Source: a virus. From it: a DNA stretch of 64,000 nt. Both the position numbers and the translations under genes were made by a program. The stretch is from the UHGV virus genome UHGV-1375844. The stretch is one strand, 5' to 3'. How positions within the stretch are numbered: position 1 is the stretch's first letter; each line of letters opens with the position of its first letter. The notes beneath the pieces are model-generated. The model made no database searches. It was not told the DNA's origin and saw only the letters and a program-made list of their open reading frames with translations. Below, piece after piece: positions 1-64,000 of this stretch.

Positions 1-125
1 TTTTTACTGGCAAACTTTATCAGCAACCATTTCACAATAAATTGGCCTGCAGCGAATGCGCACGCAACGCCAGCTGCCGTAAAGTAGGCGACCAGCCACC
101 AGTCGAGTGAGGTCAGTTCCGTCAT
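1..125 (-). CDS. small hydrophobic protein, truncated by window edge
   Basis: ATG at 125-123 overlaps stop of upstream ORF (ATGA); translation MTELTSLDWWLVAYFTAAGVACAFAAGQFIVKWLL is one predicted TM helix; ORF runs off the window. Confidence 0.3.
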   Translation of the reverse strand, partial: MTELTSLDWWLVAYFTAAGVACAFAAGQFIVKWLLIKFASK

Positions 126-274
126 TTTGGCGCCCCTGTTTCATGAACTACACGATATACACGCTTGCCTATGCGCATAGATTTTGTTTTAAGCTGCTGC
201 TTAACCAGATGTCGATGTGCGATGAAGCCGAGGCTCGCGCCAACAATCAAAGCTAATGTGATGTATGGAATCAT
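122..274 (-). CDS. small membrane protein (50 aa)
   Basis: Hand-translated MIPYITLALIVGASLGFIAHRHLVKQQLKTKSMRIGKRVYRVVHETGAPK; start and stop both overlap neighbours by ATGA; below ORF-track size cutoff. Confidence 0.3.
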   Translation of the reverse strand: MIPYITLALIVGASLGFIAHRHLVKQQLKTKSMRIGKRVYRVVHETGAPK

Positions 275-480
275 GAGTAAGCACCTGTTTCCGTCAGTTG
301 TTTCAGTAATTCTCGGCCTTTTTTGGTCAACTGATAGTTCTCTGTTTTGCCCTCTGGCTCGACGTTGGCGACAAGGTTCATCCTCTCAAGTTTGGCACGC
401 GTTTTTGGCTGCCAGTGTGCGTAGAAACACGACCATTTGCTGATTTCTCGAAGGGTGTCTCGTTCCCGCTTACTAAGCAT
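271..480 (-). CDS. hypothetical protein (69 aa)
   Basis: ORF 271..519 trimmed to internal ATG at 480 that overlaps stop of upstream small ORF; charged hydrophilic sequence. Confidence 0.45.
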   Translation of the reverse strand: MLSKRERDTLREISKWSCFYAHWQPKTRAKLERMNLVANVEPEGKTENYQLTKKGRELLKQLTETGAYS

Positions 481-649
481 GATCATCATTAACCCCCTGC
501 AACTTATCAGTAATATCAATGATGCGATAAATGCGCCCTCTTCTCTGCATGATGCCCTCTTTCACGTAATCATTGAGACAACTACTCATCACCATGCTGC
601 CGATAACAATCCCCAACCCCAAAAAAGCAATCATCCAGCCAAGCATCAT
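473..649 (-). CDS. small membrane protein (58 aa)
   Basis: Hand-translated MMLGWMIAFLGLGIVIGSMVMSSCLNDYVKEG...; GGAGACAAGGA upstream; ATG overlaps ligase stop (ATGA). Confidence 0.35.
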   Translation of the reverse strand: MMLGWMIAFLGLGIVIGSMVMSSCLNDYVKEGIMQRRGRIYRIIDITDKLQGVNDDHA

Positions 650-1968
650 TCCTTGTCTCCTATGCGATCTTCCGTATCACGTAAGCAGCGCGGCCACTTC
701 AATCGAGGGTGACGCAAACTACCGTCTGGCGTTTTCTCGTGACAGTGAACCTCTACAATGCGCCCGCGATACTTCTCCTGATTGTTCCAAATTTCATCCA
801 GGTAACGGTGCTTTATGCCACTGGCTCGAACGACAACTCCATTCTCCAGCCGGATAACGATTTTCCCCAATGTATGTGCAAAACCAGAGTCCGGATCGCC
901 TGGCTCGAAGTCGATAATTTCCCCGTCTTCAGAGTCTTCGTCTTTTAGCTTCCACCAGCTGCGGGAGCGCTTAAACTCATAAACAGAATCCGGATCTTTG
1001 CCCATCTCCCCTTCTTCATTGTCATCGAGGCGTTTCATAAAGCGCTCAATGAAGTCTTCATGGCTATGGATTATGTAGAACGGGTGCAAATGGATGTCCG
1101 GTGCATAGTCTTCACCGCGGGTGTTTCTGAACCATGCCACCAGCGAGGACAGGCGTTCTTTCAGCTTCATGCCCGTCTTCGCATATTCTTTTGACTTAGC
1201 CAGAGAGCGCCATTCCGGCAAGAAGAAGTCAAAAATGTGATAGACCGCGCCGATCGCTTTTACGTTTTTCTTCCGCAGCGCGGAAACAGACTGATTGAAC
1301 GAACCTGCAGTTCCCTCTCCATCAAAGAAAATGTGTTTGTGGCCAGTGAGTCTCCCCAGCTCTAACATGGCCGGCTTTAAGTGATCGAGCGAAGTGATCG
1401 GGTTGCCTGTACGTGAAAGGAAATTAACCTCTTCCTCATCGACAATGACCTCACAAATGACGCGCAGCCCATCCAGCTTGAGGCTGCCGATCATTGGCCA
1501 TTTTGCCTTCGGATTTGGCTTGAACGGATATTTGTCGCCTTTCTCCTTATATGCTGTTGCCAGCTGCACCTCGAACTTGGGAATTGGGGTTTCAAATACC
1601 TTGTTGCATAAACTTATGCCAACGCCGGCTTTCGGATCTTTGAGCAGAAAGCGGCGAAAAACATCCTGCCCATCAGCGCACATCGAGGCCACAATAGACT
1701 CAACGGCAGTGATGGCCGCATTACCGGTTAGTTCGCGTGCTGCGAGTTTCTCCAGTAACTCAACTGCCTTTTCATCGCTTGGAACCGACTGTTCCAGCGG
1801 CATGGCCACTTTATATTTCTTTACCCCGAATCGAATAAACGGGTTGAGCATCAGCGAAACCATGCTCTGTTCGAAAGCATCCATGCTGGCCAATGCCTCT
1901 TTTTTGGCATTGGTTCCCATCGTTTTAATGGCATCCAGCTTATGCTTCAAGGCGATCAATTTTTCCAT
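646..1968 (-). CDS. ATP-dependent DNA ligase
   Basis: 440 aa; adenylation motif KLDG in SLKLDGLRV; GGAGG RBS upstream of ATG at 1968. Confidence 0.8.
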   Translation of the reverse strand: MEKLIALKHKLDAIKTMGTNAKKEALASMDAFEQSMVSLMLNPFIRFGVKKYKVAMPLEQSVPSDEKAVELLEKLAARELTGNAAITAVESIVASMCADGQDVFRRFLLKDPKAGVGISLCNKVFETPIPKFEVQLATAYKEKGDKYPFKPNPKAKWPMIGSLKLDGLRVICEVIVDEEEVNFLSRTGNPITSLDHLKPAMLELGRLTGHKHIFFDGEGTAGSFNQSVSALRKKNVKAIGAVYHIFDFFLPEWRSLAKSKEYAKTGMKLKERLSSLVAWFRNTRGEDYAPDIHLHPFYIIHSHEDFIERFMKRLDDNEEGEMGKDPDSVYEFKRSRSWWKLKDEDSEDGEIIDFEPGDPDSGFAHTLGKIVIRLENGVVVRASGIKHRYLDEIWNNQEKYRGRIVEVHCHEKTPDGSLRHPRLKWPRCLRDTEDRIGDKE

Positions 1969-2002
1969 AGCTATTCAACCTCCATCGGTCGCTCGGGAGT
2001 TC

Positions 2003-2470
2003 TCATGTGTTTTCTTTTGTTGCTTCTTCAACAAGTGCCGCGTACACGTCAGTGACGGGCGCCAGTGATTCTTTAGATGTGGTATCTGGGTTCGCTTTCT
2101 TAGTACGCTTGACCAGACTGTTTATGTTTGTGGAATTGCGTTTGCGGTGGTTGGTTGTGGCGTTCCTGTTGCGCTCTTCAACTTCCTTAATGAGAGCTGC
2201 CATATCGACGAAGTAGATGGGTTCCCCTTTGCGGATCTCCTCAACCATCATCTTTACCGCTTTGCATTTGCCAGCGGCAATAGCCGTGGCGCAGGATGTA
2301 AAGGACGTTGCCGGCAAACGCTTCTCTTTGTAAGCGAGTATGGTGTGCTGGCAGACGGTGTAGCTGCAATGCGCATCATCACCGCCTATCTTCACTTCGG
2401 GACAGCGAAGCGAATAGCCGTTGTTTCCGGAGATGGACGGGATTTTAGAAAAATCTGTTCTTGTGGACAT
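2003..2470 (-). CDS. hypothetical Cys/His-rich protein with basic C-terminus
   Basis: ORF 2003..2518 trimmed to MSTRTDFSK start; C..C..HC..C pattern suggests metal binding; motif A just upstream. Confidence 0.5.
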   Translation of the reverse strand: MSTRTDFSKIPSISGNNGYSLRCPEVKIGGDDAHCSYTVCQHTILAYKEKRLPATSFTSCATAIAAGKCKAVKMMVEEIRKGEPIYFVDMAALIKEVEERNRNATTNHRKRNSTNINSLVKRTKKANPDTTSKESLAPVTDVYAALVEEATKENT

Positions 2471-2490
2471 ATAACAAACCGTAGTCTTGT

Positions 2491-2506
2491 ACTTACTTAA
2501 TAAGTG
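2491..2506. promoter_or_regulatory. motif A palindrome copy (variant)
   Basis: ACTTACTTAATAAGTG between primase-side gene and 2003..2470. Confidence 0.4.
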
Positions 2507-2551
2507 GATTCTAAACAAGCCCCATCAGGGGGCTAAGTGTTTAAGTAAGGC

Positions 2552-3346
2552 TTACCAGGTCGCCCAGCCGGTCATCTTGCCTTGTGCGGCCTCGAATCTA
2601 AACGGCTCAAGTAGTTCATTGGCGTGGTGGACGGCATATGATTTGGCCTCCTGCTTAACCATTGGGAGATCATTAGCCAGACGGACAACCTGCCCCGCAA
2701 AGCTCGCGAGGACGCCATCGCAAGCCTGTCCTGCATCGACAATGATGCGCACCAGGTCAAGGTCGCTATGACACATATCGCAGATGGTGCCGTATTCAAC
2801 CTCACGAACACGCTCCACAGCCTTCTTGGTGTCAGCATTTACAACTAAATCCAGCAGACCAGGCGGGGTCTTCAGCTCAGAAGAACGTTCCATTACTTCA
2901 GGCAATTCGATGATGCTTAAGAATGCGGCGCAGGCTGTGTCCTCTTCCGTTTCCGCTCTGTTTTTGATCGCTCTTAGGGTGATGTCTACGACACTAAGAA
3001 GATCTTCACCATGCAGGCATTGGGCGTAATTTGTGAAGACGATACGGCCGTCGTACCAGGCACCGGTACGTATCTCCATCGCTCCATTCTCAGCCTTCTT
3101 CATGAAAGCCACCAACGCGGCACGCTTCGGTTTAATGCCCGGTAATTCAGGGGACTCTCCAAAGCGAACCCACACCCGCATGTAAGAAGAACCTTCAGCA
3201 AGCGATACGGTCTTTAGCACCTGTGCAATATGCTTCAACGCCGCATCGATGGCTTCACCAACAATTTTCTGGCGTTCGTCAGCGTCGATTTCCACGCCCG
3301 ATTTATCAATCATCTCTGTCACGGATTTTTGAATGTCTTCTTTCAT
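2552..3346 (-). CDS. hypothetical protein (264 aa)
   Basis: Long ORF in replication block; no recognisable motif. Confidence 0.55.
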   Translation of the reverse strand: MKEDIQKSVTEMIDKSGVEIDADERQKIVGEAIDAALKHIAQVLKTVSLAEGSSYMRVWVRFGESPELPGIKPKRAALVAFMKKAENGAMEIRTGAWYDGRIVFTNYAQCLHGEDLLSVVDITLRAIKNRAETEEDTACAAFLSIIELPEVMERSSELKTPPGLLDLVVNADTKKAVERVREVEYGTICDMCHSDLDLVRIIVDAGQACDGVLASFAGQVVRLANDLPMVKQEAKSYAVHHANELLEPFRFEAAQGKMTGWATW

Positions 3347-3387
3347 CGGTATTCCTCACTCAACAATGCGCTTATTCTTACAGAAAT

Positions 3388-3407
3388 ATAAGTAAGCATC
3401 TACTTAT
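3388..3407. promoter_or_regulatory. motif A palindrome copy
   Basis: ATAAGTAAGCATCTACTTAT in the primase / 2552..3346 intergenic gap. Confidence 0.45.
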
Positions 3408-3424
3408 CATAAAGGCTATAAAAC

Positions 3425-4540
3425 CTACACGAGAGCTTTGATGCCAAGCACCTTGCTTTGCAGTTCAAGCTGTCTTGTGTAGGGTTTCGCACGATAATAG
3501 GCTTTGAGGATTTGCTCTGGCGTCGCGTCGCCCGGGTCAAGTCCTTCCTCTCCTAAGCAGGCGACTTTAACGTTGATGCCCAGACTGGCGAGTCGTCTGG
3601 CCGCCGACATCGTGTTGCGGATCGCTTGCTTCTCGCTATCCCACATCATAATGACGTTTCGCAGACCACGGGCCTTCAGTGTCAGGAACGCGCCCAGCTG
3701 GTCTTCTGCATCTTCCGTTGTATTTCCGGATAAGTGCATCCCGAACGTACCTATTGGCTCGACGTACTCTCGCAACGTCTCTTCTTCGAATATGGCGCGC
3801 TTAACCCCCATGACATCAAACGCACCTTCACACACGACGACCGTCTGCTTTCCGACCGCGTTATGGCCGTTGTAGAGAAACTTTCCGGAGGCTGGCAGCT
3901 GCATGGGGAAAAGGTAGCGACGTTCTGCTGTGCCGGTGACATCACGCCCCTGGAATGTCTTCATGACACCATCCAGATCGTAAACCGGTATGAGAATGCG
4001 CATGTCAAACACCTGCCCCTTCACCTGGTCGGTGTAGGGATCGACATACGCGTGCTTGCCTTCCACGCAATAACGAAGGTCAAAGTATCTGGCCATTTCC
4101 GGCGTTATGAGACGCTTAACGAGATAATCAGGAAGTCGCCCATCGATAGGCAGTTCATAGTGGCGCGGAAGAGCAACTGGCCCCTCAAGCTCAACACCAC
4201 TGGATAACACCACTTCTTCTTTCTTCGGCGCCCACCCCTGCGAGATTAAGGCATTCTGAACGTATGCCTCGAAATCCCGGCGTGATTTGCCACTGTAGTG
4301 CTTGAGAAAAACCAGCTTGTTAAACTGAATCTCTTCGGGGTGATCGCCCGCAAAACATTTACCTACGCCATGAGAGAGGTTGAAATACACTTTCCAGTTT
4401 GAGCTGCCGCATACCGGACACTCTTTGATGTTAATTTCTCGTCCGCGCGTACTCACTCCGCCGCGACGATAGATAACGCCTTCAGTATCGAGCCATTGTT
4501 CAAAATCCAGCTCGGTCAGTAACTCTTTCAGGTCGCTCAC
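3425..4540 (-). CDS. DNA primase (zinc-ribbon + TOPRIM)
   Basis: CPVCGSSNW...GKCFAGDH zinc ribbon; TOPRIM-like VVVCEGAFDVMG and MMWDSEKQ. Confidence 0.75.
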   Translation of the reverse strand: MSDLKELLTELDFEQWLDTEGVIYRRGGVSTRGREINIKECPVCGSSNWKVYFNLSHGVGKCFAGDHPEEIQFNKLVFLKHYSGKSRRDFEAYVQNALISQGWAPKKEEVVLSSGVELEGPVALPRHYELPIDGRLPDYLVKRLITPEMARYFDLRYCVEGKHAYVDPYTDQVKGQVFDMRILIPVYDLDGVMKTFQGRDVTGTAERRYLFPMQLPASGKFLYNGHNAVGKQTVVVCEGAFDVMGVKRAIFEEETLREYVEPIGTFGMHLSGNTTEDAEDQLGAFLTLKARGLRNVIMMWDSEKQAIRNTMSAARRLASLGINVKVACLGEEGLDPGDATPEQILKAYYRAKPYTRQLELQSKVLGIKALV

Positions 4541-4690
4541 GTTTAAACCTACTTTTTTCAGGCAATATTTTGATTACTCTCGGTTTTTAGTTACCATAGA
4601 GGCTCATGTGTTTTTCTTTTGTGGTTTTGGCAAAAGAAAACTTAAATCTCTGATGGATTAAGGCGTGGAGAGACTTTCCACGCCTGTTTT

Positions 4691-6031
4691 TTATAAAACA
4701 TCCATGATTCTTTCGATAAACCGCATTTGTTCCAGGTTCTGTTTGACACGGATGCTCACCCCGCCCTTCTGGTTACGTGAACCAGCAAAGTAGAGTCTTG
4801 CCTCGCCTTTTGCTTCTTCCTCTTCCGTTTTGTTGATAGTGATGACCAGGTCAGCGATACGCACCTTCTCGATGTTGTCTGCTGCGTGCATCATGGTCGC
4901 CACTTCCGATGCCCCACCTTCCCTGTTTGTTTGGGATGCGGTGATGCCGGCAACGTTGTGCTTGTCGTACAGCGCACGAAGATCGGTGTAAATGCTTCGT
5001 ATGTTTGCCCGGTCATCACGGAGGTCGTAGCTCGGCCGCATCAGATCGGCATAATCGACAACCACCATATCCGGGATCATGCCATTTGCCTTCATGCCAC
5101 CCAGCATACGGTCAAGATCTGCAGGCGATACGCTTCCGGATGGCCGCTCAACAATCCACAAGCTCCCAACCCCTTTCGTCGCCCCCAGCTCCGCCAGTTT
5201 GCGGTGGACGTCGTCGCGGCGCTCCACCAGCTTGGACATTTCCGTCTCGGACAGACGGGCGTCGAAACGGTCTGACAGAATAGAGGTGTGTACTTCCAGC
5301 GACAGATACAGGACGTTGTAACCGGCAAGCGTGGCGTTGACAGAGAACTCACCCATCGCCGTCGATTTACCAGACTTCGCGAAGCCCATGAACAGCACCA
5401 TTTCACGCTTGGCCCAGCCTTTCTGGTAAAGCAGTTTATCGAGCAGGGGGAGACCCGTTGTGATGCTGTTTGGCACGTAATCGTCAGATGCCTCGTACTC
5501 ACGCGTCTTGTAACGCTCTGCTGACTCAGAGAAGTAATCGTAGATGCCGGTCGCTTCGTTAGAGCCGATTTGCTGGACTTTGGCCATGATTGCCATCGCG
5601 CCCTGGAAATCGCCCTTCTCCTTCATCTCAGCCGCTTTGATTAGCGCGTCGTCGAACGCCACGCTTTTGGCGAACGTCGCGACCTGGTCGACCATGTACG
5701 CCGTGTCTGACAGCTTCTCAGCGAGAATCCGCTTAAACGCCTCAACAACATCGGGGAACAGCTCTTCGCGGATCGTCTTATCGCGTTTGGCGCGTTTGAG
5801 CATGTCGAGGATGGCCGACGACGAAGGTGCGCTTTTGTACATTCTGTAATAGCCAGACACCATATTCACCAGCAGGGCATTGGCCGCGTTGGAGAACTGG
5901 TTAGGTGCAACCAAATCGCCTGCACGAGTCAGAAACTCATGGTCGCGACAGAAATAGGCTGCGAGCCGGTTCTGGAAGTCGTCATCGAACTCTTCTGACA
6001 ACCCTCGTCCTGTGTGGCAAAGTTCGGTCAT
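4691..6031 (-). CDS. DnaB-like replicative DNA helicase
   Basis: Walker A GFAKSGKST, Walker B-like VVVDYADLM, RecA-type C-terminal domain, 446 aa. Confidence 0.75.
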   Translation of the reverse strand: MTELCHTGRGLSEEFDDDFQNRLAAYFCRDHEFLTRAGDLVAPNQFSNAANALLVNMVSGYYRMYKSAPSSSAILDMLKRAKRDKTIREELFPDVVEAFKRILAEKLSDTAYMVDQVATFAKSVAFDDALIKAAEMKEKGDFQGAMAIMAKVQQIGSNEATGIYDYFSESAERYKTREYEASDDYVPNSITTGLPLLDKLLYQKGWAKREMVLFMGFAKSGKSTAMGEFSVNATLAGYNVLYLSLEVHTSILSDRFDARLSETEMSKLVERRDDVHRKLAELGATKGVGSLWIVERPSGSVSPADLDRMLGGMKANGMIPDMVVVDYADLMRPSYDLRDDRANIRSIYTDLRALYDKHNVAGITASQTNREGGASEVATMMHAADNIEKVRIADLVITINKTEEEEAKGEARLYFAGSRNQKGGVSIRVKQNLEQMRFIERIMDVL

Positions 6032-6050
6032 GTGCTTTCCTTTAGTTCTT

Positions 6051-6066
6051 AAACAAATTGTTTTCT
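6051..6066. promoter_or_regulatory. motif B core copy
   Basis: AAACAAATTGTTTTCT about 20 nt upstream of helicase ATG. Confidence 0.45.
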
Positions 6067-6091
6067 AATGCTAAAAAAGCCAGATAGGGGA

Positions 6092-6817
6092 TCAACAGAA
6101 ACGCCGCGCTTCTTCCAGCTCTTCCGGAAAGTGGGCGTAGATAACTCGCTCAGGCACAACTTCCATGAGCCAGATGGCAGAAAAAATTATGCGTATGCGC
6201 TTATCCCGGGTGATGCCACGTAAACGCTCCAGAACCCACTCAAAATAGCTTTCCTGAATCGGGTCGTGCTGCATGTCTCCCATATGCTTAAAACTCACCA
6301 GAGAGTCATCCAGACGGGTTACAGCGCGTTTAGCTAACTTCTCTTCGAATATCTCGATTAGCTCTGGCTGCCAGAGATGTTGTGGGCGAGGTAATTTGTC
6401 CCACAACCGGCGTGCAGCTGCGGAGAGAACGGTGGAGATGAAGTAGTCATAAGAGCAGCAATAACGATCTGCGAACTGCCTGGCTTTCCAGAGAGAAGTC
6501 TTATTGGCTGTGGATAGCTCCTGATATGGCAAACGCTTCAGGCCAGTTGTAAACGGTGCTGTCTCGAAGTGTTCACGTCCATGCGACAGCATGATGTAGG
6601 AGTACTGCCGCTTGTATGCTTCGGTGAACAGACATGTCGCCATTAGCGGGTGCATATCGCGGTAGTCGAACCACTTGGAGTCATACAACTCGGCCTCATC
6701 CTTACAGCGCGAAAGACCGATGTTTTCGGCCACCCACTTGTCCATGACAGCGGTGTCCCACTCCTTCATGAAGGCGTACTGGTCGTTGTCGATAGTGTTG
6801 AAGAAAATCTGGCTCAT
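6092..6817 (-). CDS. hypothetical protein (241 aa)
   Basis: ORF adjacent to helicase; no recognisable motif. Confidence 0.55.
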   Translation of the reverse strand: MSQIFFNTIDNDQYAFMKEWDTAVMDKWVAENIGLSRCKDEAELYDSKWFDYRDMHPLMATCLFTEAYKRQYSYIMLSHGREHFETAPFTTGLKRLPYQELSTANKTSLWKARQFADRYCCSYDYFISTVLSAAARRLWDKLPRPQHLWQPELIEIFEEKLAKRAVTRLDDSLVSFKHMGDMQHDPIQESYFEWVLERLRGITRDKRIRIIFSAIWLMEVVPERVIYAHFPEELEEARRFC

Positions 6818-6831
6818 GTGATCCGCTATGG

Positions 6832-6850
6832 TAGGTAGTTACTTACTTAT
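6832..6850. promoter_or_regulatory. motif A palindrome copy
   Basis: TAGGTAGTTACTTACTTAT immediately upstream of ATG at 6817. Confidence 0.45.
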
Positions 6851-6936
6851 CAAAGTGAGCGAATCATAACGACTGGAGACAGCTTTTGGAAGTGGCAACT
6901 GAAGGGAATGTGTCTGGGAAGCTCGTTGTGAAAAGA

Positions 6937-6990
6937 CCTGCTTCCGTATAAATAATAATAAGTAACTTAGTATTTATATACAGAAGCAGG
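6937..6990. repeat. long inverted repeat H1 (18-20 bp arms)
   Basis: CCTGCTTCCGTATAAATA ... TATTTATATACAGAAGCAGG; loop carries a motif-A-like palindrome; near-identical copy at 40995..41049. Confidence 0.7.
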
Positions 6991-7006
6991 TTATAAAATC
7001 CTTTAT

Positions 7007-7417
7007 CTATTTTTCGATAACTCTTTGTTCAACTTCTTGCATCTGCTTTTCAGTGAGACTAGAAATGTGTTGATTCAGCAACAGATTGCGGTAGAAACTT
7101 TTTTGAGCCTCCGATAAATCCTGTCGCTTATCAATGTTTCTCAAAGCATTGCCGTAACTCTCGCTGATCGCATCACCATTGAATGCCTCAATAATGGTTT
7201 TCACATTCATAGCCAAGACGCCAAAGATAAAACAACCAGTGTTGTATACCCAGTCTACAACAAACCCTTTGGCGTACAAGAAAGGGGTTAAAATGTGAAG
7301 AATAACCCAAAGCAAAGCGCCAATTATTATTCCAAAAGCAGTTCTAAGCGGATAGCCCAAAAACAGAATATCTATTGCCCGATTTAAATTCCGACTAAAG
7401 AAATCATGATCTGGCAT
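7007..7417 (-). CDS. membrane protein (136 aa), AT-rich gene
   Basis: Hydrophobic helices (ILFLGYPLRTAFGIIIGALLWVILHILTPFLY); visibly AT-rich coding sequence. Confidence 0.5.
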   Translation of the reverse strand: MPDHDFFSRNLNRAIDILFLGYPLRTAFGIIIGALLWVILHILTPFLYAKGFVVDWVYNTGCFIFGVLAMNVKTIIEAFNGDAISESYGNALRNIDKRQDLSEAQKSFYRNLLLNQHISSLTEKQMQEVEQRVIEK

Positions 7418-8048
7418 CTAAAACCCCCTTTCCCAATTCTTCCCCTGGAATTTCTTCCGAGGCAGGGGTATTAAATATTTTACGCCTTCTGCCGCTTCCA
7501 CCATCATCGATCTTGTCGATATTATTTTCGATGAACTTTAAAAGCTGTATAGCCTCTGTACTATTGTTGCCGTAAAACCCTTTGGAAATACGATATGTCA
7601 GAACGCGCTCTTTCAGCTCAAGTAAAACAAAGACAACAATCCCGATAATAGTTACAATGGGGCTAAAGCCCCAAAAGTAACCCATTGAAGCACCAAGAAA
7701 AATCATCAGCACCGATAAAAACTTAACCTTAAGGAAGGTTTTTTTCTCATATAAAAGATAAAGCTCGGAAATAGTTTTCCTTTTCAAAAACTCTTGCTCT
7801 TTCTTTAAATTGTCCTCATGTTTTGCTTTTATCTCTTGTAATTTTATTCTGTACTCTTCTGATTTTATATAACTCAATGTATTACGATACAAGAAACTAC
7901 ATACCATACCTATCATTGAGCCAATAACAGAAATGACACCTTGGTTTGAAATTCCCAACAACCCCATAACCTTTCCAAAGATCACGGCGGCTATAATGGC
8001 TAACATTAGACCTACGAACCATCCGAAATGTCTATTCAGGAATTTCAT
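7404..8048 (-). CDS. membrane protein (214 aa), AT-rich gene
   Basis: N-terminal TM helices, lysine-rich coiled middle, second TM block; AT-rich; overlaps next gene by 14 nt. Confidence 0.5.
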   Translation of the reverse strand: MKFLNRHFGWFVGLMLAIIAAVIFGKVMGLLGISNQGVISVIGSMIGMVCSFLYRNTLSYIKSEEYRIKLQEIKAKHEDNLKKEQEFLKRKTISELYLLYEKKTFLKVKFLSVLMIFLGASMGYFWGFSPIVTIIGIVVFVLLELKERVLTYRISKGFYGNNSTEAIQLLKFIENNIDKIDDGGSGRRRKIFNTPASEEIPGEELGKGVLDARS

Positions 8049-8052
8049 TATA

Positions 8053-8412
8053 TTAGCCTTTCTTCATCAGCTCGCGCTTGATCTCGTCTGTGCGCATCGT
8101 GACGTCAGCAGCGGTGATCGCCTCGTTCAGTTTCACAATGTCCTCGATTTCCTGCGGCGACTTCTCTGCCAGATGGTAAATGGCTGCACGAATCACGTCA
8201 GAACGGGTGAACTTCTCAAAGCGAGGGATGAATTTCATCATCTCCAGCAGATCGAAGTATTCGTCCTCCAGCGACATGGTACGGCTCTTTATTTTCTCTT
8301 TCCCACGAGTCGGGCGGCCCTGTGGTCTGACTGGCTGGCGCAACGGCGTGCTGTTTTTGGCCGGAGCATCCGGTTCTTTGCGCTTGGCAAGGTCTCCCAT
8401 CTTCATGGACAT
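8053..8412 (-). CDS. ParG-like ribbon-helix-helix partition protein (putative centromere-binding)
   Basis: Basic disordered N-terminus then RHH-like segment (KSRTMSL / EDEYFDLLEMM / RSDVIRAAIYHLAE); immediately downstream of ParA-like gene. Confidence 0.5.
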   Translation of the reverse strand: MSMKMGDLAKRKEPDAPAKNSTPLRQPVRPQGRPTRGKEKIKSRTMSLEDEYFDLLEMMKFIPRFEKFTRSDVIRAAIYHLAEKSPQEIEDIVKLNEAITAADVTMRTDEIKRELMKKG

Positions 8413-9077
8413 TACTCTTCCTCCAGACTCAAGATATAATCAACAAACTGTTCAAACTCGGCTTCTGCCTTCTTGTCGCGTTCGGCGCCAGTCATTTCAA
8501 AGATAGAGCGACCAGCCTCTTCTGCATCATCGTAAACGTTACGGTTGTACAAATTGACCGGTGCAGCTTCGATACCAAACGTCTCAACGATTTCTTTGGC
8601 GGCCAGAATACGCGACACCTGGGAAGGTAGTGACGGGCACTGGTTGATAACGGCACGTATTTTCACCTTCTCGTTCACATTGCGTACATTGTCGATAATC
8701 GGGTCGATGTCGCGCAGCGATTTCAGGTCACGACGTTTAGGGCGCAGCGGTATGACGATAACATCAGCCATCAGCATAGCTTGTCGCTGGATTTCGGAGT
8801 CGAAGCCCCCTGCGTCTACAACCACGTAATCGAAGCGCCCCTGAAGCGATTTGAGATGCTTAACGACGTCTTCCTGAACGTAAGCGAAAGGAATGAGATC
8901 GAGATCTTCATTCTGTCGACGGTCTTCGCACCAGCTGGTAGTGGTGCGCTGGATGTCGATGTCGGTAACTTGGATTTTCTTTTTCTTTTTGACTTTCAGG
9001 CAAACCGCTATTTGCTGGGCAACGGTCGATTTACCCGGGCCACCCTTCGTGCCGCCAACCACAATGATCCTAGTCAT
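8412..9077 (-). CDS. ParA/ParF-family partition ATPase
   Basis: Deviant Walker A GGTKGGPGKST, 221 aa. Confidence 0.8.
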   Translation of the reverse strand: MTRIIVVGGTKGGPGKSTVAQQIAVCLKVKKKKKIQVTDIDIQRTTTSWCEDRRQNEDLDLIPFAYVQEDVVKHLKSLQGRFDYVVVDAGGFDSEIQRQAMLMADVIVIPLRPKRRDLKSLRDIDPIIDNVRNVNEKVKIRAVINQCPSLPSQVSRILAAKEIVETFGIEAAPVNLYNRNVYDDAEEAGRSIFEMTGAERDKKAEAEFEQFVDYILSLEEE

Positions 9078-9111
9078 TGAATAGTTCCCTTTGCGTGAAT
9101 TATTGTCGTAT

Positions 9112-9130
9112 GAAACAACTTGTTTTCTTA
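9112..9130. promoter_or_regulatory. motif B copy upstream of ParA-like gene
   Basis: GAAACAACTTGTTTTCTTA followed by TATGCGATAT. Confidence 0.45.
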
Positions 9131-9272
9131 TATGCGATATAGCCTAAATGCCTACGGCTGCGGTGTAAAGGTGAAATGGTAGGTATTATCGAGATAGAGA
9201 GGGTCTTGAGATTAAGAATGAGAAGAGGTAAACAACTTTTGGCGAGAAGGCGGCACATAGCCGCCAGACTGT

Positions 9273-10022
9273 TTATTTAGTGTATAGGCCGACAGGTGCT
9301 CTTGAGCAACGAGAGATGATTAGAACAATGAACTTCTGTACATTGACCTGAACTTTGTTAGGCAGCCATGAACTGAGTTCGGGATCGAGCAGTAACCCAC
9401 GATTCCAAGGTAAAAAACCCGTGTTCTTGCCCATGCCGTATTCACCCAGCACGTCCTCGAACGTTTCTGTTTTGGCATTGTATATACGCACATCGCCGGT
9501 ACGCATGAGAGGGCCAGCCCAGATCTTAGCGCCAGGAATGGTTTGTTTATCGTCGCAGACTAAATGCTCGTACCAATGAAGAAGGAAAAGATAGGTACGG
9601 TGACACAATCCTCGCTGACGAAGCGCTCTGACGGTTTCGACCCCTGCTACCTGGTAACAGTCAATCTCGTTGCCGTCTTCAATAAAACTATATCCACGCA
9701 GAGCTATCCTGCCGGCGATCGTGTTTTTGCTTTCGTCCAGCAGTCCGGACTGGAGCGCCTCTTTGATGATCTCTTCTTCAGGGGCATCTTCATCAGCTCG
9801 ATCTAAGATAAATTCACTCAGGTCGCCCTGGTCGTGCGCGCCGACTCGCTCCATAGAGACATACAGGCAAATGTCATCTTCTGGCTCGATGATTTCAATT
9901 TCTGAGATTTTATAGAGGGAGGCTTCGTTGATGAGAAAGCCAAAACGAGCAACACGAGTCTCCCCTTGATGAGGAAACTCGCTTAGATCTTTTGAATATG
10001 CGGTATCTAGTGTAGGAGCCAT
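9273..10022 (-). CDS. hypothetical protein (249 aa)
   Basis: Long ORF; no recognisable motif. Confidence 0.5.
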   Translation of the reverse strand: MAPTLDTAYSKDLSEFPHQGETRVARFGFLINEASLYKISEIEIIEPEDDICLYVSMERVGAHDQGDLSEFILDRADEDAPEEEIIKEALQSGLLDESKNTIAGRIALRGYSFIEDGNEIDCYQVAGVETVRALRQRGLCHRTYLFLLHWYEHLVCDDKQTIPGAKIWAGPLMRTGDVRIYNAKTETFEDVLGEYGMGKNTGFLPWNRGLLLDPELSSWLPNKVQVNVQKFIVLIISRCSRAPVGLYTK

Positions 10023-10390
10023 CTTGTAGCAGAGTCATCAGCCTTAACCGTACTGACAATGCTACCATGATTACGTAAGAAGCGGCGAATAGAATGTTCA
10101 ATAACCTCCGAAAAAGCCTCGATAAAACGAGACAGCTCAGGGTACTGTTTGGCTGGCTTCACTACAAAACGAACACGACCATTCAGGTAAATTGCTTCAG
10201 CCAACGGTTTCACGCTTGCACCGGCGCGCTCGACATCGTCTTTAAAGGTAACGATGAAGCGTGAGTCTTCAGGTTCAATAGCGTCGTTATTGAGCTTACG
10301 TACTTCGAGCTTGTGCTGATGCAGCACATGAGTCTCGATAATACTCGTGCAATCGCGAATAGTTTGTATAGAACGTTTCTCGTTCAGCAT
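10007..10390 (-). CDS. hypothetical protein (127 aa)
   Basis: ORF overlapping downstream gene by 16 nt. Confidence 0.45.
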   Translation of the reverse strand: MLNEKRSIQTIRDCTSIIETHVLHQHKLEVRKLNNDAIEPEDSRFIVTFKDDVERAGASVKPLAEAIYLNGRVRFVVKPAKQYPELSRFIEAFSEVIEHSIRRFLRNHGSIVSTVKADDSATRWLLH

Positions 10391-10576
10391 GTGTCCACCT
10401 TAGCCGTTAACACAAGTGTCATTGCGGCACCCCTTCCGGGGTTAAAGGCTACGAGTATGCGTAGCTTGTATGTGTCCCACTTACGTGGATGCCTAATAAA
10501 TCTACATCAAATTGCTAAATGGTTCAACATGAGGTTGCGTGAACAGGCGTGTATACGGGTGAAGATGCCATCTTTA

Positions 10577-10618
10577 GGATAAAAGGTAAATTGGAGGCGC
10601 CACATAATTTCTGGCGCC
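10577..10618 (-). terminator. intrinsic terminator after lysis cassette
   Basis: GGCGCC-loop-GGCGCC stem followed on the minus strand by CCTTTTAT. Confidence 0.45.
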
Positions 10619-10632
10619 CATAAATCACCAAC

Positions 10633-10860
10633 TCAGCTCCGGTGCTCCCACTTACACAACCTTTCACCTATCGTATTGTGGATAAGCAGCTGTCGCTCTG
10701 TTTCCTCGGTCATAAAATCCTCTCTACTCACATAGATAGGATTTGCGGCATCGCAGAATTGTACGCCCAAGGTCTGGGGTTTAATCACGCATCCACTTAT
10801 CGCGAAGCTCGCGATGAATGGCAGAAGCATCCTTAGCCCTGACTTCATTAATCGTTTCAT
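10633..10860 (-). CDS. outer-membrane lipoprotein, o-spanin-like
   Basis: Signal peptide with lipobox (FAISGC); 5' end embedded out of frame in the i-spanin gene. Confidence 0.55.
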   Translation of the reverse strand: MKRLMKSGLRMLLPFIASFAISGCVIKPQTLGVQFCDAANPIYVSREDFMTEETERQLLIHNTIGERLCKWEHRS

Positions 10861-11032
10861 TTTTCACATCCACTGTGTTCTGAAGCCGTTTCCTGTCGTC
10901 TTGCCGCGCCTTTTCTTCCATTGCTTGCCGCGCCGCACGACCACCCATCGTATAGGCGCCTGCAAGCACTAAAAGAACGGCAGCCGCGGTAATCAGAGCA
11001 ATCTTTAGCTTCGAAAATAGGCTGCCGAACAT
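10781..11032 (-). CDS. i-spanin-like protein
   Basis: ORF trimmed to MFGSLFSKLKIALITAAAVLLVLAGAY (N-terminal TM) then charged coiled region. Confidence 0.5.
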   Translation of the reverse strand: MFGSLFSKLKIALITAAAVLLVLAGAYTMGGRAARQAMEEKARQDDRKRLQNTVDVKNETINEVRAKDASAIHRELRDKWMRD

Positions 11033-11033
11033 A

Positions 11034-11726
11034 TCAGACGATTCCTTTCTGATGCTTTCTGACCTGCGACCAGGCAATGAAGCCGGCCACGACGATAGTT
11101 GCGATCCCGAAGACGATGCGGATCGTGTCACCGCTGGTAATGTGGCCCTGTGCCTTGTCCATTGCCACCGATACCTGTGGCATGACATCGGCCAGCTGCG
11201 CCAGGCCAATACCTGCCGTAACGGTCGCACCGGCAGTCTCTTTGGTAACGGGAACAGCTTTTACAGTCTTTACCGGTTTGACAATGCCGGCACGTCGCAG
11301 ACCTTCTTCGATAAGCTCGGATGCATACCAGGTATTTGGTGTTTTCAGCGGACCTCGACCATTTTCGTGTCTGATGATCGCCTCTACCAGCGGTCTTAGG
11401 GTCTCGTAGTCATGTAAATCGATCACCATGTCCGGCGTGACACCAACAGCTTTGGCCACCTCATTCACGTAAGCCACAGTGTTGTTCTCATGTGGAGGCG
11501 CCCAGCGCTCAATAACTTCGCGGATCGTGTCGATGCTTGAGCCGTCTTTGGCTCGACGTTTGTCATGGTAGGTGATGAGCGTAACTGCCAATGCGCGAAT
11601 CCCCCATACGGGATCTTTGAAAGTGCAGAAGCGCGGTTCTGAAGGGTTGTCGACTAAGCCCTGCCACGGCGAACCTTTATCAAGATTGCCAGGGTTGTTG
11701 TTGCGAATACCTCTTGGAGTTTTCAT
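11034..11726 (-). CDS. putative cell-wall hydrolase / endolysin (by position), C-terminal TM helix
   Basis: 230 aa between holin-like gene and spanins; RNNNPGN motif near N-terminus; catalytic family not identified. Confidence 0.4.
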   Translation of the reverse strand: MKTPRGIRNNNPGNLDKGSPWQGLVDNPSEPRFCTFKDPVWGIRALAVTLITYHDKRRAKDGSSIDTIREVIERWAPPHENNTVAYVNEVAKAVGVTPDMVIDLHDYETLRPLVEAIIRHENGRGPLKTPNTWYASELIEEGLRRAGIVKPVKTVKAVPVTKETAGATVTAGIGLAQLADVMPQVSVAMDKAQGHITSGDTIRIVFGIATIVVAGFIAWSQVRKHQKGIV

Positions 11727-11737
11727 CCTTGATCTCC

Positions 11738-12073
11738 TTATTGCAGTCCATTTTTAACGCCGTAAGCGGCCAGCCCCAACAGCAGTACGGTAATCAGGAA
11801 CGACGTAATCTTTGAGACAATGCCGCCAAAAAACCCGCTGGAGATGGAGTCGAGCCGATTAAGAAGTTTGTCCAGATTTGAATGCTGGATGCTGTGTTGT
11901 GCCGGGGTCATATCGCCAAAGTAGGTCTTGAGCTGATCGTTAACTTCCTGACCAATCTCCTCGCGCAGTTCTTTGCCCAATTTGCCGACTACCTCGCGGG
12001 CAACAATCGCGGCAATGCGCTCTACCTGCTCTGGCGTTACGCCTGCCATCTCGTTCGACATTATTTCCTCCAT
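11738..12073 (-). CDS. putative holin / membrane protein
   Basis: 111 aa with C-terminal TM helix (ITSFLITVLLLGLAAYGV); first gene of presumed lysis cassette. Confidence 0.4.
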   Translation of the reverse strand: MEEIMSNEMAGVTPEQVERIAAIVAREVVGKLGKELREEIGQEVNDQLKTYFGDMTPAQHSIQHSNLDKLLNRLDSISSGFFGGIVSKITSFLITVLLLGLAAYGVKNGLQ

Positions 12074-12124
12074 GAAAAGTCAAATCGGGATGGCAGGGTT
12101 ATAACACATTAGCAAACAATTTTG

Positions 12125-12143
12125 TAGGTAAGCACTTACTTAT
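12125..12143. promoter_or_regulatory. motif A palindrome copy
   Basis: TAGGTAAGCACTTACTTAT between Gly-rich gene stop and holin-like gene. Confidence 0.45.
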
Positions 12144-12151
12144 TAATGCAT

Positions 12152-12976
12152 TTAAACACGGGTGCCATGAATTGTGCCAACCGTCACCCACGTTGGGGCA
12201 TTACCATTAACAGCAGCGCCACCAGCCCCACCTGCATACGGGGTGATATTCTTCCCCCCTCCAGACTGCGAAGCAGCTGCACCAGCGGAACCCAAGTCAC
12301 CACCTTTCCCGCCAACAGATGTTCCAAGGCTTGTGGAGGTATTCCCTGCACCTGGAGCCGTAAGCGAAGCATTGCTGCCGTTGCCACCGCCGCCGCTGGG
12401 GTAGGTTTTTGTACCACCGACGCCAAATGGTCGCCCGCCGCCGCCGCCTGAATAAGTTGGTTTATTATTACCAGCCCCAACAGCGCCGCCGCCTCCACCA
12501 CCGCCTCCAATAATGCCGTTATTTTGGATGCGCAGTTTGCTTCCGATGGCATTGGTGATCGCAGGACCGCCCGGCTTACCTTTGTTGGCATCGCCGTTTC
12601 CTCCACCGCCGCCATTTCCCCCACGGCCAAGCACCATTTGTCCCGAGTTAATCACAAGCAAGATATAAGCGCAGCTGGCAAGCTCGCTTGTAAAATTGAG
12701 ACAGGGCGCACTGGCAGAACTCGACACAATGGTACCGGTGATGTTGACTCTGATGGCGTTGTCCTTCACGCCTAAAGACTTAATCTGATTGACTAGAGTA
12801 GACCAGGAATAGTTGTTGTTCGCTGAAACATTGATGACCTGCTCTCTGGACTTGCCTACCAGGGTTTTCATCCAGAAAGGGGCGCCAACCCGTACAGATC
12901 TGCCGGCAGCTGACATCCATCGTTGCCCAGTCTCACTTACTGCGGAGGAGCCAACCCATCCGGAGTTGATGGTCAT
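12152..12976 (-). CDS. glycine-rich putative tail fibre / receptor-binding protein
   Basis: Start trimmed to MTINSGWVGSSAVS; N-terminal ~45 aa paralogous to 14410..14967; C-terminus is poly-Gly rich. Confidence 0.5.
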   Translation of the reverse strand: MTINSGWVGSSAVSETGQRWMSAAGRSVRVGAPFWMKTLVGKSREQVINVSANNNYSWSTLVNQIKSLGVKDNAIRVNITGTIVSSSASAPCLNFTSELASCAYILLVINSGQMVLGRGGNGGGGGNGDANKGKPGGPAITNAIGSKLRIQNNGIIGGGGGGGGAVGAGNNKPTYSGGGGGRPFGVGGTKTYPSGGGGNGSNASLTAPGAGNTSTSLGTSVGGKGGDLGSAGAAASQSGGGKNITPYAGGAGGAAVNGNAPTWVTVGTIHGTRV

Positions 12977-13227
12977 TTTCTCATCTCCTTGAGTTCCATA
13001 ACCTCTTTTTCGACGCTTTAACAGCTTCGACCATAATCCCAATGATACCGTTACATTTCAGACGAAGGCGTTCTTCTCCTGAATGGTCGTTTTTATCGGC
13101 TGTAACCAGCTCTGGTTGCAACTTTTACATCTCGGGCGGTCAAGCTACCCGCCATCTTGCCCGACATCATTTCCTTAATGAAAGTCAGTTCAGATGGCAG
13201 GTAATACTATACTTTTTTTACCGGTCT

Positions 13228-13247
13228 ATAGGTAAGCACTTACCTAT
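13228..13247. promoter_or_regulatory. motif A palindrome copy
   Basis: ATAGGTAAGCACTTACCTAT just downstream of lipoprotein gene stop. Confidence 0.45.
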
Positions 13248-13261
13248 ATAACAAGCTAATT

Positions 13262-13507
13262 TTAGGATTTTGGGCAGTTGATGGAGGTGAACGCCCCTTG
13301 CCCCACCCAACGCCAGTTAAAAATACTCCCGGCCCGATAAAGCGTATACTTACCTTCTTTCTTGATCGCATAAATTGGCACACTCGTTGACGAACCGCCA
13401 ACCATTGCCTTCCCATAGCAAACAGGCTCTGGTAATTTTTGACAGGCGCTCAATGTAAGTGTTACGCCTAGTAATAAAACTAATTTCTTCATTTTATATT
13501 CCATCAT
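13262..13507 (-). CDS. lipoprotein (candidate superinfection-exclusion / receptor-masking protein)
   Basis: Signal peptide plus lipobox LSAC; located inside the RBP-like cluster; AT-rich; start overlaps upstream stop. Confidence 0.5.
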   Translation of the reverse strand: MMEYKMKKLVLLLGVTLTLSACQKLPEPVCYGKAMVGGSSTSVPIYAIKKEGKYTLYRAGSIFNWRWVGQGAFTSINCPKS

Positions 13508-14112
13508 CCGTAGAGATTTCTGTTTAAGACTGGAACTCGGTTGTTGATAGCAAGGCTCGCCCCTCCATTAATTTCATTAACAAGGATAGAACTCACGGTA
13601 TTTCCGTAGCATGTGTAGCCGTAAACCAGCGTCTTAGCGCCACCCGGCATTGGAATAGCAAAGGCGTTAGCGTAAGTTGGCACAACCGCTACCGGATAAT
13701 TGAATACGTGCTTATCATTACTGTTCCAGCTATTATTATCAAGAAATGTGAAAGACAGTGGGATATTTGCCGTGTTATAGATCTCAACCCCTGAAGAATT
13801 GAAAAAACTCATTCCCCATTTTTCTTTTCTGGTTATGCCCGTAGCGAAAACATACACAGTTACGTTTGAATCACTCCCACGTCCACCGAAGCTGTAAATA
13901 ACCTGGTTATTGCGAACTATACGATTCGCAAGCAGTGAAACAGCTTTTGTATACGCCACGAAGACCATAGGGGACCGATCAGGAGATAGTCCCGTATTGA
14001 ACTCGCTCCCCCCTTTCAGTGAGACAACATGTTTGCTCTGGAAAACCAGAGGCGTAAGGCTTGGAGACATCCAGACCTTTCCATCAGATCGAACGATTTT
14101 GCTTCCGTACAT
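13504..14112 (-). CDS. hypothetical tail-fibre-associated protein (202 aa)
   Basis: AT-rich ORF coupled to neighbours by overlapping stop/start. Confidence 0.45.
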   Translation of the reverse strand: MYGSKIVRSDGKVWMSPSLTPLVFQSKHVVSLKGGSEFNTGLSPDRSPMVFVAYTKAVSLLANRIVRNNQVIYSFGGRGSDSNVTVYVFATGITRKEKWGMSFFNSSGVEIYNTANIPLSFTFLDNNSWNSNDKHVFNYPVAVVPTYANAFAIPMPGGAKTLVYGYTCYGNTVSSILVNEINGGASLAINNRVPVLNRNLYG

Positions 14113-14366
14113 TATTTCTGAAACACCATTAGGTAGATGGTTCCGTATGCATTTGTCCAGTTAATCTGGTTTCCTGAAATGGTTACACTGCCAATGTTGC
14201 CATTCAGTGTTTCCATAATGTAGTAATCAAGAGACATCCCCGACTCGACAGCATACCTTCTGCTGCCGCTACCGGTTGGCTGAAAATAATCCAGATAATA
14301 AATTGGCGCTAAGGCGTCGACCATTTCCTGTCTGCTCGGCGACCAAATTTTTGCTCCATAACTCAT
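14112..14366 (-). CDS. hypothetical protein (84 aa)
   Basis: Small ORF, TAATG overlap with next gene. Confidence 0.4.
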   Translation of the reverse strand: MSYGAKIWSPSRQEMVDALAPIYYLDYFQPTGSGSRRYAVESGMSLDYYIMETLNGNIGSVTISGNQINWTNAYGTIYLMVFQK

Positions 14367-14409
14367 ATATCATCCTTGATTATGTAAGGCGCTTGTGGGC
14401 GCCTTCTAA

Positions 14410-14967
14410 TTAAATTTTAGTTACGGCAATCGTTTTGCCATTTTGATTGTAAAGCCAGCCTCCTGCTGTACTCGCTCTATAATGCCTGGTGTTATATGCA
14501 AAGTGGCTCGGAGTGAAGGTAAAATTAGTTCCACCAAAAGAAAGCGTGAAATTTTGGTTCGGCCCATTAGTTAAACCTATATACATGGTTGTCGCATTTT
14601 GAACCTGGGAAACATGCGTAATAGCACACCCCAATAATGTTCCACTAACAGAGCCTGTTGCGTTAATCGAGAGCGGTTGTTGCGCACCGCTTACGACTGT
14701 TGCAGCAATGGCTCCTGTTTGAACGGAGTTATTTGAAAAACCACCATACGAGGATGTCCCTTGAATGAATTGACCGTTCGAAATCTGCGCTCTGAAAGCG
14801 TATGTGTTCCGGCCAACCACCACCGTGAAGTCCTGCATCGCTTTTCCAACCAGAGAACTCATCCAAAACGGAGTGCCAACCTTAACTTTGGAGCCAGCGG
14901 CAGACATCCACCGCTGGCCAGTAGTTGATACGGCTGACGACCCGACCCATCCTGAGCCAATCGCCAT
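14410..14967 (-). CDS. putative receptor-binding / tail fibre protein sharing N-terminal domain with 12152..12976
   Basis: MAIGSGWVGSSAVSTTGQRWMSAAG...VGTPFWM closely matches N-terminus of the Gly-rich protein. Confidence 0.5.
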   Translation of the reverse strand: MAIGSGWVGSSAVSTTGQRWMSAAGSKVKVGTPFWMSSLVGKAMQDFTVVVGRNTYAFRAQISNGQFIQGTSSYGGFSNNSVQTGAIAATVVSGAQQPLSINATGSVSGTLLGCAITHVSQVQNATTMYIGLTNGPNQNFTLSFGGTNFTFTPSHFAYNTRHYRASTAGGWLYNQNGKTIAVTKI

Positions 14968-17900
14968 TATCTGTTCTCCTTGATTTCACGGATTTCGTCA
15001 CGCAGCTCTTTCACCGCTTCGACCAGCAGTCCAATGACGCCGTTATAGTTCAGACGCAGACGCTCTTCCCCGGATTGGTCATTTTTATCAACCGTTACCA
15101 GTTCTGGCTGTACCTTCTGAACATCCTGAGCGATCAGGCCACCAGACTGCTCGTATCGATCATGTACCTGAATCTCATACAGAACCCCTTCAATCTGCCC
15201 CAGCTTGTCGAGTGCGCTCTCGATTTTGCGGATATTCCGCTTACTTCTACGGTCAGAACGGATATATACGTCGTTGAAGCTACCATTACCGCCACATACC
15301 CAAGTGCCATCGTTTTGCAGATATGCCTGGGCATCCGTACCGTTGGCCGTCCGTGAGTTGTTGATCATGTAAAAACCAAACTGGCTGTTACCCAGACCGC
15401 CGACGAAAAACTTACGATCGGCATGATCTTGTCTCAACAACGCTTGGGCCGAGCTGGTTGACACGGCATTCCGTCCAAAAATAACGTTCTGATCACGCAT
15501 GTTAATCCACGAGCCAGAGCCGCTATTGATGGCGAAGCGACCTGCGTAGACCCACGCACTTGAAGTAATGTCTCCTGACACAGAAAGGGGCTTATTGCTT
15601 TGCAACGTCCCGTTGACGAATCGGAACACATGAGCGCTATTGGCGTAGACATCCAGTACGCCATCCCCATTTTGCTTAAACCCGGTATCGTTATCTCCCA
15701 GAACAATAGAGTTCCCACCTAATCCATTCGTTACGCCTAAACCGAGGCTGCCGGCAATAGTTGCGCCACCAGCGATATCAAGGCCGTTAGCCATCGACGC
15801 ACGACCAGAAGTGTTGTTAATGGTCAGCGGTCGAAGGCCGTTCCATCCACCAAACTTGTCGCCTGATGCCGTTAAAAGGAAATAGGTGCTGCTGCCATCG
15901 TTTCGGATGAAGAAGCCAAAGTTACCGTAAGCAGCTCGCAGAGCATTGGCGCTTAATGAGGTGATCTCATTTCTTGCACGAACACCATATCCAGTGTTGA
16001 TAATGAGTTCCTCTTGCGCGTCAGTATTCCCTGTCGCCCAACGGATAGTTCCACCCTGAACCGTCTCGTGCCAGATTGTGTCGCTACTTCCCCCGCGGTA
16101 TTTGCGGAGATATTTCTTACCCCCTGTCGTGCCTCCACATAAAGCGGTGGCCATGTACGTGCCCTGGGCGCCGCCATCCTGATTAATGGTTCCGGTAACT
16201 GCTCCACCGCCTGTAGGGAGTGCCCCAACCTCAGCGGCGCTCGGTTTGTTAGCCGTGGTGTAGATCTGCGCCCAACCAGACCAATTGGCGTCAGTGGTAT
16301 CACGACGAGAGCGGATGTAAGCTGGGGCATGGCCACCGCTGGTGCCACTCCAGCCGAGTAACAACTCGCCTTCGCCTGCAGCAGACCCTCCTTTAAAATG
16401 AAGAACGTTGCCGTAAGTTGTTGGATAGCCGTTGTTGTAGGCTTCATACATCTGGATACCCGGCATGGCCCCCTGCGTACTTCCGGCCAGCGCGGTAACG
16501 CGACCGCGAGATACCAGAGTAGGGATGCTGATATTCGCGGTACCATCAAAAGCGACATTGTTGATCGATCTTGCCGTCTGCAATTTGCTCGCTGAGACCG
16601 CATTAGCACCTGAAGCAAGAGCGCCAATATCGGCAGGCGTTGGCTTATTACGGGTGTTATATAAGCGACGCCAGCCTGGTCCATAGCCGTCACCATTATT
16701 TACGTAAATAAACTCGGCGTTAGTTACCCCACCATGACCTGTCGTCGTTGGTGTGGTAATGCGGATCGTGTAGTTACCTGAGTTTCCATTGCTGAAAACT
16801 TCAATAACTGAACCAGAGAGATCAATCCTGCCGCATCCAGTGTCGTCAATGTAGTTATTGCTGGCGTAAGACCATGAGCAACGCGCGATCCAACATTTAT
16901 ACCCAAAAGCACCTTGTTCATTAAGCCAGGTAACAAACTGAGCTGTGGTAAAGGCCGCACCACTGCCACTATTCAGCCAACCACTAACTGCTGCCGCAGC
17001 ATTGATGTTTGCCGGGCTAATGTTAATGTCAGAAGAACCGTCGAAGTTTACACCTGCGATTTTACGTGCGGTTTGTAGCTTAGTTGCAGTCGCTGCGTTG
17101 CCTGTCGTGCTTTGATTTCCCTGGGTGTTAACACCAGGCAAGTTGATATCGGCGGAACCGTCAAAATTCACCCCACCAATTTTTCGGGGCGTCCTGAGCT
17201 TGCTGGCCGTACCCGCATTCCCTGATGTTGACTGGTTCCCCTCGGCATTCACACCCGGAAGATTGATGTCCTGGCTGCCATCGAACAGCACCCCACCAAT
17301 ACGACGTCCCGTCTGGAGTACCGTCGCAGTACTCGCATTGCCCACCAGTGAGCCTGTAATAGCACCATTGATGTCTGAAAGTACTCGATGATATACCGTT
17401 CCCTCTACGGCGCCTTCAGGCAACGAGTCAACCGATTCGATCACTTCCAGCGATTCAACCGCGGCGCCGGAGAATTGCAGGTTCACAATTAACTTTTGAG
17501 CGCCCGCGCCCACGCGAAGGTAGATGTCGTAATTTTCTTCGTCGGTATTAACGGTGGCCACGCTATTTACAGCGGAGTCCTGCGTTAAATAGGCAACAGC
17601 ATTGAGACCTTTGGGATCGCCCCCCGCTGTGCGAAGAACAATGTCAGCCATCGCAGCCTGGCCTGGGCTATCGGTATCATAGCCAGCGCCACCGATCACT
17701 TCGATGTAGACAGTGCTGGTCGCTTGCGGCATACGCGCACGCGAGACTTTTACCCACTTGGGCGTATCAGAGGTCAAGTCCAGTTCGGCGGACGTACCTT
17801 TCCATTTCACGCTGGCGATACTGGACTGCGCATTCTGCGCATATTCGTATGCCTTGTCCTCAGACGCTTTCGCTTTCGTCTGGGATGCTTTGGCCTCAGC

Positions 17901-19166
17901 TGCCGAAGTCGAGGCCTCGGACGCTTTTGCTGTCGCGAGTGTGGCCGACTCAGCGGCTTCTGTTGCCTTTGCTTCAATACCTGCCAGCGCGTCAGTTGCG
18001 GTGGTCGCAGATGCGGCTGCGCTTGCCTCAGACTTCTTCGCTTCGCCAGCACTTGATGCAGCTGCATCTTTGCTGGCCTCTGCCGCATCAGCATATTCGC
18101 CAGCTGTAGTGGCGCTCCCCGCCGCCGCGTCAGCGCTTAAACCGGCAGCCACTTTACTCGCGGCGGCGGCTGTTTCCGAGGCGGCAGCGTTGGTTTCAGA
18201 CACTTTAGCCGCGGCAGCGCTGGCGGCCGACCCGTCGGCGCTCTGCGCCGCGTTTGTTTCAGATGTTTTGGCTGCGTTCTGAGATGCAAGTGCGGCAGCT
18301 GCACTACCCGCTGCTGCGTTTTCCGATGCGGCGGCATTGCTCTCAGAAACTTCAGCAGCCGCAGCGGAATTAGATGCTGCGGTCGCAGAATCCGCAGCAG
18401 AGACAGCGCTGCCAGCAGCGTTAGTTTCTGAGGCTTTCGCGGCATTTTTGGACGCTGCGGCACTCGAAGCAGATGCCCCTGCTTCGGCGGCTTTCTCCGT
18501 TGCGGTGGCAGCTGAAGCTACAGCAGTCTCTTTATAGCTTTCTGCATTCGTTTCGGAGGTCTTTGCACCCTTAGCGGCTTCGCTGGCAACGCTTTCGGAT
18601 GCAGCAGCTGCGGCAGCACTTTTACTGGCCTCAGTCGCCTTTGTTCCGGCAGTGCTTGCGCTATTGGCAGCTGCTGCTGCGCTGGCGGCTGCCTGTTTAG
18701 CTTTGTCACCCGCGGCATCGATTGCATCCGTATTGTCTCTGTACCATTGCTGGTTGGCATTGTGCTCATTGACGATTTGGGTGAGCGATTTGACTGTCAC
18801 CTCAGTGCCGTCCTCGCGTTCGAGTGTCACTTCATCAATGGCAGTTAACCAGCTTCGCATTGTCTTCGAGTCGGCTGACATTCGAGTCATCAATGCCGTG
18901 AAGCGAGCACTGAACTGTGTCAGATCGCCTTCATAGGTAGTGATGATGCGGCATGGGACATCATTCTGGGTCTCACCCGAGTACTGCTCCATAAGTGTCA
19001 GGCGGGTGTCATTTAGCACACGCTTAATTTCGTACAGCTTGTTATCGGGGCCGATGACAATCATGCCCGGCAACACGCCATTGGCAGTGACGTTCCAAAA
19101 CGTGCCAGTGCCCTCAAGCGTGTCACTTCCCTGTGTAAATGTGATAGTACCTTCCCTGTACCACAT
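14967..19166 (-). CDS. lateral (L-shaped-type) tail fibre with C-terminal intramolecular chaperone domain
   Basis: 1399 aa; C-terminal DVYIRSDRRSKRNIRKIE matches the self-cleaving chaperone signature of tail fibres/endosialidases; Ala-rich region; repeated FDGS.DIN units. Confidence 0.75.
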   Translation of the reverse strand: MWYREGTITFTQGSDTLEGTGTFWNVTANGVLPGMIVIGPDNKLYEIKRVLNDTRLTLMEQYSGETQNDVPCRIITTYEGDLTQFSARFTALMTRMSADSKTMRSWLTAIDEVTLEREDGTEVTVKSLTQIVNEHNANQQWYRDNTDAIDAAGDKAKQAAASAAAAANSASTAGTKATEASKSAAAAAASESVASEAAKGAKTSETNAESYKETAVASAATATEKAAEAGASASSAAASKNAAKASETNAAGSAVSAADSATAASNSAAAAEVSESNAAASENAAAGSAAAALASQNAAKTSETNAAQSADGSAASAAAAKVSETNAAASETAAAASKVAAGLSADAAAGSATTAGEYADAAEASKDAAASSAGEAKKSEASAAASATTATDALAGIEAKATEAAESATLATAKASEASTSAAEAKASQTKAKASEDKAYEYAQNAQSSIASVKWKGTSAELDLTSDTPKWVKVSRARMPQATSTVYIEVIGGAGYDTDSPGQAAMADIVLRTAGGDPKGLNAVAYLTQDSAVNSVATVNTDEENYDIYLRVGAGAQKLIVNLQFSGAAVESLEVIESVDSLPEGAVEGTVYHRVLSDINGAITGSLVGNASTATVLQTGRRIGGVLFDGSQDINLPGVNAEGNQSTSGNAGTASKLRTPRKIGGVNFDGSADINLPGVNTQGNQSTTGNAATATKLQTARKIAGVNFDGSSDINISPANINAAAAVSGWLNSGSGAAFTTAQFVTWLNEQGAFGYKCWIARCSWSYASNNYIDDTGCGRIDLSGSVIEVFSNGNSGNYTIRITTPTTTGHGGVTNAEFIYVNNGDGYGPGWRRLYNTRNKPTPADIGALASGANAVSASKLQTARSINNVAFDGTANISIPTLVSRGRVTALAGSTQGAMPGIQMYEAYNNGYPTTYGNVLHFKGGSAAGEGELLLGWSGTSGGHAPAYIRSRRDTTDANWSGWAQIYTTANKPSAAEVGALPTGGGAVTGTINQDGGAQGTYMATALCGGTTGGKKYLRKYRGGSSDTIWHETVQGGTIRWATGNTDAQEELIINTGYGVRARNEITSLSANALRAAYGNFGFFIRNDGSSTYFLLTASGDKFGGWNGLRPLTINNTSGRASMANGLDIAGGATIAGSLGLGVTNGLGGNSIVLGDNDTGFKQNGDGVLDVYANSAHVFRFVNGTLQSNKPLSVSGDITSSAWVYAGRFAINSGSGSWINMRDQNVIFGRNAVSTSSAQALLRQDHADRKFFVGGLGNSQFGFYMINNSRTANGTDAQAYLQNDGTWVCGGNGSFNDVYIRSDRRSKRNIRKIESALDKLGQIEGVLYEIQVHDRYEQSGGLIAQDVQKVQPELVTVDKNDQSGEERLRLNYNGVIGLLVEAVKELRDEIREIKENR

Positions 19167-19203
19167 ATTCGCTCCTTGAAAGGACGGGCATCCTTGCCCG
19201 TCA

Positions 19204-19223
19204 TTAAGTAAGTACCTACTTAT
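19204..19223. promoter_or_regulatory. motif A palindrome copy
   Basis: TTAAGTAAGTACCTACTTAT between J-like stop and fibre start. Confidence 0.45.
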
Positions 19224-19253
19224 TTTTACCGATATAAAGAAATATTTCTACTA

Positions 19254-22200
19254 TCAAAGCAAGCCAATGCGCACCCGGAGAACATTGTTGTCATCATAAA
19301 CATCAATGCGCTGACCATTAATGACCAAACGACCGTTGCCACCGCTGTTGCCGTTAATCTCCAGAACTCCGTTTTTGCCAAACCGCCACCCAGAGCGCCC
19401 GGAAACAAAATTCGTAGACTGGAGATCGCCCACTTTGGCATTGGTAATCGTGCCATCCTTGATATAGGCGCCATTCATGTAAGCAATGCTGTTTTCAACC
19501 ACGAACGGCGTTGTAACCTTCCCGTTCACTGAGTTCACCAATCCAAAACGGTCGGCTTGAACAAGGAATTGAGACAGGCCAGTGCTGTCGATCCCCAGCG
19601 CGATGCCGGCAACATACTTCTGCCCGCCGCTGGTGGATGTCTCCATCTTAAGTGTCCAAGCTGTAGAGACCTTTTTATTGGTATCTGCAATAGCTGTCGC
19701 CTGTTGCCTAATCGTTGCAGAGTTACCGTCAACAGAGGCTTTTAGCGTGTCGATACGTGACCCCAACGCCCCATCAGCATTAGCCCTGGCGTTCGCCTCG
19801 GACGTAATCGCTGCATTAATGTCCTTGCCAGTCTGGGCTTTCAGGCTTGTGATCTGCCCGGCCAGCGCCGAATCGGCATCAGTACGAGCTTTAGTCTCAG
19901 TAGCAACCGCTGCTTTGATGTCCTGTGCAGTCTGGGCCTTTAACGTGCTGATCTGGGTTGCCAGTGCGCTATCCGCGTCAGTACGCGCTTTCGTTTCACT
20001 GGCAACTGCCGCCTTAATATCCTCCCCCGTCTGAGCCTTGAGGCTGGTAATTTGTTTGGATAATGCCTCATCCCCTGAAGCTCGTGCGGTCTGCTCTTCC
20101 GTAAGAGCCGCACTAATGTCACCTTCTACCTTCGCCTGCAGTGACGTAATCTGCCTGGAAAGCGATTCATCCGCAGTCGCTCGGGCCTCCTGCTCAGAAA
20201 CAATGGCCGCAGAAATATCATCATTGATCTGGGCTTCCAGCTTGGTGATTTGTGTTGCGATCGCCTTATCAGCTTCAACACGAGCTGTCGTCTCTTCGGT
20301 AATAGATGCCCGGATGTCCTCACCAATCTCTGCGCGGATCTCTTCCACTTTGGAGGCCATCGCAGACATATCGTCAGCAAAGGTCTTTTGAGTGGTGGCG
20401 ATCTTCGCATTATTGACCATCTGCTTATGCTGGTCTTCGTCCTGTCGCAGTGCGAGGTCGATGTTGGTTTTGGCCAATGCCTCGATATTAGTCGTCACTT
20501 CCGCGCTGGCACGTTCGACTTCGGCAACGGTCTTTTTCATCTCTTCGACAGCGGCTACGCTATCATCGACAGAAGACTTAATCGCCTCGATCTGTTTGGC
20601 GTTCGCCTTGTCACCCTCTACTCTGGCCTCTCGCTCTTCAGCAATTAAGGCAGATGAATTGTCCAGGGCCGCTTGAGCCGCTTCAACCGCGCCGGCCACT
20701 GCTTTGCCCTGTTCAGACACAGTCTCCTGCAATTCAACCAGGGCGGCGTTTGAGTCTTCGACTTGACTCAGCGCCTCGTTAACCTTATCGAGCGTGCCAG
20801 ACACCTCTGTTTTCAGGTCATTCTGGGCCTGCTCAAGTCTGTCGCTGGTCTCTGACAGCTTCCCGTCCAGATCGGAAACAGACTGGTCGAGTTCTTTGAG
20901 GCTTTCCTCCATCTGCTTATTGATAGCGTCAACGGCTTCTTGAGAGGCTTTGGTGTCAATTTCCTCCAACAGTTCCTGCCCCAGCTCAGAAGACGTGATC
21001 TTACCTGTCAGGAAAGAAAGCACGTCTTTCGTCATAGCCTCTGTACCCAGATTAGAGTTAGGCGGACTTAACATGCCTCGTTTATTGGCTGCACGTACCC
21101 AATAGAACCAGGTCTCGCTATCCCCTAAACCCGCATGGGTAAAGGTCGTGCTGGCCGACTCAGCGATCAGCTTGGCTGTGTCCAGATTGTTAGTCTGGGA
21201 TGCATATACGTTGATATGGTCGAGGTCGATTGAGTCTGGGTTTACCCAATTCAAAATCACATTTCGGTAGTCGCCAACGGCCGTCAAAGCAGTCGGGGCG
21301 TCAGGCGGAGTCATCGTTCCCTGCACTTTGTATACGGTGCTGATAATCTCCGTCTTCTTACCGCTAAACGACACTGCGTACAGCTGGATGTCGTACTGCC
21401 CGTTTTCAGCAATATTGATGATCTCATATTGCTCTTCCGTTACGCGTGCCGACTGCCAGTTAGAAACGTTGTTAGCATCAGAACGTCGCCAGCTGATCCA
21501 GTATTCAGCAGATTTACCTTCCCACGTAGCAATGAGCTTGATTGAAAGGTTGCCCGGGCTGGAAATATACGTCCCTTCCGTAACCTGCAAATTTGTCGGC
21601 TTCGAGAAAGTCGGGTCAAGAACAGTATTGTTTTCCGGAATCAACGTCGCCCCGTTGTCGATGGCTTCGTATTTCGATGGGTTGTTCTGGACAACCGTAA
21701 CATCGAAAGATCCCTGGGCATCACCTTGCGCAACGTTAATAACACGCACACGCATTGGCTCCAGATCTGGCTCGGTGATAGTCCAGACGCCGTTCAACAC
21801 AGGCATATCGCCTGACGACAGCGATTTTGAGAAGGTAACTTTGGTAAGGTTCTCACCGGTCTCAAGAATGTCTCTCTCGACGATTTTACCTTCCTGATTC
21901 ATGACACGGATGTAGCTGCCGCCTTTCTTCAGCGTTACCGGCGCATCGAGCGTGATGCTGTTCTTGTTGAACGCCATAATGCGCCCGGAATTGCGTTTGC
22001 CGGCGCGATATTTGTTCTGAATCAGAACAGTCTCGCCAGGCATTAAGAAAGAGGCATCCAGACCTGCAGTAAAGGTGATTACGTCAGATTCCATGCGAGC
22101 GGTATACAGGAGCCACAGCCCGACTCGATGCGCCTGGCCACGACTGGTGCAGCCAAACGCCACGACTTCAGTTTTGCGCTCGCCATAGCGACGCATCGCC

Positions 22201-23537
22201 TCCTGGTCTTCAACGTATTCGATGTTCTGCTTATAGCCATCTTCCTTGTTGTTGTAGGTTACAAGTGCAACGGAAGGACGGTCTTTGCGAGCAGATCCTT
22301 TGTAGCTGAATAAACCATCTTTGACGTTGGCATTAGTGAACATCATTACCGGATCAGATGGGCTATCCTGCATGACATTAACCATACCACCAGCCCAGAA
22401 AACCATACCGCGGAACGCTCCAGCGATGTCCTGAATCAGTCGGTAAGCGTCCTGTCGGCTCGTGATCTGAGTGTTGATAGCGAAGCGTTTTTCTTTACCG
22501 CCGAAACCATCGTCGATCTCTTCATCGCAATAGCGGCCAATTTGGTAGAGCTGCCCCAGGTCGATCATGGATTCGGAAACGAACTGCCCGAGGCCGTAAC
22601 GTGCGTTTGTCAGTACGTCGAAAAGAATCCACGCCGGGTTCGAAGATGACAACAGCTTAAAGGTGCCATCCCAGATGCCTTCATAGGTGTTAGTTTTTTC
22701 GTTGTAGTTTGACGGCACACGAATTTTTAAACCGCGAACCAGATACGAACGAGAAGGCATAGAACTACCAAACTGCTCGGAGTTAACCTTAAGCCCCACC
22801 AGAGCGGAGTTCGGGTAGTTCATTGGCGTATCAACGATCTCACCGATCGAGTCAACCCAGGTGTCGTTATACAGATACTGAGTTTTACTGTCGTCAGTAA
22901 GCCGGATGACGCGAACCTTATATGCCCGGCCAGGTTTCGGCAGCTTCAGCTCATAGCTGCGGTAGTAAACGCCTGTTTTCTTCGCTGTCAGCGCGATCTC
23001 AACGTTTTTCTCTCCTTCGGCAACCACGTCAGAGAATGTTCCGTCGCCGTTGGCGATCTGAAACTTGTACTGGACGGTCGTACCATTGGTATCCCCGGAT
23101 TTTTTATCCACGCTACGCAATGAAGGAAACTTGAGGATGACGCGAACGCGATCGGCTTCGTCGTTGTCGATGGAGACCGTAACGTCATGCGTTTTTTTCA
23201 ACTGAATGTTGATGGACTTCGGCGTCTCGACGAAATCAAAACCGGCCATAGGCGTCTGGTCTTGCGAGCCATCGCGAAAATCCCATGTAATGCCGCTGTA
23301 GTTTGCAGAGCCGTCTTCGTTGAGGATCGGCAGATCGTCGATAAAAATCGACTTCGCGCCATCTACCAAGCCACCAATAACACCTTCCCCGAGCAGATCG
23401 AGGATGGATGCCATAGCACGCGAGTTAACGGTATCATCCGCTTCAACCGGTGTGCGGCTTGAGCCACTGCTTTTCTTACCGCCTGCACCTGCGATCAGGA
23501 GAGGAAGTCTTTTCTTCTTGAACTGTTCCATGTTCAA
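19254..23537 (-). CDS. J: tail tip / host-specificity protein, lambda J-like
   Basis: 1427 aa; N-terminus aligns by eye with lambda gpJ (LLGEGVIGGLVDGAKSIFIDD vs gpJ ISEGPIEGPVDG); follows I/K/L/M-like genes. Confidence 0.85.
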   Translation of the reverse strand: MNMEQFKKKRLPLLIAGAGGKKSSGSSRTPVEADDTVNSRAMASILDLLGEGVIGGLVDGAKSIFIDDLPILNEDGSANYSGITWDFRDGSQDQTPMAGFDFVETPKSINIQLKKTHDVTVSIDNDEADRVRVILKFPSLRSVDKKSGDTNGTTVQYKFQIANGDGTFSDVVAEGEKNVEIALTAKKTGVYYRSYELKLPKPGRAYKVRVIRLTDDSKTQYLYNDTWVDSIGEIVDTPMNYPNSALVGLKVNSEQFGSSMPSRSYLVRGLKIRVPSNYNEKTNTYEGIWDGTFKLLSSSNPAWILFDVLTNARYGLGQFVSESMIDLGQLYQIGRYCDEEIDDGFGGKEKRFAINTQITSRQDAYRLIQDIAGAFRGMVFWAGGMVNVMQDSPSDPVMMFTNANVKDGLFSYKGSARKDRPSVALVTYNNKEDGYKQNIEYVEDQEAMRRYGERKTEVVAFGCTSRGQAHRVGLWLLYTARMESDVITFTAGLDASFLMPGETVLIQNKYRAGKRNSGRIMAFNKNSITLDAPVTLKKGGSYIRVMNQEGKIVERDILETGENLTKVTFSKSLSSGDMPVLNGVWTITEPDLEPMRVRVINVAQGDAQGSFDVTVVQNNPSKYEAIDNGATLIPENNTVLDPTFSKPTNLQVTEGTYISSPGNLSIKLIATWEGKSAEYWISWRRSDANNVSNWQSARVTEEQYEIINIAENGQYDIQLYAVSFSGKKTEIISTVYKVQGTMTPPDAPTALTAVGDYRNVILNWVNPDSIDLDHINVYASQTNNLDTAKLIAESASTTFTHAGLGDSETWFYWVRAANKRGMLSPPNSNLGTEAMTKDVLSFLTGKITSSELGQELLEEIDTKASQEAVDAINKQMEESLKELDQSVSDLDGKLSETSDRLEQAQNDLKTEVSGTLDKVNEALSQVEDSNAALVELQETVSEQGKAVAGAVEAAQAALDNSSALIAEEREARVEGDKANAKQIEAIKSSVDDSVAAVEEMKKTVAEVERASAEVTTNIEALAKTNIDLALRQDEDQHKQMVNNAKIATTQKTFADDMSAMASKVEEIRAEIGEDIRASITEETTARVEADKAIATQITKLEAQINDDISAAIVSEQEARATADESLSRQITSLQAKVEGDISAALTEEQTARASGDEALSKQITSLKAQTGEDIKAAVASETKARTDADSALATQISTLKAQTAQDIKAAVATETKARTDADSALAGQITSLKAQTGKDINAAITSEANARANADGALGSRIDTLKASVDGNSATIRQQATAIADTNKKVSTAWTLKMETSTSGGQKYVAGIALGIDSTGLSQFLVQADRFGLVNSVNGKVTTPFVVENSIAYMNGAYIKDGTITNAKVGDLQSTNFVSGRSGWRFGKNGVLEINGNSGGNGRLVINGQRIDVYDDNNVLRVRIGLL
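19700..20350 (-). repeat. tandem ~81-bp (27-aa) coding repeats inside J-like gene
   Basis: About 7 units of E.ARTDADSAL..QITSLKAQTG.DIKAAV; boundaries approximate. Confidence 0.6.
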
Positions 23538-23547
23538 AAATCCCTTA

Positions 23548-24138
23548 TTACATAAGCTGGTCGATAGTGATTGAAGAACTCACAACCTGCGAACCAACCA
23601 AAATTTCTTCTCCGTAGATGAGCTGCACCGGATTGCCCTGATTGGTGGTGTTTTGCGGCCCATCGAAATAAAACGAGTTGGAATTGTCTGCCTGCCGAAC
23701 GCTATCGTTCGTAGCCTGTGGGGAGATCAGCTGCGCCACCCCCCCCATCATCAGAGACAATCCCAACGGTGCTAGGGCGGGAACCCAGATTGAGGCAACT
23801 AGCAGGACTGCGCCGACAACGGTCTGAAACCACCCAAATGCAGAGCCGCCGCTACCGCGAGGAACTGGCGTGATGCGGATCTTCGCGATGTTTTCAGACT
23901 GCCCCATCATCTGGTACTCACCTTCGTCGACAGACCATTTGTGGCCTTGTTTGTTGGTGATCTGGATGTGGTAACTGTCATATCGTTTAATGTTGCGCTT
24001 CATCCAGGCTTTAAATCCCGGTCGGTTTGCGTCGATTAAATCCAGCGCCTGCTTGGTATTACGCACCTTCAAATGCCAGTGGCGGCCAAAGTGTTTGGCC
24101 ATCGGGCCGCCAAGTTGAACATGAACTAACTCAGACAC
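23548..24138 (-). CDS. I: tail assembly protein, lambda I-like
   Basis: 196 aa, position between K-like and J-like genes. Confidence 0.65.
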   Translation of the reverse strand: MSELVHVQLGGPMAKHFGRHWHLKVRNTKQALDLIDANRPGFKAWMKRNIKRYDSYHIQITNKQGHKWSVDEGEYQMMGQSENIAKIRITPVPRGSGGSAFGWFQTVVGAVLLVASIWVPALAPLGLSLMMGGVAQLISPQATNDSVRQADNSNSFYFDGPQNTTNQGNPVQLIYGEEILVGSQVVSSSITIDQLM

Positions 24139-24923
24139 GTCTCATCTCCCTTGAGTAAGTCTCTATGACGCAGGTGATGCGTCGTATGTTTCTGGTACAT
24201 TCCTCCGTAATAAGCCCGGCAGCTAAGACGGTCGATTTGGTGATGGAGAATCATTCCCTCTCCGATATAGACCGCGCAGTGATCAGGCATCTTCCCGTAC
24301 TGGATGAAGAAGATGTCTCCTGGCTGTGGTTCCGTCCCTGGTGCCAGGCGCACTAACCCTTCTTTGCGATAGTTCTGATCAAGAATGTCGTTGTCGCCCG
24401 TGTACCACGATGGAATGTGCAAATGAGCATTGGGGTTAAGGTCGACGCCGAACTCGCGCTTAAGGTAGTCGCGGCACAACATCCAGCAATCGAAAACGCC
24501 AAACACATACGGCCGGCCTACATAGGGCATTTCGAAGCCATCCGGGGTGATCACGTTCATCTCGCTAAAGTGGAAAGAAGCATCCCCCTCAACATTCTTG
24601 CGAACAGCCAGAATCATCCACGGTACCTCCGTGGCTTCGCAGCCTGCACGATCGGCATCTGACGCTTCCGCAGACTCATCAGTATGTGAATGCCAGATAG
24701 CAATCACCTCGCCTGCATCTTCTGCGGCCATGATGTCGTCGACGTGCATAACGAAAGTGTTTTGCGGGTTTTCCGACACGTTCCGAGCTTCCATAAAGCG
24801 ATATTTATCGCCATGAGTACGCACCAGAAAGCCACACGCTTCGTTAGGGTAGCGATTGATGGCGCAGAGATAGATTTGCTGCATAACGTCCGAACCAAGT
24901 TCAGGGAGCGCTTTATTACCCAT
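24126..24923 (-). CDS. K: tail protein, lambda K-like (MPN/JAMM + NlpC/P60)
   Basis: JAMM motif HSH-x7-S-x2-D (HSHTDESAEASDAD); C-terminal Cys/His hydrolase-like region. Confidence 0.75.
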   Translation of the reverse strand: MGNKALPELGSDVMQQIYLCAINRYPNEACGFLVRTHGDKYRFMEARNVSENPQNTFVMHVDDIMAAEDAGEVIAIWHSHTDESAEASDADRAGCEATEVPWMILAVRKNVEGDASFHFSEMNVITPDGFEMPYVGRPYVFGVFDCWMLCRDYLKREFGVDLNPNAHLHIPSWYTGDNDILDQNYRKEGLVRLAPGTEPQPGDIFFIQYGKMPDHCAVYIGEGMILHHQIDRLSCRAYYGGMYQKHTTHHLRHRDLLKGDETCLS

Positions 24924-25647
24924 AACGCGTTGCTCCTATAAACCCGCCAAAATGGATAACGCCATTGGCGAAGAAATTTCGACGAGCGTTGCATGAGTCG
25001 TAGCGTTTCGTGCAGTAATCCGCGCCTGACATCGTGGTTTGCTGGTTGTTCTTGTCGAAGTACGGACCGGTGTAGCCGCATTCGGGGCCACGGTACTTCC
25101 ACGGACAGGTATTTTTGATAATCTGGCGATACGGCAGCTGCACGCCCATTAGATCGAACACACTGGACAACTCGAACTCGACAACCTCATGTGTTTCGAG
25201 AGTTTTTTGTTCGATAAACCACATTTCATCCGGGAAATGCTGGTTTGGATCGGCGGTGGGATTGCCGTCTTTGAAGTTGGCCGCATCGAGGAAACGGGCC
25301 AGCGTCATCTTGCGAATTACACGACACCCAACCAGATCATCATTGGCCTGGACTTCAGCCGAGACGGTTCCTGCAAAGTTGGAAACCTGAATTTTTGGAC
25401 GCGGCAAAGTACCCTGACCAGTCTTATCAAAGCCTGATGCTTTGATTGGCCACGGTTCATAGGTCACCCCCTGCCAAACGACTGGCTCCATCAGTTCGTT
25501 CGTGCCGGCGTGAAAATACAGCTTGCCCCCAGAAGTGGTGTTCGACATATCCAGCTCGAACAGCTCAATGAGCGCGGAGGGTGACAAGCTTTGAATATCA
25601 GCTTTAATACCCATTGTTTCATCCTTGAAATTAACAGGCGCCAACAT
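24916..25647 (-). CDS. L: tail tip protein, lambda L-like
   Basis: 243 aa with C-terminal conserved Cys cluster; synteny. Confidence 0.7.
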   Translation of the reverse strand: MLAPVNFKDETMGIKADIQSLSPSALIELFELDMSNTTSGGKLYFHAGTNELMEPVVWQGVTYEPWPIKASGFDKTGQGTLPRPKIQVSNFAGTVSAEVQANDDLVGCRVIRKMTLARFLDAANFKDGNPTADPNQHFPDEMWFIEQKTLETHEVVEFELSSVFDLMGVQLPYRQIIKNTCPWKYRGPECGYTGPYFDKNNQQTTMSGADYCTKRYDSCNARRNFFANGVIHFGGFIGATRYG

Positions 25648-25671
25648 CCTGTCAGCGCCTACAAATAATAG

Positions 25672-25690
25672 TAAATAAGCACTTACTTAT
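25672..25690. promoter_or_regulatory. motif A palindrome copy
   Basis: TAAATAAGCACTTACTTAT between M-like and L-like genes. Confidence 0.45.
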
Positions 25691-25703
25691 CCAGTAGGAT
25701 AAA

Positions 25704-26075
25704 TCAACCCTCAAACACTTGTCTGAACGTAGCTGTGAGTAAGAGATGCCCCTGATAGCGTTTCACCGTGTGGCTGTCGCACACCACAATGATTTTCTTG
25801 CCTCTCGGGTTCGTCCAATAAAATGACTCGACCGCGGCCCGCTCTGTCAGGAAATCGTCAATGGCGTTAATCACATCATGTGTTCTTGTGAAGGTTAGAG
25901 ACCACTCTTCTTTAATGCGATTAAGCCCTTTGCTCTGGCGCTGCTCATAATCGTCGCCAAAATTTAAAACTGTCACATTCGGTTTGACGGTTTTTTCAGA
26001 CTCGTAATCCGGGTACCAAGTGAAGGTTTTTCTTTCCATTTCACGTCCTTGTGATGCTGCCCGCCAGGGCAGCAA
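25704..26075 (-). CDS. M: minor tail protein, lambda M-like
   Basis: 123 aa; immediately downstream of tape measure. Confidence 0.6.
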   Translation of the reverse strand: MLPWRAASQGREMERKTFTWYPDYESEKTVKPNVTVLNFGDDYEQRQSKGLNRIKEEWSLTFTRTHDVINAIDDFLTERAAVESFYWTNPRGKKIIVVCDSHTVKRYQGHLLLTATFRQVFEG

Positions 26076-26079
26076 TTGG

Positions 26080-29000
26080 TTAGTTACGTTTCGAGTTCGG
26101 GTTAAGTGATCCGCCAGGTCTCTTTTCCTGAGCGATGGTTTCGAGTGCGATCGCTTTCATTCGCTGTGCGGCATTGTTCCATGCACTCTCTGTGTTAGCG
26201 CTCTCTGTTGTGCTTCCATCGCTGTTGACGTTGATCGCAATGGAAACCGGGGACACAACGCTTCCACCACCTTTAAACCCATCGGTGTTAAGCGTAACCG
26301 GAATGGTTCGTCCATCAGGCAGAGGTACGTATGCTTCGTTCATATCCCCTTCGCCAAACAGCGCAAGCTGCGGTGAATTGGCAATCCCGCCGTTCCGATA
26401 TGCGCGAAGCGGAACAACGCCGTCCTTGCCGAAAATGCCACCGTTAGCGAACTTAGGAATATCAGGAATACCACTCGTTCCATCCGCGGCTGAACCGGTC
26501 AGGTTGTTAAAACCTGATGTTGAGCTGGATGAGCCAGAAGATGTGCTGTCAAACCCACCTCCTGCCCAGGCAGACGCCAGCCCAGAGGCGATGGTCATAC
26601 CAAAGCCCAACCACTTGTTACCTGAACCCGATGCATTCGCGCCCAGCATGGCAAATGCGGCAGAAAGAGCGCCGGTTACAGAACTGAGGTTTTGCATAGA
26701 GAAGATGGAAGTCTTCACCGCTTTGGTTTCGGCATCTTTGGCCTCAGTACTGGTGAACAATCCATTTACCCAGCTGCCGATCGCGTTCGTTGCCGAGCCG
26801 ATCGCATTTGCTGTCTCCTGGGTCGTCTGCCCCAGACCGGACACAGAGCTGGAGGTCTCCTTCGTTGCTTCACCTACAGATTTGTCACCATTGACAGCGT
26901 TCATACGGACGCCCTGGTTCGCGACGGCTGAAGATACGCCTGTCAGCAGGTTTCCGCTTTGAGAGCTGCCGGGCGCCGTCGTCCCCATGCCCAGCATGTT
27001 CATAAGCGGCAGAGTGATCTGCGTCTTAATAACCATGTTGGTGATGTCACGGAGAATGGATTCGGCCAGGCTGGAGAAATCCATTTTCCCCTTCATGACA
27101 AAGTCGGTGAGCGTGTCTGTCAGGCTACTGAAGAGATTGCTCCAGCTGCTTTCCAGCTGCTCGGCCAGGTTCTCATATTCAAGCGCCAGCTTTTGTGTAG
27201 CAGTCCCGGTCTCTTTAATGAGCGCGGTATTACCAGCGGCAACAAGCTGGTTGATCTGCTTCGTATACAGGGCCACGATTTTCGGGTCGGAAGCCTGTTC
27301 GCGCAGATCCATCAGAGCTTTCAGATTACGATTGTAGGTGTCGTTGAAATCAGCCACCTTCTCTTCACGAGACTTCGTATACCCTGCGCTAATGATGGAG
27401 TCGGACTCCGGCGCCCAGGTAGAGATCATCTGCTCGACGTTGCGGCGATTGAACATCTCACGATAGTCGTCGCTCGCATTCGCCAGATCAGCCAGGCGAG
27501 ATTTTGCCTTGTCGATCATCTCCTGAGTGATGAACTCGTTCGGAACAGCGTTAGCAAGGTCAGTCAGTGATTTTGTGGTATTTCGAAGAGACTGATCAAA
27601 CGACACGGTCGCTTTAGAGCTTTCACCCATTTGCCCCATCAGCTGATCGGCTTTATCCAATGCTTTCTGGTAGCCGGCCGCCAGTTTACGCTGCGCACTC
27701 TCTTCTTTCTTCGCTGCACGCTGGGCAGCGTTTGCTGTACGCTGGCCCGCTTTTTCTGCTGCTGCTGCGTCCTGCTCACGCGCTTTGGTAAGAGCGGCAA
27801 TAGCTGCGGTTCGCTCCTCATCGCTCATTTTCTCCAGAGAACTGGCACTTGAGGCTTTTTGCAGGTTCAGCTGAGTCTTGAGCTGCTTAGGCCCAATAAT
27901 CGGCTTACCCTCAAAGTCCATCATCGGTGTGCCGTCTGGCAAGGTTCGCTGGTACGTTCCAGAATCCATCTGGTTGCGCATAAACTGAGCCACAGCTTTC
28001 TGAGCAGCTTTATCGGTCGTCCCCAGGCCCAGAACCGTCCCCTGGTTGGAAAGGACGCCCTTACCAGTTTTGGCCGCATTATCACGCTCAAACTCTGCCT
28101 GAGTCAGTTCCTGAGCAACCGCCTCCAGATGCTCCTGATAGCCGCGAATACTCCCTTGCAGCTTCTGTACCTGCTCGGTATTACCCTCCTTTTTGGCTTT
28201 CTCCAGCAGGTCGCTAAAATGTGCAATCTGCTTTTCGGTAGCAGTCTTACGTGATGACAAAGAGTCGACCAGCTTTTGTGCTGGTTCCAGATAGGACTTG
28301 TTTACCGTTTCGCGAAGCGGTTTGAGCAGGTTGTTCTTCTCTTCGTCAGAGAGAGATTTGTCGTCATTGATTTTCTGGATCTGTTCCAGTGCATCCTGAC
28401 GCGCCTTCACGAATGTCGCGGAAAATACCTGGTTATCCGCACGGATTTTTTCAATCTGGGATTCGGCAGCCTCTTTTGCCAGACGCTTCGCTACAGCGCC
28501 ATCCCCAAGCGCGATCGTGCCGGTGAGCGTTTTGTACTCTTCCTGATTCTTTTTCAGGCGAGCCTCAATATCAGCCTTCGACTCAGTAACGGTCACAGCA
28601 CCGACAGTGCGAGAGACATAGTTCAGCCCTTGCCCTGTTTTCAGGGCTTGCTGGTCTGCCTGAATTTCTTTTTCAAGTTTGCCTGCACGTTCTGCCATCT
28701 GCGCACGTTTGGCCGCCGTCATCGCTTCCGGGATCTTGCGAATCTCGTCCACAACTTTTGACGTTTCGCTGCGGAGCATGGTCATATACGTGATCAGCCC
28801 GGCAACAGCTACGGTAGCAACGGTAAAAGCTGCACCAATGGGGTTGGCTGCGATGAACGCAGTCAGTCCGGCGAAAGCTCCCTGCAGACCCGTAATCGCA
28901 CCACGAATGGCAAAAATGAGTGATGGGATCGGGGCCAGGCCCAACCGAGCTGCGCGGTTGAATCGGGTAATGGCCGTCGCGCCAAGATTGAACGGCGCCT

Positions 29001-30681
29001 GGAGAACAGTCGACATCGTCGCGAACGTATTCACCATCTGTCCGGCTGTGCCGATCACGCCCATGATGCCGGCTCGCATCAGTTTGAAAGCCACCATCGC
29101 GGCCACAACCTTACCGAGATTGATGATCAGTTCCTGATTCTTCGCCAACCACTGAGCCAGCTCTCTCAGGGCGTCAATAGCAGTGGAAAGACCAGCTCCC
29201 AGAGAATTAGCAAAGGAAATGCCTTCTGCGCTGTTCATGATGGAAGCCAGCTCTTTCATCCCCTTGGAAAGAGAATCCAGATAGCCCGCCTGACCGATGC
29301 GATCAGCAAACAACGTGAAGGAGGTTTGCAGCTGCGCCAGCGCACCGGTGTAGGTTTGCATCATGTCTTTGGCCGCGTTTTCGTTTTCAGCACGCAGCCC
29401 AACAAACATCAGCGATAGCGCCTGTTTCGCTTCCACTGTACCGGTGGAAACTGCTTTGGTCAGTTCCCCCATAGTGATACCGGCAGCGTCTGCCATCGCT
29501 TTCATCGCGTTAGGAACGGCTTCACCCAATTGCTGACGCAGTTCTTCCATCGACACGACGCCCTTACCGGACATCTGCTGGACAGCTACGGCTGCACGTT
29601 TAAGTAGTTCACTGTCCCCGCCAAAACGTGCGACCGAGTCCACCAGCGCTTTCAAAGAGCCGTCAGTAGGATCAAGACCAGCCGAACGGAATTTGACGAA
29701 GGAGTCGGTCAGCGCCTGCATAGCGAACGGGGCATTTTGTGCCATATTGACGATGTACTGCATATCGTCAGCGGCCGCCTGGCCAGGGTTGGCCTTGTCC
29801 TTATTCAGACCGCGCAGCATGACGCGCATACGCTCCATCTCGGCAGCGGCTTCAATAATCGGCTTCTGCCAACCGAAAAGAATGTCGGTTACTGTTCGGG
29901 CCGCATCACCGATCTCACCCAACAGAAAAATGTTACCGCGCAGCCCGGAGAACATGCCTCCTTCATAGCTTCTGCCGCCATGACCGGAAGACCAGCCGCG
30001 GCGACCATTTCCGCCATAACCAGAGCCATTCCCATCGCCCGTCGCCCGGACACGTACCGGTTTGCTAATGAGCTGCTGGCGACTGATAACCGCATCCATC
30101 TGATCGCGGACCTTTTTAAGCCCTTCGGCAGCCTGGTTGGTCGTGACGCCCCAATTACTTAATCGCTTAGTTGTGGTGTTAAGGCGTGTATTCATGCCGC
30201 TGACGGATGCAGAGGCTTCCTTTACCTCCGTACCAAAGCGGCCAGCGCTTTTGCTCGCAAACGTTGCCCAATCTGAAAACTCATTGAGTTCAGACTGAAC
30301 CTTTCGCAGCGAGGAAGTCAGTTTGTTGACGGATGAGATTGTGTGGTCGACTCTTTCAACCAGGGTTTTTAAGCCTGAGTTGAGACTGGTGATGTTGCTA
30401 CGCGTTTTACGAGAAGCATCAGAAACAAGCTCGAAGCCGGCAGCTACGTCCTGTAGTTTGTCTGCCGTGGCATCGAGCTTAGATTCAAGAACGCCGATGA
30501 TGCGGGAGACCGAACCCAGCGAGCGTTCCAGACTATTAATTTTTTGAGCTGGCTTAGTGGCCTGCTCTCCGAATCTGGTAAGTAGCTTACCCGCCCGGTC
30601 AATTGACGCTGTAAACTGTTTGTCTTCCAGCGACAGGATAAACTCTACGTTTTGTGACATTCCCTTGTCATCCTCTGCCAA
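26080..30681 (-). CDS. H: tail tape measure protein
   Basis: 1533 aa, coiled-coil rich with hydrophobic segment and Gly-rich C-terminal region; follows G/GT chaperone. Confidence 0.85.
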   Translation of the reverse strand: MAEDDKGMSQNVEFILSLEDKQFTASIDRAGKLLTRFGEQATKPAQKINSLERSLGSVSRIIGVLESKLDATADKLQDVAAGFELVSDASRKTRSNITSLNSGLKTLVERVDHTISSVNKLTSSLRKVQSELNEFSDWATFASKSAGRFGTEVKEASASVSGMNTRLNTTTKRLSNWGVTTNQAAEGLKKVRDQMDAVISRQQLISKPVRVRATGDGNGSGYGGNGRRGWSSGHGGRSYEGGMFSGLRGNIFLLGEIGDAARTVTDILFGWQKPIIEAAAEMERMRVMLRGLNKDKANPGQAAADDMQYIVNMAQNAPFAMQALTDSFVKFRSAGLDPTDGSLKALVDSVARFGGDSELLKRAAVAVQQMSGKGVVSMEELRQQLGEAVPNAMKAMADAAGITMGELTKAVSTGTVEAKQALSLMFVGLRAENENAAKDMMQTYTGALAQLQTSFTLFADRIGQAGYLDSLSKGMKELASIMNSAEGISFANSLGAGLSTAIDALRELAQWLAKNQELIINLGKVVAAMVAFKLMRAGIMGVIGTAGQMVNTFATMSTVLQAPFNLGATAITRFNRAARLGLAPIPSLIFAIRGAITGLQGAFAGLTAFIAANPIGAAFTVATVAVAGLITYMTMLRSETSKVVDEIRKIPEAMTAAKRAQMAERAGKLEKEIQADQQALKTGQGLNYVSRTVGAVTVTESKADIEARLKKNQEEYKTLTGTIALGDGAVAKRLAKEAAESQIEKIRADNQVFSATFVKARQDALEQIQKINDDKSLSDEEKNNLLKPLRETVNKSYLEPAQKLVDSLSSRKTATEKQIAHFSDLLEKAKKEGNTEQVQKLQGSIRGYQEHLEAVAQELTQAEFERDNAAKTGKGVLSNQGTVLGLGTTDKAAQKAVAQFMRNQMDSGTYQRTLPDGTPMMDFEGKPIIGPKQLKTQLNLQKASSASSLEKMSDEERTAAIAALTKAREQDAAAAEKAGQRTANAAQRAAKKEESAQRKLAAGYQKALDKADQLMGQMGESSKATVSFDQSLRNTTKSLTDLANAVPNEFITQEMIDKAKSRLADLANASDDYREMFNRRNVEQMISTWAPESDSIISAGYTKSREEKVADFNDTYNRNLKALMDLREQASDPKIVALYTKQINQLVAAGNTALIKETGTATQKLALEYENLAEQLESSWSNLFSSLTDTLTDFVMKGKMDFSSLAESILRDITNMVIKTQITLPLMNMLGMGTTAPGSSQSGNLLTGVSSAVANQGVRMNAVNGDKSVGEATKETSSSVSGLGQTTQETANAIGSATNAIGSWVNGLFTSTEAKDAETKAVKTSIFSMQNLSSVTGALSAAFAMLGANASGSGNKWLGFGMTIASGLASAWAGGGFDSTSSGSSSSTSGFNNLTGSAADGTSGIPDIPKFANGGIFGKDGVVPLRAYRNGGIANSPQLALFGEGDMNEAYVPLPDGRTIPVTLNTDGFKGGGSVVSPVSIAINVNSDGSTTESANTESAWNNAAQRMKAIALETIAQEKRPGGSLNPNSKRN

Positions 30682-31030
30682 AAATTTGCATCAGTTGCTC
30701 TTTGGCGTCAGGGTCTGCCTTATCCTTACGTGGATCGTAGACTTTATCGGTAACGACTGGTCTTCCAATCCTGAGTTGCAAACCCTCCATGAACGCCTTC
30801 ACGCCCTCGCCATCTGCCTGGGCAGCGCGAGCGACTTGTAGGTTGCGGACATCCTCTTCCGCACGTAGACGGTCGATGTTGCGACTGAGCATCCAGAACA
30901 TCGTGAGAGGGACGCCCAGCAGCTCTATTGGCGACACGGCGTAGTGAGCAACTACACGACTGAAATAGAACCCGAGATCTATCGAGACGGTCTTTATCCC
31001 GGATTCATCGCGGGAAACTACTTTGCCCCT
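30668..31030 (-). CDS. T-frame extension of tail assembly chaperone (putative -1 frameshift product G-T)
   Basis: -1 frame relative to G-like ORF opens right after a TGA at 31033..31031 and runs to 30668; overlaps the last codons GGG GCA AAG TAG of G. Confidence 0.4.
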   Translation of the reverse strand, partial: RGKVVSRDESGIKTVSIDLGFYFSRVVAHYAVSPIELLGVPLTMFWMLSRNIDRLRAEEDVRNLQVARAAQADGEGVKAFMEGLQLRIGRPVVTDKVYDPRKDKADPDAKEQLMQIFGRG

Positions 31031-31335
31031 TCACCAGCCGCTTTTTCGTTCTCTTCATCAATCACTTCCATAGCGAAGGTGAAGATCTGCTGAAGCTGCG
31101 GAACAGTTAGTTTTTCCAGCACTGCATCAGGTACGGATGGGATGACCTTGCGCACAAGATCGGCATAGGCAGTAACCTGCTCTACCGGGGACATGTTCTG
31201 AAGGTCTTTCCCTTCCATTTGTTTGATGGAAACGAACAGGCCAACAGTCATTTCAACGATGGGGTATTCCTGACCGCCGAATTTGATGCTTTTCTTCGGA
31301 GGCAGAATGGAGTCGAGATCGAGTAATTTGGTCAT
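31018..31335 (-). CDS. tail assembly chaperone, lambda G-like
   Basis: 105 aa acidic protein between major tail and tape measure genes. Confidence 0.6.
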   Translation of the reverse strand: MTKLLDLDSILPPKKSIKFGGQEYPIVEMTVGLFVSIKQMEGKDLQNMSPVEQVTAYADLVRKVIPSVPDAVLEKLTVPQLQQIFTFAMEVIDEENEKAAGEGAK

Positions 31336-31395
31336 TGGTTAAAATCCTTTTTGAAGAGAGGCTCTTCCTGAGCCTCTGCTTAATTAACACCACGA

Positions 31396-32181
31396 TTAAC
31401 TGGCAGCAGTCACCGTTACAGATTTGGTGGCCTTCTTGCCGCCGCTATTAGCAGTAAACGAAATGTTGACTGCGCCTTCTGCAACACCGCGAACCAGTCC
31501 GGACTGGTCTACGGTTGCTTTTTGTGGATCTTCTGATGCCCAGACACCGGTTTTGTCTGCAACATCATCTGGTTGAACTTGCGCCGAAAGTTGAACCGTA
31601 GCCCCTACTTTGCAGGTCGGTGAACCCGGAGAGATGGTTACGGTTTTAACCGGCTTTGGGCCGCTCATTTTCCCCAGAACGCCGTTGTCATCCGGATATG
31701 CGGTGAACTGAACGGAGAAAACGCGAACATCATCAGACTGGTAGGTCATGGTGAAGTTGCCTGCGGTTGCGGCTTTCGGGATTGTCAGAACGTAGTCGGT
31801 CGTATCCTGCGGGGTCAGAATCAACTCTTTAGCAACGTCGATCAGGTTGACGCCCTGGGCAGAGGTAATGGTCACAGAATTGTCTTCTTCGCTCATGGTT
31901 GAACCAGGCATAAGATCGACCATGTTCTGCAACACGGACTCGGCCAGCGGCGCAGTGATGGTAATGTTACGACCCTGTACCAATTCTGAGATGGTGGTCT
32001 GCCCCAACTGGTCGACGGTCACTTTGAGGGTCTCTGTCGCAACTTCGACCTGAACGCCGCCTTTGGTGTAACCCAGATCCACGCCACCAAACGACACTTT
32101 ACAAGCGCCAAGTTTGATGTTTTTTACATGGGTATTGGACATTGTTGGAAAACTCCTTTTTCCGTTAATCGGCACCGTCAT
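31396..32181 (-). CDS. V: major tail protein with C-terminal Ig-like domain, lambda V-like
   Basis: 261 aa; C-terminal Big_2-like segment (TVTISPGSPTCKVGATVQLSAQVQP...). Confidence 0.75.
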   Translation of the reverse strand: MTVPINGKRSFPTMSNTHVKNIKLGACKVSFGGVDLGYTKGGVQVEVATETLKVTVDQLGQTTISELVQGRNITITAPLAESVLQNMVDLMPGSTMSEEDNSVTITSAQGVNLIDVAKELILTPQDTTDYVLTIPKAATAGNFTMTYQSDDVRVFSVQFTAYPDDNGVLGKMSGPKPVKTVTISPGSPTCKVGATVQLSAQVQPDDVADKTGVWASEDPQKATVDQSGLVRGVAEGAVNISFTANSGGKKATKSVTVTAAS

Positions 32182-32191
32182 CGTGCCAATG

Positions 32192-32211
32192 ATAAGTATA
32201 TACTTACTTAT
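32192..32211. promoter_or_regulatory. motif A palindrome copy
   Basis: ATAAGTATATACTTACTTAT immediately upstream of major tail gene. Confidence 0.45.
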
Positions 32212-32215
32212 TTTA

Positions 32216-32665
32216 TTAATTCAACAAATAGCCAGCAAATTCAACGGGGATGCCGGCTTCAATTAGCGCCCCATCGTTTTTGGGATAGGTTATTGGCATC
32301 GTCATTGGGCGCACCAACCGAAAATGAACGCCTTCCGACTCAGTTTCCTCTACGGGCAGCATGGCCATAATTTTATTGGCCTTTTCCATAGTCTTTGTGA
32401 TCGTCGCGTTTCTCACAATGATGGTAAAAGACTCATAGAAGAAACCCTGTAACTCGTGGTCAATACCAATGCCGCTGTTGGGGTTGATCAGCAGAACGCC
32501 TGACTTCACATTGGCCGGCATAAAATGACAAAAAATGTCTGTTCCTACTTTCCCGATCTTCGCCTTTTGCATCAGGCTCGCAAATGCTTCAATAAACACA
32601 TTAACCTCTCGTAAAACCGGCTTTCCTTGCCGCGTCTGCAATTGTCTGCGAGAAACGCTTCTCAC
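32216..32665 (-). CDS. putative tail terminator protein (U-like by position)
   Basis: 149-aa ORF preceding major tail gene; true start may be an internal ATG. Confidence 0.4.
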   Translation of the reverse strand: MRSVSRRQLQTRQGKPVLREVNVFIEAFASLMQKAKIGKVGTDIFCHFMPANVKSGVLLINPNSGIGIDHELQGFFYESFTIIVRNATITKTMEKANKIMAMLPVEETESEGVHFRLVRPMTMPITYPKNDGALIEAGIPVEFAGYLLN

Positions 32666-33074
32666 TAATCAACGCTGCCCTTTCGAGGAAGAAAGGCCCA
32701 ACACGAGGCTGCACGCCAGCTACGGGCGGGTTGGTAACACTTTTCATGCGGGAAAGGTACCCGAGACGATATTTACCCAGCTCCATATATTCTGCGTAGT
32801 CGCCCACTTCCACGCCCGGGTGCCCCTCACGCGACTTTGCCCCTGAAACAGACAGCTCGATCCGCAACCCTGAATATCCCTCTTTAACAACGCGAGCAAA
32901 TATGGCGCTTTCCAACGAACCGGTCTCGATCGGTGCCATAGCACGCGCCAGACGCTCGACAAGCCTGGCCAGTTTCTCCATATCGCGGATCAAATAGCGT
33001 TTGAAGGCTTTTTGACTGTTGTTAAGTCGCTCACCAGCGCGTTTAAACTGGTGTGCGTCATAGCTTAAACCCAT
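32601..33074 (-). CDS. putative tail completion protein (Z-like by position)
   Basis: 157 aa; synteny only. Confidence 0.4.
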   Translation of the reverse strand: MGLSYDAHQFKRAGERLNNSQKAFKRYLIRDMEKLARLVERLARAMAPIETGSLESAIFARVVKEGYSGLRIELSVSGAKSREGHPGVEVGDYAEYMELGKYRLGYLSRMKSVTNPPVAGVQPRVGPFFLERAALISEKRFSQTIADAARKAGFTRG

Positions 33075-33523
33075 ACGTTTGCCCCCACTTCAAAATGCCC
33101 TGGGCGCTCACGGAGTCCCCAGCGGCGATGCACGCTTGATACTTTCAACTTTTGCCCTTCAAGTATCAGTACATCATCCAGCTGAACAGTGGCTTCAAGA
33201 GGTAGTACCAAGACCGCATCGAACAATTCCAGATTCGCTTTGCCGCGGCTGCCTGAGCTATCGGCACGCACTGATGACTTCTCGTTGCTCTGCTCAAACT
33301 TAACAATACCGGCGCTCGTCTTTCTGACGAACTGCAACTGTGCCTCGCCGTAGACGTTTTTTGCACCGAAACGGTAGATTGCTAATTCAGCTTGCCATGA
33401 AATATTCATCCACTCTCCCTCGTGATGATCGCCACACTCAAAACCAGGCGAAGGCGCGATTCCTCGTCTTAAGCCTTTCGACCAGAAGTAGATCATGCGG
33501 CGAGCGTTACGCACGGCGTACAA
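33065..33523 (-). CDS. putative head-tail joining protein
   Basis: 152 aa; synteny only. Confidence 0.35.
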   Translation of the reverse strand: MYAVRNARRMIYFWSKGLRRGIAPSPGFECGDHHEGEWMNISWQAELAIYRFGAKNVYGEAQLQFVRKTSAGIVKFEQSNEKSSVRADSSGSRGKANLELFDAVLVLPLEATVQLDDVLILEGQKLKVSSVHRRWGLRERPGHFEVGANVWV

Positions 33524-34340
33524 TCATTCGATTGTTAATGTAACTGGTCAGCAGCCGCCAGGTACTGCGTGCCACTCGTACATTTGCCGCTTTACCGGTT
33601 CGATACATATTGGTGGTTTCACCAATAGACTCAGACAAGATGCCGTCCTCGCGGGCTGCCGCCACGTCATTACCGTTAGCGATCTCGCAGGCTTCATTTA
33701 CCACGGCCAGCATCAGTGCCTCTTTGAAGTAGTCCGGTAACTCATCAAATTTTTCCTGTGTCATTCGCTCCCAATCGACAATATCGTGACGGTATACACC
33801 GTCAGCGCCCCACGGAATGTCATAGACGTTCAGCATATTCTGGGGTCGATCGTAACGGTCAAAGTCGATGCGCAGAATCTTGCGAATGGAGAACGGGAGC
33901 GTTTTGACTCGCCTGGTGGCCTCGATGAGCCGTTTGCGCATTAGTCCTTCGCCATCGGCCAGCAAAGTGTCGCCATTCAGCATATCAATGGCTTGCATCT
34001 GAGCATCAGCCACTGTTGCGAATGACTGATCGGGAATAGCCAGCTCGAAACTGTTCAGGAGAACGTACATCTGTCGCTCTTCATGCGTCAGCCCTGCAGC
34101 AGTAGCTTTGACGATGACATAGCGCAAATCTCGCTCTTTATCGATCAGCTGGTTGTGCTCGGCCGACACGACAACCGGAATGGACATCTGGCCTTCACTA
34201 ATTTCGATTGGCTCGCCATCAACGAGGGTAGTCCCAGAGCTGTCTTTGACGGTGAAAGTGGCCGACTGAATATCGAGCACATTAAACGCAAACGACAGTG
34301 AAACAGGTTCACCACTACGGTACGTGTCGATCTGAGCCAT
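33507..34340 (-). CDS. hypothetical head/connector protein (277 aa)
   Basis: ORF in head-to-tail junction block. Confidence 0.4.
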   Translation of the reverse strand: MAQIDTYRSGEPVSLSFAFNVLDIQSATFTVKDSSGTTLVDGEPIEISEGQMSIPVVVSAEHNQLIDKERDLRYVIVKATAAGLTHEERQMYVLLNSFELAIPDQSFATVADAQMQAIDMLNGDTLLADGEGLMRKRLIEATRRVKTLPFSIRKILRIDFDRYDRPQNMLNVYDIPWGADGVYRHDIVDWERMTQEKFDELPDYFKEALMLAVVNEACEIANGNDVAAAREDGILSESIGETTNMYRTGKAANVRVARSTWRLLTSYINNRMIVRRA

Positions 34341-34771
34341 TATTCACCGCCTTGCGCTTTAAGAATGCCTTCGATCATTTCGACAATGCCTTTGGCTTTC
34401 ACACCAATGGAGTTCCCAATCTGGCGAAGACCGGCGATACCTTCGCAGTCTGCAATGGACTCCAGCTCTTCCCGGGTAAACCGTTGCATTGGCTTGGCAA
34501 CCTCTTCAGAGCCGCGTTTCAACGGGACAATATCAGGGGCAGTCTGCTCGACAATCTGATCGGCCACCAATTCATTACGGCGACTGTATGCGGCAGAGGG
34601 GGAAACGTTCGTCCCTTCTACGGTAGAGGCGCGCATAGACGCACAAATTCGTTGCTGATCTACGAATGGCAGTTCAGACACCGATACGCCCTCCACGAAC
34701 TGAACGCCGCATAAAATGCCCGTATAGCCTACGAATTGGGGTTCTAATAAACGAATTTTTGCTGGTTTCAT
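34340..34771 (-). CDS. hypothetical head protein (143 aa)
   Basis: ORF coupled to downstream gene. Confidence 0.4.
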   Translation of the reverse strand: MKPAKIRLLEPQFVGYTGILCGVQFVEGVSVSELPFVDQQRICASMRASTVEGTNVSPSAAYSRRNELVADQIVEQTAPDIVPLKRGSEEVAKPMQRFTREELESIADCEGIAGLRQIGNSIGVKAKGIVEMIEGILKAQGGE

Positions 34772-34810
34772 AATTTCTCACTTATGGGCGGCCTGGCCGC
34801 CCATGTGTTG

Positions 34811-35473
34811 TTACGCGTCTGGAGATTCGGTCACTTGCAAAGATGCAGTGGCCTTATGGCTTCCGTCTTCTGAGACGATTTCAATGGTTGCAACACCAGC
34901 TGCGACACCCGTTGCCAAGCCTGACTGATCGATGGTTGCGAACTCTGGATTCTTCGAAGCCCAGGTCACTTTTTTATTCGATGCATTGGCTGGCAGGACA
35001 TTAGCGGCCAGTCTTACGGTCGCGCCTTTCTCCACTGTGGCGGAATCCGGTTTAATGGATACCGACTCAACGGAAACAGGTTTCACGGTTAACTCAACTG
35101 TCGCTGATAGATTCGTTTCCGAATCCGTCGCGGTGATCTGCACTTTCCCTGCCGCTACGCCTGTCACCAAGCCAGCGGTATTAACGGTAGCAATCGCGTT
35201 GTCGGCGCTTTTCCATGTAAATGAACCCGCACCTTCGCTCATAGTGATAGCTGCACGTAGCTGTACAGTTTTCCCTACCAAAACAGAGGGCGAAGCCGGT
35301 GTGATTGACACGGTCTGACTGAATGGAACGGCCTGGAGACAAGCGGCAAGATGGCCCTGCTGACGCTCACTTAAAGGCTCGTTGGAAATGGAGTTAGTGA
35401 ATCCGGCTCGGCACATATGGCCAGTAAAATCCGAAAACGCCTCTTCCATAATTTTCATCTTTTGCTCTGGCAT
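34811..35473 (-). CDS. Ig-like (Big_2-type) domain protein, candidate capsid decoration
   Basis: Two tandem Ig-like segments (VSITPASPSVLVGKTVQL..., VSIKPDSATVEKGATVRL...); directly after major capsid gene. Confidence 0.5.
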   Translation of the reverse strand: MPEQKMKIMEEAFSDFTGHMCRAGFTNSISNEPLSERQQGHLAACLQAVPFSQTVSITPASPSVLVGKTVQLRAAITMSEGAGSFTWKSADNAIATVNTAGLVTGVAAGKVQITATDSETNLSATVELTVKPVSVESVSIKPDSATVEKGATVRLAANVLPANASNKKVTWASKNPEFATIDQSGLATGVAAGVATIEIVSEDGSHKATASLQVTESPDA

Positions 35474-35483
35474 TCTTCTGCTC

Positions 35484-35515
35484 CTACAAAAAGGGTGGGC
35501 GTATAGCCCACCCTT
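35484..35515 (-). terminator. intrinsic terminator downstream of major capsid gene
   Basis: AAGGGTGGGC-loop-GCCCACCCTT stem followed on minus strand by TTTTTG. Confidence 0.6.
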
Positions 35516-35520
35516 AACAG

Positions 35521-35539
35521 TAGATAACTACTTACCTAC
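35521..35539. promoter_or_regulatory. motif A palindrome copy (variant)
   Basis: TAGATAACTACTTACCTAC adjacent to the capsid terminator. Confidence 0.4.
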
Positions 35540-35547
35540 TACACTGA

Positions 35548-36429
35548 TCAAATTTTGACGTTTTTCAGTGCCGCGATAGCTTTATCGTGCTTATTCGCCA
35601 GCGAGCAGTACCATTTAACACGGGTACGAACTGCGTCTTTGTTCTGAACAGTGCCGATATTTTCCACAACGATACCGGCATTCTCGCCACCGTACAGGCC
35701 AGTCACACCGTTTTCTTCAGACAGATGCAGACAGTAAATGTCAGCCGCATCATTCTCTTCAGTTTTAGGAATGAAGTCGTTGATGATGAACGGAATACCG
35801 TTGTGGCACAGCATCGGGCGACCGAAGTTTTCCAGCATAATTTCGGACGGACCGACATTTACGGTACGCAGCAGTGCTCGGTATGCACGCAGGTGCTCAG
35901 AACGCATCATGATGCAGTCAGCGCCCAGATCCTTCACTGCGTCGACCAGCTCATCGAACATAGAGAAGGTCATGGAAGCCTTCGCAATGTCAATTTTCTG
36001 ATCGTCGTGCATCAGCTTAGGAATGCCGTCGAACGCTTTGGTGTTCTCGGTAGAGTTACCAAGAATCAGGTTACGACGGAAAGCACGCGCCAGGCCTTTT
36101 ACCTTCTGACGAACCTGAATTGCGAGCTGGCTGTTGGTGTCAGACATAGTGGTCGCCAGGAATTTGTCGACGTCTACGTCGCCTGCCAGAATACGCAGCT
36201 TCGCCACATGCTCGGTGAAGGTTGCCGCGCCTTCGGAGATGGTGTCGTTCACATCAATGAAGGTCGCTTCGCTCAGGGTAGCTTCACGGTTGTAAAGGTA
36301 CGCTTTGGAGTCGATCTTCATGAACGGCAGAATGGCGAACAGATCATCGCGGTCAATAATAGTTTCGATCACGCCCTGTTCGAGTTCGTTGTTAGACAGC
36401 TTTTCAGCTTCTTCACGCAGTAATGGCAT
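35548..36429 (-). CDS. major capsid protein
   Basis: 293 aa; position after scaffold and before strong terminator. Confidence 0.65.
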   Translation of the reverse strand: MPLLREEAEKLSNNELEQGVIETIIDRDDLFAILPFMKIDSKAYLYNREATLSEATFIDVNDTISEGAATFTEHVAKLRILAGDVDVDKFLATTMSDTNSQLAIQVRQKVKGLARAFRRNLILGNSTENTKAFDGIPKLMHDDQKIDIAKASMTFSMFDELVDAVKDLGADCIMMRSEHLRAYRALLRTVNVGPSEIMLENFGRPMLCHNGIPFIINDFIPKTEENDAADIYCLHLSEENGVTGLYGGENAGIVVENIGTVQNKDAVRTRVKWYCSLANKHDKAIAALKNVKI

Positions 36430-36454
36430 CTTTCATTTCCCTATGATTAAGATG

Positions 36455-37351
36455 TTACTTGAGTCCGATTTTCCCCAGACCGGAAGTCAACTTATCCATT
36501 GTCGACCTGTTCTTCGGCTGGTTAACTTTATGGGTCGGTTTGCTGTTTGAACCGGCACCCTGCTTGGCTTCGCTGCGCATCAATGCGTCAGCCTCCGGAT
36601 CAGCACGCAGAATGCGCTCAATCGCGGATTCGAACGGTAACGGCTTACCTTCGCCGTCAACCAGAACTGCACGTTCCTTCTGACCGGCCGGCTTGTCATA
36701 GCCAACAACGCTACCGTCTTCACCCACTTCAAAATGAGAGCCGTAGATAACGCGTGCTTTTGCCGGTGTCATCAGAACCTTTTCACGCAGGAAGGTAGAG
36801 CCGCTGAATGACGCGCCGACAGTCATTTCGACCAGCTGGGCTTTTAAGGCGGCGTTTTCACTCTCCAAAGCGGAGAATCGTTCGTCACGCTGTGCCAGCT
36901 CATGCTGATGCGCTTCGATCATCTGCTTTTTGACAGCGTCGAACTCGCCTCGGCGTTCCAGTTCAGCTTGCTCCGCCTCACGGCGTGCATTTTCTGCGGC
37001 TTGTTCAGCTTCCAGAAGCTGACGAGCACGCGCCGGGTCAATGTCACCGTACTGAGCAAGCTGATCGGATAAAGAGCGCTCTTTTTCCTTGCGCTTCATA
37101 TTCTCTTTCAGCAGGTCAGCGCCAGCTTTCTTAGACTTACGCAGTTCGGCCAGCAACTCTTCAGGAGTCAAACCAGCTAAATCGTCGTCTTCACCCTTCG
37201 GCTGCTCTTTTTGCTCACCCTGTTTGCCTGGGTCTTGAGTACCCTGCTCGTTATCACCAGCAGGAGCACCAGCACCTGCGCCGCCACGCTCATGCGATTC
37301 GGCTACATCCATCAGGCCACGACGGGCCATAAGCATTTGCCACAGATTCAT
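36455..37351 (-). CDS. scaffolding protein
   Basis: 298 aa, highly charged coiled-coil-like, between portal and capsid genes. Confidence 0.55.
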   Translation of the reverse strand: MNLWQMLMARRGLMDVAESHERGGAGAGAPAGDNEQGTQDPGKQGEQKEQPKGEDDDLAGLTPEELLAELRKSKKAGADLLKENMKRKEKERSLSDQLAQYGDIDPARARQLLEAEQAAENARREAEQAELERRGEFDAVKKQMIEAHQHELAQRDERFSALESENAALKAQLVEMTVGASFSGSTFLREKVLMTPAKARVIYGSHFEVGEDGSVVGYDKPAGQKERAVLVDGEGKPLPFESAIERILRADPEADALMRSEAKQGAGSNSKPTHKVNQPKNRSTMDKLTSGLGKIGLK

Positions 37352-37372
37352 AGAAATTCCTTTTGTTACTTA

Positions 37373-38947
37373 TCACTCGGTCTCTTGAGTAGATGAGTCC
37401 CCATTCCCTCGGGGTTGATCTTGCCCGCTCTCTTGGGCTGCATCTCGATCATAAGTAAGTACTGACTTATTTTCAAGGGTGTTTAGATCATTTTTTAGAG
37501 GAAATTTCAAGAGGTCTTTATCAAATTCCTTTTTCATCGCTTCGGAAATGTTAGGGAAGACTTTCTCGATAAGCATTTCCATCTGGTGCCGACGAACAGA
37601 ATCTGGCGCCTGCAGCAATGCGAGTTTCTCAGCAACAGCAAATTCGTCAGTCAGCCCGCGAATATCGAAACTCTCCGGGTAAGCAATTAAAGAGTGGTCT
37701 TCGTCCAGTTCGACACCCATCCACTTCGCGGCCAGCATCATCATTTGGCGCTCGGCTCTTTCGAGACGTTCAGCCTTTGTCACCAGCAGACTGTTAACTC
37801 TCTGGAAGTCGTACATTTTGGCTGCGCCTGATGAGTTATCGATACCCTGCGCGTTATCCTGCTTGGTTCGCTCTCCTGCAACACCAACGGAGTGGTAGAT
37901 CTCATTAATCACGGTCTTAATCGTGGTAATGATCATCTGCGCTTGTTTTGGGTCAGGCGAAAGGTAAAACGGCTGGTTCCCGCCCTCGGAATCGTAGGTG
38001 AAAACACGCTTCGTCCCCATCTCCAGCACCTTGTCGTGATTTTCATCGCCCGGCAGTAGAGACTGAACAGGGATAGCAAGCTGGCTAAATGTCTGATCCT
38101 GAATGATGGCGTCCAGGTTCGAGAGATAGTTAGCGACGGCCCGATCGAGATAGGCAATATCATCAATGAGTGACGGGCTGAAATAAGGTGATTCACTTTC
38201 CCCGATGCAATCTACCGGGAATACCGGTACCGCGCCCAACTTGTGCTCACCGTAGTCCTCCAGCACGACTTTTGCCTGCCTGCGACCTGCGCCACCGGAA
38301 CTCTTTTTCACCTCTTCACGGAAGAGATACCATTCATTTTGTGTCCATAGACGATAACGCTGGTATTCCTGACCAGTTGAGGTGAAAGGGTCCGTATCGT
38401 CACGCGCAATTTCTACGATCAGCGCCCACAGCATATTGCCATCTTCGTCCCAGGCCACATCAAGCAGCTGCTGCGGCGAAATCCAGTAGGCATAGGCTCG
38501 CGCCCCCTTCTGTTTCTCGTCAGCAACGGACTCAACGTCACCGTTCATTGTGCTATCGACCACAACCCAGATGCGGCCGTAAATAGACGACTGAAGATCG
38601 ATTGCCGCCATGAACGCATCAATGGAAGCATTCTGCCGTGTGGCTCGTTTCCAGAAATTGCGGATCTGCTCGGGCGCCTCTTCGATATTGCGATGAATAT
38701 CCTCTTTGAAGAGATATTTGTTGATCAGGTTTACCACTTCGCGAGTGTGGTTAAAGCGATACGCTCGCTCAAGGCGCTCCTTGAACTCCTGATCACCCTC
38801 TTTGAAGTAACGAAAGATATTTTCGCTGAACCAGGCTCGCCCGCCAGCGTAAGTGCTGGCGAGAAAATCCCAATGTTCTTTTTTCTTCTCATATTCGGGG
38901 TGGCGCCGGGCCACCAGATCTTTGATTTGCTTATCAGTCAATTCCAT
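37373..38947 (-). CDS. portal protein
   Basis: 524 aa directly downstream of terminase large subunit. Confidence 0.7.
   Translation of the reverse strand: MELTDKQIKDLVARRHPEYEKKKEHWDFLASTYAGGRAWFSENIFRYFKEGDQEFKERLERAYRFNHTREVVNLINKYLFKEDIHRNIEEAPEQIRNFWKRATRQNASIDAFMAAIDLQSSIYGRIWVVVDSTMNGDVESVADEKQKGARAYAYWISPQQLLDVAWDEDGNMLWALIVEIARDDTDPFTSTGQEYQRYRLWTQNEWYLFREEVKKSSGGAGRRQAKVVLEDYGEHKLGAVPVFPVDCIGESESPYFSPSLIDDIAYLDRAVANYLSNLDAIIQDQTFSQLAIPVQSLLPGDENHDKVLEMGTKRVFTYDSEGGNQPFYLSPDPKQAQMIITTIKTVINEIYHSVGVAGERTKQDNAQGIDNSSGAAKMYDFQRVNSLLVTKAERLERAERQMMMLAAKWMGVELDEDHSLIAYPESFDIRGLTDEFAVAEKLALLQAPDSVRRHQMEMLIEKVFPNISEAMKKEFDKDLLKFPLKNDLNTLENKSVLTYDRDAAQESGQDQPRGNGDSSTQETE
37451..37470. promoter_or_regulatory. 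motif A palindrome copy inside portal 3' coding region
   Basis: ATAAGTAAGTACTGACTTAT about 100 nt upstream of scaffold start. Confidence 0.4.
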
Positions 38948-38963
38948 TTGCTTTACTCTCCTG

Positions 38964-38983
38964 ATAGGTAAGCACTTACTTAT
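38964..38983. promoter_or_regulatory. motif A palindrome copy
   Basis: ATAGGTAAGCACTTACTTAT spans terminase large subunit stop; AGGAGA RBS and portal ATG follow. Confidence 0.5.
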
Positions 38984-40242
38984 CTTGATCCGCCAAGAAT
39001 AACACGATTTTTAACCGGATACCTACGATGAACTGGATAACCTAATGCATCCGCGCTGTGCTCAATGCCACCACTCTTATCCATATCCCGTGAGCCAGGT
39101 TTATAAATTACTTTTTCAAGCGAATCGATAAGGTGTTTGCATTTCGGGTCGATATAAAGCCGCGTTTCGCCAGATGCGCTTAACAGCATACGGTTTACGG
39201 CATTCACACGATCCGCTATTGGCGGGTGCTTCTTCGGAAAATCAACCCGTAGAAAACCCTTTTCCTTAAAAATGTCTACGTCTGACTCACCACGAGCGTG
39301 CTGACGATACGCGCCGGCAGGGTCGGGGAAAATGGTCACATGTGATTTCCATCGCCAGTAACGGCGCTCCAGCTCATCACACACTTCTGCCGTGTTGGAT
39401 GAGAAAAGCACCAACTCGTCAACCGCCCACAACTCGCCATTTGGCTGTGGCTGGAGAATGACAGAAGACATCGGATCGATGTTGAAGTCCTGACCAACCC
39501 AGATCGGCAGCTTTGGATTGAACTGCAACGGCTTCACATGCACGCTTCGGTCGAAAGGATAGTAAACACGACCGGACATGTTTTCGAAGCTGGCCAGGTA
39601 CTCCTGAGCGAACGACTTAGGGTCCATATCATTCTTCGCGGCTTCGATTTCAGCGGTCGGAACAAACGGAGAGTCAGCAGTAACAAACTGCCAGCTCTTC
39701 CACTGGCCTTTACGCTGTAGCTCTTTGTTCTGGCCGATCGTCCACAGCTTATGGAACTCAGAGAAGCCTTTCGGCGTACCGATGATCAGCGCCCCGCCCC
39801 GGGTGGATGACAACGTCGGTCGAAGAACCTTATACCAGGTGTCCGGCTTCATATCCTGAAACTCGTCGAGTACCACGAAGTGAAGCGCAACACCACGGAG
39901 CGTATCGGGCTTATCGGCGCCTTTGAGCGCGATCTCAGAGCCGTTCTTCAGCACGATTGTCATCGTGGTATCGTTTTTCTTACGAATCCATTTCCGGGGT
40001 AAAACTTCCTGCAGGTCATCCCACAAAATCTGGCGTGCCATCTGATAAGTCGGCGCGACATACCAGACACGTTGTTTTTTCTCTTTGGCCGCGGCTCGGA
40101 TAATGGTGGAAATCGACAACCGGGATTTACCCCAGCGTCGACCCGCACATACCACCTTGAATCGATGTGGCGACTGGAAGACTTTCATCTGTCCAGAATG
40201 CAGCTGTACGAGACTCAGAGACGACGGGATGCTCATAATCAA
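38980..40242 (-). CDS. terminase large subunit
   Basis: Walker A CAGRRWGKS, Walker B VVLDEFQ, 420 aa. Confidence 0.85.
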   Translation of the reverse strand: MIMSIPSSLSLVQLHSGQMKVFQSPHRFKVVCAGRRWGKSRLSISTIIRAAAKEKKQRVWYVAPTYQMARQILWDDLQEVLPRKWIRKKNDTTMTIVLKNGSEIALKGADKPDTLRGVALHFVVLDEFQDMKPDTWYKVLRPTLSSTRGGALIIGTPKGFSEFHKLWTIGQNKELQRKGQWKSWQFVTADSPFVPTAEIEAAKNDMDPKSFAQEYLASFENMSGRVYYPFDRSVHVKPLQFNPKLPIWVGQDFNIDPMSSVILQPQPNGELWAVDELVLFSSNTAEVCDELERRYWRWKSHVTIFPDPAGAYRQHARGESDVDIFKEKGFLRVDFPKKHPPIADRVNAVNRMLLSASGETRLYIDPKCKHLIDSLEKVIYKPGSRDMDKSGGIEHSADALGYPVHRRYPVKNRVILGGSR

Positions 40243-40880
40243 ACACTCCCATCACTTTCATCGTCCGACGCGTCAGAATCGATTTCAGCTTCGCTCAGCG
40301 CTTCCTCTTCCAGCGACTCAAGCAGTTCATCATCGATCAACTCAGGCTCATCGTCTTCCTTACGCAGCTGCGCAACCTGTGAAGGTGTAAGTTCGCCAAA
40401 CACCAGGTTCGGAATTTCATCTTCCTCATTTTCGGCGCGATCCATGCCGAGCGCTTTCGAAGAGATTTCGAAGCACTTGGCCAGTGTGCCGCTGGCTCGC
40501 TGGAGACTTTTAAGGTCATCTTCTATAGCTGCGAGAGGTCTGCCATCCTTTTTGGCAGTGGCAACTTCGTGCATGACCATGCGCCCGAGTGCAAACGCCC
40601 AATCGTCGTAGCGAGTACGCCGCTCTTCAATTTTGTCTGCTCTCGCTTTGGCACGAAGCTCCGCATCGGATTTGAGCGATTCGCGAACCATCTTTCCAAC
40701 AGAGTCAGCGCCCTTCTCTAATCCACGCTTTTTGAAATGTCTGGAGAGCGTTTCACGACGAATGCCGTACTCTTCCTCCAGTTTTGAGAGCGTATACTCG
40801 CCTGAAGTCCACTTCGCTTCGGCTTCTGCCCACTCAGCTGGCGTCAGGCGAGTTTTGGTCTCGTCTTTTTCTACCGTCAT
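40239..40880 (-). CDS. terminase small subunit
   Basis: 213 aa with N-terminal HTH-like segment and acidic C-terminus; overlaps large-subunit start by 4 nt. Confidence 0.6.
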   Translation of the reverse strand: MTVEKDETKTRLTPAEWAEAEAKWTSGEYTLSKLEEEYGIRRETLSRHFKKRGLEKGADSVGKMVRESLKSDAELRAKARADKIEERRTRYDDWAFALGRMVMHEVATAKKDGRPLAAIEDDLKSLQRASGTLAKCFEISSKALGMDRAENEEDEIPNLVFGELTPSQVAQLRKEDDEPELIDDELLESLEEEALSEAEIDSDASDDESDGSV

Positions 40881-40920
40881 AGATCCCTCTAAAACACGCA
40901 GAGCGCATCCTTGCGCCCTC

Positions 40921-40965
40921 TAAACAATTTGTTTAAATCTCTGTCTAACCAATTTGTTTTCTGGG
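40921..40965. promoter_or_regulatory. motif B copies (two half-elements) upstream of terminase small subunit
   Basis: TAAACAATTTGTTTAAA and AACCAATTTGTTTTCTGG. Confidence 0.45.
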
Positions 40966-40994
40966 TGGTTTATCAAAACTTGAGAGTTGCAGAA

Positions 40995-41049
40995 CCTGCT
41001 TCCGTATATAATTAATAAGTGACTTAATATTTATTTATACGGAAGCAGG
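40995..41049. repeat. long inverted repeat H2 (about 20 bp arms)
   Basis: CCTGCTTCCGTATATAA ... TTATACGGAAGCAGG; arms nearly identical to H1 at 6937..6990. Confidence 0.7.
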
Positions 41050-41074
41050 CTCCACATCTGACTCCCAGACCTGC

Positions 41075-41341
41075 TTACATCACCAGTAACTTGGCCCTTG
41101 CTCGACCCAATGCAGTCAGCCCCAGCGTGCGGCGGTGATAGCCTGAATCCCCGCGCTGCCGACACATTCCCTTCTCCACCAGCCCCTTTTTCACCAGTGC
41201 GCGGATAGAGAACTGCATACTCTGCTTGGTCGTTTTGTACGGCAGGACTTCAAGCAGCTCGTCCAGATCAAGCAGATTCCCTCGCTCGTGCCCTAAATTG
41301 ATGGTTTTAATGATGTCTTTCTGTTTGTCGGTCAAAGTCAT
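41075..41341 (-). CDS. small winged-helix-like DNA-binding protein
   Basis: 88 aa basic protein; last gene of the coupled operon. Confidence 0.4.
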   Translation of the reverse strand: MTLTDKQKDIIKTINLGHERGNLLDLDELLEVLPYKTTKQSMQFSIRALVKKGLVEKGMCRQRGDSGYHRRTLGLTALGRARAKLLVM

Positions 41342-41350
41342 GGCAAATCC

Positions 41351-42250
41351 TTATGCCGGTAAAGCAATTTCAAGTGGTTTATCCAAAGGCTGTTTGTCGA
41401 ACGCCAGCAGCGGCAGAGTTTCTGGCAACGAGCGACCAAAATCCGGGTTGCGGTACACCCCATATAACGGTGAGGTGAAGCTCAGGTTATGAATATCTTT
41501 GAGTAGCTTCACGATGCTGGCTTCATCCACCAGGCTGTCGGCAATATCCTGAATGGTAGTGCCTCGGTTACGCCCGGCTTTGGCCAGTGAACTGTTCTTG
41601 TGGTAGTCGGCAACCAGATCACGCAGCGCACGACGACGGCGAGATTCGCTCATGGCGAACAGCTCTTTGACGATCGCTTCGTTGTCGCCAGGGTCGGAAC
41701 GAAAATGACGCTGGAAGACGCGCAGCGCACTCTCATAGCTCTTCGGACGCTCCGGACGGATGAACTGGAACCCTGCTTTCATGGCGAACGGGTTGTATTT
41801 GCTCATCGATGACTGGATCTCGATGATTGGCCGGTCATGCATCCTGCTAACCAGGTTAATCATTCGATAGGAGACGCCGACACCGCGATACTGCGTATCC
41901 ACTACAGAACGGCTGATCACTGCAAAGTTATTGTTCACGTACCGGCCCCAATACTGGTTGGCCACAGTGGTATTGGTCGTTGGCTTCAGCTTAGGAAACA
42001 TGCGATGGCGAGGTGCCAGTAGAAGTTTCGGATAGGCCATGACCACGACGCCCACCAGCCGGCCGTCCAGCTCGCAGCGATAATACGTGGGCGCGAACGG
42101 TTTACCGTCCGTCTTGTAGTGCAGCGACTTCAGCGCGTGCCAGTCTTCAACAGTGCCTTTGGATACGGTCATTCGTTCCAGAAAGTCCAGATGCCGCGGG
42201 AACTCTTCCGGACGGTAGCGTTTGATGATGATGTCTGCCATGTCGATCAC
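41351..42250 (-). CDS. GNAT-like fold protein (tentative)
   Basis: 299 aa; segment AVISRSVVDTQYRGVGVSYRMINLV resembles GNAT motif A. Confidence 0.35.
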   Translation of the reverse strand: MIDMADIIIKRYRPEEFPRHLDFLERMTVSKGTVEDWHALKSLHYKTDGKPFAPTYYRCELDGRLVGVVVMAYPKLLLAPRHRMFPKLKPTTNTTVANQYWGRYVNNNFAVISRSVVDTQYRGVGVSYRMINLVSRMHDRPIIEIQSSMSKYNPFAMKAGFQFIRPERPKSYESALRVFQRHFRSDPGDNEAIVKELFAMSESRRRRALRDLVADYHKNSSLAKAGRNRGTTIQDIADSLVDEASIVKLLKDIHNLSFTSPLYGVYRNPDFGRSLPETLPLLAFDKQPLDKPLEIALPA

Positions 42251-42501
42251 CTGCGCTCGATATTGGCATTAATGAAATCCAGGCGAAGAGATTCCATCGC
42301 TCCCACCATGACATACGGGCGCCCGCCGTTATGCCAGCAATCAAGAACACTGCCGTCATTGTTGATCATCAGCAGCGCCAGGCTCTGGCTTTTGCCTTCT
42401 CTGGCGTACTGAAGTGCTTCTTCCAGCAGGCGGATGACTTCAACGTTATTGTTGTCAGCCTCTTTCGATGGCTTCAGCTCTACGATCTTCAAATCAGGCA
42501 T
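42247..42501 (-). CDS. hypothetical protein (84 aa)
   Basis: Coupled by overlaps to both neighbours. Confidence 0.4.
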   Translation of the reverse strand: MPDLKIVELKPSKEADNNNVEVIRLLEEALQYAREGKSQSLALLMINNDGSVLDCWHNGGRPYVMVGAMESLRLDFINANIERR

Positions 42502-43132
42502 ATTCCACCTTCACGCGTTCTTTGTAGTGCTTGGTGATCTGCATATCCGGCCGCAGGGCGTTCTTCAGATCTTCGTGTGTCGTCGCCACCATTACCGTCG
42601 CGCCAACCTTACGAGCGGCACGCTGGAGGTTCGACGCAACAACCTGAGCGGTTACACGGTCGAGTACGGCACCAAATTCGTCGGCCGCCCACACTTTCGC
42701 GCCGGACTCGATTAGCTTGGCGATTTTGAGACGGTATTTCTGGCCGTCAGACATTTCGGATGGCTTGCGCACAAAGAGATAGGCGTCATTCAATCCGGCC
42801 ATAGACAACAGCCCCAGCGCTTCGCTGGTGGTTTTGCCCAGCTGGTCGATGACGTTAACCTCATTGTCGAAAGCAAAATCATCGATTGAGGCCACAGAAA
42901 GACCTTCATCCTTCATCTGGCGTTGCAGCTCGCGCAGCACAACGGATTTGCCTGAACCGGATTGTCCGGTGATGTACACAACATCACCCTGCTTCACTTC
43001 CAGCTCCAGATTGTCGTAAAGCGTCCACTCTTTTTCGTCCAGACCAAGACCGAACGATTCGGCAATTTCCAGCGTTCGCGTGGTTTTGTTCACGCGGGTC
43101 TGGAACGACACGTTGATGGTGTACTTACTCAT
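42494..43132 (-). CDS. ABC-type ATPase, nucleotide-binding domain only
   Basis: Walker A GQSGSGKS, signature-like MSDGQKYRL, Walker B VWAADEFG, H-loop ATTHED; 212 aa, no membrane domain. Confidence 0.65.
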   Translation of the reverse strand: MSKYTINVSFQTRVNKTTRTLEIAESFGLGLDEKEWTLYDNLELEVKQGDVVYITGQSGSGKSVVLRELQRQMKDEGLSVASIDDFAFDNEVNVIDQLGKTTSEALGLLSMAGLNDAYLFVRKPSEMSDGQKYRLKIAKLIESGAKVWAADEFGAVLDRVTAQVVASNLQRAARKVGATVMVATTHEDLKNALRPDMQITKHYKERVKVEYA

Positions 43133-43830
43133 GCAGCCAGCTCCCCGGAGGACACTTTCTCCGCATACGCCACGAAAGCGTTCACCCCGCGCTCTCCCGT
43201 GATTTCTTCCATGTGGGCGAGCAAATCCCCAACCACAATGGCAGAGCCAGCAGGAAGCGTTTTAAAGCCCAATACGTCGATGACACGGACTTCTTCAGCG
43301 GCCACTTCGCGACTGATCTCGGTGTGCTCTTCTTTCTGGCGTTCCGTCTCTTCGCCCAGATCGAGCACCAGAGAGCCGGTTTCCATCTCTTCGGTCATGC
43401 TGCCGACAAGCACATTCAGTTCACGCTCTTCAAAACCGAAGACCTCGACGTCGCCCAGCACCAGGGATTCCAGTTCCTGCTGCAATTTGATGGCGTCGTA
43501 ATCGATACTGGCAAGGCGGTTGTCTTCCAGACGCTTCGCCTTCACCTCTTCTTCATTCAGATCGTCGCGAACAATGACCGGCACACGCTCCAGACCAGCC
43601 AGAAGCGCCGCCTCGCGACGACCATGACCAGTAATGATGACGCCGTTCTTGTCGATCGTGATCGGCTGGTCAAAACCGCGCTTTTTGATGGCGGCAGCCA
43701 GATCGCGGATCTGCTGTTCATCATGTTTTTTGGCGTTCATCTCATACGGGATGAGTTCAGCCGGGTTTCGATAGACGATTTCAAAGTTCTTGGTCATTAC
43801 ATACGCTCCTTGTAGTAGTCGACCAGCCAC
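43129..43830 (-). CDS. ParB-like nuclease-domain protein
   Basis: ParB/Srx-like N-terminal region (ITGHGRREAALLAGLERVPVIV), acidic C-terminus. Confidence 0.55.
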   Translation of the reverse strand: MAGRLLQGAYVMTKNFEIVYRNPAELIPYEMNAKKHDEQQIRDLAAAIKKRGFDQPITIDKNGVIITGHGRREAALLAGLERVPVIVRDDLNEEEVKAKRLEDNRLASIDYDAIKLQQELESLVLGDVEVFGFEERELNVLVGSMTEEMETGSLVLDLGEETERQKEEHTEISREVAAEEVRVIDVLGFKTLPAGSAIVVGDLLAHMEEITGERGVNAFVAYAEKVSSGELAA

Positions 43831-44495
43831 ACCAGGGCTTCCCCGGCGTTCTCCATTTCGTTACCGGTGTTGATCCCCTGCTCTTTGATGATGGTTTTGA
43901 TGGTGTCGGCGACGCGATCTGACGCATCAAACGTCACTTTGAAGCGCATCGTCTGGTGTTCTGCGCCAACACGCTCCGTTTTCTCGCGGCGATCGTCGTC
44001 AGCTGGCTCATCATCGCCGCGGGAAAGCGCTTCCAGCGCTTCGAGATCAATGGCAGAGGCTTTGGCAAGGGTGGCCGCCATTTCATCGTCATAGGGGGCA
44101 ATATCGGAAAGCCGGTAGTCGATTTCAGACTGGATTTCTTCGATCAGTCGCTGCAAAGCGATCTGATCGTCTTCGCCGTAACGTTCGTTATCGACAAGTG
44201 ACATCTGCTTGGCCACCAGGTCGTTGATTTTGCCAACCGAGATGACAGGAACAGTCGAAATTCCCTGCTCTATCGCAGCCCGCCAGCGATGTTCGCCGCC
44301 GAGGATCTGGAAAGTGCCACCGTCCAGCTCACGGGCCAAAATTGGCTTAAAAAAGCCCAGCTTCTCGATAGAACCTTTCAGTTTTTCGAAGTTTTGCGCC
44401 CCCACCGAGTTGGTGTTCCAGGGATTCGGACACAGTTTCGCAACTTCAACCTGCAAAATCGTAATTTTCACATCCATTTTCTTGATACAATCCAT
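43797..44495 (-). CDS. ParB-like nuclease-domain protein
   Basis: Classic ParB box GGEHRWRAA; first gene of operon. Confidence 0.65.
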   Translation of the reverse strand: MDCIKKMDVKITILQVEVAKLCPNPWNTNSVGAQNFEKLKGSIEKLGFFKPILARELDGGTFQILGGEHRWRAAIEQGISTVPVISVGKINDLVAKQMSLVDNERYGEDDQIALQRLIEEIQSEIDYRLSDIAPYDDEMAATLAKASAIDLEALEALSRGDDEPADDDRREKTERVGAEHQTMRFKVTFDASDRVADTIKTIIKEQGINTGNEMENAGEALVWLVDYYKERM

Positions 44496-44497
44496 TG

Positions 44498-44514
44498 TAT
44501 AAGTACTTACTTAT
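44498..44514. promoter_or_regulatory. motif A palindrome copy in divergent control region
   Basis: TATAAGTACTTACTTAT between minus-strand operon start (44495) and plus-strand helicase (44560). Confidence 0.45.
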
Positions 44515-44559
44515 TATAATAGCCAATTAACACACAAAAGGCACGAAGGAAAGAGGTTT

Positions 44560-46119
44560 ATGACAGTTCGTATTGTATCGAATGCCGTCAATGCACTTAT
44601 TTCGGGTGCAGATGACAATGTAAAAAGGCTCGTTCAGGAAATGTTGAGCTACGAAGTAGAGGCTGGTGACTGGAAAGGCACCAGCACGATGTTCAACTGG
44701 AGCAAAAATGCGTTCCCGGCCGGCTTCGCCAAGCCAGTGGCAGCCAACCTTCTCAAAGCGGGCATCAAATGCGTCCACGTTCGTAAGGATAAAGCGACGC
44801 CGCTTGGCAAGCCTAATCCAGTCGTTAATCCGTTTCCGTACAACCCAGACTATGCCTATCAAGATCAGACTGTCGAAACGCTCGTTCGCGAGGGGATGAT
44901 GATCGCGCAAATTGCGACAGGGGGCGGGAAGTCTAACGTAGCGTGTAAAGCAGCAGCACGTATTGGGCGAATGACGTTGTTTTTAACCACGCGTTCTGTT
45001 TTGATGTTCCAGATGGCTGAAAATTTCCAAAAATCTATCGATTATCGAGCTGAAAACGGAGAACCGTGGCTTAAAGGCCAGAAGGTGGGCGTAATAGGAT
45101 CTGGTCAGTGTCAGGTTTCACGCCATATCAACGTCGCAACGGTGCAAACCCTGGCCAGCTTCCTTGAAGAACCGCCACGCGATGCTTCACCGGAAAAGAG
45201 GAATCACCACCTTAGACGTCAGGGGCTTGTTAAGCGGTTCCTTTCCAGCGTTTCCCTCCTGATTCTGGAAGAAGCCCACGAATCATCAGGCTCCAATTTC
45301 TACGATATAGCGCGGTTATGCATTAATGCTGATTATCGACTGGCTCTGACAGCTACACCGTTCATGAAGGATTCGACGGAAGCGAACATGCGTCTCATGG
45401 CAGTGGCCGGGCGAATTGAGATCAAAGTCACCGAAAAATACTTGATCGACCGAGGTATTTTAGCAAAGCCCTACTTTCTTTATCATAAGATCTCGTACAC
45501 TCCGGATGAGGTACGAATCCGGGCCGAACTAGCTTCAAAACATCTCAATTTCAGGGTCGGAATGAGCACTGCGTATCAGAAAGCCTATCAATTAGGTATT
45601 GTCTACAATCTGGCTCGCAACGAAGCCATTGTGCGTGAGGCGCTCATGTACAAAAGCCACGGCCTGAACTGTATGACACTGGTGCGTCTGAAAAGGCATG
45701 GACAGATCCTGATGGAAATGATGAGAGAGAGCGGCCTTAACGTCGACTTTATCTATGGGGAGTCAAATCAGTCTACCCGGCAAGCCAAACTGAGCAGCTT
45801 AGCGGCAGGCAAGATAGACGTTTTGATTGGCTCAACCATACTGGATGTAGGCGTCGACGTTCCTAGCGTCGGGGCGGTAATTCTGGGTGGTGGAGGAAAG
45901 GCCGAAGTTGAAATGCGTCAGCGCGTAGGACGTGGCCTTCGAGCCAAAAAAAATCAGGCGAATGTGTGTTTTGTTACCGACTTCATCGATGTGAGCAACA
46001 AATATCTCATGTCGCACTCATATGAACGGAAAAACATCATCGACACTACGCCTGGGTTTGCCGAGGGCGTATTGCCAGTGGGTAGCACCTTCGATTTTAC
46101 TGTTTTAAATAGAGAGTAA
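44560..46119 (+). CDS. superfamily 2 DNA/RNA helicase (DEAH-box)
   Basis: Walker A ATGGGKS, motif II LEEAHE, motif VI QRVGRGLR. Confidence 0.75.
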   Translation: MTVRIVSNAVNALISGADDNVKRLVQEMLSYEVEAGDWKGTSTMFNWSKNAFPAGFAKPVAANLLKAGIKCVHVRKDKATPLGKPNPVVNPFPYNPDYAYQDQTVETLVREGMMIAQIATGGGKSNVACKAAARIGRMTLFLTTRSVLMFQMAENFQKSIDYRAENGEPWLKGQKVGVIGSGQCQVSRHINVATVQTLASFLEEPPRDASPEKRNHHLRRQGLVKRFLSSVSLLILEEAHESSGSNFYDIARLCINADYRLALTATPFMKDSTEANMRLMAVAGRIEIKVTEKYLIDRGILAKPYFLYHKISYTPDEVRIRAELASKHLNFRVGMSTAYQKAYQLGIVYNLARNEAIVREALMYKSHGLNCMTLVRLKRHGQILMEMMRESGLNVDFIYGESNQSTRQAKLSSLAAGKIDVLIGSTILDVGVDVPSVGAVILGGGGKAEVEMRQRVGRGLRAKKNQANVCFVTDFIDVSNKYLMSHSYERKNIIDTTPGFAEGVLPVGSTFDFTVLNRE

Positions 46120-46121
46120 TA

Positions 46122-46400
46122 ATGAGCGATAAACGCGCTATACATTGCCAGGTGCAACTGACCGAGAAGGCCAACGACAAGCTGGAAAACTTTCAAAATC
46201 GTCTTCGTGAACGCAACATTAAGTTGTCAAAGGCAGACATCATCAATCTGGTGCTGGCCAACATGACAGTTGCCGATTTTGATAAGGCAGCGACATCTCT
46301 GGAGGCGTCAGCGAAAGCTCGTGAAAAAGTCATGAAAATTTACGAGAACTCGGGGATGACCAAAGAAGATTTGGCCGATATTCTAAAACGTCTCGACTGA
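46122..46400 (+). CDS. hypothetical protein (92 aa)
   Basis: ORF coupled to helicase stop. Confidence 0.5.
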   Translation: MSDKRAIHCQVQLTEKANDKLENFQNRLRERNIKLSKADIINLVLANMTVADFDKAATSLEASAKAREKVMKIYENSGMTKEDLADILKRLD

Positions 46401-46406
46401 ATCAAG

Positions 46407-46432
46407 ATGGCGCCTTTAGGCGCCATGTTTTA
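46407..46432 (+). terminator. intrinsic terminator
   Basis: ATGGCGCC-loop-GGCGCCAT followed by GTTTTA. Confidence 0.55.
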
Positions 46433-46462
46433 ATGAACTGATAAGGACTTTGTTCAGGTACG

Positions 46463-46885
46463 ATGAAATACGTAATAATTCCACTAATCACCACCTCTGC
46501 TTTACTTCTTTCCGCATGTCAGTCCCGTCCTGTTTCTGTTTCTGATGCAAAACCCGCGCCGCAGGCCAGAGTATTCAAATATCAGACTCCAGAAGCCTCC
46601 ACCCTGGTGGTCTTACGTGATAAAGGCATGGTCGGCTCTGGATGTGACGCTTCCATCTTCATCAATGGGGAAACCGTCGCAAAACTGGAGACAGGTGAAA
46701 AAGCCACTTTCCATCTTGCAGCTGGAGAATGGATCGTCGGAGCCTCGCTTGAAGGTTCCGGACTGTGCGCACTTAACCCGGCACGACAGGAGCGTGAAAC
46801 AATTACCAAAGCCGGTGACACGAAAGTGTTCAGGGTGTTTACCAGCAATGCTGGTGACATAGATATTCTTCCAACGACGCTGTAA
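46463..46885 (+). CDS. lipoprotein (140 aa)
   Basis: Signal peptide with lipobox LSAC. Confidence 0.55.
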   Translation: MKYVIIPLITTSALLLSACQSRPVSVSDAKPAPQARVFKYQTPEASTLVVLRDKGMVGSGCDASIFINGETVAKLETGEKATFHLAAGEWIVGASLEGSGLCALNPARQERETITKAGDTKVFRVFTSNAGDIDILPTTL

Positions 46886-46889
46886 TGAC

Positions 46890-47417
46890 ATGACGAACAT
46901 AACTGACATCACCTACGGTATACCTGCAGAAGTCTGGCCGCGGGATTATTCTAACGTCGAGAAGGCACTCATGTTCTGGCGTAAATCCCTCATTCCTGTA
47001 AGGGTCACGATGGAGGATGGTCAGGTGTTCTGCATGTATGTGCAGGGTCTCATGTCATCCCGCAATAAGGTTGATCTTTGCTCTGCCCCGTTCGACAAAG
47101 AAAATCGTATAAGGCTCCCACTTGAGCGGATCAGCACGATTGAGTCGGGTGTGACAGAAAGTATTGGACACGACTTCAAGGGGCGAATCACGATTAACCC
47201 CGAATATGTTGATAATCGGCCATCTCGCCGGGACTTCTTCAAAATCTGTCGGCAGGCTCATGCGTCTCAGAAGTCTATAAGGGTGTACATGGCGGATGGC
47301 CGTGAAATTGAAGGTGTGTCATTAGGCGTTGACGCTTGCCAGGTCACGATCGGCATTGGTGAAGGTCGCAAGATGGTGGTCTTGTTCGATTGGGTCGAAA
47401 GGATTATACCGTTTTAA
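46890..47417 (+). CDS. hypothetical protein (175 aa)
   Basis: ORF directly after lipoprotein gene. Confidence 0.5.
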   Translation: MTNITDITYGIPAEVWPRDYSNVEKALMFWRKSLIPVRVTMEDGQVFCMYVQGLMSSRNKVDLCSAPFDKENRIRLPLERISTIESGVTESIGHDFKGRITINPEYVDNRPSRRDFFKICRQAHASQKSIRVYMADGREIEGVSLGVDACQVTIGIGEGRKMVVLFDWVERIIPF

Positions 47418-47430
47418 ATCTATAAGGGTA

Positions 47431-47460
47431 ATAACCGGCTAAGTCCGGTTATTATTTTAT
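47431..47460 (+). terminator. intrinsic terminator
   Basis: AATAACCGG-loop-CCGGTTATT followed by ATTTTATGG. Confidence 0.55.
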
Positions 47461-47632
47461 GGGTCACTTCTTCACTATATATTCCTTACAGCCAATTCCC
47501 GCCAATAATATATAAGGGCAATCTCACAATTGCGTTATTTATTTAGGGAACACCTTCAAGAAAAACGGATTTATTTCTAAGACTTTGATTTTTATTGAAT
47601 AAAATTTTTTCCTGCTACCTTACAAAAAATAC

Positions 47633-47660
47633 TTGCTTTTAAAATTCATATAGCGATAAT
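47633..47660 (+). promoter_or_regulatory. sigma70-like promoter
   Basis: TTGCTT, 16-nt spacer, GATAAT; in AT-rich UP-like region about 80 nt upstream of ATG 47739. Confidence 0.5.
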
Positions 47661-47738
47661 TACACACATCGAAAGCGAACACGCTAACGATAAATAAAAA
47701 ACAAATTAATTTTCAATATTACATAAGGATTAAATATT

Positions 47739-48386
47739 ATGTCTAACGTTATCTCTAAAAAAGCTATCATCGACGCTGCTGTAGTTATCACTGAAGAGCT
47801 TCAGATCAAAGCAAATGAAGCAAGCCAGACACGCGAACAACGCGCTAAAAATGGAACTGCTACCAAAGCAGATAAAGCTAACGAGCTTGCAGCCACTACT
47901 AAACTTGCATACTTCACTAACAACGTATTAAACGCGCTTAAAGATGAAAAATTAGCTGGTGTCTTTTACTACGCGATTAAAGCCAGCAAGCAAGATCCAG
48001 AAGTATTTTTCCGTGAAGCGATGACTAATAGCTACTCTCTCGAAAAGCTGGTTTATCTGGTGAAGTCTATTAAGTCTGGCAAATGTGTTTATTCAGTCGC
48101 TGATATGTCAGGATCTCGCGTATTCGCATTAATCGAAATGATTAATGATGAAATGGAAACTTTTACTAATGGCGCTGTATTCGATTTAATGAATGAAGCT
48201 AAAAAAGCATGTGAGATTAAATTAGACGCTGGCTACACTCAAGCCAATCAGCTTATCAATTTGTGTGAACGTCTGGGACTGGTCGAGAAGATCAAAGGAA
48301 TGGGCGCTGCTAAAAACGGATCTCAGCAATATCGCTTTATCAAGAATGATTTTTATAACTATCTGGCTGAAGCGTTCAAAGCGTAA
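47739..48386 (+). CDS. hypothetical protein (215 aa), AT-rich cassette gene
   Basis: Own promoter and terminator; AT-rich codon usage. Confidence 0.55.
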   Translation: MSNVISKKAIIDAAVVITEELQIKANEASQTREQRAKNGTATKADKANELAATTKLAYFTNNVLNALKDEKLAGVFYYAIKASKQDPEVFFREAMTNSYSLEKLVYLVKSIKSGKCVYSVADMSGSRVFALIEMINDEMETFTNGAVFDLMNEAKKACEIKLDAGYTQANQLINLCERLGLVEKIKGMGAAKNGSQQYRFIKNDFYNYLAEAFKA

Positions 48387-48397
48387 TTAGATGGATA

Positions 48398-48424
48398 TAG
48401 CGCCCACTATGGGCGCTAGTTTTA
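48398..48424 (+). terminator. intrinsic terminator
   Basis: AGCGCCCACTATGGGCGCT hairpin plus GTTTTA. Confidence 0.5.
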
Positions 48425-48436
48425 AGGATAAAAATC

Positions 48437-48640
48437 ATGACAAGCTATGACCAGATCCTCGCGGAGTATCGCGCAAAATATCGCGCTTATAAACTTGAAT
48501 TAATCGACGATCTAAAAGCGCAACGCGATAAACTAAATTTTACTTTTGCTGATTTGCTTAACAGTAAAAGAGACTGTAAACGCAAGCGTGAATATTTGCG
48601 CTTGTCTGAAATGATCGGAAAACTGCAAAACAGCATTTAA
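48437..48640 (+). CDS. hypothetical small protein (67 aa)
   Basis: ORF between two copies of the same terminator hairpin. Confidence 0.45.
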   Translation: MTSYDQILAEYRAKYRAYKLELIDDLKAQRDKLNFTFADLLNSKRDCKRKREYLRLSEMIGKLQNSI

Positions 48641-48643
48641 ACA

Positions 48644-48670
48644 AAAGCGCCCACTATGGGCGCTTTTTTC
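48644..48670 (+). terminator. intrinsic terminator (second copy of GCGCCCACTATGGGCGC hairpin)
   Basis: Hairpin followed by TTTTTTCG. Confidence 0.65.
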
Positions 48671-49149
48671 GTTTCAGGATCTCCACCATAACGCGCCAAC
48701 AATGGCGCGTTTTCTTTTGTCTGGCGTTCACTCATTCACAACAAAAATAAGCTCCATAAAAACGCCACTGCGACGCGTTTTAACGTGTGGCAATACGTAC
48801 CCATAGCTAAAACAAAAAAGCGCTCAGAATGCGAGGTGTGGCGTTTTAGTGTATGGCTTATTTTATGCTGTCGTGGGCGTGATCGTCTGGCGTTATCTGG
48901 CGACGTGATCCGCGCCATCCTTCGGGACGTGTCGGCAATAATGGCGTGATCCGTGGGCGCTCGCGTATAGTCTCCACGTTGGCGCAACGTGTACGCGCTT
49001 ACAGTCTCGTTTATTCAGTGATTCATAATCACATAGCGAAAGCTATCCGGATGGCTCAGGGGCTGAAAAGCCCACCAGCACCACCCCAGCGCCTCTGTGC
49101 ATTTTCTGGTGTGATTCTGAGCGTCTCCCGCTCGGTTTCTACATAGAGG

Positions 49150-49262
49150 CAAACCCAGCCGTTTCCCGAAAATTCCCTGGCCGTTTCCCTACGGCTGCCC
49201 GAATCGCTCTCTGGCCGTTCCTGAAGTTTTCCCCTGCGGCAGCGGGCGTCCAAAAAGAAAGG
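49150..49262. repeat. iteron-like direct repeats (GCCGTTTCCC family), 4 copies
   Basis: CCAGCCGTTTCCC, CTGGCCGTTTCCC, CTGGCCGTTCC, GGGCCGTTTCC at roughly 25-35 bp spacing. Confidence 0.6.
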
Positions 49263-49284
49263 GCCGTTTCCAGCCCCTCCCCTC

Positions 49285-49767
49285 TCACACGCCAGGCAGG
49301 ATATGAATGCGGTTGCTGACATACATCTCTTTCACGAAGTCCCCGCATGTGACTTTCCATTCACTGACACCGGCTTCATAAACCACGTTTTTGCATTTAA
49401 GTGCATTGTCAGCGATACGCACACCCTGCGCTGTTGCTTCCTGGTCGGTGAAGTCGAACCCGGATTCAGTTTTGACCCACACGGCAATTTGTGTTGCCAG
49501 CTCGATGAGTTTTGACTGGCAGAAGCGACCGCGTCGTACCGGGAAGATAAATACCCCGAACCCCGCGGTGGTAACGTAGGCTTTTTCGAATACGCGTTTA
49601 TGTCGACGGTTACAGATAATGTTGCTGGCGATCTGCTGCTTCTCTTTCCCTGACAACTCAATGGTCTCATTGCCACGCCAGGCGCCCAGCACGCTTTTTT
49701 CAATGTCAGAGTAAGTCACGGAGATCGTGCCATGCTCGGGAGTGTTCACAGTAGCGATATAGTTCAT
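49285..49767 (-). CDS. hypothetical protein (160 aa)
   Basis: ORF with motif B immediately upstream. Confidence 0.5.
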   Translation of the reverse strand: MNYIATVNTPEHGTISVTYSDIEKSVLGAWRGNETIELSGKEKQQIASNIICNRRHKRVFEKAYVTTAGFGVFIFPVRRGRFCQSKLIELATQIAVWVKTESGFDFTDQEATAQGVRIADNALKCKNVVYEAGVSEWKVTCGDFVKEMYVSNRIHILPGV

Positions 49768-49780
49768 CGAGATAATCCTT

Positions 49781-49816
49781 TAAACAATTTGTTTTCTTGA
49801 TGGTTTAATTATCGCT
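49781..49816 (-). promoter_or_regulatory. motif B promoter/operator copy
   Basis: Minus strand reads GCGATAATTAAACCATCAAGAAAACAAATTGTTTAAAGGA then ATG. Confidence 0.5.
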
Positions 49817-49990
49817 ACGCGTATCAGGCGTCCAAGCGCTCTATTCCGGCATCTGTTTGCCTGAAGGGAGTCAGAGGGTCGTTCGGTAGCCTGGCGGTAA
49901 GAGGTGGGTGTTTTGCCTGATGTGATGAGGTTGGTATATCTGGCGGGCAAGCGGTGCTATCTTGGCCGCAGGTAACTCAGGAGACTCAAG

Positions 49991-50179
49991 ATGTTAGATA
50001 AACTGGATAATCTGCAATTAAGCGAAGAAGAGGCAACGGCTCTGGCCCAGCTCGTCAAACGACTCACCTGGACTGATATGCGAGGCTGTGCCGTTGACGA
50101 TGATGAGGCGTATACCATCAGTGATGCGGTCGCCAAATTGCAGAAGAGTCTCGCTGAAGCAGGCTTCGCTCCGCGATAG
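49991..50179 (+). CDS. hypothetical small protein (62 aa)
   Basis: AGGAG RBS 6 nt before ATG. Confidence 0.4.
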   Translation: MLDKLDNLQLSEEEATALAQLVKRLTWTDMRGCAVDDDEAYTISDAVAKLQKSLAEAGFAPR

Positions 50180-50206
50180 GCCACCAGCAAGGGTGGCCCC
50201 GTTCTC

Positions 50207-50488
50207 TTAGTGGAGCAGACCGACGTCGATGGTGTCGCCGGAGTCTGTGATGCGGATCATCAGCATGGCGAAGGCATTTAACGGATAGCCTGCGTGCCAC
50301 TCCGGGAAACGATCGTCTCGCATGAAATCGGCAATGTCATACACGCTGTCCTGAAAACGGAAGAAGCGGGTGGCGCTCTGCTCGTCGTATTCAACATGAT
50401 CCATCTCCTGCTGTTCTGCCGGCGACAGGTCCAGCCAGGACTCCAGGTAAACATTTTCAGCTTTAGGGGTAATTGTAAAATCGGTCAT
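50207..50488 (-). CDS. hypothetical acidic protein (93 aa)
   Basis: ORF with motif B upstream and GAGGA RBS. Confidence 0.5.
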   Translation of the reverse strand: MTDFTITPKAENVYLESWLDLSPAEQQEMDHVEYDEQSATRFFRFQDSVYDIADFMRDDRFPEWHAGYPLNAFAMLMIRITDSGDTIDVGLLH

Positions 50489-50506
50489 GTGCTTAATCCT
50501 CAGTGC

Positions 50507-50542
50507 GTAAACAATTTGTTTTCTTGTTGGTGTAATTATCGC
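50507..50542 (-). promoter_or_regulatory. motif B promoter/operator copy
   Basis: Minus strand TGCGATAATTACACCAACAAGAAAACAAATTGTTTAC. Confidence 0.5.
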
Positions 50543-50615
50543 AGTGTGAATAAGGCAGAAAACATTTTGTTATCGGGGGCAAGTAAGTGGCGCGGGATTC
50601 GCGCCACTGGCGGGA

Positions 50616-51008
50616 TTAGGCGAACACGCTTTCAGGGATGTAATCATCAATGAGTGCGCCGGAGTTAATGCGCAAACCGTACTGACCCATCCAGGTGCTG
50701 TTAGGGTTAAGATCTGAGGTGAACAGCGCGTTCACTTTCGTCATAAGCGATTCGAACATCGTACTATCGACGGTGCGGAAGTAGGCTTCCAGTTTGAGCA
50801 GTAGCGGATCTGATGCGTCGCTAATGTTCTGGTAGCCAATGGCGTATGTGCTCTTATCAGTACCCTTACGCACTAAGGTGCTGGTATGTACCTCAGTTCC
50901 GGTGGTGTTATCACGCACAACAACGGTCAGTTTGGCAGTGGCTTCGCCGGAGGTGGTCTCAGATGCATAATGCAGATCGAGTACCAGATTTTCACGTAAA
51001 ACAGTCAT
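50616..51008 (-). CDS. hypothetical protein (130 aa)
   Basis: ORF preceded by motif A copy. Confidence 0.5.
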   Translation of the reverse strand: MTVLRENLVLDLHYASETTSGEATAKLTVVVRDNTTGTEVHTSTLVRKGTDKSTYAIGYQNISDASDPLLLKLEAYFRTVDSTMFESLMTKVNALFTSDLNPNSTWMGQYGLRINSGALIDDYIPESVFA

Positions 51009-51047
51009 TATCTTCTCCCTGTGTTAGACCCCTTTTATATTATTGTC

Positions 51048-51063
51048 ATAAGTAACTACTTAC
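51048..51063. promoter_or_regulatory. motif A palindrome copy (variant)
   Basis: ATAAGTAACTACTTAC upstream of 50616..51008. Confidence 0.4.
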
Positions 51064-51138
51064 AATACAGAGTAGCCAAAAAAGCCCCGAAGGATGGACG
51101 GGGCTGTCGTAAATTCGACTAAACGCTTTTGCACATGG

Positions 51139-51450
51139 TCAGGCTGTGGCTTGAAGAGAGACGCGCTGTATTTCCTGCTGGGCTGCTTTATTGGCTTCAA
51201 GTAATGCCAGCTCAAGCTCCCCTTCTGGCCATATCATTTGTTTGGACACCCATCCTGTTTTCCCCTGGCGTCTGACACTCATCACATAGCGCGAGCGGGC
51301 GCCATTTTCGAACGTGACAAGTGTCTCCTTGAAGAGCCTGATGGATGTACCGTTTGCGATAACATCAAGGAGAGTCAGTTGCTTCAGTATTGTTGGCTTG
51401 GCCTTTTTTGGCTGCCCAACACTCAGTCTGGAAATCATCCCGATATTCAT
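51139..51450 (-). CDS. hypothetical protein (104 aa)
   Basis: ORF 51139..51516 trimmed to MNIGMISRL; the upstream 22 codons are the motif B element read in frame. Confidence 0.45.
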   Translation of the reverse strand: MNIGMISRLSVGQPKKAKPTILKQLTLLDVIANGTSIRLFKETLVTFENGARSRYVMSVRRQGKTGWVSKQMIWPEGELELALLEANKAAQQEIQRVSLQATA

Positions 51451-51460
51451 ACACAACTCC

Positions 51461-51497
51461 GTAAACAATTTGTTTTCTTGATGGCGTAAATAATACC
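51461..51497 (-). promoter_or_regulatory. motif B promoter/operator copy
   Basis: GTAAACAATTTGTTTTCTTGATGGCGTAAATAATACC on plus strand. Confidence 0.5.
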
Positions 51498-51590
51498 AGT
51501 GTGAAAACGGTGACAAAGCGTGTCGTTACGGCGCTGCGCTGCCCCGGAGGTGGCAAACAACAAAAAGCCACCGTGCTGGTGGCCTCACTC

Positions 51591-51809
51591 TTAATCTTCT
51601 TCGTCCGGGAACTCGCTGTGTACCGCGTCCACCAGCTGCCGCTTTTCATCTTCACTCAGCAGGTGCCAGATATCCTTCCCTTTGGGCGATTCCCCTTCTG
51701 CCGGGACGAACGACCATAGCTTGCGGTGCAGTTCCGGCCCTACAGCATCCAGACATTCGGCCAGCGAATCCACACTCCACACCTCAACCAGCACAGGCAT
51801 CTTAATCAT
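51591..51809 (-). CDS. hypothetical acidic protein (72 aa)
   Basis: ORF trimmed to MIKMPVLVEV start to avoid overlap with the next gene. Confidence 0.4.
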   Translation of the reverse strand: MIKMPVLVEVWSVDSLAECLDAVGPELHRKLWSFVPAEGESPKGKDIWHLLSEDEKRQLVDAVHSEFPDEED

Positions 51810-51819
51810 CTCTTCGCCC

Positions 51820-52038
51820 TCACTTCGTTTCTGACGTTGTGCAGTTCCACGCGACGGACATTGGGCTGTCCTCGATATGGAAATCAAACGTCCCTTCTCT
51901 GTACCCTTCAGAGATAAGCGTCGCTACGCGAGTAGTGACATCCTGGGAACGGATAACGTCATCGAGGGAGATCTGGAGTTCGTCAGTGCATGTCTCTTCT
52001 CCGCAAAGGGTGATGCTGATATTAAGATGCTTGTACAT
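51820..52038 (-). CDS. hypothetical protein (72 aa)
   Basis: ORF with motif B upstream. Confidence 0.45.
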   Translation of the reverse strand: MYKHLNISITLCGEETCTDELQISLDDVIRSQDVTTRVATLISEGYREGTFDFHIEDSPMSVAWNCTTSETK

Positions 52039-52053
52039 GTGTTTCTCCTTTGT

Positions 52054-52089
52054 CTAAACACGTTGTTTTCTTATTGGTGTTATTATCGC
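52054..52089 (-). promoter_or_regulatory. motif B copy in divergent region
   Basis: CTAAACACGTTGTTTTCTTATTGGTGTTATTATCGC between minus gene start 52038 and plus gene start 52181. Confidence 0.5.
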
Positions 52090-52180
52090 AATAAGAAAAC
52101 GGGGAAAAAGCATTCATTAAAGGCTGATGTGTTTGTGTCGATTTATTGCTATGTATGTATCTGGCTAACTCAGAGGGAAT

Positions 52181-52426
52181 GTGATGAGCACTAACAACTA
52201 CACAGACGGCTACTTCAGCATCGATGTCGAGAGAGGCGAACTGCTACATGGCGGCGCCTCTGTTGGACGCATTATTCTGGTCAACGGCCAGATTTACACA
52301 GAGCTGGACGATAGCAGTGCAGACACACCTGTCGTCTCCGGTCCCTTCGGGACAAGAGAGGAGGCGTTAGATGATTTGTGGGACAACAGGGATGATGCAA
52401 ATCAGGGCAGCGAGATTTTCGAATAA
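52181..52426 (+). CDS. hypothetical acidic protein (81 aa)
   Basis: GAGGGA RBS before ATG. Confidence 0.45.
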   Translation: MMSTNNYTDGYFSIDVERGELLHGGASVGRIILVNGQIYTELDDSSADTPVVSGPFGTREEALDDLWDNRDDANQGSEIFE

Positions 52427-52604
52427 ACGTCCTCGGCAATTTCGCCACCAAAACCCTTAACCCTTTACACTAGCTCTGGCTTCCCGACATGAGCGTGCGA
52501 AGCTAGTCTGGTCTCAACACTCAATTGCGGGACTCACAAGTTCCCGCAATATTCAGGTTAACGAGAAGCAAGACACACTCCCGCAGCGCTCCCTCGCTCT
52601 TTAC

Positions 52605-52750
52605 CGGGATGCATCCGTTTCCTGACCTGAAGCCAGCCTTTTCCCGGTTCGCATGACGGGATTCTCCCCGTTTCCCTGAAAAACCCAGCCGTTTCCCTGC
52701 GGCGATGCTCCCGTTTTCCAGTAGGGATGCAGCCTTTTCTCTGGATGGCC
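52605..52750. repeat. iteron-like direct repeats (GCCGTTTCCC family), about 6 copies
   Basis: CATCCGTTTCC, CAGCCTTTTCCC, CCCCGTTTCCC, CAGCCGTTTCCC, CCCGTTTTCC, CAGCCTTTTCTC at about 22-28 bp spacing. Confidence 0.6.
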
Positions 52751-52979
52751 CGCAGGTTGACCGTAGGGGTGGGGAGGGACGTTACGGGAGATAAAATCAT
52801 GGCTTGAATAAATACGGGAAAAGTAGCGATCCCCCTCTTCCCCTTCCCACTTATACCTCCAGTTAAATCTCTGCGTTCCTCTCTCCTTTAATCGAATCTG
52901 TCTTCCCTCCGATAAGGCTCAATACGATGACTACCTCTGTACGTGAAATGGGTGGTTCGTACTCTCTGCCGGCATATGT

Positions 52980-53470
52980 CTTTTTGCGCTTCTTGAGGCT
53001 GTTCTTCTATGCGTTTTCTTCTGGGTTGTTTTCGTCTCTTTGGGTGTTCTTCTTCTCTGGGTATTGAGTAATGGCAGGTGTGCTTTCCTCTTCGTTTACT
53101 TGCTGAGAAGGAAGTGTGGGGAATGGCAGTAGGGCGCTTTAGTTGTTCTCTGCATATCAAGTAATAGCGTTCCCTGCTTTTCAGGACTTTGCGCTCTCTT
53201 CAGGGGTAATGGTGGGTAAGTAAGATTGCAACGGCTCCTGTTCTGGTCTGGGTTTGCCCGGGGTTGCATTCTGAGCGCTGTTCTCTGTGTTTTGGGTAAT
53301 GGCATGTAGAGGATTGCGTGCGCGAGCTGCGTCTCGGTTGCCTGGTGGCATTAGGTGGGTGGTCGGTAGCCTGGGGTCAAGAGGTGGGTCTATTCCATAG
53401 CCTGGTGGTAAGAGGTGGGTAGTTTCCGGGGGTTGTGGGCAATGGCGCCTCTGGGTTTCCCGCGGGTGGG
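52980..53470. repeat. degenerate tandem direct repeats in ORF-free region
   Basis: Recurring TTCTCTGGGT...GGTAATGGC units (period roughly 75-80 bp) and 3 copies of TAGCCTGG.GGT.AAGAGGTGGGT; a fourth copy of the latter lies at about 49871. Confidence 0.55.
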
Positions 53471-53510
53471 ATTAATTTGTTTTCTTGCTGTAGAAAACAA
53501 CTTGTTTAAA
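53471..53510. promoter_or_regulatory. motif B copies in both orientations
   Basis: ATTAATTTGTTTTCTTGC and GAAAACAACTTGTTTAAA. Confidence 0.4.
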
Positions 53511-53706
53511 TGGGCAATTTAACGCAATCAGAGCGCTTTTGAGCGTGTCTGTTTTTGGGTGGTGTGTTGAGTCGTTAGAGATGCTTTCGTCGCGAGGTGA
53601 TTGATTCTGGTGGGCAGGATAGCGGGTATAAGAGATGGCATGTGAAAACGTCAACTTTTTAGACTAAATCGGGAGAATGCATTGACATTTCTTTGATGTG
53701 TTATTT

Positions 53707-53731
53707 ATTTGTTTTCTCATATGCGTAATTA
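53707..53731. promoter_or_regulatory. motif B-like copy
   Basis: ATTTGTTTTCTCATATGCGTAATTA (compare 9112..9130). Confidence 0.35.
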
Positions 53732-54075
53732 ACTGAAAGCCCTTGTCACGCCTGGTCTGGTGTAGGTTGGGAGAGTGGAGAAAGTGGCGATCAACGGACT
53801 CTTATAGAAATCCTCATTTTGTGACCGCCAATGTCAACGATTTGACTAAATCAGATGGTCGAGTTCATCGTTGATTTGCTCTCTCAGGGAGGAATCGTTT
53901 ACACCCCACGCGTCAATCCTTTGCCTCAACTCTGGACTGAATTGCATATAGATGCTGTGGATGATTTGTGGGGTAGGGGTTAAACCTCTCATCGCAATGC
54001 ACTGGTACAGGTATGACTTTTCACTGAACACTGTTAAATGCCCTCATTTGATTGAAAAGTGCATTTTAACCTTAG

Positions 54076-54393
54076 TCACCAGTCCCATGAGGTAAGTCCG
54101 TCCACCAGCTCGGCATCACGGTCGAAATGTACCGAATCGAAGCCAGCATCGAGTACTGCCTGAATATTCGTTATCGTCTCTTCGGAGATATTGTAGGCAC
54201 GCAGTTCTTCCTTCCAGTCATTCCCCCGTAATCCGGCCCGGACAATCCATCCGTACTTGCTACCGTGTACCCAATTCAGCCCGCGGTCTGTGATTGGGTC
54301 GAAACTTACGACAGGCAGACGTTCAGAGTCTTCGCCCGTTACGTGAGCGGTGCTGATCACCGCCGTCTTATAGGACTCGGTGATTTTCAGCAT
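54076..54393 (-). CDS. hypothetical protein (105 aa)
   Basis: ORF coupled to the upstream gene. Confidence 0.5.
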   Translation of the reverse strand: MLKITESYKTAVISTAHVTGEDSERLPVVSFDPITDRGLNWVHGSKYGWIVRAGLRGNDWKEELRAYNISEETITNIQAVLDAGFDSVHFDRDAELVDGLTSWDW

Positions 54394-54629
54394 GATGACT
54401 TCTCCTTCGGAAAGAGGGTTTCAGCCGTGTCAGAGATAACATCCCAATTCACGCCCACATTAGCATCATGGCAATCCTTGATTTTACGCATCACCTGTAC
54501 GCACTGCTCGTCTGTCAGATCCGGTCGAACCTGGCTTACGTCTTCCTTGTGCCACATGACCATCAGCAGCGGCTCATCTTCCGGGTAGTTCTCCAGTTTT
54601 TCGGTTATCTCTTTAGCGGTTCCGAACAT
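54387..54629 (-). CDS. hypothetical protein (80 aa)
   Basis: ORF trimmed to second ATG, which has AAGGAG RBS lying within motif B. Confidence 0.45.
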   Translation of the reverse strand: MFGTAKEITEKLENYPEDEPLLMVMWHKEDVSQVRPDLTDEQCVQVMRKIKDCHDANVGVNWDVISDTAETLFPKEKSSC

Positions 54630-54639
54630 TATTAACTCC

Positions 54640-54675
54640 TTAAACATCTTGTTTTCTTGTTGGTGTTATTATCTC
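54640..54675 (-). promoter_or_regulatory. motif B promoter/operator copy
   Basis: TTAAACATCTTGTTTTCTTGTTGGTGTTATTATCTC. Confidence 0.5.
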
Positions 54676-54713
54676 AATTTACAAGAGGCAGAAAACAAAA
54701 TGTTTAAGGGGAG

Positions 54714-54980
54714 TCAGGTCAGACTGAAGTCGTCCATATCATCCACAAACTCCATGAACCTTGCTTCAACATCAGCCAGTATAAGGAGATAGGCCAGACC
54801 TTCGCTCAGCGAAACAGGCTTTTCTATAACAAACTCAAAGCCGTCGATATGGGTTTTGCCCAACCAATACCCCCCGCCATATTTCTTTAGCCGTTGAAAG
54901 AAAACGTATCCTCCCGGAACGAAATTGTTTAGCGTCTCGCCTCTGTATACGATCTGGTAATTTGAATCTTTGCCGCCCAT
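54714..54980 (-). CDS. hypothetical protein (88 aa)
   Basis: GGGAGG RBS before ATG. Confidence 0.45.
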   Translation of the reverse strand: MGGKDSNYQIVYRGETLNNFVPGGYVFFQRLKKYGGGYWLGKTHIDGFEFVIEKPVSLSEGLAYLLILADVEARFMEFVDDMDDFSLT

Positions 54981-55050
54981 TTTTACCTCCCAAACAACTG
55001 TATATATTTACAGTAGTATTAAGGCAAAAATCAGTCAATTTAGAAGGGTG

Positions 55051-55087
55051 TGATAATAACTTATGTGTGAAAACAAATTGTTTAAGG
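55051..55087 (+). promoter_or_regulatory. motif B copy in plus orientation
   Basis: TGATAATAACTTATGTGTGAAAACAAATTGTTTAAGG, orientation opposite to flanking genes. Confidence 0.4.
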
Positions 55088-55103
55088 CCACAACAGTGGC
55101 CTT
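55068..55103 (-). terminator. intrinsic terminator
   Basis: AAGGCCAC-loop-GTGGCCTT; on minus strand followed by AAACAATTTGTTTTC, so the motif B core doubles as U-tract. Confidence 0.45.
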
Positions 55104-55110
55104 AATATGA

Positions 55111-55296
55111 TCATTCGCCGTGGTTGTTTTCGGTTTGTCTCAACTCTTCGTTAATCATGCGCTTACTCTGCTGTCGCGCTCGATGCTTACAGGCCCGAAG
55201 TTCCGAGTCGTAACCGTTCCCCTTTCTGTAACCACGAGAACGACATAACGAGCAGGTACACCCATCGGCTGAATAGAATTTACCAAAGGGCTGCAT
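55111..55296 (-). CDS. small Cys-rich basic protein (61 aa)
   Basis: C.C..C...C..H pattern suggests zinc binding. Confidence 0.4.
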   Translation of the reverse strand: MQPFGKFYSADGCTCSLCRSRGYRKGNGYDSELRACKHRARQQSKRMINEELRQTENNHGE

Positions 55297-55514
55297 TATT
55301 CTCCCCCTGTAAGCTGTTTTGTCTGCTTAGCCTCAAGAGCTGCCAAACGCTTCTCTAAGTCGTCCACCTCATCAAGCAAAGCGAGGACGATGACTGGAGT
55401 GGCCAGGGCATCGAACTTTAATCTCGCAGCCCGGCCCCGGAGATGATTTTCTACACCGCCGAGTTCATCTGCTCTTTCAGCTGCCTTACGCAGCGCCTTT
55501 TTGTCAACTTTCAT
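55296..55514 (-). CDS. hypothetical coiled-coil protein (72 aa)
   Basis: Small ORF in early-gene run; start overlaps stop of the upstream gene, stop abuts start of the next. Confidence 0.4.
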   Translation of the reverse strand: MKVDKKALRKAAERADELGGVENHLRGRAARLKFDALATPVIVLALLDEVDDLEKRLAALEAKQTKQLTGGE

Positions 55515-56068
55515 GCAGCTCGCTCCATCTCAACCAGCCCGGTGCGGACAACGTTTAAGATCCGCTCCAGGTATTCGTATTCGGGGTTTGGTACAGAAGG
55601 CCAGTTTGCATACCACGGCTCATCTCCGAACAGATCCATCAGCTCATTTCCAATACCGAAACCGCAACAGTTTTCTTTCACATCATCGGCGTTTTCAGGC
55701 TCGTCCCACATGTCCCGAGCCTTTGATGAGTCAATCTCACGTTCTCTGCGGAGCTTCAAAATCTCCGATTTAACAAAGCGAAGGTTGGCCTCATTGTCGT
55801 CGTCGACCGTTTTACGAAGATGTGCGTCCAGACAACCGATAAGATAGTCATTACTTACCCGCTTAATGAACTCCTGCACCGTATCGCCTCCCATTGCAGA
55901 CCACGCGCCAGTCCATACTTTCCCGAAACAAGTAATAGTGATGCGACCTTTGCCCGGCTCGTAGTTTTCAATCATGACGCGTACCGGGTCGAGACGTTCC
56001 AGGTCTGTCAGAACGAATGACAGAACATCTATCTTTTCGACTTTCACATGGCCTCCCATGCATTCCAT
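55511..56068 (-). CDS. hypothetical protein (185 aa)
   Basis: ORF overlapping the upstream gene by 25 nt. Confidence 0.5.
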   Translation of the reverse strand: MECMGGHVKVEKIDVLSFVLTDLERLDPVRVMIENYEPGKGRITITCFGKVWTGAWSAMGGDTVQEFIKRVSNDYLIGCLDAHLRKTVDDDNEANLRFVKSEILKLRREREIDSSKARDMWDEPENADDVKENCCGFGIGNELMDLFGDEPWYANWPSVPNPEYEYLERILNVVRTGLVEMERAA

Positions 56069-56697
56069 ATCAGCGCTTTATGCTTCTCGTAACGTTTAGC
56101 GTGTACCGGTTGCAGACTGGCAATGCCGGCCGTCACCATCGTCCGCGCATTTGTCAGCAGAGTGTGTTCCATGCCTTTCTTCTCCAGGTACTCGACAACA
56201 CCTGCATCTGCGCCGATCTCTTTACCCATAAAGAGTACGGCCAGCATTAATTCTTTCTCAGCGAGGTAGATAGCGGAAAACTCAGGATCGCGGCTAACAA
56301 TGGATGAGGTATTGTCCAGCAAATCCGCGAGCTTAATCACACGCGTCTGCATATCGAGGCTTTGCTCCAGCTCCCGAACGTTGATAATGAATCGCTGGAT
56401 GCGATTACCGTCTTCTGGCCTGGCGACGTTGGTCAGTGCCAGCACCATTTCAGCGACACGCTCACCGAAGTGTTCCCGTACCATTTCGATAGTGACTTTG
56501 GTGTCTTCAACTACGTCATGCAGTAACGCGGCGATCTGCATATCAATACTTCCACCATGCCACGCAACAATTTCGCGAACCGCGACTGGATGATTAATGT
56601 AATCCTCGCCGGTGTATTTGCGCTTCTGGCCTATACCTCCATGAGCACCAGCGGCAAACATATGAGCTTTGGTAATACTGGACATACTTAACTCCAT
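56044..56697 (-). CDS. HD-domain (p)ppGpp-hydrolase-like protein (small alarmone hydrolase candidate)
   Basis: SpoT/RelA-type HD signature: YINHPVAV, AALLHDVVEDT, KLADLLDN; true start may be ATG at 56685 which has a GGAG RBS. Confidence 0.65.
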   Translation of the reverse strand: MELSMSSITKAHMFAAGAHGGIGQKRKYTGEDYINHPVAVREIVAWHGGSIDMQIAALLHDVVEDTKVTIEMVREHFGERVAEMVLALTNVARPEDGNRIQRFIINVRELEQSLDMQTRVIKLADLLDNTSSIVSRDPEFSAIYLAEKELMLAVLFMGKEIGADAGVVEYLEKKGMEHTLLTNARTMVTAGIASLQPVHAKRYEKHKALIWNAWEAM

Positions 56698-56714
56698 TGT
56701 TTTCTCGATGTGGT

Positions 56715-56758
56715 TATTTTCACATACAAGAAAATGCAGAAAACAAATTGTTAAAGGC
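56715..56758. promoter_or_regulatory. motif B copy
   Basis: TTATTTTCACATACAAGAAAATGCAGAAAACAAATTGTTAAAGG; element readable in both orientations. Confidence 0.45.
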
Positions 56759-56772
56759 CACTACTGTGGCCC
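56738..56772 (-). terminator. intrinsic terminator
   Basis: GGCCAC-loop-GTGGCC hairpin then AACAATTTGTTTTCT on the minus strand. Confidence 0.4.
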
Positions 56773-56777
56773 TAAAT

Positions 56778-57149
56778 TTATTCAGCAAGCAGCGTCTTCA
56801 TCATTACTTGCATCTCGCTTTCCCGCTCTTTGGCGATACGTGCATTCTCTTCTTCCACAAGACGCTTCAATCTTTCCATCGTGGCAAAAGACGCTCGACG
56901 CCTGGCGCTCTCATCAATAGCGTGAGCATCCATTGAGATAAGGAAACCAAAGTGCTGGAAGCCCATGCCGACGAAAATCTCATAGAGCCTTGAGTCACAC
57001 TCGAACAAAGCGATGCCGTTCCGAACCTCAAGCAGCACTCCCTCTTCCATCAGCTTCGCCAACCCTCTGTCCCAGACAGGGCAGTAGCGATAATGGAAAC
57101 CGTCAAACAGTGCGGTACAAAACAGTGAAATGGCGTTTCCAAACTTCAT
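56778..57149 (-). CDS. hypothetical protein (123 aa)
   Basis: ORF, no recognisable motif. Confidence 0.45.
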   Translation of the reverse strand: MKFGNAISLFCTALFDGFHYRYCPVWDRGLAKLMEEGVLLEVRNGIALFECDSRLYEIFVGMGFQHFGFLISMDAHAIDESARRRASFATMERLKRLVEEENARIAKERESEMQVMMKTLLAE

Positions 57150-57151
57150 GA

Positions 57152-57433
57152 TTACTCTCCCTTACTACTTGCTCTGTTCGCCTGAACTTCCTTAGCCAGA
57201 TCGTAAGTAATTTTGCATGGCACAATCATCGCCCAGCCTTTTTCGTGGCTGTTAATCACCTGCTGGATATGACCATCTGTAATAGGGATATCCGGCAGTG
57301 CTTTGAACGTGGCGATCTGCTCCTGTATCTCCAAAAAGAACTGCGCCAGCTCCATCTGTTCGCCGCGGGTTAAGGGGTGTTCCAGTGGACATCGGACAAA
57401 ATCCGCGACACGTTTGATGCTGAGATCACTCAT
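57152..57433 (-). CDS. hypothetical protein (93 aa)
   Basis: ORF, coupled to the upstream gene. Confidence 0.45.
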   Translation of the reverse strand: MSDLSIKRVADFVRCPLEHPLTRGEQMELAQFFLEIQEQIATFKALPDIPITDGHIQQVINSHEKGWAMIVPCKITYDLAKEVQANRASSKGE

Positions 57434-58119
57434 GCCGAGGCCTCTTTAGCCTTTGCTTCCAAATCGCGAACATATTGCACAAGCGAGCCACCTGGTGGGA
57501 TCTGGCACTCTTCTACCAGCTGGAAGTAGATATCGGCTGCGGCTCGGGTGTTTGAACCTTTTGTCAGCTTTTCTTCGCGCAGTGCGGCGCATTCGTTAAT
57601 AAGACGATCACACTCGCCATTGCGCTGATCAATCACGGCTTCCAGTTCTGCAATTCGCTCGCCTGGCGTTTTGCCTTCCTTACGTTGAGTCGTCACGGTA
57701 AAGTCACCCAGCTCCGGCACGCTGTAAGTTAGCTCCAGGTAGTTACTGGCGCCGTGACGAACAAACTCGCCGGCGAACATGGTGCCGAACATTGCAGAGG
57801 CCAGCTCGCCATTAAAAAGCGACTCCAGATCTAACGGAGTACCGGCAGCCAGCGCCTCTTTAGCTGTTTCCATTGCGTCCATGAACCGATCGAACTCATT
57901 AGCGCGTTTTTCCAGGTTTCTCCATTGCTGACTCCAACGTTTTGCAACGTGTTCCACGAACACCTGGGCAGCGGAATCAAACTCGCCGGTGAACGTCACT
58001 TTGTCTTTGTCGATGGTAATCTTGCCGACCTGTTTGTTCGAGTTGCCCTGAAGCACCAAGTTGAATGGCGTGTCAGCTACACTCGCAGAGGCTATAAATG
58101 GCGCTACTGTATTTTTCAT
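57430..58119 (-). CDS. hypothetical protein (229 aa)
   Basis: ORF with motif A upstream. Confidence 0.5.
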   Translation of the reverse strand: MKNTVAPFIASASVADTPFNLVLQGNSNKQVGKITIDKDKVTFTGEFDSAAQVFVEHVAKRWSQQWRNLEKRANEFDRFMDAMETAKEALAAGTPLDLESLFNGELASAMFGTMFAGEFVRHGASNYLELTYSVPELGDFTVTTQRKEGKTPGERIAELEAVIDQRNGECDRLINECAALREEKLTKGSNTRAAADIYFQLVEECQIPPGGSLVQYVRDLEAKAKEASA

Positions 58120-58157
58120 TTTTCTCCCTCAGTCATCTGTTCCAATTCTTACACAAA

Positions 58158-58177
58158 ATAAGTAAGTATTTACCTAT
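58158..58177. promoter_or_regulatory. motif A palindrome copy
   Basis: ATAAGTAAGTATTTACCTAT abutting the methyltransferase stop codon. Confidence 0.45.
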
Positions 58178-59880
58178 CATTTAATGCGTTTGAAAACGTA
58201 CACGCTTACAGTGATCCCCGTGTCCTCAAACTCATCAGTGAATGACTTGCCTTTGGCGTAGACGTAATTGTCCAGCGTCATCCAGTTTAGAATTGATGAG
58301 TCTCCCGGTAATACTGCTACCAGGCGCCCACCGACTTTCAGATGCCCCAGCCCGGCCAGCGTGTGCTCTTTGTGGCGGCCGAGAGAGTAGGGTGGGTTCA
58401 TGACAATCTTGTCGAATTGATAACCTGCATTATCGGCAGACCATTTCATGAAGTCACAGCAGACCGTGTTTACGTAGCCTTTGCCAACAAGGATGTCAGC
58501 GAAGAGCGGGGCAATCTCAATACAGGTGACGTCTTCAGGATTGGTCTCGATATAAGCAAGCAGATCTCCGCGACCAGCTTCCGGCTCCAGCAATGTTTCA
58601 CCGGATTTCAAATCAACGGCTTTGGCTACGTACTCAGCGATTACGCGTGGGGTAGGGTAAAATTGATGTGATTTTGCATCTGGGATCAGACCCGTGGCCA
58701 CAATCGTATTGAGCGTATGACCGATCTCATACGGGAACTGCCAGTGCCCCTTCTCCTGCACGCCGCCAATGAAGCTCAGTGTGCGCACCAGCTCTTCCAC
58801 CTGCGACTTCTGAAGGCTCGAATCTGAGAAGTACCAGACACCTTTGTCTTTGCTGAATCGCCCGTCACGCAACGTGGTGCGAACAGGTTCAGAGATGGTC
58901 TTTTGGATGAGGCCAAACTCTTTAGGCGCTCGGGCTTTTGGCGCTGTTCTGCAAGGGGCAGGGATAGCAGCAGGCATACTGTACGCCAGCACTTCATTTA
59001 GTTTCCAGGCCACATCCGGATGGATCTCAAAATGTACGTTGCCGTTCTTGAACATCTTCACACGCATCAGGTTTCCGTCGACATTCATCCAGTCACCGGT
59101 CTGGCAGTCGTTCGCCCGGTACGCAGCTGATAGCATCTCCGTTGTGCGGTTGATGGTGATGAACTCTTTGTGCGCAAAAAAATGAAGCATAACGCGCAGG
59201 TCGTCGATGTAGTCTTCCTTCCGATAGTTCACGCTGACGCTGTCCCTCCAGAACTCGGAAATGCAGCTGGCGATGATCAGACGCTCGCTGAAGCCGTTCG
59301 TCTTATTGGTCTTGTGCGCAGGACTCAGCGCCTTAAACAAGCCATACACGCGCTCGGAAAGATATTTATGCCTGTCATTCAGCAAATTAAGCATCGTTGG
59401 GATGACCGTCTCTGCCTTGAACTCCGGCACACCAACGAACTCCTTAACCTTCATCTGGTAACCGGTTCTGTCTGTCTTGATAGTTTCCTGTTTGCCTTCT
59501 ATGAACTGTTCGCGCCACTCGTCACGGCGTGAAGCTGGCATGATCAGCAGAACGTTGGTCATATCCGTAACCTTCTTCCAGTACTCGGCCCAGATATTCT
59601 GTTTCACCCATTCCAGGTCGACTTTATCCAGCCAGGCTCTGTTAAAACGCGTGCGCTCATCATCCGGCCGGTGGTTGAGTCGCAGCAGACGGTTGATCAT
59701 GTTGTGGCGTTCGTCGCCATAAACGAAGTCGTGAACCTGATACATGAAGGCGATCTCTTTCTCGCACTCGGCCACAATTTCGTGGATGACGTTCATTTCC
59801 TGGCGATAGTCGATTTCAGTATTGGGCGTTACGGAGTCAATGATAGAAAGGGCTGTACTCATAATTGCACCATTAAACAA
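58177..59880 (-). CDS. N6-adenine DNA methyltransferase with ~390-aa N-terminal domain of unknown function
   Basis: C-terminal FYPTP, motif I-like EPEAGRGDL, catalytic NPPY (IVMNPPYS). Confidence 0.75.
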   Translation of the reverse strand: MFNGAIMSTALSIIDSVTPNTEIDYRQEMNVIHEIVAECEKEIAFMYQVHDFVYGDERHNMINRLLRLNHRPDDERTRFNRAWLDKVDLEWVKQNIWAEYWKKVTDMTNVLLIMPASRRDEWREQFIEGKQETIKTDRTGYQMKVKEFVGVPEFKAETVIPTMLNLLNDRHKYLSERVYGLFKALSPAHKTNKTNGFSERLIIASCISEFWRDSVSVNYRKEDYIDDLRVMLHFFAHKEFITINRTTEMLSAAYRANDCQTGDWMNVDGNLMRVKMFKNGNVHFEIHPDVAWKLNEVLAYSMPAAIPAPCRTAPKARAPKEFGLIQKTISEPVRTTLRDGRFSKDKGVWYFSDSSLQKSQVEELVRTLSFIGGVQEKGHWQFPYEIGHTLNTIVATGLIPDAKSHQFYPTPRVIAEYVAKAVDLKSGETLLEPEAGRGDLLAYIETNPEDVTCIEIAPLFADILVGKGYVNTVCCDFMKWSADNAGYQFDKIVMNPPYSLGRHKEHTLAGLGHLKVGGRLVAVLPGDSSILNWMTLDNYVYAKGKSFTDEFEDTGITVSVYVFKRIK

Positions 59881-59908
59881 ATTGTTTTCTTATTGGTGTT
59901 ATTTTCGC
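59873..59908 (-). promoter_or_regulatory. motif B promoter/operator copy
   Basis: TTAAACAAATTGTTTTCTTATTGGTGTTATTTTCGC immediately upstream of methyltransferase ATG. Confidence 0.5.
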
Positions 59909-59961
59909 AAAGCTGAAAAGGCGTAAAAGCTGTATTTGCAGGCGTTGCAGCATAGTGAGGG

Positions 59962-59985
59962 CAAAAAAGGGGGCTTTCGCCCCCT
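59962..59985 (-). terminator. intrinsic terminator
   Basis: GGGGGC-loop-GCCCCC followed on the minus strand by TTTTTTG. Confidence 0.6.
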
Positions 59986-60001
59986 GAATGTTGATACTGA
60001 G

Positions 60002-60571
60002 TTAGTGGCTTGCACTTAAATCTTTCTGAGGCTGCTTATTCAGGTCATGGCGGTGGGTAAGCTCGCGCATCATGTCCTCAAGGCGACTTTTGGTGGAGTC
60101 TAACTGGTCGGCCATAGAGCCGAGCATTTGACGAACGGCCATTGGATCATCGCTCTGCAGATCAGGCATCTTGAAACCTGTCTGGGTGGTCATCAACTTA
60201 AAGGCAGAAATAAGTATGGCCATCGAGGATTTCAGGCCGGCAATTTCGCGGTCTTTACTGGCGACAGTTTCGTCAGCTTTGATGGCGCTCGGTGCGCATT
60301 TCTGCTCGCTGACCATATTCAGTGTGGATTGCATTTTATCAGCGCGATCTTTCTCTGCGAGATAGTGAACACCCAGGTGGTGCGCCAGGCCGATAATTTC
60401 CATTGGGTCATCAAAAATTGAAGCGAATTTAACGACAGTAATCAGTCTTTCAGGCGCTGAAGACTGTTCTGTGCCGCGCACTATACCAAGCATTTTTACC
60501 AGATCCGCGACTTCCATCTCTTCAAATTTTGCATTCATCTCTGCGGCTTTAGCTTTGCAATTCTGACACAT
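60002..60571 (-). CDS. hypothetical protein (189 aa)
   Basis: ORF with motif B upstream. Confidence 0.5.
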   Translation of the reverse strand: MCQNCKAKAAEMNAKFEEMEVADLVKMLGIVRGTEQSSAPERLITVVKFASIFDDPMEIIGLAHHLGVHYLAEKDRADKMQSTLNMVSEQKCAPSAIKADETVASKDREIAGLKSSMAILISAFKLMTTQTGFKMPDLQSDDPMAVRQMLGSMADQLDSTKSRLEDMMRELTHRHDLNKQPQKDLSASH

Positions 60572-60589
60572 GTGTTTTTCCTTATTGGT

Positions 60590-60626
60590 TTAAACAAATT
60601 GTTTTGTGGATGGCTGTATTGTTACG
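60590..60626 (-). promoter_or_regulatory. motif B promoter/operator copy
   Basis: TTAAACAAATTGTTTTGTGGATGGCTGTATTGTTACG; leader AATAAGGAAAAACAC-ATG shared with copy at 62141. Confidence 0.5.
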
Positions 60627-60678
60627 TGACAGAGAAGGTGAGCAAGCGCCATGACAAGGGAAATGTCTGCGCTCACGG

Positions 60679-61491
60679 TTAATGAAGACGTGTGGTCTCC
60701 TCCATCTCGCGCTCAACATGCACACGACACGGTTCGTATTCGATACCGCTTACGCTAATTTTCCCGGCAGCGATCAGCTTCACAGCAGCGAAGCAGAGTC
60801 CTTTGAAGGTGTACTTGGCCTGATTGTGGCCATTGCCGGATACAACGTTTTTGCCATATCCGCGGTCGATAAAGATCTTCAGAAATTGACGGTTAGTTGT
60901 TGTGTACTTACGTTTAACGTACACATCGCCCAACGAATCCATTAAAGCCCCCAGAACTGCACCCGAGGTTCCGAGTATGCGTCCGGCTTCATTTAGCCCG
61001 TAAAGCTCATCAGCAGCCCCGCAGATTGTGTCCATGAGAATGGCTTTTGGTTTAGCGTGAGAGAGCGCAACGCCCAGAGCTTCGTTCTCTTTTTCAAGTC
61101 GTTCATTTTCTTCGACCTGGCGGAGCAAGTGGACGAGCGCTTCTTTATAGGTATGCGGGATAGCGGGAGTTACCCGATCGGCATACAGGGTCTCCAGTTC
61201 CTTCCATCGATCGACAAGTCGTGCGGTAAACTCAGGGGATAGCTGCGCCACAACAATGATACTGTCACGTTTGCCCTGTTCGTTTTCAAACAGGTAGATC
61301 GTCACGGGGCGCCCGGCCGTGGGCTTTTCCACCGTTGGTGGAGAAGCTATAACGCCCGATTTCGCCAGTCTTTCAATGGTGCGCTTTACACTGTCGTGCC
61401 GACTACCAACCAACTCGGCGATCTCCAGGCTGGTCATGGATGGTTTCGCGTGTATGCCGGTGGTGGGGGTGAGGGAAGCTATTTCAAACAT
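60679..61491 (-). CDS. Rha-family regulatory protein / antirepressor
   Basis: Trimmed to MFEIASLTP start; N-terminal Rha-like HTH (MTSLEIAELVGSRHDSVKRTIERL). Confidence 0.6.
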   Translation of the reverse strand: MFEIASLTPTTGIHAKPSMTSLEIAELVGSRHDSVKRTIERLAKSGVIASPPTVEKPTAGRPVTIYLFENEQGKRDSIIVVAQLSPEFTARLVDRWKELETLYADRVTPAIPHTYKEALVHLLRQVEENERLEKENEALGVALSHAKPKAILMDTICGAADELYGLNEAGRILGTSGAVLGALMDSLGDVYVKRKYTTTNRQFLKIFIDRGYGKNVVSGNGHNQAKYTFKGLCFAAVKLIAAGKISVSGIEYEPCRVHVEREMEETTRLH

Positions 61492-61502
61492 ATTCGCTCC
61501 GT

Positions 61503-61529
61503 GAAAGAAAAGGGCCATCACTGGCCCTT
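61503..61529 (-). terminator. intrinsic terminator
   Basis: AAGGGCCA-loop-TGGCCCTT followed on minus strand by TTCTTTC. Confidence 0.45.
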
Positions 61530-61691
61530 GTTGTTGACTGATTTCTTCTTTAGCAATGGACTGGCGAAATAGAACGCCAGCCCAACCAACACGCCATCAG
61601 CCGCAACTGACATCAACTTGCCGGTGAAATCCACCAGAACGGTCAATACCAGCAGCGCGATAACTGCCGCAAATCTGAAGTTCTCTAACAT
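61518..61691 (-). CDS. small membrane protein (57 aa)
   Basis: Hand-translated MLENFRFAAVIALLVLTVLVDFTGKLMSVAADGVLVGLAFYFASPLLKKK...; ATG overlaps upstream stop (TAATG). Confidence 0.35.
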   Translation of the reverse strand: MLENFRFAAVIALLVLTVLVDFTGKLMSVAADGVLVGLAFYFASPLLKKKSVNNKGQ

Positions 61692-62116
61692 TACAGATAA
61701 GGGTCCAAAGACAGCTGAAGCGCCTGGGCAATTTTGCGAAGGGCTTTCTCTTCCTGCTCCCCGATGCCGTCCTGATCAGCAATATCGATGCAGAGGCACA
61801 GCACATCCACGGCATCACTGGTACCGGCAATGTCTTCCAGTTCACGAAGAGCCTGGGCAGCTGCTCGGCGTGCGCTGGCTTCAAACTGCTGGCGAACGTT
61901 GGTGCTCAGTTGAGCGATTTCGCTGGCGAAAGGTGTAAATGCAGGCGTGGCCTGAATAGCTTTTTCAAGAATGGAAACTTCTTCTGCGGTGCATTCACCA
62001 TCAAAGTAGGAAATGTAGTACCCGCCCCACACTGTTGCTTCAACGGCGTCACGGTTTTCCATTTTTTTCACTTCAACAACCGCTTTACGGGTCTTCTTTC
62101 TTAAAAAACCTAACAT
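61691..62116 (-). CDS. hypothetical protein (141 aa)
   Basis: ORF with motif B and AATAAGGAAAACAC leader upstream. Confidence 0.45.
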   Translation of the reverse strand: MLGFLRKKTRKAVVEVKKMENRDAVEATVWGGYYISYFDGECTAEEVSILEKAIQATPAFTPFASEIAQLSTNVRQQFEASARRAAAQALRELEDIAGTSDAVDVLCLCIDIADQDGIGEQEEKALRKIAQALQLSLDPYL

Positions 62117-62140
62117 GTGTTTTCCTTATTAGTTATTTGG

Positions 62141-62158
62141 CTTAACAAATTGTTTAAG
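62141..62158 (-). promoter_or_regulatory. motif B core copy
   Basis: CTTAACAAATTGTTTAAG. Confidence 0.45.
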
Positions 62159-62181
62159 TAGTGATGAAACCTAAATAAGCG

Positions 62182-62370
62182 TTAAAAAAATCCGAGTACG
62201 CTTCCGAGCGGTACGATGAAAATGCCCACCACTCGCGCCAGAGTCATGCCGGCGTTGAAATGGAGATCTCCGCTCGCAATGAGCTTCACCAGATTCATTA
62301 CCCACCCACCTAACAGAACGATGCACAGGCCGATCCAAATAGATGTGATTTTTTGGAAACTTAGCGTCAT
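62182..62370 (-). CDS. small membrane protein (62 aa)
   Basis: Two hydrophobic helices. Confidence 0.4.
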   Translation of the reverse strand: MTLSFQKITSIWIGLCIVLLGGWVMNLVKLIASGDLHFNAGMTLARVVGIFIVPLGSVLGFF

Positions 62371-62621
62371 GCCACTACCTCAATCACAGCAGGAGGAAGA
62401 TCCGGTATCGCAGGACGCGCCGGAATAGTGTCCAGAGACATCCCATCCAGAGAAACAGGTGCTCTTTCGGGCTGGGGTGTCGTCTGTGACGGTGTGATGG
62501 GAGAAATGGTTGATTCCGGCATCAGTATGCTCTGACCGGTGGGAATTGCTGCGGCTGCCAGAGAAGCCAATATCAGACCGTAGGCCATTGGTTTCAGTCG
62601 CGTTCTTTGAAAGTTTTCCAT
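62367..62621 (-). CDS. putative secreted Pro-rich protein (84 aa)
   Basis: ORF 62367..62678 trimmed to MENFQ start; signal-peptide-like MAYGLILASLAAAAIP. Confidence 0.3.
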   Translation of the reverse strand: MENFQRTRLKPMAYGLILASLAAAAIPTGQSILMPESTISPITPSQTTPQPERAPVSLDGMSLDTIPARPAIPDLPPAVIEVVA

Positions 62622-62889
62622 CCGAACTCTCCATGTGCTTCTGGGATTGACGCAGCACGCGAGAAACCGTGGATTCACTTTTCTTTTTAACGGCTACAGT
62701 CGCCCCCAGATGGGCAATGGCGTCAGCCTGGGCATTAGCTCGATGCTCCAGTTCAGCCACTCGCTCTTCAAGCTCCACGAGACGTGCAAAAATTCCGCCG
62801 CTTAACAAATTGGCGAAAGCCAGACGTAATGAACGAGGTCGTTTTTTGAAAGAGGTGAGGGGCGTATGACGTGCCATTGAGGATTCCAT
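62380..62889 (-). CDS. hypothetical protein; only N-terminal coiled-coil part looks coding
   Basis: First ~90 codons coiled-coil-like; remainder low-complexity and overlaps 62367..62621 in another frame. Confidence 0.3.
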   Translation of the reverse strand: MESSMARHTPLTSFKKRPRSLRLAFANLLSGGIFARLVELEERVAELEHRANAQADAIAHLGATVAVKKKSESTVSRVLRQSQKHMESSDGKLSKNATETNGLRSDIGFSGSRSNSHRSEHTDAGINHFSHHTVTDDTPARKSTCFSGWDVSGHYSGASCDTGSSSCCD

Positions 62890-63007
62890 TCATTGTCAGA
62901 AAGAGTTGCGGCTGGCATGGCCAGCCGCCGTTTGGCGTTCCATCCTGGAACAGTGCCTACCGGCACTTCGTCATCCTGACGAATGGTAAGATAACTGATT
63001 TAATATG

Positions 63008-63027
63008 ATAGGTAAATACTTACTTAT
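63008..63027. promoter_or_regulatory. motif A palindrome copy
   Basis: ATAGGTAAATACTTACTTAT spanning the RNase H stop codon. Confidence 0.45.
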
Positions 63028-63628
63028 CATTTTGTGACAAAAAACCAATGTCACGCTTGTGAGGCATATCCGCTGCGGTGTGAGCCGCGATCTTCGCCAG
63101 ACGGTCACACATTTCGTTTTCGCGATGACCCGCATGGCCTTTAACCCACTTCCAGCGAACGTTGTGGCGGCTGGCGGCCGCGTCGAGACGTTTCCAGAGA
63201 TCGACGTTTTTGACTGGCTTCTTCTCGGACGTGATCCATCCGTTACGCTTCCAGCCTTTCATCCAGAGCGTCATGCCGTTTTTGAGATACTGGCTGTCTG
63301 AATGCAGGATCACGTTGCAGGAGTACTTCAGACGCTCCAGCGCAATCAGGGCGCCCATCATCTCCATACGATTGTTGGTCGTACTGTGGAAGCCCTCAGA
63401 AAGTTCACGCTCTTCGCCTCGATACTGGAGAACGATGCCGTAACCGCCCGGCCCGCCCGGATTTTTGAGGCAAGAGCCATCACTGAACACTTTTACGGTT
63501 TTGAGCTGGGGATTGAACTCGACTACGGGGGTTTTGAAGCTGGTACGGGAATGGTGGTGGGTTTGCTGTCTGGCTTTGGACTTCGGCCGGCAGCCAGTTT
63601 GTTGTCGGGCTGGGGTTTTAGTTGTCAT
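63020..63628 (-). CDS. rnhA: ribonuclease HI with basic ~40-aa N-terminal extension
   Basis: Catalytic core closely matches E. coli RnhA by eye ([56 protein letters not shown]); ATG at 63628 has GGAG RBS; longer ORF to 63685 starts on GTG. Confidence 0.8.
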
Positions 63629-63670
63629 TTTGACTCCAGAATCGCGCGCCGCGACGATTTTTTTTTCCCT

Positions 63671-63692
63671 CGCGCGTGTGCGCACGCGTGTG
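63671..63692. other. alternating purine-pyrimidine (CG/TG) tract
   Basis: CGCGCGTGTGCGCACGCGTGTG followed by A/T-rich region and small inverted repeats. Confidence 0.5.
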
Positions 63693-64000
63693 TTTAAATT
63701 TTAAAAATTTTTATGAAAGAAAAACTTACTTCCCAGAACAGGTTTTAATAAAACCTGAACTGAACGAACGAAGTGAGTGAAGTTCACCTCGAACGAAGTG
63801 AGAGGTTGTCTTTTCAGGTAATATCTTCCCAGGGAGGTGAGTACAGATCCTCACCAGCCTGGTCGTTACATAACCTGAAAAGTTATGGCCTAAGTCTACT
63901 GCCAGCTTAGGCTTGGGAAGTTATGGATGACAGCACCCCAGAACCGAGATCTTCCCACATTCTATGAAGGGGAGCTGGGAACACAACCTCTCGAAATCCC

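Follow-up and report, generated by a model that had tools for sequence, protein, structure and literature searches.

A tandem 33-residue repeat in the central tail fibre protein of an SSU5-like phage-plasmid is related to the coiled-coil shaft of F-type pyocins and may refold

The lambda-J-like gene of UHGV virus genome UHGV-1375844, analysed here in a stretch of 64,000 nucleotides (the window), encodes a tandem array of 33-residue units whose homologue, by alignment, is the coiled-coil shaft in the central fibre protein of F-type pyocins. The trimeric central fibre is predicted to have a long alpha-helical shaft between the FNIII domains that close the tail tip and the beta-prism at its end, and the units form the distal half of this shaft. 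The best reading of the array is a modular and probably metamorphic fibre shaft, in which a unit is either a helix of ~5 nm or one beta-hairpin; the switch itself we infer. Taken alone, the helical shaft and the pyocin homology are held with high confidence, and the whole explanation of the array as a refolding shaft is given a probability of roughly 0.55. Homology to the F-pyocin shaft, with its reported beta-prism refolding, is likely the main point of the region and was absent from the initial annotation.

The features of the gene and its neighbourhood are as follows.

19254..23531, minus strand: lambda-J-like central tail fibre / tip attachment protein gene (1425 aa; ATG at 23531, MEQF...; stop at 19254-19256)
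21066..23531, minus strand: hub and FNIII domains, the lambda-J-like N-terminal part (aa 1-822), from Pfam and structure-sequence alignment
20367..21020, minus strand: proximal non-repeat shaft (aa 838-1055), with a heptad-like hydrophobic period of 3.56 and weak helical-bundle Pfam matches
20550-20639, minus strand: degenerate unit (aa 965-994), 114 aa before U1; unit HMM 19 bits
20298..20366, minus strand: partial unit (aa 1056-1078, unit positions 11-33), abutting U1; unit HMM 5.5 bits, forward motif at aa 1057
19704..20297, minus strand: array of six full 33-aa (99-nt) units (aa 1079-1276), from self-comparison and the unit HMM
19311..19715, minus strand: distal beta-prism domain, Phage_Tail_Tip PF09327 (aa 1273-1407), equivalent to the lambda 'central straight fibre'; Pfam E 1.9e-41
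14967..19166, minus strand: long side tail fibre gene (1399 aa), next downstream of J; Pfam Gp34_trimer and Peptidase_S74, PHROG tail fibre families

The open reading frame list places the start of the J gene at TTG 23537; close homologues (1425 aa) begin at MEQF, two codons further on. The current annotation of the product is merely 'phage tail protein'. The gene shares 99.5% identity with a copy on a Salmonella enterica plasmid of 106.6 kb and 82% with phage SSU5, and relatives were found in 347 plasmid records (Escherichia, Enterobacter, Yersinia, Salmonella and Citrobacter). From this similarity to plasmid records and to SSU5, the window is assigned to an SSU5-like phage-plasmid. The open reading frames upstream of J are the equivalents of lambda L, K and I (PHROGs 18, 30 and 32; minor tail and tail assembly), and the gene order L, K, I, J of the tail tip module is present. 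Directly after J comes the long side fibre gene, and no PyoF11/F12-like genes were found downstream of J. By analogy with the pyocin papers only, this side fibre may dock on the shaft of the central fibre.

Pfam searches of the J protein returned FNIII-A_GpJ at aa 101-235 (2.8e-30), Phage-tail_3 at aa 357-520 (3.4e-34) and a weak fn3 match at aa 744-822, and the protein was assigned to PHROG 31, 'central tail fiber J'. The solved structure of lambda gpJ (8iyk_J) aligned to aa 20-869 with an E value of 2e-132; over aa 17-870 there are alignments to lambda J, to T1 gp33 and to the F2 pyocin fibre. Against the NCBIfam model lambda_TipJ, the protein scored 555 bits and missed the required cut-off of 1950, and for this reason it is classed, by its score, as a relative of lambda J and a different protein. 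Matches to the PF09327 part lie at residues 841-960 of lambda J and at the T1 gp33 C-terminus. The protein terminates 18 aa past this domain and has no separate receptor-binding domain.

Comparison of the protein with itself gave an identity of 0.46 at a lag of 33 residues, 0.41 at 66 and 0.38 at 99, with all other lags at or below 0.15. This confirms the tandem protein repeats that the initial annotation had described at this place in the J-like gene. The coordinates and consensus that it gave are right, the units lying at 19704-20366, as is its placement of the repeats, after the J-like hub/FNIII part and before the distal domain PF09327. Its count of about seven agrees with six full units and one partial unit, plus the degenerate one upstream; the period of 27 aa that it proposed has to be corrected to 33 aa (99 nt). 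The six full units are listed below.

20199-20297, minus strand: unit U1
20100-20198, minus strand: unit U2
20001-20099, minus strand: unit U3
19902-20000, minus strand: unit U4
19803-19901, minus strand: unit U5
19704-19802, minus strand: unit U6

The unit consensus is SETxARAxADxALAxQITSLKAQTxxDIxAAxx, and residues E2, A5, R6, D10, I17, L20 and A22 are invariant across all six units. Hydrophobic residues recur in the array with a period of 3.66 (33/9), a value compatible with an under-wound coiled coil, and the non-repeat segment before it (aa 838-1055) would also be helical, judged from its own period. No family in Pfam or NCBIfam covers the 33-aa repeat. A search with a profile of the six units matched 1700 cluster representatives (50% identity) at E <= 0.001, of which 123 reached E <= 1e-30, with up to 27 matched stretches in single proteins. 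Of seven matches sampled, five proved to be either J-like or short, with the repeat lying just N-terminal of PF09327, and a beta-prism domain detectable by phmmer was present in 47 of 150 among the matches listed. Literature searches turned up no paper on a central tail fibre with tandem repeats.

In the F-type pyocin shaft, two 2026 studies describe a trimeric coiled coil of residues 907-1085 that bears side fibres and is followed by a predicted beta-prism (PMC13455828; bioRxiv 10.64898/2026.02.24.707460). The C-terminal 588 aa of the J protein matched residues 916-1193 of the F2 pyocin fibre 25vf_A with an E value of 2.4e-28, a range that takes in the resolved coiled coil 907-1085, and U6 matched pyocin residues 1038-1068 with 41 bits. 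For the F7 pyocin, the preprint of He et al. reports that a 163-residue coiled coil (921-1083) becomes a beta-prism on cell contact, each face of the prism being formed by one subunit, and that the conversion opens the tip and the tape measure protein is ejected (PMC12874032). According to the same preprint, lambda and T5 are without the same extensive switch; the word 'repeat' is not used and SSU5 is not mentioned (PMC12874032). The switch has been demonstrated for one pyocin only, in this preprint.

The F-type pyocin (PA0641 / PyoF10; PDB 25vf) and the J protein are alike in having a J-like hub, FNIII domains, a long trimeric helical shaft, predicted in the J protein, and a terminal beta-prism without a receptor-binding domain of its own. 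They also share the motif SxSxxMxxLxS in alternating orientation with a spacing of 32-33 residues, and the last unit has nearly the same sequence in both. They differ in that the pyocin shaft (~163 residues, about five units) is degenerate and only its last unit scores well, whereas the J protein has 6.7 well-kept units (221 aa) that come after an extra, putatively helical segment of ~218 aa without a clear pyocin counterpart. The pyocin is a tailocin and the element here a DNA-injecting phage-plasmid, homologues of PyoF11 and F12 are absent downstream in the window, and the fold switch demonstrated for the pyocin is inferred here.

One line of evidence that the array may adopt a second fold is the strand motif. 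He et al. found SxSxxMxxLxS in every prism strand, alternating in direction, with Glu or Asp at the M position and Arg four residues away (PMC12874032). Between aa 1056 and 1276 of the J protein there are 15 perfect matches to the forward or the reversed motif, and their directions strictly alternate in steps of 15/18 aa. Composition-matched shuffles gave 3.1 +/- 1.8 matches, and 0 of 2000 reached 15. In each unit the forward motif occupies positions 12-22 and the reversed motif positions 30-33 plus 1-7, in which Glu2 takes the M place and Arg6 comes four residues later; two linkers per unit, rich in Asp, Gly and Asn, lie between the reversed and forward motifs. Glu2 and Arg6 are invariant in the six units of the window, and the pairing of an acidic residue at M with Arg four residues away is thus present.

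The motif positions are also conserved beyond the window. In a set of 1479 units taken from 150 diverse cluster representatives, small residues fill the six S positions in 95-100% of cases, and conservation is 100% at E2, 99% at R6 and 95% at D10, values that are partly circular because the units were gathered by an HMM built from the window's six units. Chance or low complexity as the origin of the repeat is ruled out by the autocorrelation of the protein together with this conservation.

In the work of He et al. on the F7 pyocin, Gln substitutions at A987, A995, V1010 and A1017, small residues buried in the prism corners, ended killing while assembly was kept (PMC12874032). The F2 fragment 25vf_A carries A987, A995, V1010 and A1017, the same residues with the same numbers as the F7 mutants. 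V1010 and A1017 are S positions of scanned motifs in the F2 fragment; A987 and A995 fall on S positions of an F motif by manual reading only, the M position there being Thr and the motif uncalled by the scan.

Structure prediction gave the helical state of the array. With a single sequence, the AF2 monomer model was helical over aa 1041-1290 (pLDDT ~80), and with an alignment of 36 sequences it was a continuous helix over aa 1042-1256 (pLDDT 85-94), with strands from aa 1259, within U6, on through the PF09327 domain. Since the modelled beta-prism begins inside U6, the same repeat sequence is modelled in both states. Neither of these AF2 runs (monomer, at most 36 sequences) yielded the array as a beta-prism; both gave a helix. 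In a Foldseek search against the PDB, the AF2 model hit only the open-state fibre of lambda gpJ and the fibre tip of SU10, and not the pyocin structures.

A mechanism that would join these observations is the following. In the virion, the array would be a three-stranded coiled coil of ~5 nm per unit, or ~30 nm for six units, and the whole shaft would measure ~63 nm if helical throughout. Each unit would hold two 11-residue strand motifs of opposite orientation with Asp/Gly/Asn-rich turns between them. On contact with the receptor, the array would refold unit by unit into the beta-hairpin rungs of a trimeric beta-prism, at ~1 nm per unit. The beta-prism domain (PF09327 from aa 1273) directly adjoins the array and could seed this refolding, which would shorten the fibre, free energy and help to open the tail tip. 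How far the fibre reaches and how large the stroke is would then both be set by the number of units.

The main rival is that the array is a static spacer, a permanent trimeric coiled coil that sets fibre length and docks side fibres, its unit number tuning reach without any refolding. The confident continuous helix from AF2, the side fibres borne by the pyocin coiled-coil shaft and a unit number that varies with the frame kept would all be expected of such a spacer. A plain coiled coil has no need, however, of the 95-100% small residues kept at six positions of each unit away from the 3.67-residue hydrophobic stripe, nor of the Asp/Gly/Asn-rich turns, and He et al. tie both to the beta-prism (PMC12874032); the last unit, moreover, is modelled as strand. 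A shaft that never refolds is considered possible but less likely than one that does.

The DNA of the array was compared with the claim, made in the initial annotation, that the repeats are visible in DNA as well as in protein. Nucleotide identity at a lag of 99 was 0.56, against 0.288 +/- 0.021 at other in-frame lags, and to this extent the repeats can be seen, if weakly. Tandem Repeats Finder and a direct-repeat finder, on the other hand, returned no 99-nt array, identity among the units is 40-71%, and the longest exact in-register run between units is 10 nt. These three results make slippage at high frequency unlikely, and the units appear too diverged in DNA for frequent slippage or for RecA-type recombination.

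The unit HMM was run on 120 close homologues, three encoding contigs and 78 loci (genomes and IMG/VR). The number of units, which the initial annotation had proposed to compare among related isolates, is not invariant: relatives have 2-10 full units, always in steps of 32-33 aa (80 loci, 120 proteins). Five loci have 2 units, two have 3, four have 4, 21 have 5, nine have 6, three have 7, three have 8, four have 9 and 29 have 10. Among the proteins, 96 have 5 units, 21 have 6, one has 8 and two have 10. The scan of genome contigs yielded 5 loci, that of viral contigs being far more productive. E. coli elements alone have 5, 6, 8 or 10 units, a Salmonella SSU5-type homologue (P0017) has 5, and the region of SSU5 itself is 40 aa shorter than that of the window.

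Three close gene pairs differ internally by exact in-frame indels of 99 or 198 nt, located in the array only.

P0025 and P0120: 98.8% nucleotide identity, one 198-nt gap in the array
L055 and L057: 95.0% nucleotide identity, one 99-nt gap in the array
L023 and L061: 95.9% nucleotide identity, one 99-nt gap in the array

The shorter gene of the first pair contains a hybrid unit, with junctions within common runs of 8 and 10 nt (microhomology). Units of L057 are ~90% identical in protein and just 71-75% identical in DNA. Alignment of these pairs indicates that, in evolution, unit number changes by exact 99-nt in-frame gain or loss between poorly matching units. The length of the fibre must change with it, by ~5 nm per unit if the shaft is helical. 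Against five plasmids (95-99.5% identity) and many others (81-85%), the J gene of the window gave one ungapped match of equal length, and the differences in unit number lie between lineages more distant than these equal-length plasmids.

The suggestion that the number varies by slippage or recombination is borne out in part: the exact 99- and 198-nt indels in three pairs, one with microhomology, are of the kind it predicts, while the units are too diverged and the near relatives equal in length for it to hold more generally. A slippage-prone contingency array, with frequent change of unit number within populations and mixed fibre lengths, could draw on the same exact indels between relatives and on the several unit numbers among E. 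coli elements. It is contradicted by the negative repeat searches, by the low identity of units in DNA, even in L057 where the protein repeats are well matched, and by the constant gene length in relatives at 81-99.5% nucleotide identity, and we regard it as very improbable. Because the units have diverged in DNA and relatives at this identity keep the length of the gene, change in unit number appears to be rare and episodic, with no sign in the sequences compared of rapid slippage or population-level hypervariability. That the repeats serve mainly as shared homology for swapping a distal receptor-binding module, as the same array with different C-terminal tails in relatives (149 aa against 231-305 aa) might suggest, has equally little to commend it: in P0018 and P0019, identity to the window is still 94-100% through the array and ~80 aa into the beta-prism, and similarity falls only from ~aa 1350, inside PF09327, which puts the swap point outside the array and rules the array out as the junction for distal-domain swaps, and the units have too little DNA homology to each other to guide recombination.

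Arrays of tandem helical units in which in-frame indels alter unit number and fibre length are familiar from streptococcal M proteins and the stalks of trimeric autotransporters. Such arrays are usually near-identical in DNA and fast-changing. The array of the J protein is unlike them in that its DNA has diverged and its units also fit a beta-hairpin pattern.

Two phage proteins are closer relatives of the J protein. Phage lambda gpJ (PMC11101478; PDB 8iyk, 8xcj) has a homologous hub and FNIII domains and lies in a neighbourhood of the same M-L-K-I-J type, but its alpha-helical shaft (AHS) is just a short bundle of three helices, without any tandem array of 33-aa units, and its C-terminal LamB receptor-binding domain is absent from the protein of the window. 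Phage T1 gp33 (PDB 9l9p; PMC11945409) has 33-aa units of the same kind, two of them nearly identical, and the same C-terminal end; it differs in having fewer units and in belonging to a virulent phage from another family. The C-terminal 350 residues of T1 gp33 are unresolved in the structure, which therefore offers no structural test of the repeat (PMC11945409).

This kind of structure has been known since 2026; what is new here is a putative switching segment made of countable 33-aa units, together with a natural copy-number series. The repeat also has value for annotation, as it has no Pfam or NCBIfam model though it occurs in ~1700 protein clusters (50% identity). The SSU5-like elements concerned are a common group of phage-plasmids in Enterobacteriaceae, and they carry resistance genes as well.

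The wider question addressed is the source of the energy with which non-contractile tails breach the cell envelope. If the shaft of an SSU5-type J protein acts like that of the pyocin, the switching segment would consist of 33-aa units that can be counted, and the natural variants of 2-10 units in otherwise similar proteins would allow unit number to be tested against reach, stroke and host range. More tentatively, the 33-aa unit may be the quantum of a metamorphic spring, in which nine helical turns (~5 nm) become one hairpin rung (~1 nm), and the natural series would then tune stroke length and the energy stored to how thick the host envelope is (O-antigen, capsule). SSU5-like elements have 2-10 units, and J proteins of other siphophages more than 20. 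If the spring reading is true, this series would be a ready dose series for how non-contractile tails power penetration.

Sequence divergence within the J gene, which encodes the lambda J-like central tail fibre protein, is greatest in the helical shaft, while the N-terminal hub is conserved. Megablast similarity to the E. coli phages Cyrano and CMS-2020a ends at window position 20927 (approximately residue 870), at the start of the shaft, and similarity to SSU5 ends at 19987, inside unit 4 of the array of 33-residue repeats. At the other end of the gene, a mechanical ORF call opens J with a TTG that precedes an ATG by two codons (window 23531-23537); this ATG (MEQF) is the start in all 1425-residue J homologues.

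The distal end of J was compared with that of P0018 and P0019, two close homologues with longer C-termini. Both retain the array together with the initial portion of the beta-prism, whereas the last ~75 residues of J (approximately 1350-1425, window 19254-19480) are exchanged for a different distal domain, 120-140 residues longer, with the module boundary lying inside PF09327, the beta-prism domain, close to the sequence ...GTIxNAKxG. Among J relatives, the C-terminal tails measure 149, 231, 261-267, 286-288 and 305 residues. Three proteins from the unit-profile search (P0134, P0152 and P0171; 319-421 residues) consist of the repeat array plus the PF09327 beta-prism and lack the J hub, so that some elements encode these parts as a short protein of their own; this suggests split central fibres or gene fragments.

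Downstream of J lies a long side tail fibre gene with its own internal repeats, succeeded by three small genes (window 13504-14967, minus strand):

14967-19166, minus strand: long side tail fibre gene, 1399 aa
within 13504-14967, minus strand: 185 aa, 'tail fiber adhesin' type, phrog_1121
within 13504-14967, minus strand: 84 aa, 'outer membrane protein' type, phrog_557
within 13504-14967, minus strand: 202 aa, membrane-associated moron-type, phrog_425

The side fibre comprises a low-complexity stretch rich in Ala/Ser (residues ~150-470), three tandem repeats of ~40 residues (~600-730) of the form GNxxTAxKLxTxRKIxGVxFDGSxDINLPGVN and, C-terminal to these, a Gp34 trimerisation domain and a Peptidase_S74 chaperone domain.

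In L057, a J locus among the relatives, three units (J residues 1242-1340) share ~90% protein identity but only 71-75% DNA identity, with scrambling of synonymous sites from one unit to the next. This mismatch could reflect old duplications under protein-level constraint; alternatively, it could reflect selection against DNA homology that would destabilise the array.

Follow-up and report, generated by a model that had tools for sequence, protein, structure and literature searches.

A system that combines a GNAT protein with an ABC ATPase has been predicted to modify DNA bases by acylation, as set out in Iyer et al. 2021 (PMC7824862), which cites Iyer, Zhang, Burroughs & Aravind 2013 (NAR 41:7635), and COG2401 is described as an 'ABC-type ATPase fused to a predicted acetyltransferase domain'. 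Mom is a GNAT able to modify dsDNA, and TmcA/NAT10 employ an ATPase and a GNAT to make N4-acetylcytidine in RNA (both PMC13219725), while ASCH proteins are N4-acylcytosine amidohydrolases, i.e. ac4C erasers (PMC6972931; bioRxiv 10.64898/2026.02.27.708502). Moreover, phage ParB-like proteins devoid of a DBD activate DNA thymine dioxygenases, which require them (bioRxiv 10.1101/2025.08.14.668559), and in the Dpd system of DNA modification, DpdB is a ParB-like ATPase (PMC12839542). The operon analysed here is a version, with its genes split, of a phage module that is widespread and combines ParB-like proteins with a soluble ABC ATPase and a GNAT acyltransferase.

Gene order and candidate control elements of the operon

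The window (the whole stretch of 64,000 nucleotides of UHGV virus genome UHGV-1375844) belongs to an SSU5-like phage-plasmid with 92% nucleotide identity to SSU5. Its minus strand carries, at 41075-44495, six tightly packed ORFs that are flanked by a divergent helicase gene and by TerS/TerL:

38980..40242, minus strand: terminase large subunit (TerL), Pfam Terminase_6N 1.4e-9; conserved neighbour
40239..40880, minus strand: TerS-like DNA-binding protein, 213 aa, phrog_867 2e-105; downstream neighbour outside the module
40900..40959: two AAAC(A/C)AATTTGTTT palindromes, 25 nt apart, followed by a GC hairpin and T-run; just upstream of TerS
40985..41059: long inverted repeat between the 88-aa gene and TerS, with 24-nt arms (40985-41008 and 41036-41059) and an AT-rich loop with TAAGTGACTTA
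41075..41341, minus strand: 88-aa basic protein, phrog_900, probable winged-helix DNA binder
41351..42250, minus strand: acyltransferase of the GNAT fold, 296-299 aa (probable start at ATG 42241); helical insert of ~90 aa
42247..42501, minus strand: 84-aa accessory ORF, phrog_796, occupying a slot for variable insertions that separates the ABC and GNAT genes
42494..43132, minus strand: stand-alone soluble ABC ATPase, 212 aa
43129..43797, minus strand: ParB-B, 222 aa from ATG 43797, paralogous ParB/Srx N-domain
43797..44495, minus strand: ParB-A, 232 aa, ParB/Srx N-domain
44496..44559: control region of the divergent ParB-A and helicase genes; palindrome TAAGTACTTA at 44500-44509
44560..46119, plus strand: UvsW/DEAD-type SF2 helicase, Pfam DEAD/ResIII/Helicase_C

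All six minus-strand ORFs listed in a preliminary description of this DNA were located at these positions. That description had them joined by overlaps or a 9-nt gap, which is correct for four of the five junctions but probably not for the one between the 84-aa ORF and the GNAT gene. Specifically, ParB-A and ParB-B overlap by 1 nt (TAATG) if ParB-B begins with ATG 43797, which is preceded by an AAGGAG Shine-Dalgarno sequence (the automatic ORF call starts at GTG 43830 instead); ParB-B and ABC overlap by 4 nt (ATGA), ABC and the 84-aa ORF by 8 nt, and the GNAT and 88-aa genes are separated by the 9-nt gap. The 84-aa ORF and the GNAT gene are joined by either a GTGA overlap or, likelier, a 5-nt gap to ATG 42241, a start that yields 296 aa, has an AGGTGA Shine-Dalgarno sequence and matches both the SSU5 annotation and homologue P0001. 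Read from the sequence, the junctions uphold a single compact co-oriented unit.

The conserved core of this unit amounts to five genes instead of the six counted earlier, as the 84-aa slot varies among relatives. The 84-aa ORF, previously included in the unit, is confined to close SSU5 relatives and is missing from phage Cyrano, Xenorhabdus and all distant loci, and relatives without it carry other small ORFs in the slot (Phage_gp49_66, RyR, DUF2829). In the clade, the helicase is invariably divergent from ParB-A (synteny), and TerS invariably separates the module from TerL (clade loci compared).

The palindrome in the divergent control region (the 'motif A' palindrome of the preliminary description) is indeed present, and no sigma-70 consensus match was found within 44496..44559. 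The inverted repeat before TerS (described earlier as H2) could likewise be verified, folding as a DNA hairpin at -21.4 kcal/mol (z = -6.45). It is kept in SSU5, the GenBank record of which has its ends within the loop, and is a candidate operon terminator and/or packaging (cos/pac) site. The palindromes and GC hairpin with T-run at 40900..40959 are kept in SSU5 as well.

Protein domains and their relatives in other viruses

Both ParB-like proteins exceed the gathering score (26.3) of Pfam ParB_N (PF02195), ParB-A with 50.7 bits (1.9e-13) and ParB-B with 33.8 bits (3.5e-8), and their 33% identity over 104 aa (E 3e-8) marks them as the paralogous ParB/Srx pair that had been proposed. GxxRxxA and (E/D)NxxR boxes also point to this superfamily, the predicted nucleotide-binding boxes being GGEHRWRAA and DNERYG in ParB-A, and GHGRREAA and EDNR in ParB-B, and PDB sequence matches of both proteins are N-domains of ParB/Spo0J/Noc/KorB. 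ParB-A (phrog_723, 6.6e-84) is acidic in its middle part and conserved in a C-terminal segment, RFKV...NAGDAL, with PNPWNTN, FKP, GGxHR and DNxRYGxDD invariant among orthologues; of the GGEHRWRAA box that had been called canonical, GGxHR is thus kept, but the remaining residues vary. ParB-B, with conserved motifs PYExNAK.H and GHGRR, matches phrog_930 (4e-114), the N-terminus of phrog_498 'DNA methyltransferase' (8.7e-33) and PADLOC MTase_II (5e-19), and is nearest to the ParB domain of ParB-methyltransferase fusions.

A partition ParB (ParABS) was rejected, as the operon has neither ParA nor a detectable central HTH domain for parS binding: no HTH family match was found in the ParB-like proteins, and the segment aligned with the Spo0J HTH is acidic and non-basic. 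The operon thus differs from a partition system, as had been stated. Of the partition pair placed at 8053-9077, the ParA-like gene (8412-9077, 33 kb from the operon) was confirmed, but its 214-aa neighbour lacks a ParB_N match.

The ABC protein matches Pfam ABC_tran (PF00005, 4.9e-13) and carries the full, orthologue-conserved motif set of an ABC ATPase (GQSGSGKS Walker A, IDQ Q-loop, MSDGQ signature, VWAADEF Walker B-DE, TTHED H-loop), in keeping with its earlier description as a standalone nucleotide-binding domain. Identity in distant clade members is 53-64%, the same range as for TerL. None of the six operon proteins shows a membrane segment (19-residue Kyte-Doolittle windows, none >1.5), and with ParB, GNAT and terminase genes for neighbours and no membrane permease, the operon lacks a membrane partner; the ABC protein is therefore no transporter.

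The GNAT protein has the GNAT fold, and it carries motif A (R/Q-x-x-G-x-G/A; putative acyl-CoA pyrophosphate binding) as R122-G-V-G125-V-S, invariant in 28 diverse homologues, which substantiates the GNAT-like motif previously noted in a 299-aa protein (possibly 296 aa, depending on the start). The top BFVD structural match is a Mom protein, the similarity to Mom being no better than that to generic GNATs. Both the GNAT and the 88-aa protein are basic. The 88-aa gene follows the GNAT gene in 15 of 31 related loci (tblastn), with a small ORF in the slot at some unmatched loci, and its product has a conserved Y.TTKQS.QFS.R.L.K.GL motif. A match to the C-terminus of PADLOC CARF-wHTH (E 1.9e-4) and the basic composition favour the earlier wHTH label, but leave the protein a plausible rather than proven winged-helix DNA binder.

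A profile of the 299-aa protein retrieved 995 relatives, many of which are 450-500-aa proteins with an N-terminal ABC and a C-terminal GNAT domain. The window ABC protein is homologous to the N-terminal half of these fusions and the GNAT protein aligns to the other half (with YRGIGLG as counterpart of motif A), phrog_11143 covers both, and the fused ABC-GNAT protein of Tenacibaculum phage pT24, the example given for the predicted system, matches the ABC profile (E 5e-25) and the fused-family profile (E 3e-41). The operon, previously held to be assignable to no known phage module, thus has homologues in a described family. The fused form occurs in streptococcal, lactococcal, actinobacterial and archaeal viruses; PolB_exo-PolB-ABC-GNAT fusions of 1260 aa were read on 24 contigs, some relatives lie one gene downstream of PolB, and one has an intein inside the ABC domain.

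The neighbourhoods of these genes are conserved as well. Every clade member carries the module at one fixed place, right before TerS/TerL on the upstream side, and phages of alpha-, beta- and gammaproteobacteria share it as core genes. Among 76 unrelated viral loci, 45 have a large ORF immediately before the fused gene, and the two frequently overlap by 4 nt; 40 of the 47 upstream ORFs scanned (those 45 minus duplicates plus 7 slightly farther upstream) are Terminase_6N. ParB partners lie beside ABC-GNAT in Gordonia NHagos (gp1-gp2), Rhodococcus Jace (gp85-gp86) and Arthrobacter EastWest (gp74-gp75), and also in Streptococcus 315.4 and MismyG; in NHagos and the streptococcal phages the module stands just before the terminase genes. 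Other neighbours are an aspartate decarboxylase and a CoA-transferase in Jace, a formyltransferase in NHagos and Mu-like phage phiE255, ASCH-domain genes (Pfam ASCH) after the module in streptococcal phages and, sporadically, an amidoligase, a radical SAM protein and a PAPS reductase. In phiE255 the ABC-GNAT gene comes after the tail-fibre genes, in the position of mom in Mu. Co-occurrence in related genomes, the absence of which was to count against the earlier finding, was strongly conserved.

Readings of the module

From the gene content, folds, motifs, fused homologues and conserved neighbourhoods, we infer a DNA substrate, an acyl donor, a ParB heterodimer, an expression timing and a biological benefit for the module, and estimate at about 0.5 the probability that the operon encodes a system, expressed late, that acylates DNA bases under ParB guidance, driven by ATP and dependent on acyl-CoA. 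Such a DNA-directed machine would be made from the first genes of the late array, which encodes packaging and structural functions. The ParB/Srx paralogues, which combine ParB_N domains with an acidic linker and a small C-terminal domain and in which no HTH was detected, would pair as a heterodimeric clamp or loader on DNA, dependent on NTP, that holds the enzyme on replicated phage DNA and activates it there. A dimer of the soluble ABC ATPase would use ATP to hold the duplex or prise it apart so that a base becomes accessible, and the GNAT subunit would move an acyl group from acyl-CoA (probably acetyl-CoA here) onto a nucleobase exocyclic amine, with the 88-aa basic protein as a DNA-binding accessory or regulator. 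The modified DNA would then be packaged, and be shielded from host nucleases at the next infection.

That ABC-GNAT is found fused to DNA polymerase suggests DNA as its substrate, and the acylation reading is further supported by the donor-making and tailoring enzyme genes adjoining relatives, by the intact CoA-type motif A and the basic GNAT and 88-aa proteins, and by the ParB partners recurring in unrelated phages; it also draws on the published prediction for the homologous family, on the precedents set by Mom, DpdB and the ParB-like activators devoid of a DBD, on the nearness of ParB-B to ParB-methyltransferase fusions and on the lack of a membrane partner. The modification chemistry of the ABC-GNAT family is a published prediction only, and the window version of the module has neither a donor-synthesis nor a reader gene. 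The limited part of the literature that could be searched yielded no record of DNA modification in SSU5-like, Nickievirus or RHEph10-like phages. A DNA-modification pathway, one of the candidate roles in the preliminary description, is thus supported by comparative genomics and literature, and the overall interpretation given there survives in part: one unit, distinct from partition and possibly modifying DNA, but neither six-membered nor unassignable. Because ASCH genes follow the streptococcal modules and donor-making enzymes adjoin the one in Jace, a more specific but unlikely version is that the module writes N4-acyl (e.g. N4-acetyl) deoxycytidine or another N-acyl purine or pyrimidine in a TmcA-like manner, the ABC ATPase exposing the base and the GNAT transferring the acyl under the guidance of a heterodimeric CTP clamp of the ParB type.

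Because the terminase linkage recurs in the clade, in NHagos and the streptococcal phages, and in the fused form, recognition of a packaging site is still a live, if unlikely, rival. The ParBs would recognise such a site or spread from it (the inverted repeat by TerS), the ABC protein would act as a Rad50/SMC-type DNA-end or bridging clamp preparing concatemers for terminase, and the GNAT would regulate or acetylate a packaging protein; the TerL-like conservation of the ABC protein and the SSU5 record ends inside the repeat loop, just downstream of the operon, agree with this. DNA-modification genes are usually patchy in distribution, and strict core status beside terminase, together with a fused form that comes directly after TerL in most other viral loci, fits a packaging role equally well. 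However, packaging leaves the DNA polymerase B fusions, the aspartate decarboxylase/CoA-transferase, formyltransferase and ASCH neighbours and the Mom-like position in phiE255 unexplained, no match to any known terminase accessory family was found, and the intact acyl-CoA motif argues for catalysis over scaffolding. Moreover, late-acting DNA-modification genes are typically terminase-linked as well, and ParB and terminase domains often co-occur with phage 5mYOX clusters (bioRxiv 10.1101/2025.08.14.668559).

Distinctly improbable is a nucleic-acid-independent or RNA/protein acetylase, in which ABC-GNAT would acetylate a host or phage protein (e.g. RNA polymerase, in the manner of phage Rac, or a ribosomal protein) or tRNA to redirect host machinery late in infection, and the ParBs would be separate late-operon regulators (KorB/VirB-like CTP switches). 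ABC-F type ABC proteins act on ribosomes, which would suit this role, as would an operon heading the late genes beside palindromes that are possible operators. Phage GNATs that modify RNA polymerase are known (PMC7824862), and TmcA pairs an ATPase with a GNAT on tRNA (PMC13219725). The ParB/Srx genes beside ABC-GNAT in unrelated phages and the PolB fusion are, however, hard to explain with a protein or tRNA target, and the translational coupling of the ParB genes to the ABC gene suggests one complex. As for the anti-defence role proposed earlier, acetylation would inactivate a host immune protein or signalling nucleotide; the module does stand at a transcription-unit boundary with inserted small ORFs, and Porphyromonas phage records tag neighbouring genes 'acr candidate'. 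Yet a variable cassette of this kind is very improbable: it fits poorly, because the genes belong to an invariant core found in phages of alpha-, beta- and gammaproteobacteria, with the ABC protein equal to TerL in conservation. PADLOC gave no specific defence or anti-defence match, the hits being generic for ABC (mad3/mad8, PtuA) or falling on the ParB domain of MTase_II, and the list of genes expressed in the Cyrano lysogen does not include those of the operon.

SSU5-like phage-plasmids are common in clinical Enterobacteriaceae and include resistance-gene carriers in Klebsiella, E. coli and Salmonella. To the module type already predicted in published work, the window operon adds a split-gene copy in such an element, and since SSU5, Cyrano and related inducible elements grow in tractable hosts, a decade-old in-silico prediction becomes directly testable. 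If DNA acylation proves true, these phage-plasmids carry an uncharacterised DNA-acylating enzyme complex, which would represent a new kind of base modification, a second DNA-modifying GNAT family besides Mom and a third case of ParB-type NTPases as cofactors of DNA-modifying enzymes. It would also explain the 'ParB-like nuclease / ABC transporter' genes before terminase in many streptococcal, lactococcal and actinobacterial phages, and bear on restriction evasion, resistance-plasmid transduction and sequencing artefacts. The N4-acyl version would imply a new class of enzymatic DNA modification in phage-plasmids and fused-form viruses, and a packaging factor a new type of terminase accessory.

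Comparison with known systems

With the CTP-dependent clamps ParB (of ParABS), KorB and Noc, the operon ParBs share the ParB_N fold with GxxR and (E/D)NxR boxes, but they lack a ParA partner and a detectable HTH, and their function is not partition. They also resemble the ParBs of 5mYOX thymine dioxygenase clusters and DpdA/DpdB, in which a ParB/Srx NTPase-type protein without a recognisable partition HTH accompanies a DNA-modifying enzyme, often near terminase genes, with similar variation in catalytic residues (N replacing Q in box I, H replacing E in the GxxR box). There, however, a single ParB serves a dioxygenase or transglycosylase, whereas the window has two paralogues with ABC and GNAT, and a putative dependence on ParB.

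Phage Mu Mom, which modifies adenine N6 in dsDNA, has a GNAT fold with an extra helical insert, as has the window protein, and is a late, pre-packaging DNA modification enzyme, as is proposed for the operon. The window protein does not qualify for the Mom family, which is defined by sequence membership, an essential R111/S124 active site and tRNA-dependent chemistry. TmcA/NAT10 likewise couple an NTPase to a GNAT that moves acetyl from acetyl-CoA onto a nucleobase exocyclic amine, and the ASCH neighbours in streptococcal phages recall ac4C amidohydrolases; the window ATPase, in contrast, is of the ABC type rather than RecD-like helicase-type, lacks DUF1726 and a tRNA-binding domain, and presumably serves DNA.

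The predicted GNAT+ABC DNA-acylation system (COG2401) is matched by coupled homologous ABC and GNAT domains in the same N-to-C order, by phage distribution and by pT24. The window operon differs from it in having ABC and GNAT as separate genes with an insertion slot between them, in adding two upstream ParB/Srx paralogues and a downstream small basic protein, and in being fixed upstream of TerS as a clade-wide core module.

Operon genes and their conservation

All six ORFs that the preliminary description had placed in the minus-strand operon at 41075-44495 were found, and reading of the sequence bore out the tight junctions proposed for them:

ParB-A/ParB-B: TAATG, 1-nt overlap, if ParB-B starts at ATG 43797 (with a Shine-Dalgarno sequence before it)
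ParB-B/ABC: ATGA
ABC/84-aa ORF: 8-nt overlap
84-aa ORF/GNAT: GTGA overlap, with a 5-nt gap to ATG 42241 being more probable
GNAT/88-aa ORF: 9-nt gap

The operon heads a minus-strand array of ~44 kb that continues into TerS-like, TerL, portal, capsid and tail genes, while a UvsW/DEAD-type helicase gene runs divergently from it. The nucleotide sequence of the region shares 92% identity with genes SSU5_125-130 of Salmonella phage SSU5 and 83-85% with phage-plasmids of E. coli and Klebsiella; a 100% identical copy of the gene for the GNAT-like 299-aa protein was present on one 106.8-kb contig in IMG/VR. ORFs on the plus strand that overlap the operon (e.g. 42962-43501 and 43213-43815) were rejected as genes, since they are antisense shadows cast by conserved coding sequence and match no family.

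Both ParB-like proteins scored above the Pfam ParB_N threshold and their presumed paralogy was confirmed, with the nearest likeness of ParB-B being the ParB domain of fusions to phage DNA methyltransferases. With a ribbon-helix-helix-like C-terminal domain and no helix-turn-helix in mind as the hypothesis, ParB-A was modelled with AlphaFold; the homologue search yielded matches of 86-94% identity only, and the model, made from a shallow alignment, had a pLDDT of 38.8, too low for a domain reading. The stand-alone ABC-type ATPase contained every catalytic motif, and a transporter is ruled out by the finding that none of the six operon proteins has a membrane-spanning segment. The 88-aa protein, earlier taken for a small DNA-binding winged-helix protein, is basic and contains a conserved helix-wing-like motif; its winged helix is putative. 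Pfam, NCBIfam and PADLOC scans of the 84-aa, 299-aa and 88-aa proteins gave no specific match, and PDB sequence searches with the latter two revealed nothing informative, the AlkD matches (E 1.3) being noise.

The 299-aa protein had 490 homologues at E<=1e-3 in a large protein collection, with contigs of ~100-115 kb carrying many of these, and scanning viral contigs with the GNAT alignment gave near-identical SSU5-like loci only. Clade loci comprised 30 taken from bacterial assemblies sampled at one genome per species (alpha-, beta- and gammaproteobacteria) and one Ectothiorhodospira contig. Wherever contigs suffice, co-occurrence analysis revealed one invariant order, namely the divergent helicase, ParB-A, ParB-B, ABC, a variable gap, GNAT, (small ORF), TerS-like and TerL, and this order was repeated in the lytic phages Pseudomonas nickie, Rhizobium RHph_N1_15 and Xanthomonas JGB6. 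Protein identities of distant loci to the window proteins were as follows:

TerL: 54-62%
ABC: 53-64%
GNAT: 37-46%
ParB proteins: 31-44%
TerS: 25-36%

The similar ranges for ABC and TerL indicate that the ABC ATPase is constrained like the packaging motor.

Although the six ORFs described as one unit are real here, the core consists of five genes. The 84-aa ORF is limited to close SSU5 relatives and is missing from Cyrano, which has no ORF at all between ABC and GNAT. This gap (window 42247-42501) holds the 84-aa phrog_796 ORF here and Phage_gp49_66, RyR-domain or DUF2829 ORFs in other clade members, and its position in other loci is:

L003: 8961-9999
L115: 5052-5907
L114: 5646-5981

The narrow distribution of the 84-aa ORF and the unrelated ORFs elsewhere point to an insertion hot spot within a five-gene unit that is clade-wide core and not variable cargo.

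Copies of this region with 90-97% identity also occurred on contigs binned as Firmicutes (MAGs 'Bacillota bacterium', L086, and 'Candidatus Fimivivens', L087), most likely through binning error. In Xanthomonas phage JGB6 (L116) and the Halomonas sulfidaeris chromosome (L113), frameshifts split every module and terminase/capsid gene, which looks like uncorrected long-read assembly error and not biology; nanopore base-calling can also suffer from base modification. TerL of Xenorhabdus hominickii, Novosphingobium and Chelativorans carried in-frame insertions of ~0.9-1.4 kb (L088 ~11330-12267; L097 ~10927-12389; L103 ~11560-12882), which start with Cys directly after P-loop or Walker-B-like motifs (e.g. 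RRFGK/CIVEGT... and GADKPD/CFDDETDILTVDG..., with the slash marking the insert start) and, judging from these junctions, look like inteins.

Flanking DNA elements

Between the 88-aa gene and TerS lies an inverted repeat (40985-41059) with 24-nt arms and an AT-rich loop containing TAAGTGACTTA; as single-stranded DNA, this repeat has a much more stable fold than shuffled sequences do (z -6.45). Its Rfam matches to miRNA hairpins were spurious, and no other Rfam match was obtained. Directly 5' of the TerS start codon (window 40900-40959), two AAAC(A/C)AATTTGTTT palindromes 25 nt apart are followed by a GC-rich hairpin and a T-run, and these could form a regulator-binding site or attenuator. The inverted repeat, the palindromes and the hairpin with its T-run are all conserved in SSU5. 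In the linear GenBank record of SSU5, both ends fall in the inverted-repeat loop and meet there (...TAAGTGACTTATTA / AATATATACGGAAGCAGG...; SSU5, L002 1-66, and L209 1-140), so that a cos/pac site or a terminator is a candidate role for the inverted repeat. The position of these ends suggests that it marks the virion DNA end (cos/pac), unless the start of the SSU5 record is arbitrary.

A sigma-70 scan of the divergent region between operon and helicase found no promoter. Three related palindromes were located in the window:

6959-6969: TAAGTAACTTA, upstream of the region holding the ParA-like gene
41016-41026: TAAGTGACTTA, in the inverted-repeat loop
44500-44509: TAAGTACTTA, in the divergent promoter region

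About 0.04 such occurrences would be expected by chance in 64 kb, against the three found. A single regulator may use them as operators.

Fused ABC-GNAT proteins

Searching 1.84 billion representative proteins with the GNAT profile yielded 995 relatives. Many of these measure 450-500 aa, with a GNAT-like part from ~residue 200 onwards and, according to Pfam, an ABC domain N-terminal to it. Since the consensus of 36 such fusions also reproduced the motifs of both the window ABC and GNAT proteins, the two window genes are the split form of an ABC-GNAT protein, a COG2401 architecture already named by JGI and in the Cyrano annotation. The protein of Tenacibaculum phage pT24 shows homology to the window ABC protein as well as to the fused family, and the fused form was present on at least 574 IMG/VR contigs. 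A 1260-aa fusion of PolB (exonuclease and polymerase), ABC and GNAT was read on 24 contigs (P0190; L117-L119, gene 10001-13783) of an uncultured virus that also carries Prim-Pol, RecA and an SbcC-like gene, and in another case PolB lies one gene upstream of the ABC-GNAT gene. One homologue (P0165) has a LAGLIDADG intein within its ABC domain, and a thaumarchaeal form has a C-terminal TFIIB repeat.

The neighbourhoods of fused genes were analysed in the 76 IMG/VR loci whose ORF is intact. In 45 of these, an ORF on the same strand, at least 400 aa in length, ended no more than 200 nt upstream of the fused gene, with a 4-nt overlap or 7-nt gap at 22 of the 45 junctions, and Terminase_6N was identified in 40/47 scanned upstream ORFs. 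The ABC-GNAT gene closes the viral region in many IMG/VR loci: at least 16 loci within L125-L204 have it ending exactly at the predicted viral-region end, directly after TerL, and L123 and L124 have host metabolic genes beyond it, which places the packaging operon with ABC-GNAT at a prophage edge. This position resembles that of mom, which is located at the end of Mu. Beside TerL-linked fusions a ParB-like gene was found once only, so that ParB, though a frequent partner, does not accompany every ABC-GNAT gene. Sporadic neighbours of other kinds were an amidoligase, a radical-SAM/SPASM protein, PAPS reductase and PadR-type winged-helix proteins.

A homologue of the fusion of Rhodococcus phage Jace was present in 80 isolated phage genomes, with arrangements including:

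Gordonia NHagos (L206 1-4139), left genome end: ParB-like, ABC-GNAT, formyltransferase, terminase, portal
Rhodococcus Jace (L205 3471-6236): ParB-like, ABC-GNAT, aspartate decarboxylase, CoA-transferase (fragment)
Arthrobacter EastWest: ParB-like, ABC-GNAT
Burkholderia Mu-like phiE255 (L212 3956-5688): ABC-GNAT, formyltransferase, downstream of tail-fibre genes
Streptococcus prophage 315.4 (L210 4492-7020) and phage MismyG (L211 3989-6488): ParB_N, ABC, GNAT, ASCH domain, TerS-like, TerL, portal

The streptococcal order is the window architecture in a Firmicutes phage. The GNAT part of 315.4 is annotated as an 89-aa fragment only, in a frame differing from that of the ABC gene, and many Javan prophages gave the same two-piece match; this split could be due to a frameshift, to gene decay or to recoding. 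The decarboxylase and CoA-transferase fragment of Jace and the formyltransferases of NHagos and phiE255 hint that the acyl group might differ between phages (β-alanyl? formylated?).

Predicted function and precedents

The simplest account of the PolB fusion, the ParB/Srx coupling, the enzymes capable of making or tailoring an unusual acyl donor, the ASCH domain and the late or pre-packaging placement is that the operon encodes a DNA-directed acyltransferase system, to which we assign a probability of roughly 0.5. The ParB paralogues would then serve as an NTP-dependent clamp or loader, heterodimeric in view of the conservation of both copies and replaced by a homodimer in single-ParB phages. 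An ABC dimer might provide ATP-driven base access, by analogy with the ATPase of TmcA, with the GNAT protein transferring the acyl group from acyl-CoA and the 88-aa protein acting as a putative DNA-binding accessory.

The main rival, a packaging accessory, draws on a terminase linkage that was seen again in at least three unrelated arrangements, yet it leaves both the polymerase fusions and the metabolic neighbour genes unexplained and we regard it as rather unlikely; the candidate cos/pac site or terminator is consistent with the acylation and packaging readings alike. A protein- or RNA-directed acetylase accompanied by separate ParB-type regulators fits less well than DNA-directed acylation and is a little more doubtful still, and a classic anti-defence cassette, which also fits less well, seems improbable.

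While the preliminary description could assign the operon to no known phage module, its ABC and GNAT genes belong to one already predicted to acylate DNA bases, the GNAT and ABC ATPase system that passages of Iyer et al. (PMC7824862), citing Iyer et al. 2013, illustrate with pT24. Literature searches revealed no experimental follow-up of this prediction, and for SSU5-like, Nickievirus and RHEph10-like phages they turned up no account of modified DNA or of a mapped packaging site. The operon genes are absent from the list of lysogen-expressed genes in the LF82/Cyrano paper. Activation of DNA thymine dioxygenases requires phage ParB-like proteins without a DNA-binding domain, and such clusters often include terminase genes (bioRxiv 10.1101/2025.08.14.668559); the Dpd system for DNA modification includes DpdB, a ParB-like ATPase (PMC12839542), and Mom is a GNAT-fold enzyme able to modify dsDNA late in infection (PMC13219725).

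SSU5-like elements offer an unusually convenient system for probing the predicted DNA-base acylation. The operon is real and clearly delimited; it is not categorically new, but a member of the module predicted in silico by Iyer et al., from which it differs in its split genes, its two ParB copies and its fixation throughout the clade.

Follow-up and report, generated by a model that had tools for sequence, protein, structure and literature searches.

Morons, in the concept credited to Hendrix and Juhala, are reportedly promoter-gene-terminator insertions that are expressed from the prophage. Among the abundant phage dsDNA-binding proteins that organise a lytic programme are phi29 p6, T5 D5 and SPO1 TF1, while T4 MotA is a two-domain early activator. 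In T4-type phages, stem-loop terminators flank small ORFs in PeSL (promoter-early stem-loop) cassettes, which undergo modular shuffling between related phages (Arbiol et al. 2010, PMC2839356; Comeau et al. 2014, PMC4122927).

A locus within a 64,000-nucleotide stretch of the virus genome UHGV-1375844 (hereafter 'the window') was compared with these systems. The window is an SSU5/pHCM2/pMT1-type phage-plasmid. Elements of this type, whose lytic programme has hardly been characterised, are common in clinical Enterobacterales: besides pHCM2 in S. Typhi and pMT1 in Y. pestis, they include hundreds of plasmids from Klebsiella, E. coli and Enterobacter. The locus studied here is a conserved, self-contained gene unit in which a 215-aa gene is an old core gene rather than an acquired accessory gene, and in which exchange of cargo is confined to the small gene flanked by a pair of identical terminator hairpins (Table 1). 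As in PeSLs, a short conserved stem-loop terminator was found on both sides of variable small ORFs without known function, and the end-points of insertions, deletions and replacements coincided with the repeats. Unlike in PeSLs, the repeat consisted of the 19-nt hairpin alone, lacking the strong early promoter that accompanies each PeSL stem-loop, and a single predicted upstream promoter would drive all units; the array was confined to one locus behind one core gene, whereas PeSLs are scattered through hyperplastic regions, and the cargo repertoire was small. Judged from the sequence, the locus resembles a moron in having its own predicted promoter and terminator and a base composition differing from that of its neighbours, but the 215-aa gene was not inserted relative to related genomes and was silent in the one lysogen examined.

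Table 1. Features of the locus, with window coordinates (T1 to T3, terminator hairpins in order)
Feature	Position	Strand	Sequence, basis or remark
TATAAGG direct boxes (three)	47273-47282, 47418-47427, 47508-47517	+	locus-specific, deeply conserved
Upstream intrinsic terminator	47429-47454	+	inverted repeat TAATAACCGG-CTAAGT-CCGGTTATTA, then TTTTAT
Conserved upstream blocks	47538-47558, 47575-47589	+	ATTTATTTAGGGAACACCTTC and TTCTAAGACTTTGAT, respectively; invariant or near-invariant in alignment of relatives
Predicted promoter	47624-47660	+	A-tract 47624-47629; -35 TTGCTT 47633-47638; 16-nt spacer; -10 GATAAT 47655-47660; sequence and conservation
5'-UTR stem-loop	47668-47691	+	AUCG...CGAU with inner GCG/CGC stem; fold
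Shine-Dalgarno of 215-aa ORF	47724-47729	+	UAAGGA, 9 nt 5' of ATG; TAAGGA invariant in aligned relatives
215-aa ORF	47739-48386	+	modelled N-terminal helical hairpin/bundle and C-terminal winged helix
Hairpin copy 1 (T1)	48399-48417	+	AGCGCCCA-CTA-TGGGCGCT, weak U-tract; left boundary of cargo slot
Cargo unit	48424-48640	+	Shine-Dalgarno AAGGA 48424-48428; 67-aa ORF 48437-48640; basic, helical product
Hairpin copy 2 (T2)	48646-48670	+	strong U-tract TTTTTTCGTTT; right boundary of cargo slot; called by terminator scan
Third, different intrinsic terminator (T3)	48690-48717 (stem 48690-48711)	+	AACGCGCCAACAATGGCGCGTT, then TTCTTTTG; called by terminator scan

Conservation and base composition of the unit

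The promoter, the 215-aa ORF, the hairpin pair and the 67-aa ORF listed in the preliminary description, which was made from the sequence alone, were all found in place. The 215-aa gene corresponded to SSU5_120, CYRAN_113 and phrog_1513, and the 67-aa ORF to SSU5_119, CYRAN_112 and phrog_6145. Matches to the 215-aa gene were obtained in 814 plasmid records of PLSDB and in 12 records of phages. It was present in all 11 relatives selected by blast as well as in distant syntenic homologs, and was not an insertion relative to any of these; its position after a DEAD-box helicase operon was retained even in the distant homologs. In two loci (L112 and L113) the helicase operon was in the opposite orientation relative to the 215-aa gene, which retained a promoter-like element, the 5' stem and a terminator.

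The region was AT-rich, as had been noted, with 29% GC in the intergenic region and 40% in the 215-aa gene versus about 48 to 50% in the flanks. GC fractions of the gene were 0.38 to 0.41 in ten lineages (flanks 0.38 to 0.52) and 0.33 in the most AT-rich lineage, L013, which itself has 34% GC, so the low GC of the gene is a trait of the whole family. Family-wide presence, synteny in distant homologs, family-wide low GC and silence in a lysogen all count against the earlier view of the locus as an acquired accessory cassette.

Transcription signals and expression in a lysogen

The unit is preceded by an intrinsic terminator (47429-47454; fold of -18.2 kcal/mol, z -4.6) that was invariant in 11 relatives, closes the preceding helicase/FljA-like operon and insulates the 215-aa unit. 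This terminator and the one with its stem at 48690-48711 had both been missed in the preliminary description. The TATAAGG boxes nearby were irregularly spaced (145/90 nt in the window, 46/56 nt in L013 and 61/68 nt in L012). They were rejected as promoter elements of the 215-aa gene because they follow the helicase operon where this is inverted relative to the gene: in L112 and L113 they were themselves inverted and lay 3' of the 215-aa gene.

The conserved upstream blocks (47538-47589) were still recognisable in L012, L013, L114 and L116. The sequence AATCAAAGTCTTA, the reverse complement of TTCTAAGACTTTGAT, fits the IHF core consensus WATCAANNNNTTR and marks a putative IHF site, assigned by consensus match only; both L114 and the Cyrano group have a degraded version of it. 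The sigma70-like promoter that had been claimed, which lies downstream of these blocks, matched the consensus at 8 of 12 positions, which was below the threshold of the promoter scan, and consensus matches in the region were no commoner than expected by chance. Support for the predicted promoter came from its conservation in relatives rather than from the consensus scan: CGATAATT, the CTTG of the -35 element and the upstream A-tract were invariant in 11 relatives, and a TTGnnn/16-17 nt/-10 pair was found equally far from the ATG in most of the distant relatives examined. Inspection of the promoter by eye revealed no sigma54 or LexA boxes. A few nucleotides from the predicted transcription start begins a stem-loop with compensatory changes at three of its six pairs, the equivalent place being occupied by a different stem in L116, L013 and L111; it may serve as an mRNA-stabilising 5' hairpin.

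Published RNA-Seq counts from an E. coli LF82 lysogen (PMC9928086, S1 Table) cover one relative, Cyrano (protein family about 80% identical), in one host, and show silence, not induction: CYRAN_113 and CYRAN_112 had 5.9 and 5.0 normalised counts, respectively, relative to a zero-read floor of 4.99. The upstream operon was transcribed in the same lysogen (46, 114 and 18 normalised counts for CYRAN_118, CYRAN_117 and CYRAN_114, respectively; PMC9928086), and transcription thus stopped between CYRAN_114 and CYRAN_113. According to this table, zero reads of CYRAN_113 and CYRAN_112 were obtained both in LB and in cell-culture medium; the two genes rose only at 6 h in macrophages, alongside the silent CYRAN_75, 90 and 119, and they are missing from the moron list of the authors (PMC9928086). 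The Cyrano promoter matches the consensus at 9 of 12 positions, yet both genes were at the zero-read floor. Since the orthologs were at this floor while the upstream operon was transcribed, the unit appears to be insulated and repressed in lysogeny, and is therefore not a lysogenic-conversion moron. CYRAN_43, expressed 723-fold above background in LF82, was considered as an ortholog of the 215-aa gene and dismissed, the ortholog being CYRAN_113.

The locus had been described as a self-contained transcription unit, and this held: it has its own conserved predicted promoter, is bracketed by terminators, and its orthologs were silent in LF82 while the upstream genes were transcribed. Expression only as part of the upstream operon, the alternative named in the preliminary description, was not observed, as the LF82 data show no read-through from upstream into the unit. 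It is very probably an autonomous unit that is silent in lysogeny. The conserved promoter, apparently tightly repressed in that state, could serve as an induction reporter and offer a handle on the repressor. No functional, transcriptomic or proteomic data on the 215-aa gene in SSU5, pHCM2, pMT1 or PhiR41_1 were found in the literature beyond the LF82 table, and no correspondence with this gene could be established for the pHCM2 antigens HCM2.0043 and HCM2.0069c.

Terminator hairpins and the cargo slot

The duplicated hairpin of the preliminary description was recovered as exact 19-nt copies at 48399-48417 and 48646-48664, flanking the 67-aa ORF. The sequence GCGCCCACTATGGGCGC has two exact occurrences in the window, at 48400-48416 and 48647-48663 (0.02 expected by chance), and the unit common to both copies was the 19-mer AGCGCCCACTATGGGCGCT, beyond which only a few T's were shared. 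Each copy has a perfect 8-bp stem and a 3-nt loop and folds at about -17 to -18 kcal/mol (z about -4.7). The second copy does have the better U-tract, as had been noted (UUUUUUCGUUU versus the weak AGUUUUAAGG of T1, which runs into the Shine-Dalgarno sequence of the next ORF). The T1 U-tract was interrupted or short in all lineages and agreed only in part with the definition of an intrinsic terminator; T1 would act as a leaky terminator or attenuator. The promoter scan identified no promoter-like site between the two hairpins, and an Rfam search returned only sub-threshold matches, driven by the terminators.

The hairpin was identical at both positions in 10 of 11 relatives selected by blast. 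In an IMG/VR sample of 93 loci, which was chosen by the hairpin itself, 86 carried the 215-aa gene, and in most of these the hairpin was located 15 to 17 nt past the stop codon, some of them having only 49 to 62% protein identity; distant relatives collected without this bias had the hairpin as exact copies or near-variants. An extra copy 44 to 48 nt after the previous one was present in L036, L042, L067, L078, L086 and L107. Tile alignments of L018, L039 and L040 showed that homology to the window ends at 48417-48421 and resumes near 48640-48646, and L039 is equal to the window minus 48418-48645. Only the small ORF between the hairpins showed presence and absence, and slot content did not follow the lineage of the 215-aa gene. 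The hairpin is thus a conserved module boundary and the precise point of gain, loss and exchange of units that each consist of a small ORF and a hairpin. Of the cassette layout proposed earlier, the segment between the hairpins stood, as variable cargo, while the 215-aa gene was not acquired.

With an identical 19-mer after every unit, this sequence would also serve as a short homology linker, with which such units could be inserted, deleted or exchanged between co-resident elements; the hairpin is probably terminator and recombination linker in one, and would add a clear case from beyond the T4 group in which a terminator hairpin also acts as a linker for small-ORF swaps. The perfect 8-bp stem differs from the imperfect integron attC hairpin with its extrahelical bases, and no integrase was found within about 10 kb on either side of the locus. 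The cargo repertoire was small, mainly phrog_6145 and phrog_1585, and the 67-aa ORF was confined to contigs of the same phage-plasmid family. Its PHROGs category ('moron, auxiliary metabolic gene and host takeover') rests on an 'MIT/CorA transporter' label that looks spurious, because a 67-aa hydrophilic protein cannot fulfil such a role.

The 215-aa protein and its possible roles

The AlphaFold model of the 215-aa protein (pLDDT 90.6) consists of an N-terminal helical bundle and a C-terminal winged helix. The C-terminal 90 or so residues are modelled as an H1-S1-H2-H3-S2-wing-S3 fold in which the third helix is conserved and the wing is basic and rich in glycine, although the domain is acidic overall (pI 5.1). 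By this model the protein shares its C-terminal fold with MarR/PadR/ArsR/Fur regulators, TubR, RTP and ORC/Cdc6, and the best fold matches, which included RTP, TubR and the ORC/Cdc6 winged-helix domain, were generic winged-helix matches. It differs from the known winged-helix families in that no sequence membership in any curated family (MarR, PadR, ArsR and others) was detected, and in that the N-terminal 115-residue helical hairpin/bundle and the overall architecture had no counterpart in PDB or BFVD, where no full-length structural relative was found (best full-length TM-score below 0.35). Searches of Pfam, NCBIfam and PADLOC and PDB sequence/profile searches gave no match, and an exhaustive profile search yielded 23 clusters at 50% identity, every one of the same family. 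The protein is likely to bind nucleic acids through the modelled winged helix; such folds mediate protein-protein contacts too.

The codon adaptation index of the gene (0.405, computed with weights after Sharp & Li (1987)) ranked 6th of 37 despite a GC3 of 0.35, behind only the major capsid gene, an Ig-domain gene (presumed tail tube), a scaffold-like gene and two small ORFs. By analogy with phi29 p6, T5 D5, SPO1 TF1 and T4 MotA, with which it would share an early-type promoter, high-expression signals, small size, a predicted DNA-binding domain and core status, but no detected homology or common fold, the preferred explanation, plausible though held with some reserve, is that the unit is kept off in the plasmid-prophage state and that its product is an abundant lytic-phase dsDNA-binding protein acting on phage DNA. 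The operon would be autonomously transcribed and strongly expressed upon derepression, a sigma70-type promoter with an A-tract and a probably IHF-bent upstream region driving a codon-optimised gene that is preceded by a 5' stem-loop and a strong ribosome-binding site. The 24-kDa product would carry a likely oligomerisation module in its N-terminal helical hairpin/bundle and a winged helix at its C-terminus, and could be an architectural or regulatory factor for the lytic transcription/replication programme. At T1, whose weak U-tract overlaps the next Shine-Dalgarno sequence, a fraction of transcripts would pass into one or more small cargo ORFs, and the last hairpin copy together with a back-up terminator would end the operon. 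An abundant architectural or regulatory role in the lytic phase is put forward only tentatively: its 'regulator' and 'abundant' halves conflict, because high abundance is uncommon among regulators and initiators. Current ideas are not overturned by the locus or by this orphan family with its apparently new winged-helix architecture; the value lies in annotation and in a testable entry point, the modelled protein being a likely candidate for a major lytic-phase DNA-binding factor.

An unlikely alternative is that the protein is an origin-binding, partition-like or packaging-accessory factor with the TATAAGG boxes and AT-rich/IHF region and/or the downstream CCGTTTCCC array as targets, the locus beside the helicase being a lytic origin or similar cis-acting DNA site. 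The order of direct repeats, AT-rich tract, IHF-like site, promoter and winged-helix gene, adjoining helicase and ParB_N genes, would suit such a role, these motifs are conserved together with the recognition helix even in L012 and L013, and RTP, TubR and the ORC/Cdc6 domain were among the top fold matches. These matches are generic, however, and the TATAAGG boxes are unevenly spaced and remain beside the helicase operon in L112 and L113; the high-expression signals would be unusual for an initiator, and a TerS candidate already adjoins TerL. Iteron-type initiators (RepA/RepE/Pi) have two tandem winged-helix domains, whereas the model shows a single winged helix and a helical N-terminal domain. 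Repeats near the gene that might act as iterons are the three TATAAGG boxes and the CCGTTTCCC motif, whose copies are unevenly spaced.

It is also rather improbable that the product is an abundant early host-takeover or anti-defence factor acting on host DNA or proteins instead of phage DNA. Such a factor would fit an independent unit apparently built for strong expression and silent in lysogeny, a narrow orphan family without Pfam, NCBIfam or PADLOC matches, and an adjoining slot with small variable ORFs, typical of counter-defence regions. The strong conservation of the family (74% mean column identity, with many invariant positions) and the fixed gene position are, on the other hand, unlike fast-evolving anti-defence genes, and no similarity to known anti-defence proteins was found.

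The 7-3-7 palindrome GCGCCCA-N3-TGGGCGC within the hairpin could itself be the binding site of the 215-aa protein, as DNA or as an RNA hairpin, and form an autoregulatory roadblock or anti-termination device gating the cargo, although this is improbable. The arms have stayed the same although the protein has diverged to about 50% identity, flipped loops (CTA to TAG) are tolerated, as would be expected were the arms alone important, the half-site centres are 10 bp apart in the sequence, which would suit a dimer, and L016, the most distant homolog, carries the same 8-mers beside its gene. Set against this, the L016 arms are in swapped order and would not read alike to a symmetric dimer, L013 retains the recognition helix with an unrelated hairpin, and the arms have drifted in L012, L112 and L116 with the helix largely unchanged; arm identity could come from recombination among co-circulating elements together with selection for a strong terminator, and the IMG/VR loci were chosen by the hairpin itself. 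The fuller version is likewise improbable: the palindrome would be the specific DNA or RNA target, and protein and palindrome together would be an attenuator, gated by the protein, that meters an exchangeable cargo array delimited by hairpins. If the palindrome were the target, the locus would amount to a small 'cargo dock' of an integron-like or PeSL-like kind that only SSU5-type phage-plasmids have (pHCM2, pMT1, and Klebsiella and E. coli phage-plasmids). Another palindrome, the 15-bp TAAACAAWTTGTTTA (19 copies in the window and abundant in the SSU5 clade), was rejected as a target, being absent from L012 and L013, which retain the recognition helix, and no repeated DNA motif could be linked to the 215-aa protein.

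A recently acquired moron-like cassette, expressed from the prophage or plasmid and altering host phenotype, is very improbable and for LF82 largely refuted by the zero reads of the orthologs: the predicted promoter and terminators, the GC below that of the neighbours, the PHROGs category of the 67-aa ORF and retention of the cassette in Y. pestis pMT1 and in an E. albertii plasmid of 62 kb would favour it, but the 215-aa gene occurs throughout the family and keeps its synteny in distant relatives, low GC is shared by the whole family, and the category hangs on the transporter label. In E. albertii, a second 215-aa ORF that had been considered as a tandem duplicate of the gene proved to be unrelated, and occupies the cargo slot.

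Identity of the element and place of the 215-aa gene

The 1.3-kb region matched a 106.6-kb Salmonella enterica IncFIB plasmid at 99.6% identity and Salmonella phage SSU5 at 86.6% identity. In all, it was matched by 12 phage records and 778-814 PLSDB plasmid records (hosts: Klebsiella, Escherichia, Enterobacter, Yersinia (pMT1), Salmonella (pHCM2), Citrobacter and Cronobacter), the plasmids being nearly all non-mobilisable and approximately 105-115 kb in size. The matches to SSU5 and to PLSDB plasmids identify the window as an SSU5-type phage-plasmid. The 215-aa ORF corresponds to SSU5_120 and to CYRAN_113 of Cyrano, a phage-plasmid of E. coli LF82, and the 67-aa ORF to SSU5_119 and CYRAN_112. 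Directly before the cassette lies a plus-strand operon (DEAD-box helicase, 92-aa ORF, lipoprotein and FljA-like protein), preceded on the minus strand by the late structural operon (tail to terminase) and ParB_N/ABC-ATPase genes; approximately 570 nt without ORFs and then a long series of small leftward genes follow the cassette.

The family of the 215-aa gene is narrow: clustering at 90% identity gave 104 groups, every one on contigs the size of a phage-plasmid, and a search of 1.8 billion representatives yielded just 23 clusters at 50% identity. Four distant homologs (P0108, P0110, P0106 and P0096) are likewise preceded by this DEAD-box helicase and by divergent ParB_N genes, in loci with long, non-coding flanks. 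The GC content of the gene was 0.38-0.41 in ten lineages with flanks of 0.38-0.52, and 0.33 in one relative (L013) of 34% GC. Because the gene keeps to 0.38-0.41 whatever the GC of its flanks, its low GC is an old trait and no mark of recent import. The preliminary description had read the locus as an autonomous, acquired accessory cassette; autonomy stands, while acquisition is contradicted by the gene's fixed place in phage-plasmids, its synteny in distant homologs, its family-wide low GC and its silence in lysogeny. The 215-aa gene is core, and exchange is limited to the small ORF that the hairpins enclose.

Among the neighbouring genes, the helicase had its best PADLOC matches to PbeA (E = 3e-22) and type IV restriction helicase domains; its Cyrano counterpart, which carries the annotation UvsW helicase, is transcribed in lysogens. 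The FljA-like gene encodes a full-length homolog (PF03614, E = 2.7e-89) of the protein that represses phase-1 flagellin in Salmonella, FljA; in Cyrano, the ortholog (CYRAN_114) is on in lysogens and approximately 16-fold up in macrophages, and the gene is a candidate for lysogenic conversion acting on host flagellin. When gene coordinates were carried over from the 99.6% identical plasmid (NZ_CP030187.1), the frames were no longer open past approximately 51.8 kb of the window, and the two therefore differ by indels or a replaced segment among the leftward small genes. In a Y. pestis pMT1 variant (NZ_CP033692.1), the cassette match spans 2118 nt versus approximately 1400 nt because an IS1541B (IS200/IS605 family) transposase gene sits within it.

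Features of the cassette and its surroundings (window coordinates)
Feature	Position	Strand
DEAD-box helicase gene	44560-46119	+
FljA-like gene	46890-47417	+
TATAAGG boxes	47273-47282, 47418-47427, 47508-47517	
Terminator of upstream operon	47429-47454	
Promoter, -35 (TTGCTT)	47633-47638	
Promoter, -10 (GATAAT)	47655-47660	
215-aa ORF	47739-48386	
Hairpin copy 1	48399-48417	
67-aa ORF	48437-48640	
Hairpin copy 2	48646-48664	
Third terminator	48690-48711	
ORF-free stretch	48712-49285	
GCCGTTTCC(C/A) repeats	49158, 49180, 49263	
15-bp palindrome (copies include)	6050, 40921, 40946, 49781, 50508, 51462, 55070, 59874, 60591, 62142	

Transcription signals and expression in lysogens

All features listed in the preliminary description were found in the sequence. 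The intergenic region has a GC content of 29% and the 215-aa gene 40%. The terminator of the upstream operon was invariant in the relatives compared, and the third terminator differs from the hairpin copies. The promoter is weak (consensus score 8/12) and was missed by a promoter scan, the matches of which around the cassette were no commoner than chance. Conservation nevertheless supports a real promoter: the CTTG of the -35, CGATAATT and an upstream A-tract were invariant across 11 relatives (mean column identity 80%), and most of the more distant relatives have a TTGnnn/16-17 nt/-10 pair at an equal distance from the ATG (-94 to -106). A stem-loop, with compensatory changes in three of its six pairs, begins at most a few nucleotides from the predicted start site, and other lineages carry a different stem at the same position; this 5' stem-loop probably stabilises the mRNA. 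In two relatives (L112 and L113) the helicase operon is flipped relative to the gene, which retains a promoter-like element, 5' stem and terminator, an arrangement consistent with an autonomous unit.

RNA-Seq of LF82 lysogens covers every Cyrano gene (PMC9928086, S1 Table). In overnight LB cultures, normalised counts were 46 for CYRAN_118 (helicase), 114 for CYRAN_117, 18 for CYRAN_114, 5.9 for CYRAN_113 and 5.0 for CYRAN_112, on a scale with a zero-read floor of 4.99 and a median background of 9.8 (PMC9928086). CYRAN_113 and CYRAN_112 were still near the floor in cell-culture medium, and after 6 h in macrophages reached approximately log2 5.6 and log2 4.6, respectively, and no higher, a rise that parallels that of other silent genes (for example, CYRAN_75, 90 and 119) (PMC9928086). 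With the upstream operon transcribed and these two genes silent, the upstream terminator insulates the unit; in the LF82 counts, transcription of the upstream operon thus does not carry over into it, the outcome that would have refuted the separate unit first proposed not being seen. The Cyrano promoter (TTGCAA, 16 nt, GATAAT) scores 9/12, closer to consensus than that of the window, yet is silent, from which we infer active repression in the lysogen, by a prophage repressor or by H-NS on AT-rich DNA. Given this silence, the unit does not serve lysogenic conversion, in LF82 at least.

The 215-aa protein and conserved non-coding DNA

The 215-aa protein had no Pfam, NCBIfam, PADLOC or PDB-sequence match, and its sole family match was PHROG 1513 (function unassigned). 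An AlphaFold2 model (20-sequence alignment; pLDDT 90.6, pTM 0.85) comprises two long antiparallel helices (7-37 and 43-68), a three-helix segment (73-113), a winged helix (125-200) and a final helix. Conservation was highest in FYYAIKxxKQxPExFFRExMxNSYSLEKLVYL (76-107), in the third helix of the winged helix (YTQANQLINLCERLG) and in its basic, glycine-rich wing. The CAI of the gene (0.405, using the weights of Sharp & Li 1987) ranks 6th among 37 window genes despite a GC3 of 0.35, behind the major capsid gene, an Ig-domain gene (taken as tail tube), a scaffold-like gene and two small ORFs. The A-tract, 5' hairpin and strong ribosome-binding site also point to production in quantity once the promoter is released. 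Our best guess is an abundant lytic-phase DNA-binding protein, architectural or regulatory on phage DNA.

A less probable alternative is that the locus is a cis-acting DNA site, such as a lytic origin, bound by the 215-aa protein; it draws on the conservation, even in the relatives L012 and L013, of three TATAAGG boxes, a AGGGAACACCTTC block, a TCTAAGACTTTGAT block (the complement of which fits the IHF consensus) and a downstream CCGTTTCCC array. The boxes, (A/G)T(C/A)TATAAGG in direct orientation, occur nowhere else in the 64 kb; they accompany the 3' end of the helicase operon where it is inverted relative to the gene (L112 and L113), and some are inverted-repeat arms in L012 and L013. The ORF-free stretch, which separates the cassette from the convergent leftward genes, has a C-rich plus strand and contains repeats; arrays at the equivalent position hold at least five copies of CCGTTTCCC in L012 and two of GGGAAAAC(G/T)TTCCCTTTC in L013. 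Candidate roles for the stretch are an origin, Rho utilisation or an array bound by protein.

A 15-bp palindrome, TAAACAA(A/T)TTGTTTA, occurs in 19 window copies at up to 3 mismatches versus 1.4 expected. Two copies closely precede the TerS-like/TerL late operon, and several others sit 15-35 nt before successive leftward small genes. SSU5, Cyrano and L112-L114 have the palindrome, and L012 and L013 lack it; in appearance it is a dispersed site of operator or activator type belonging to the SSU5 clade.

The hairpin pair and its exchangeable slot

Both hairpin copies share the 19-mer AGCGCCCACTATGGGCGCT and fold strongly, and the hairpin 17-mer occurs exactly twice in the 64 kb versus 0.02 expected. 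Copy 1 has a poor U-tract, running into the Shine-Dalgarno of the 67-aa ORF; the U-tract of copy 2 is UUUUUUCGUUU. The 17-mer was identical at both positions in 10 of 11 blast-chosen relatives, with flanks 13-25% diverged, and the first copy in pHCM2 (L009) has an inverted loop. Scanning IMG/VR for the 19-mer gave 93 loci, 86 with a 215-aa homolog directly upstream, and in most the first hairpin lies 15-17 nt past the stop codon, even at 49-62% protein identity. As this sample was chosen by hairpin, a second set of relatives was chosen by protein alone. There, the gene is followed by three exact copies, the middle one loop-flipped (L114), by a G·U variant, an exact copy and a loop variant (L111), by arms one base shorter (L112), by drifted stems (L116 and L012) or by an unrelated hairpin (L013). 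The most distant relative (L016; P0124; 2316-2350) has TGGGCGCT-CAC-AGCGCCCA, the window's two 8-mers in swapped order, followed by a 76-aa ORF, which may reflect coincidence or common descent.

The 3-nt loop reads TAG instead of CTA in one copy, with arms unchanged, in L009 and approximately 20 IMG/VR loci (L021, L024, L026 and L029 among them); the frequency of this change between identical arms suggests recurrent template-switch or cruciform-type inversion at the palindrome. That the palindrome is the binding site of the winged-helix protein is improbable: arms identical across wide divergence, tolerated loop flips and half-sites 10 bp apart would suit a dimeric winged-helix protein, but the recognition helix is kept in L013, where the hairpin is unrelated, and the arm order is opposite in L016.

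Between the hairpins, relatives carry nothing, the 67-aa ORF (phrog_6145), a 75-aa or 76-aa ORF (phrog_1585), 67 + 76 or 67 + 75, the series 75, hairpin, 76, hairpin, an uncharacterised segment (spacing likewise 247 nt; no match to the 67-, 75- or 76-aa proteins), an unrelated 215-aa ORF (E. albertii), or extra hairpin copies 44-48 nt apart. Slot content is independent of the lineage of the 215-aa gene, and homology between relatives breaks and restarts at the hairpins; one relative (L039) equals the window minus 48418-48645. In T4-type phages, conserved promoter/stem-loop motifs (PeSLs) mediate modular shuffling of small ORFs (PMC2839356, PMC4122927). The hairpins and slot behave in the same way, but here the repeat comes without a promoter and the array is restricted to a single locus. 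Such a PeSL-like, promoter-less hairpin linker in phage-plasmids forms part of a modest novelty, together with the predicted orphan winged-helix architecture.

The 67-aa protein is confined to the SSU5-type phage-plasmid family. In SSU5 it carries the annotation 'MIT family metal ion transporter CorA', which PHROGs has taken over; for a hydrophilic protein of such small size and basic charge (pI 9.5), this looks like a propagated mis-annotation.
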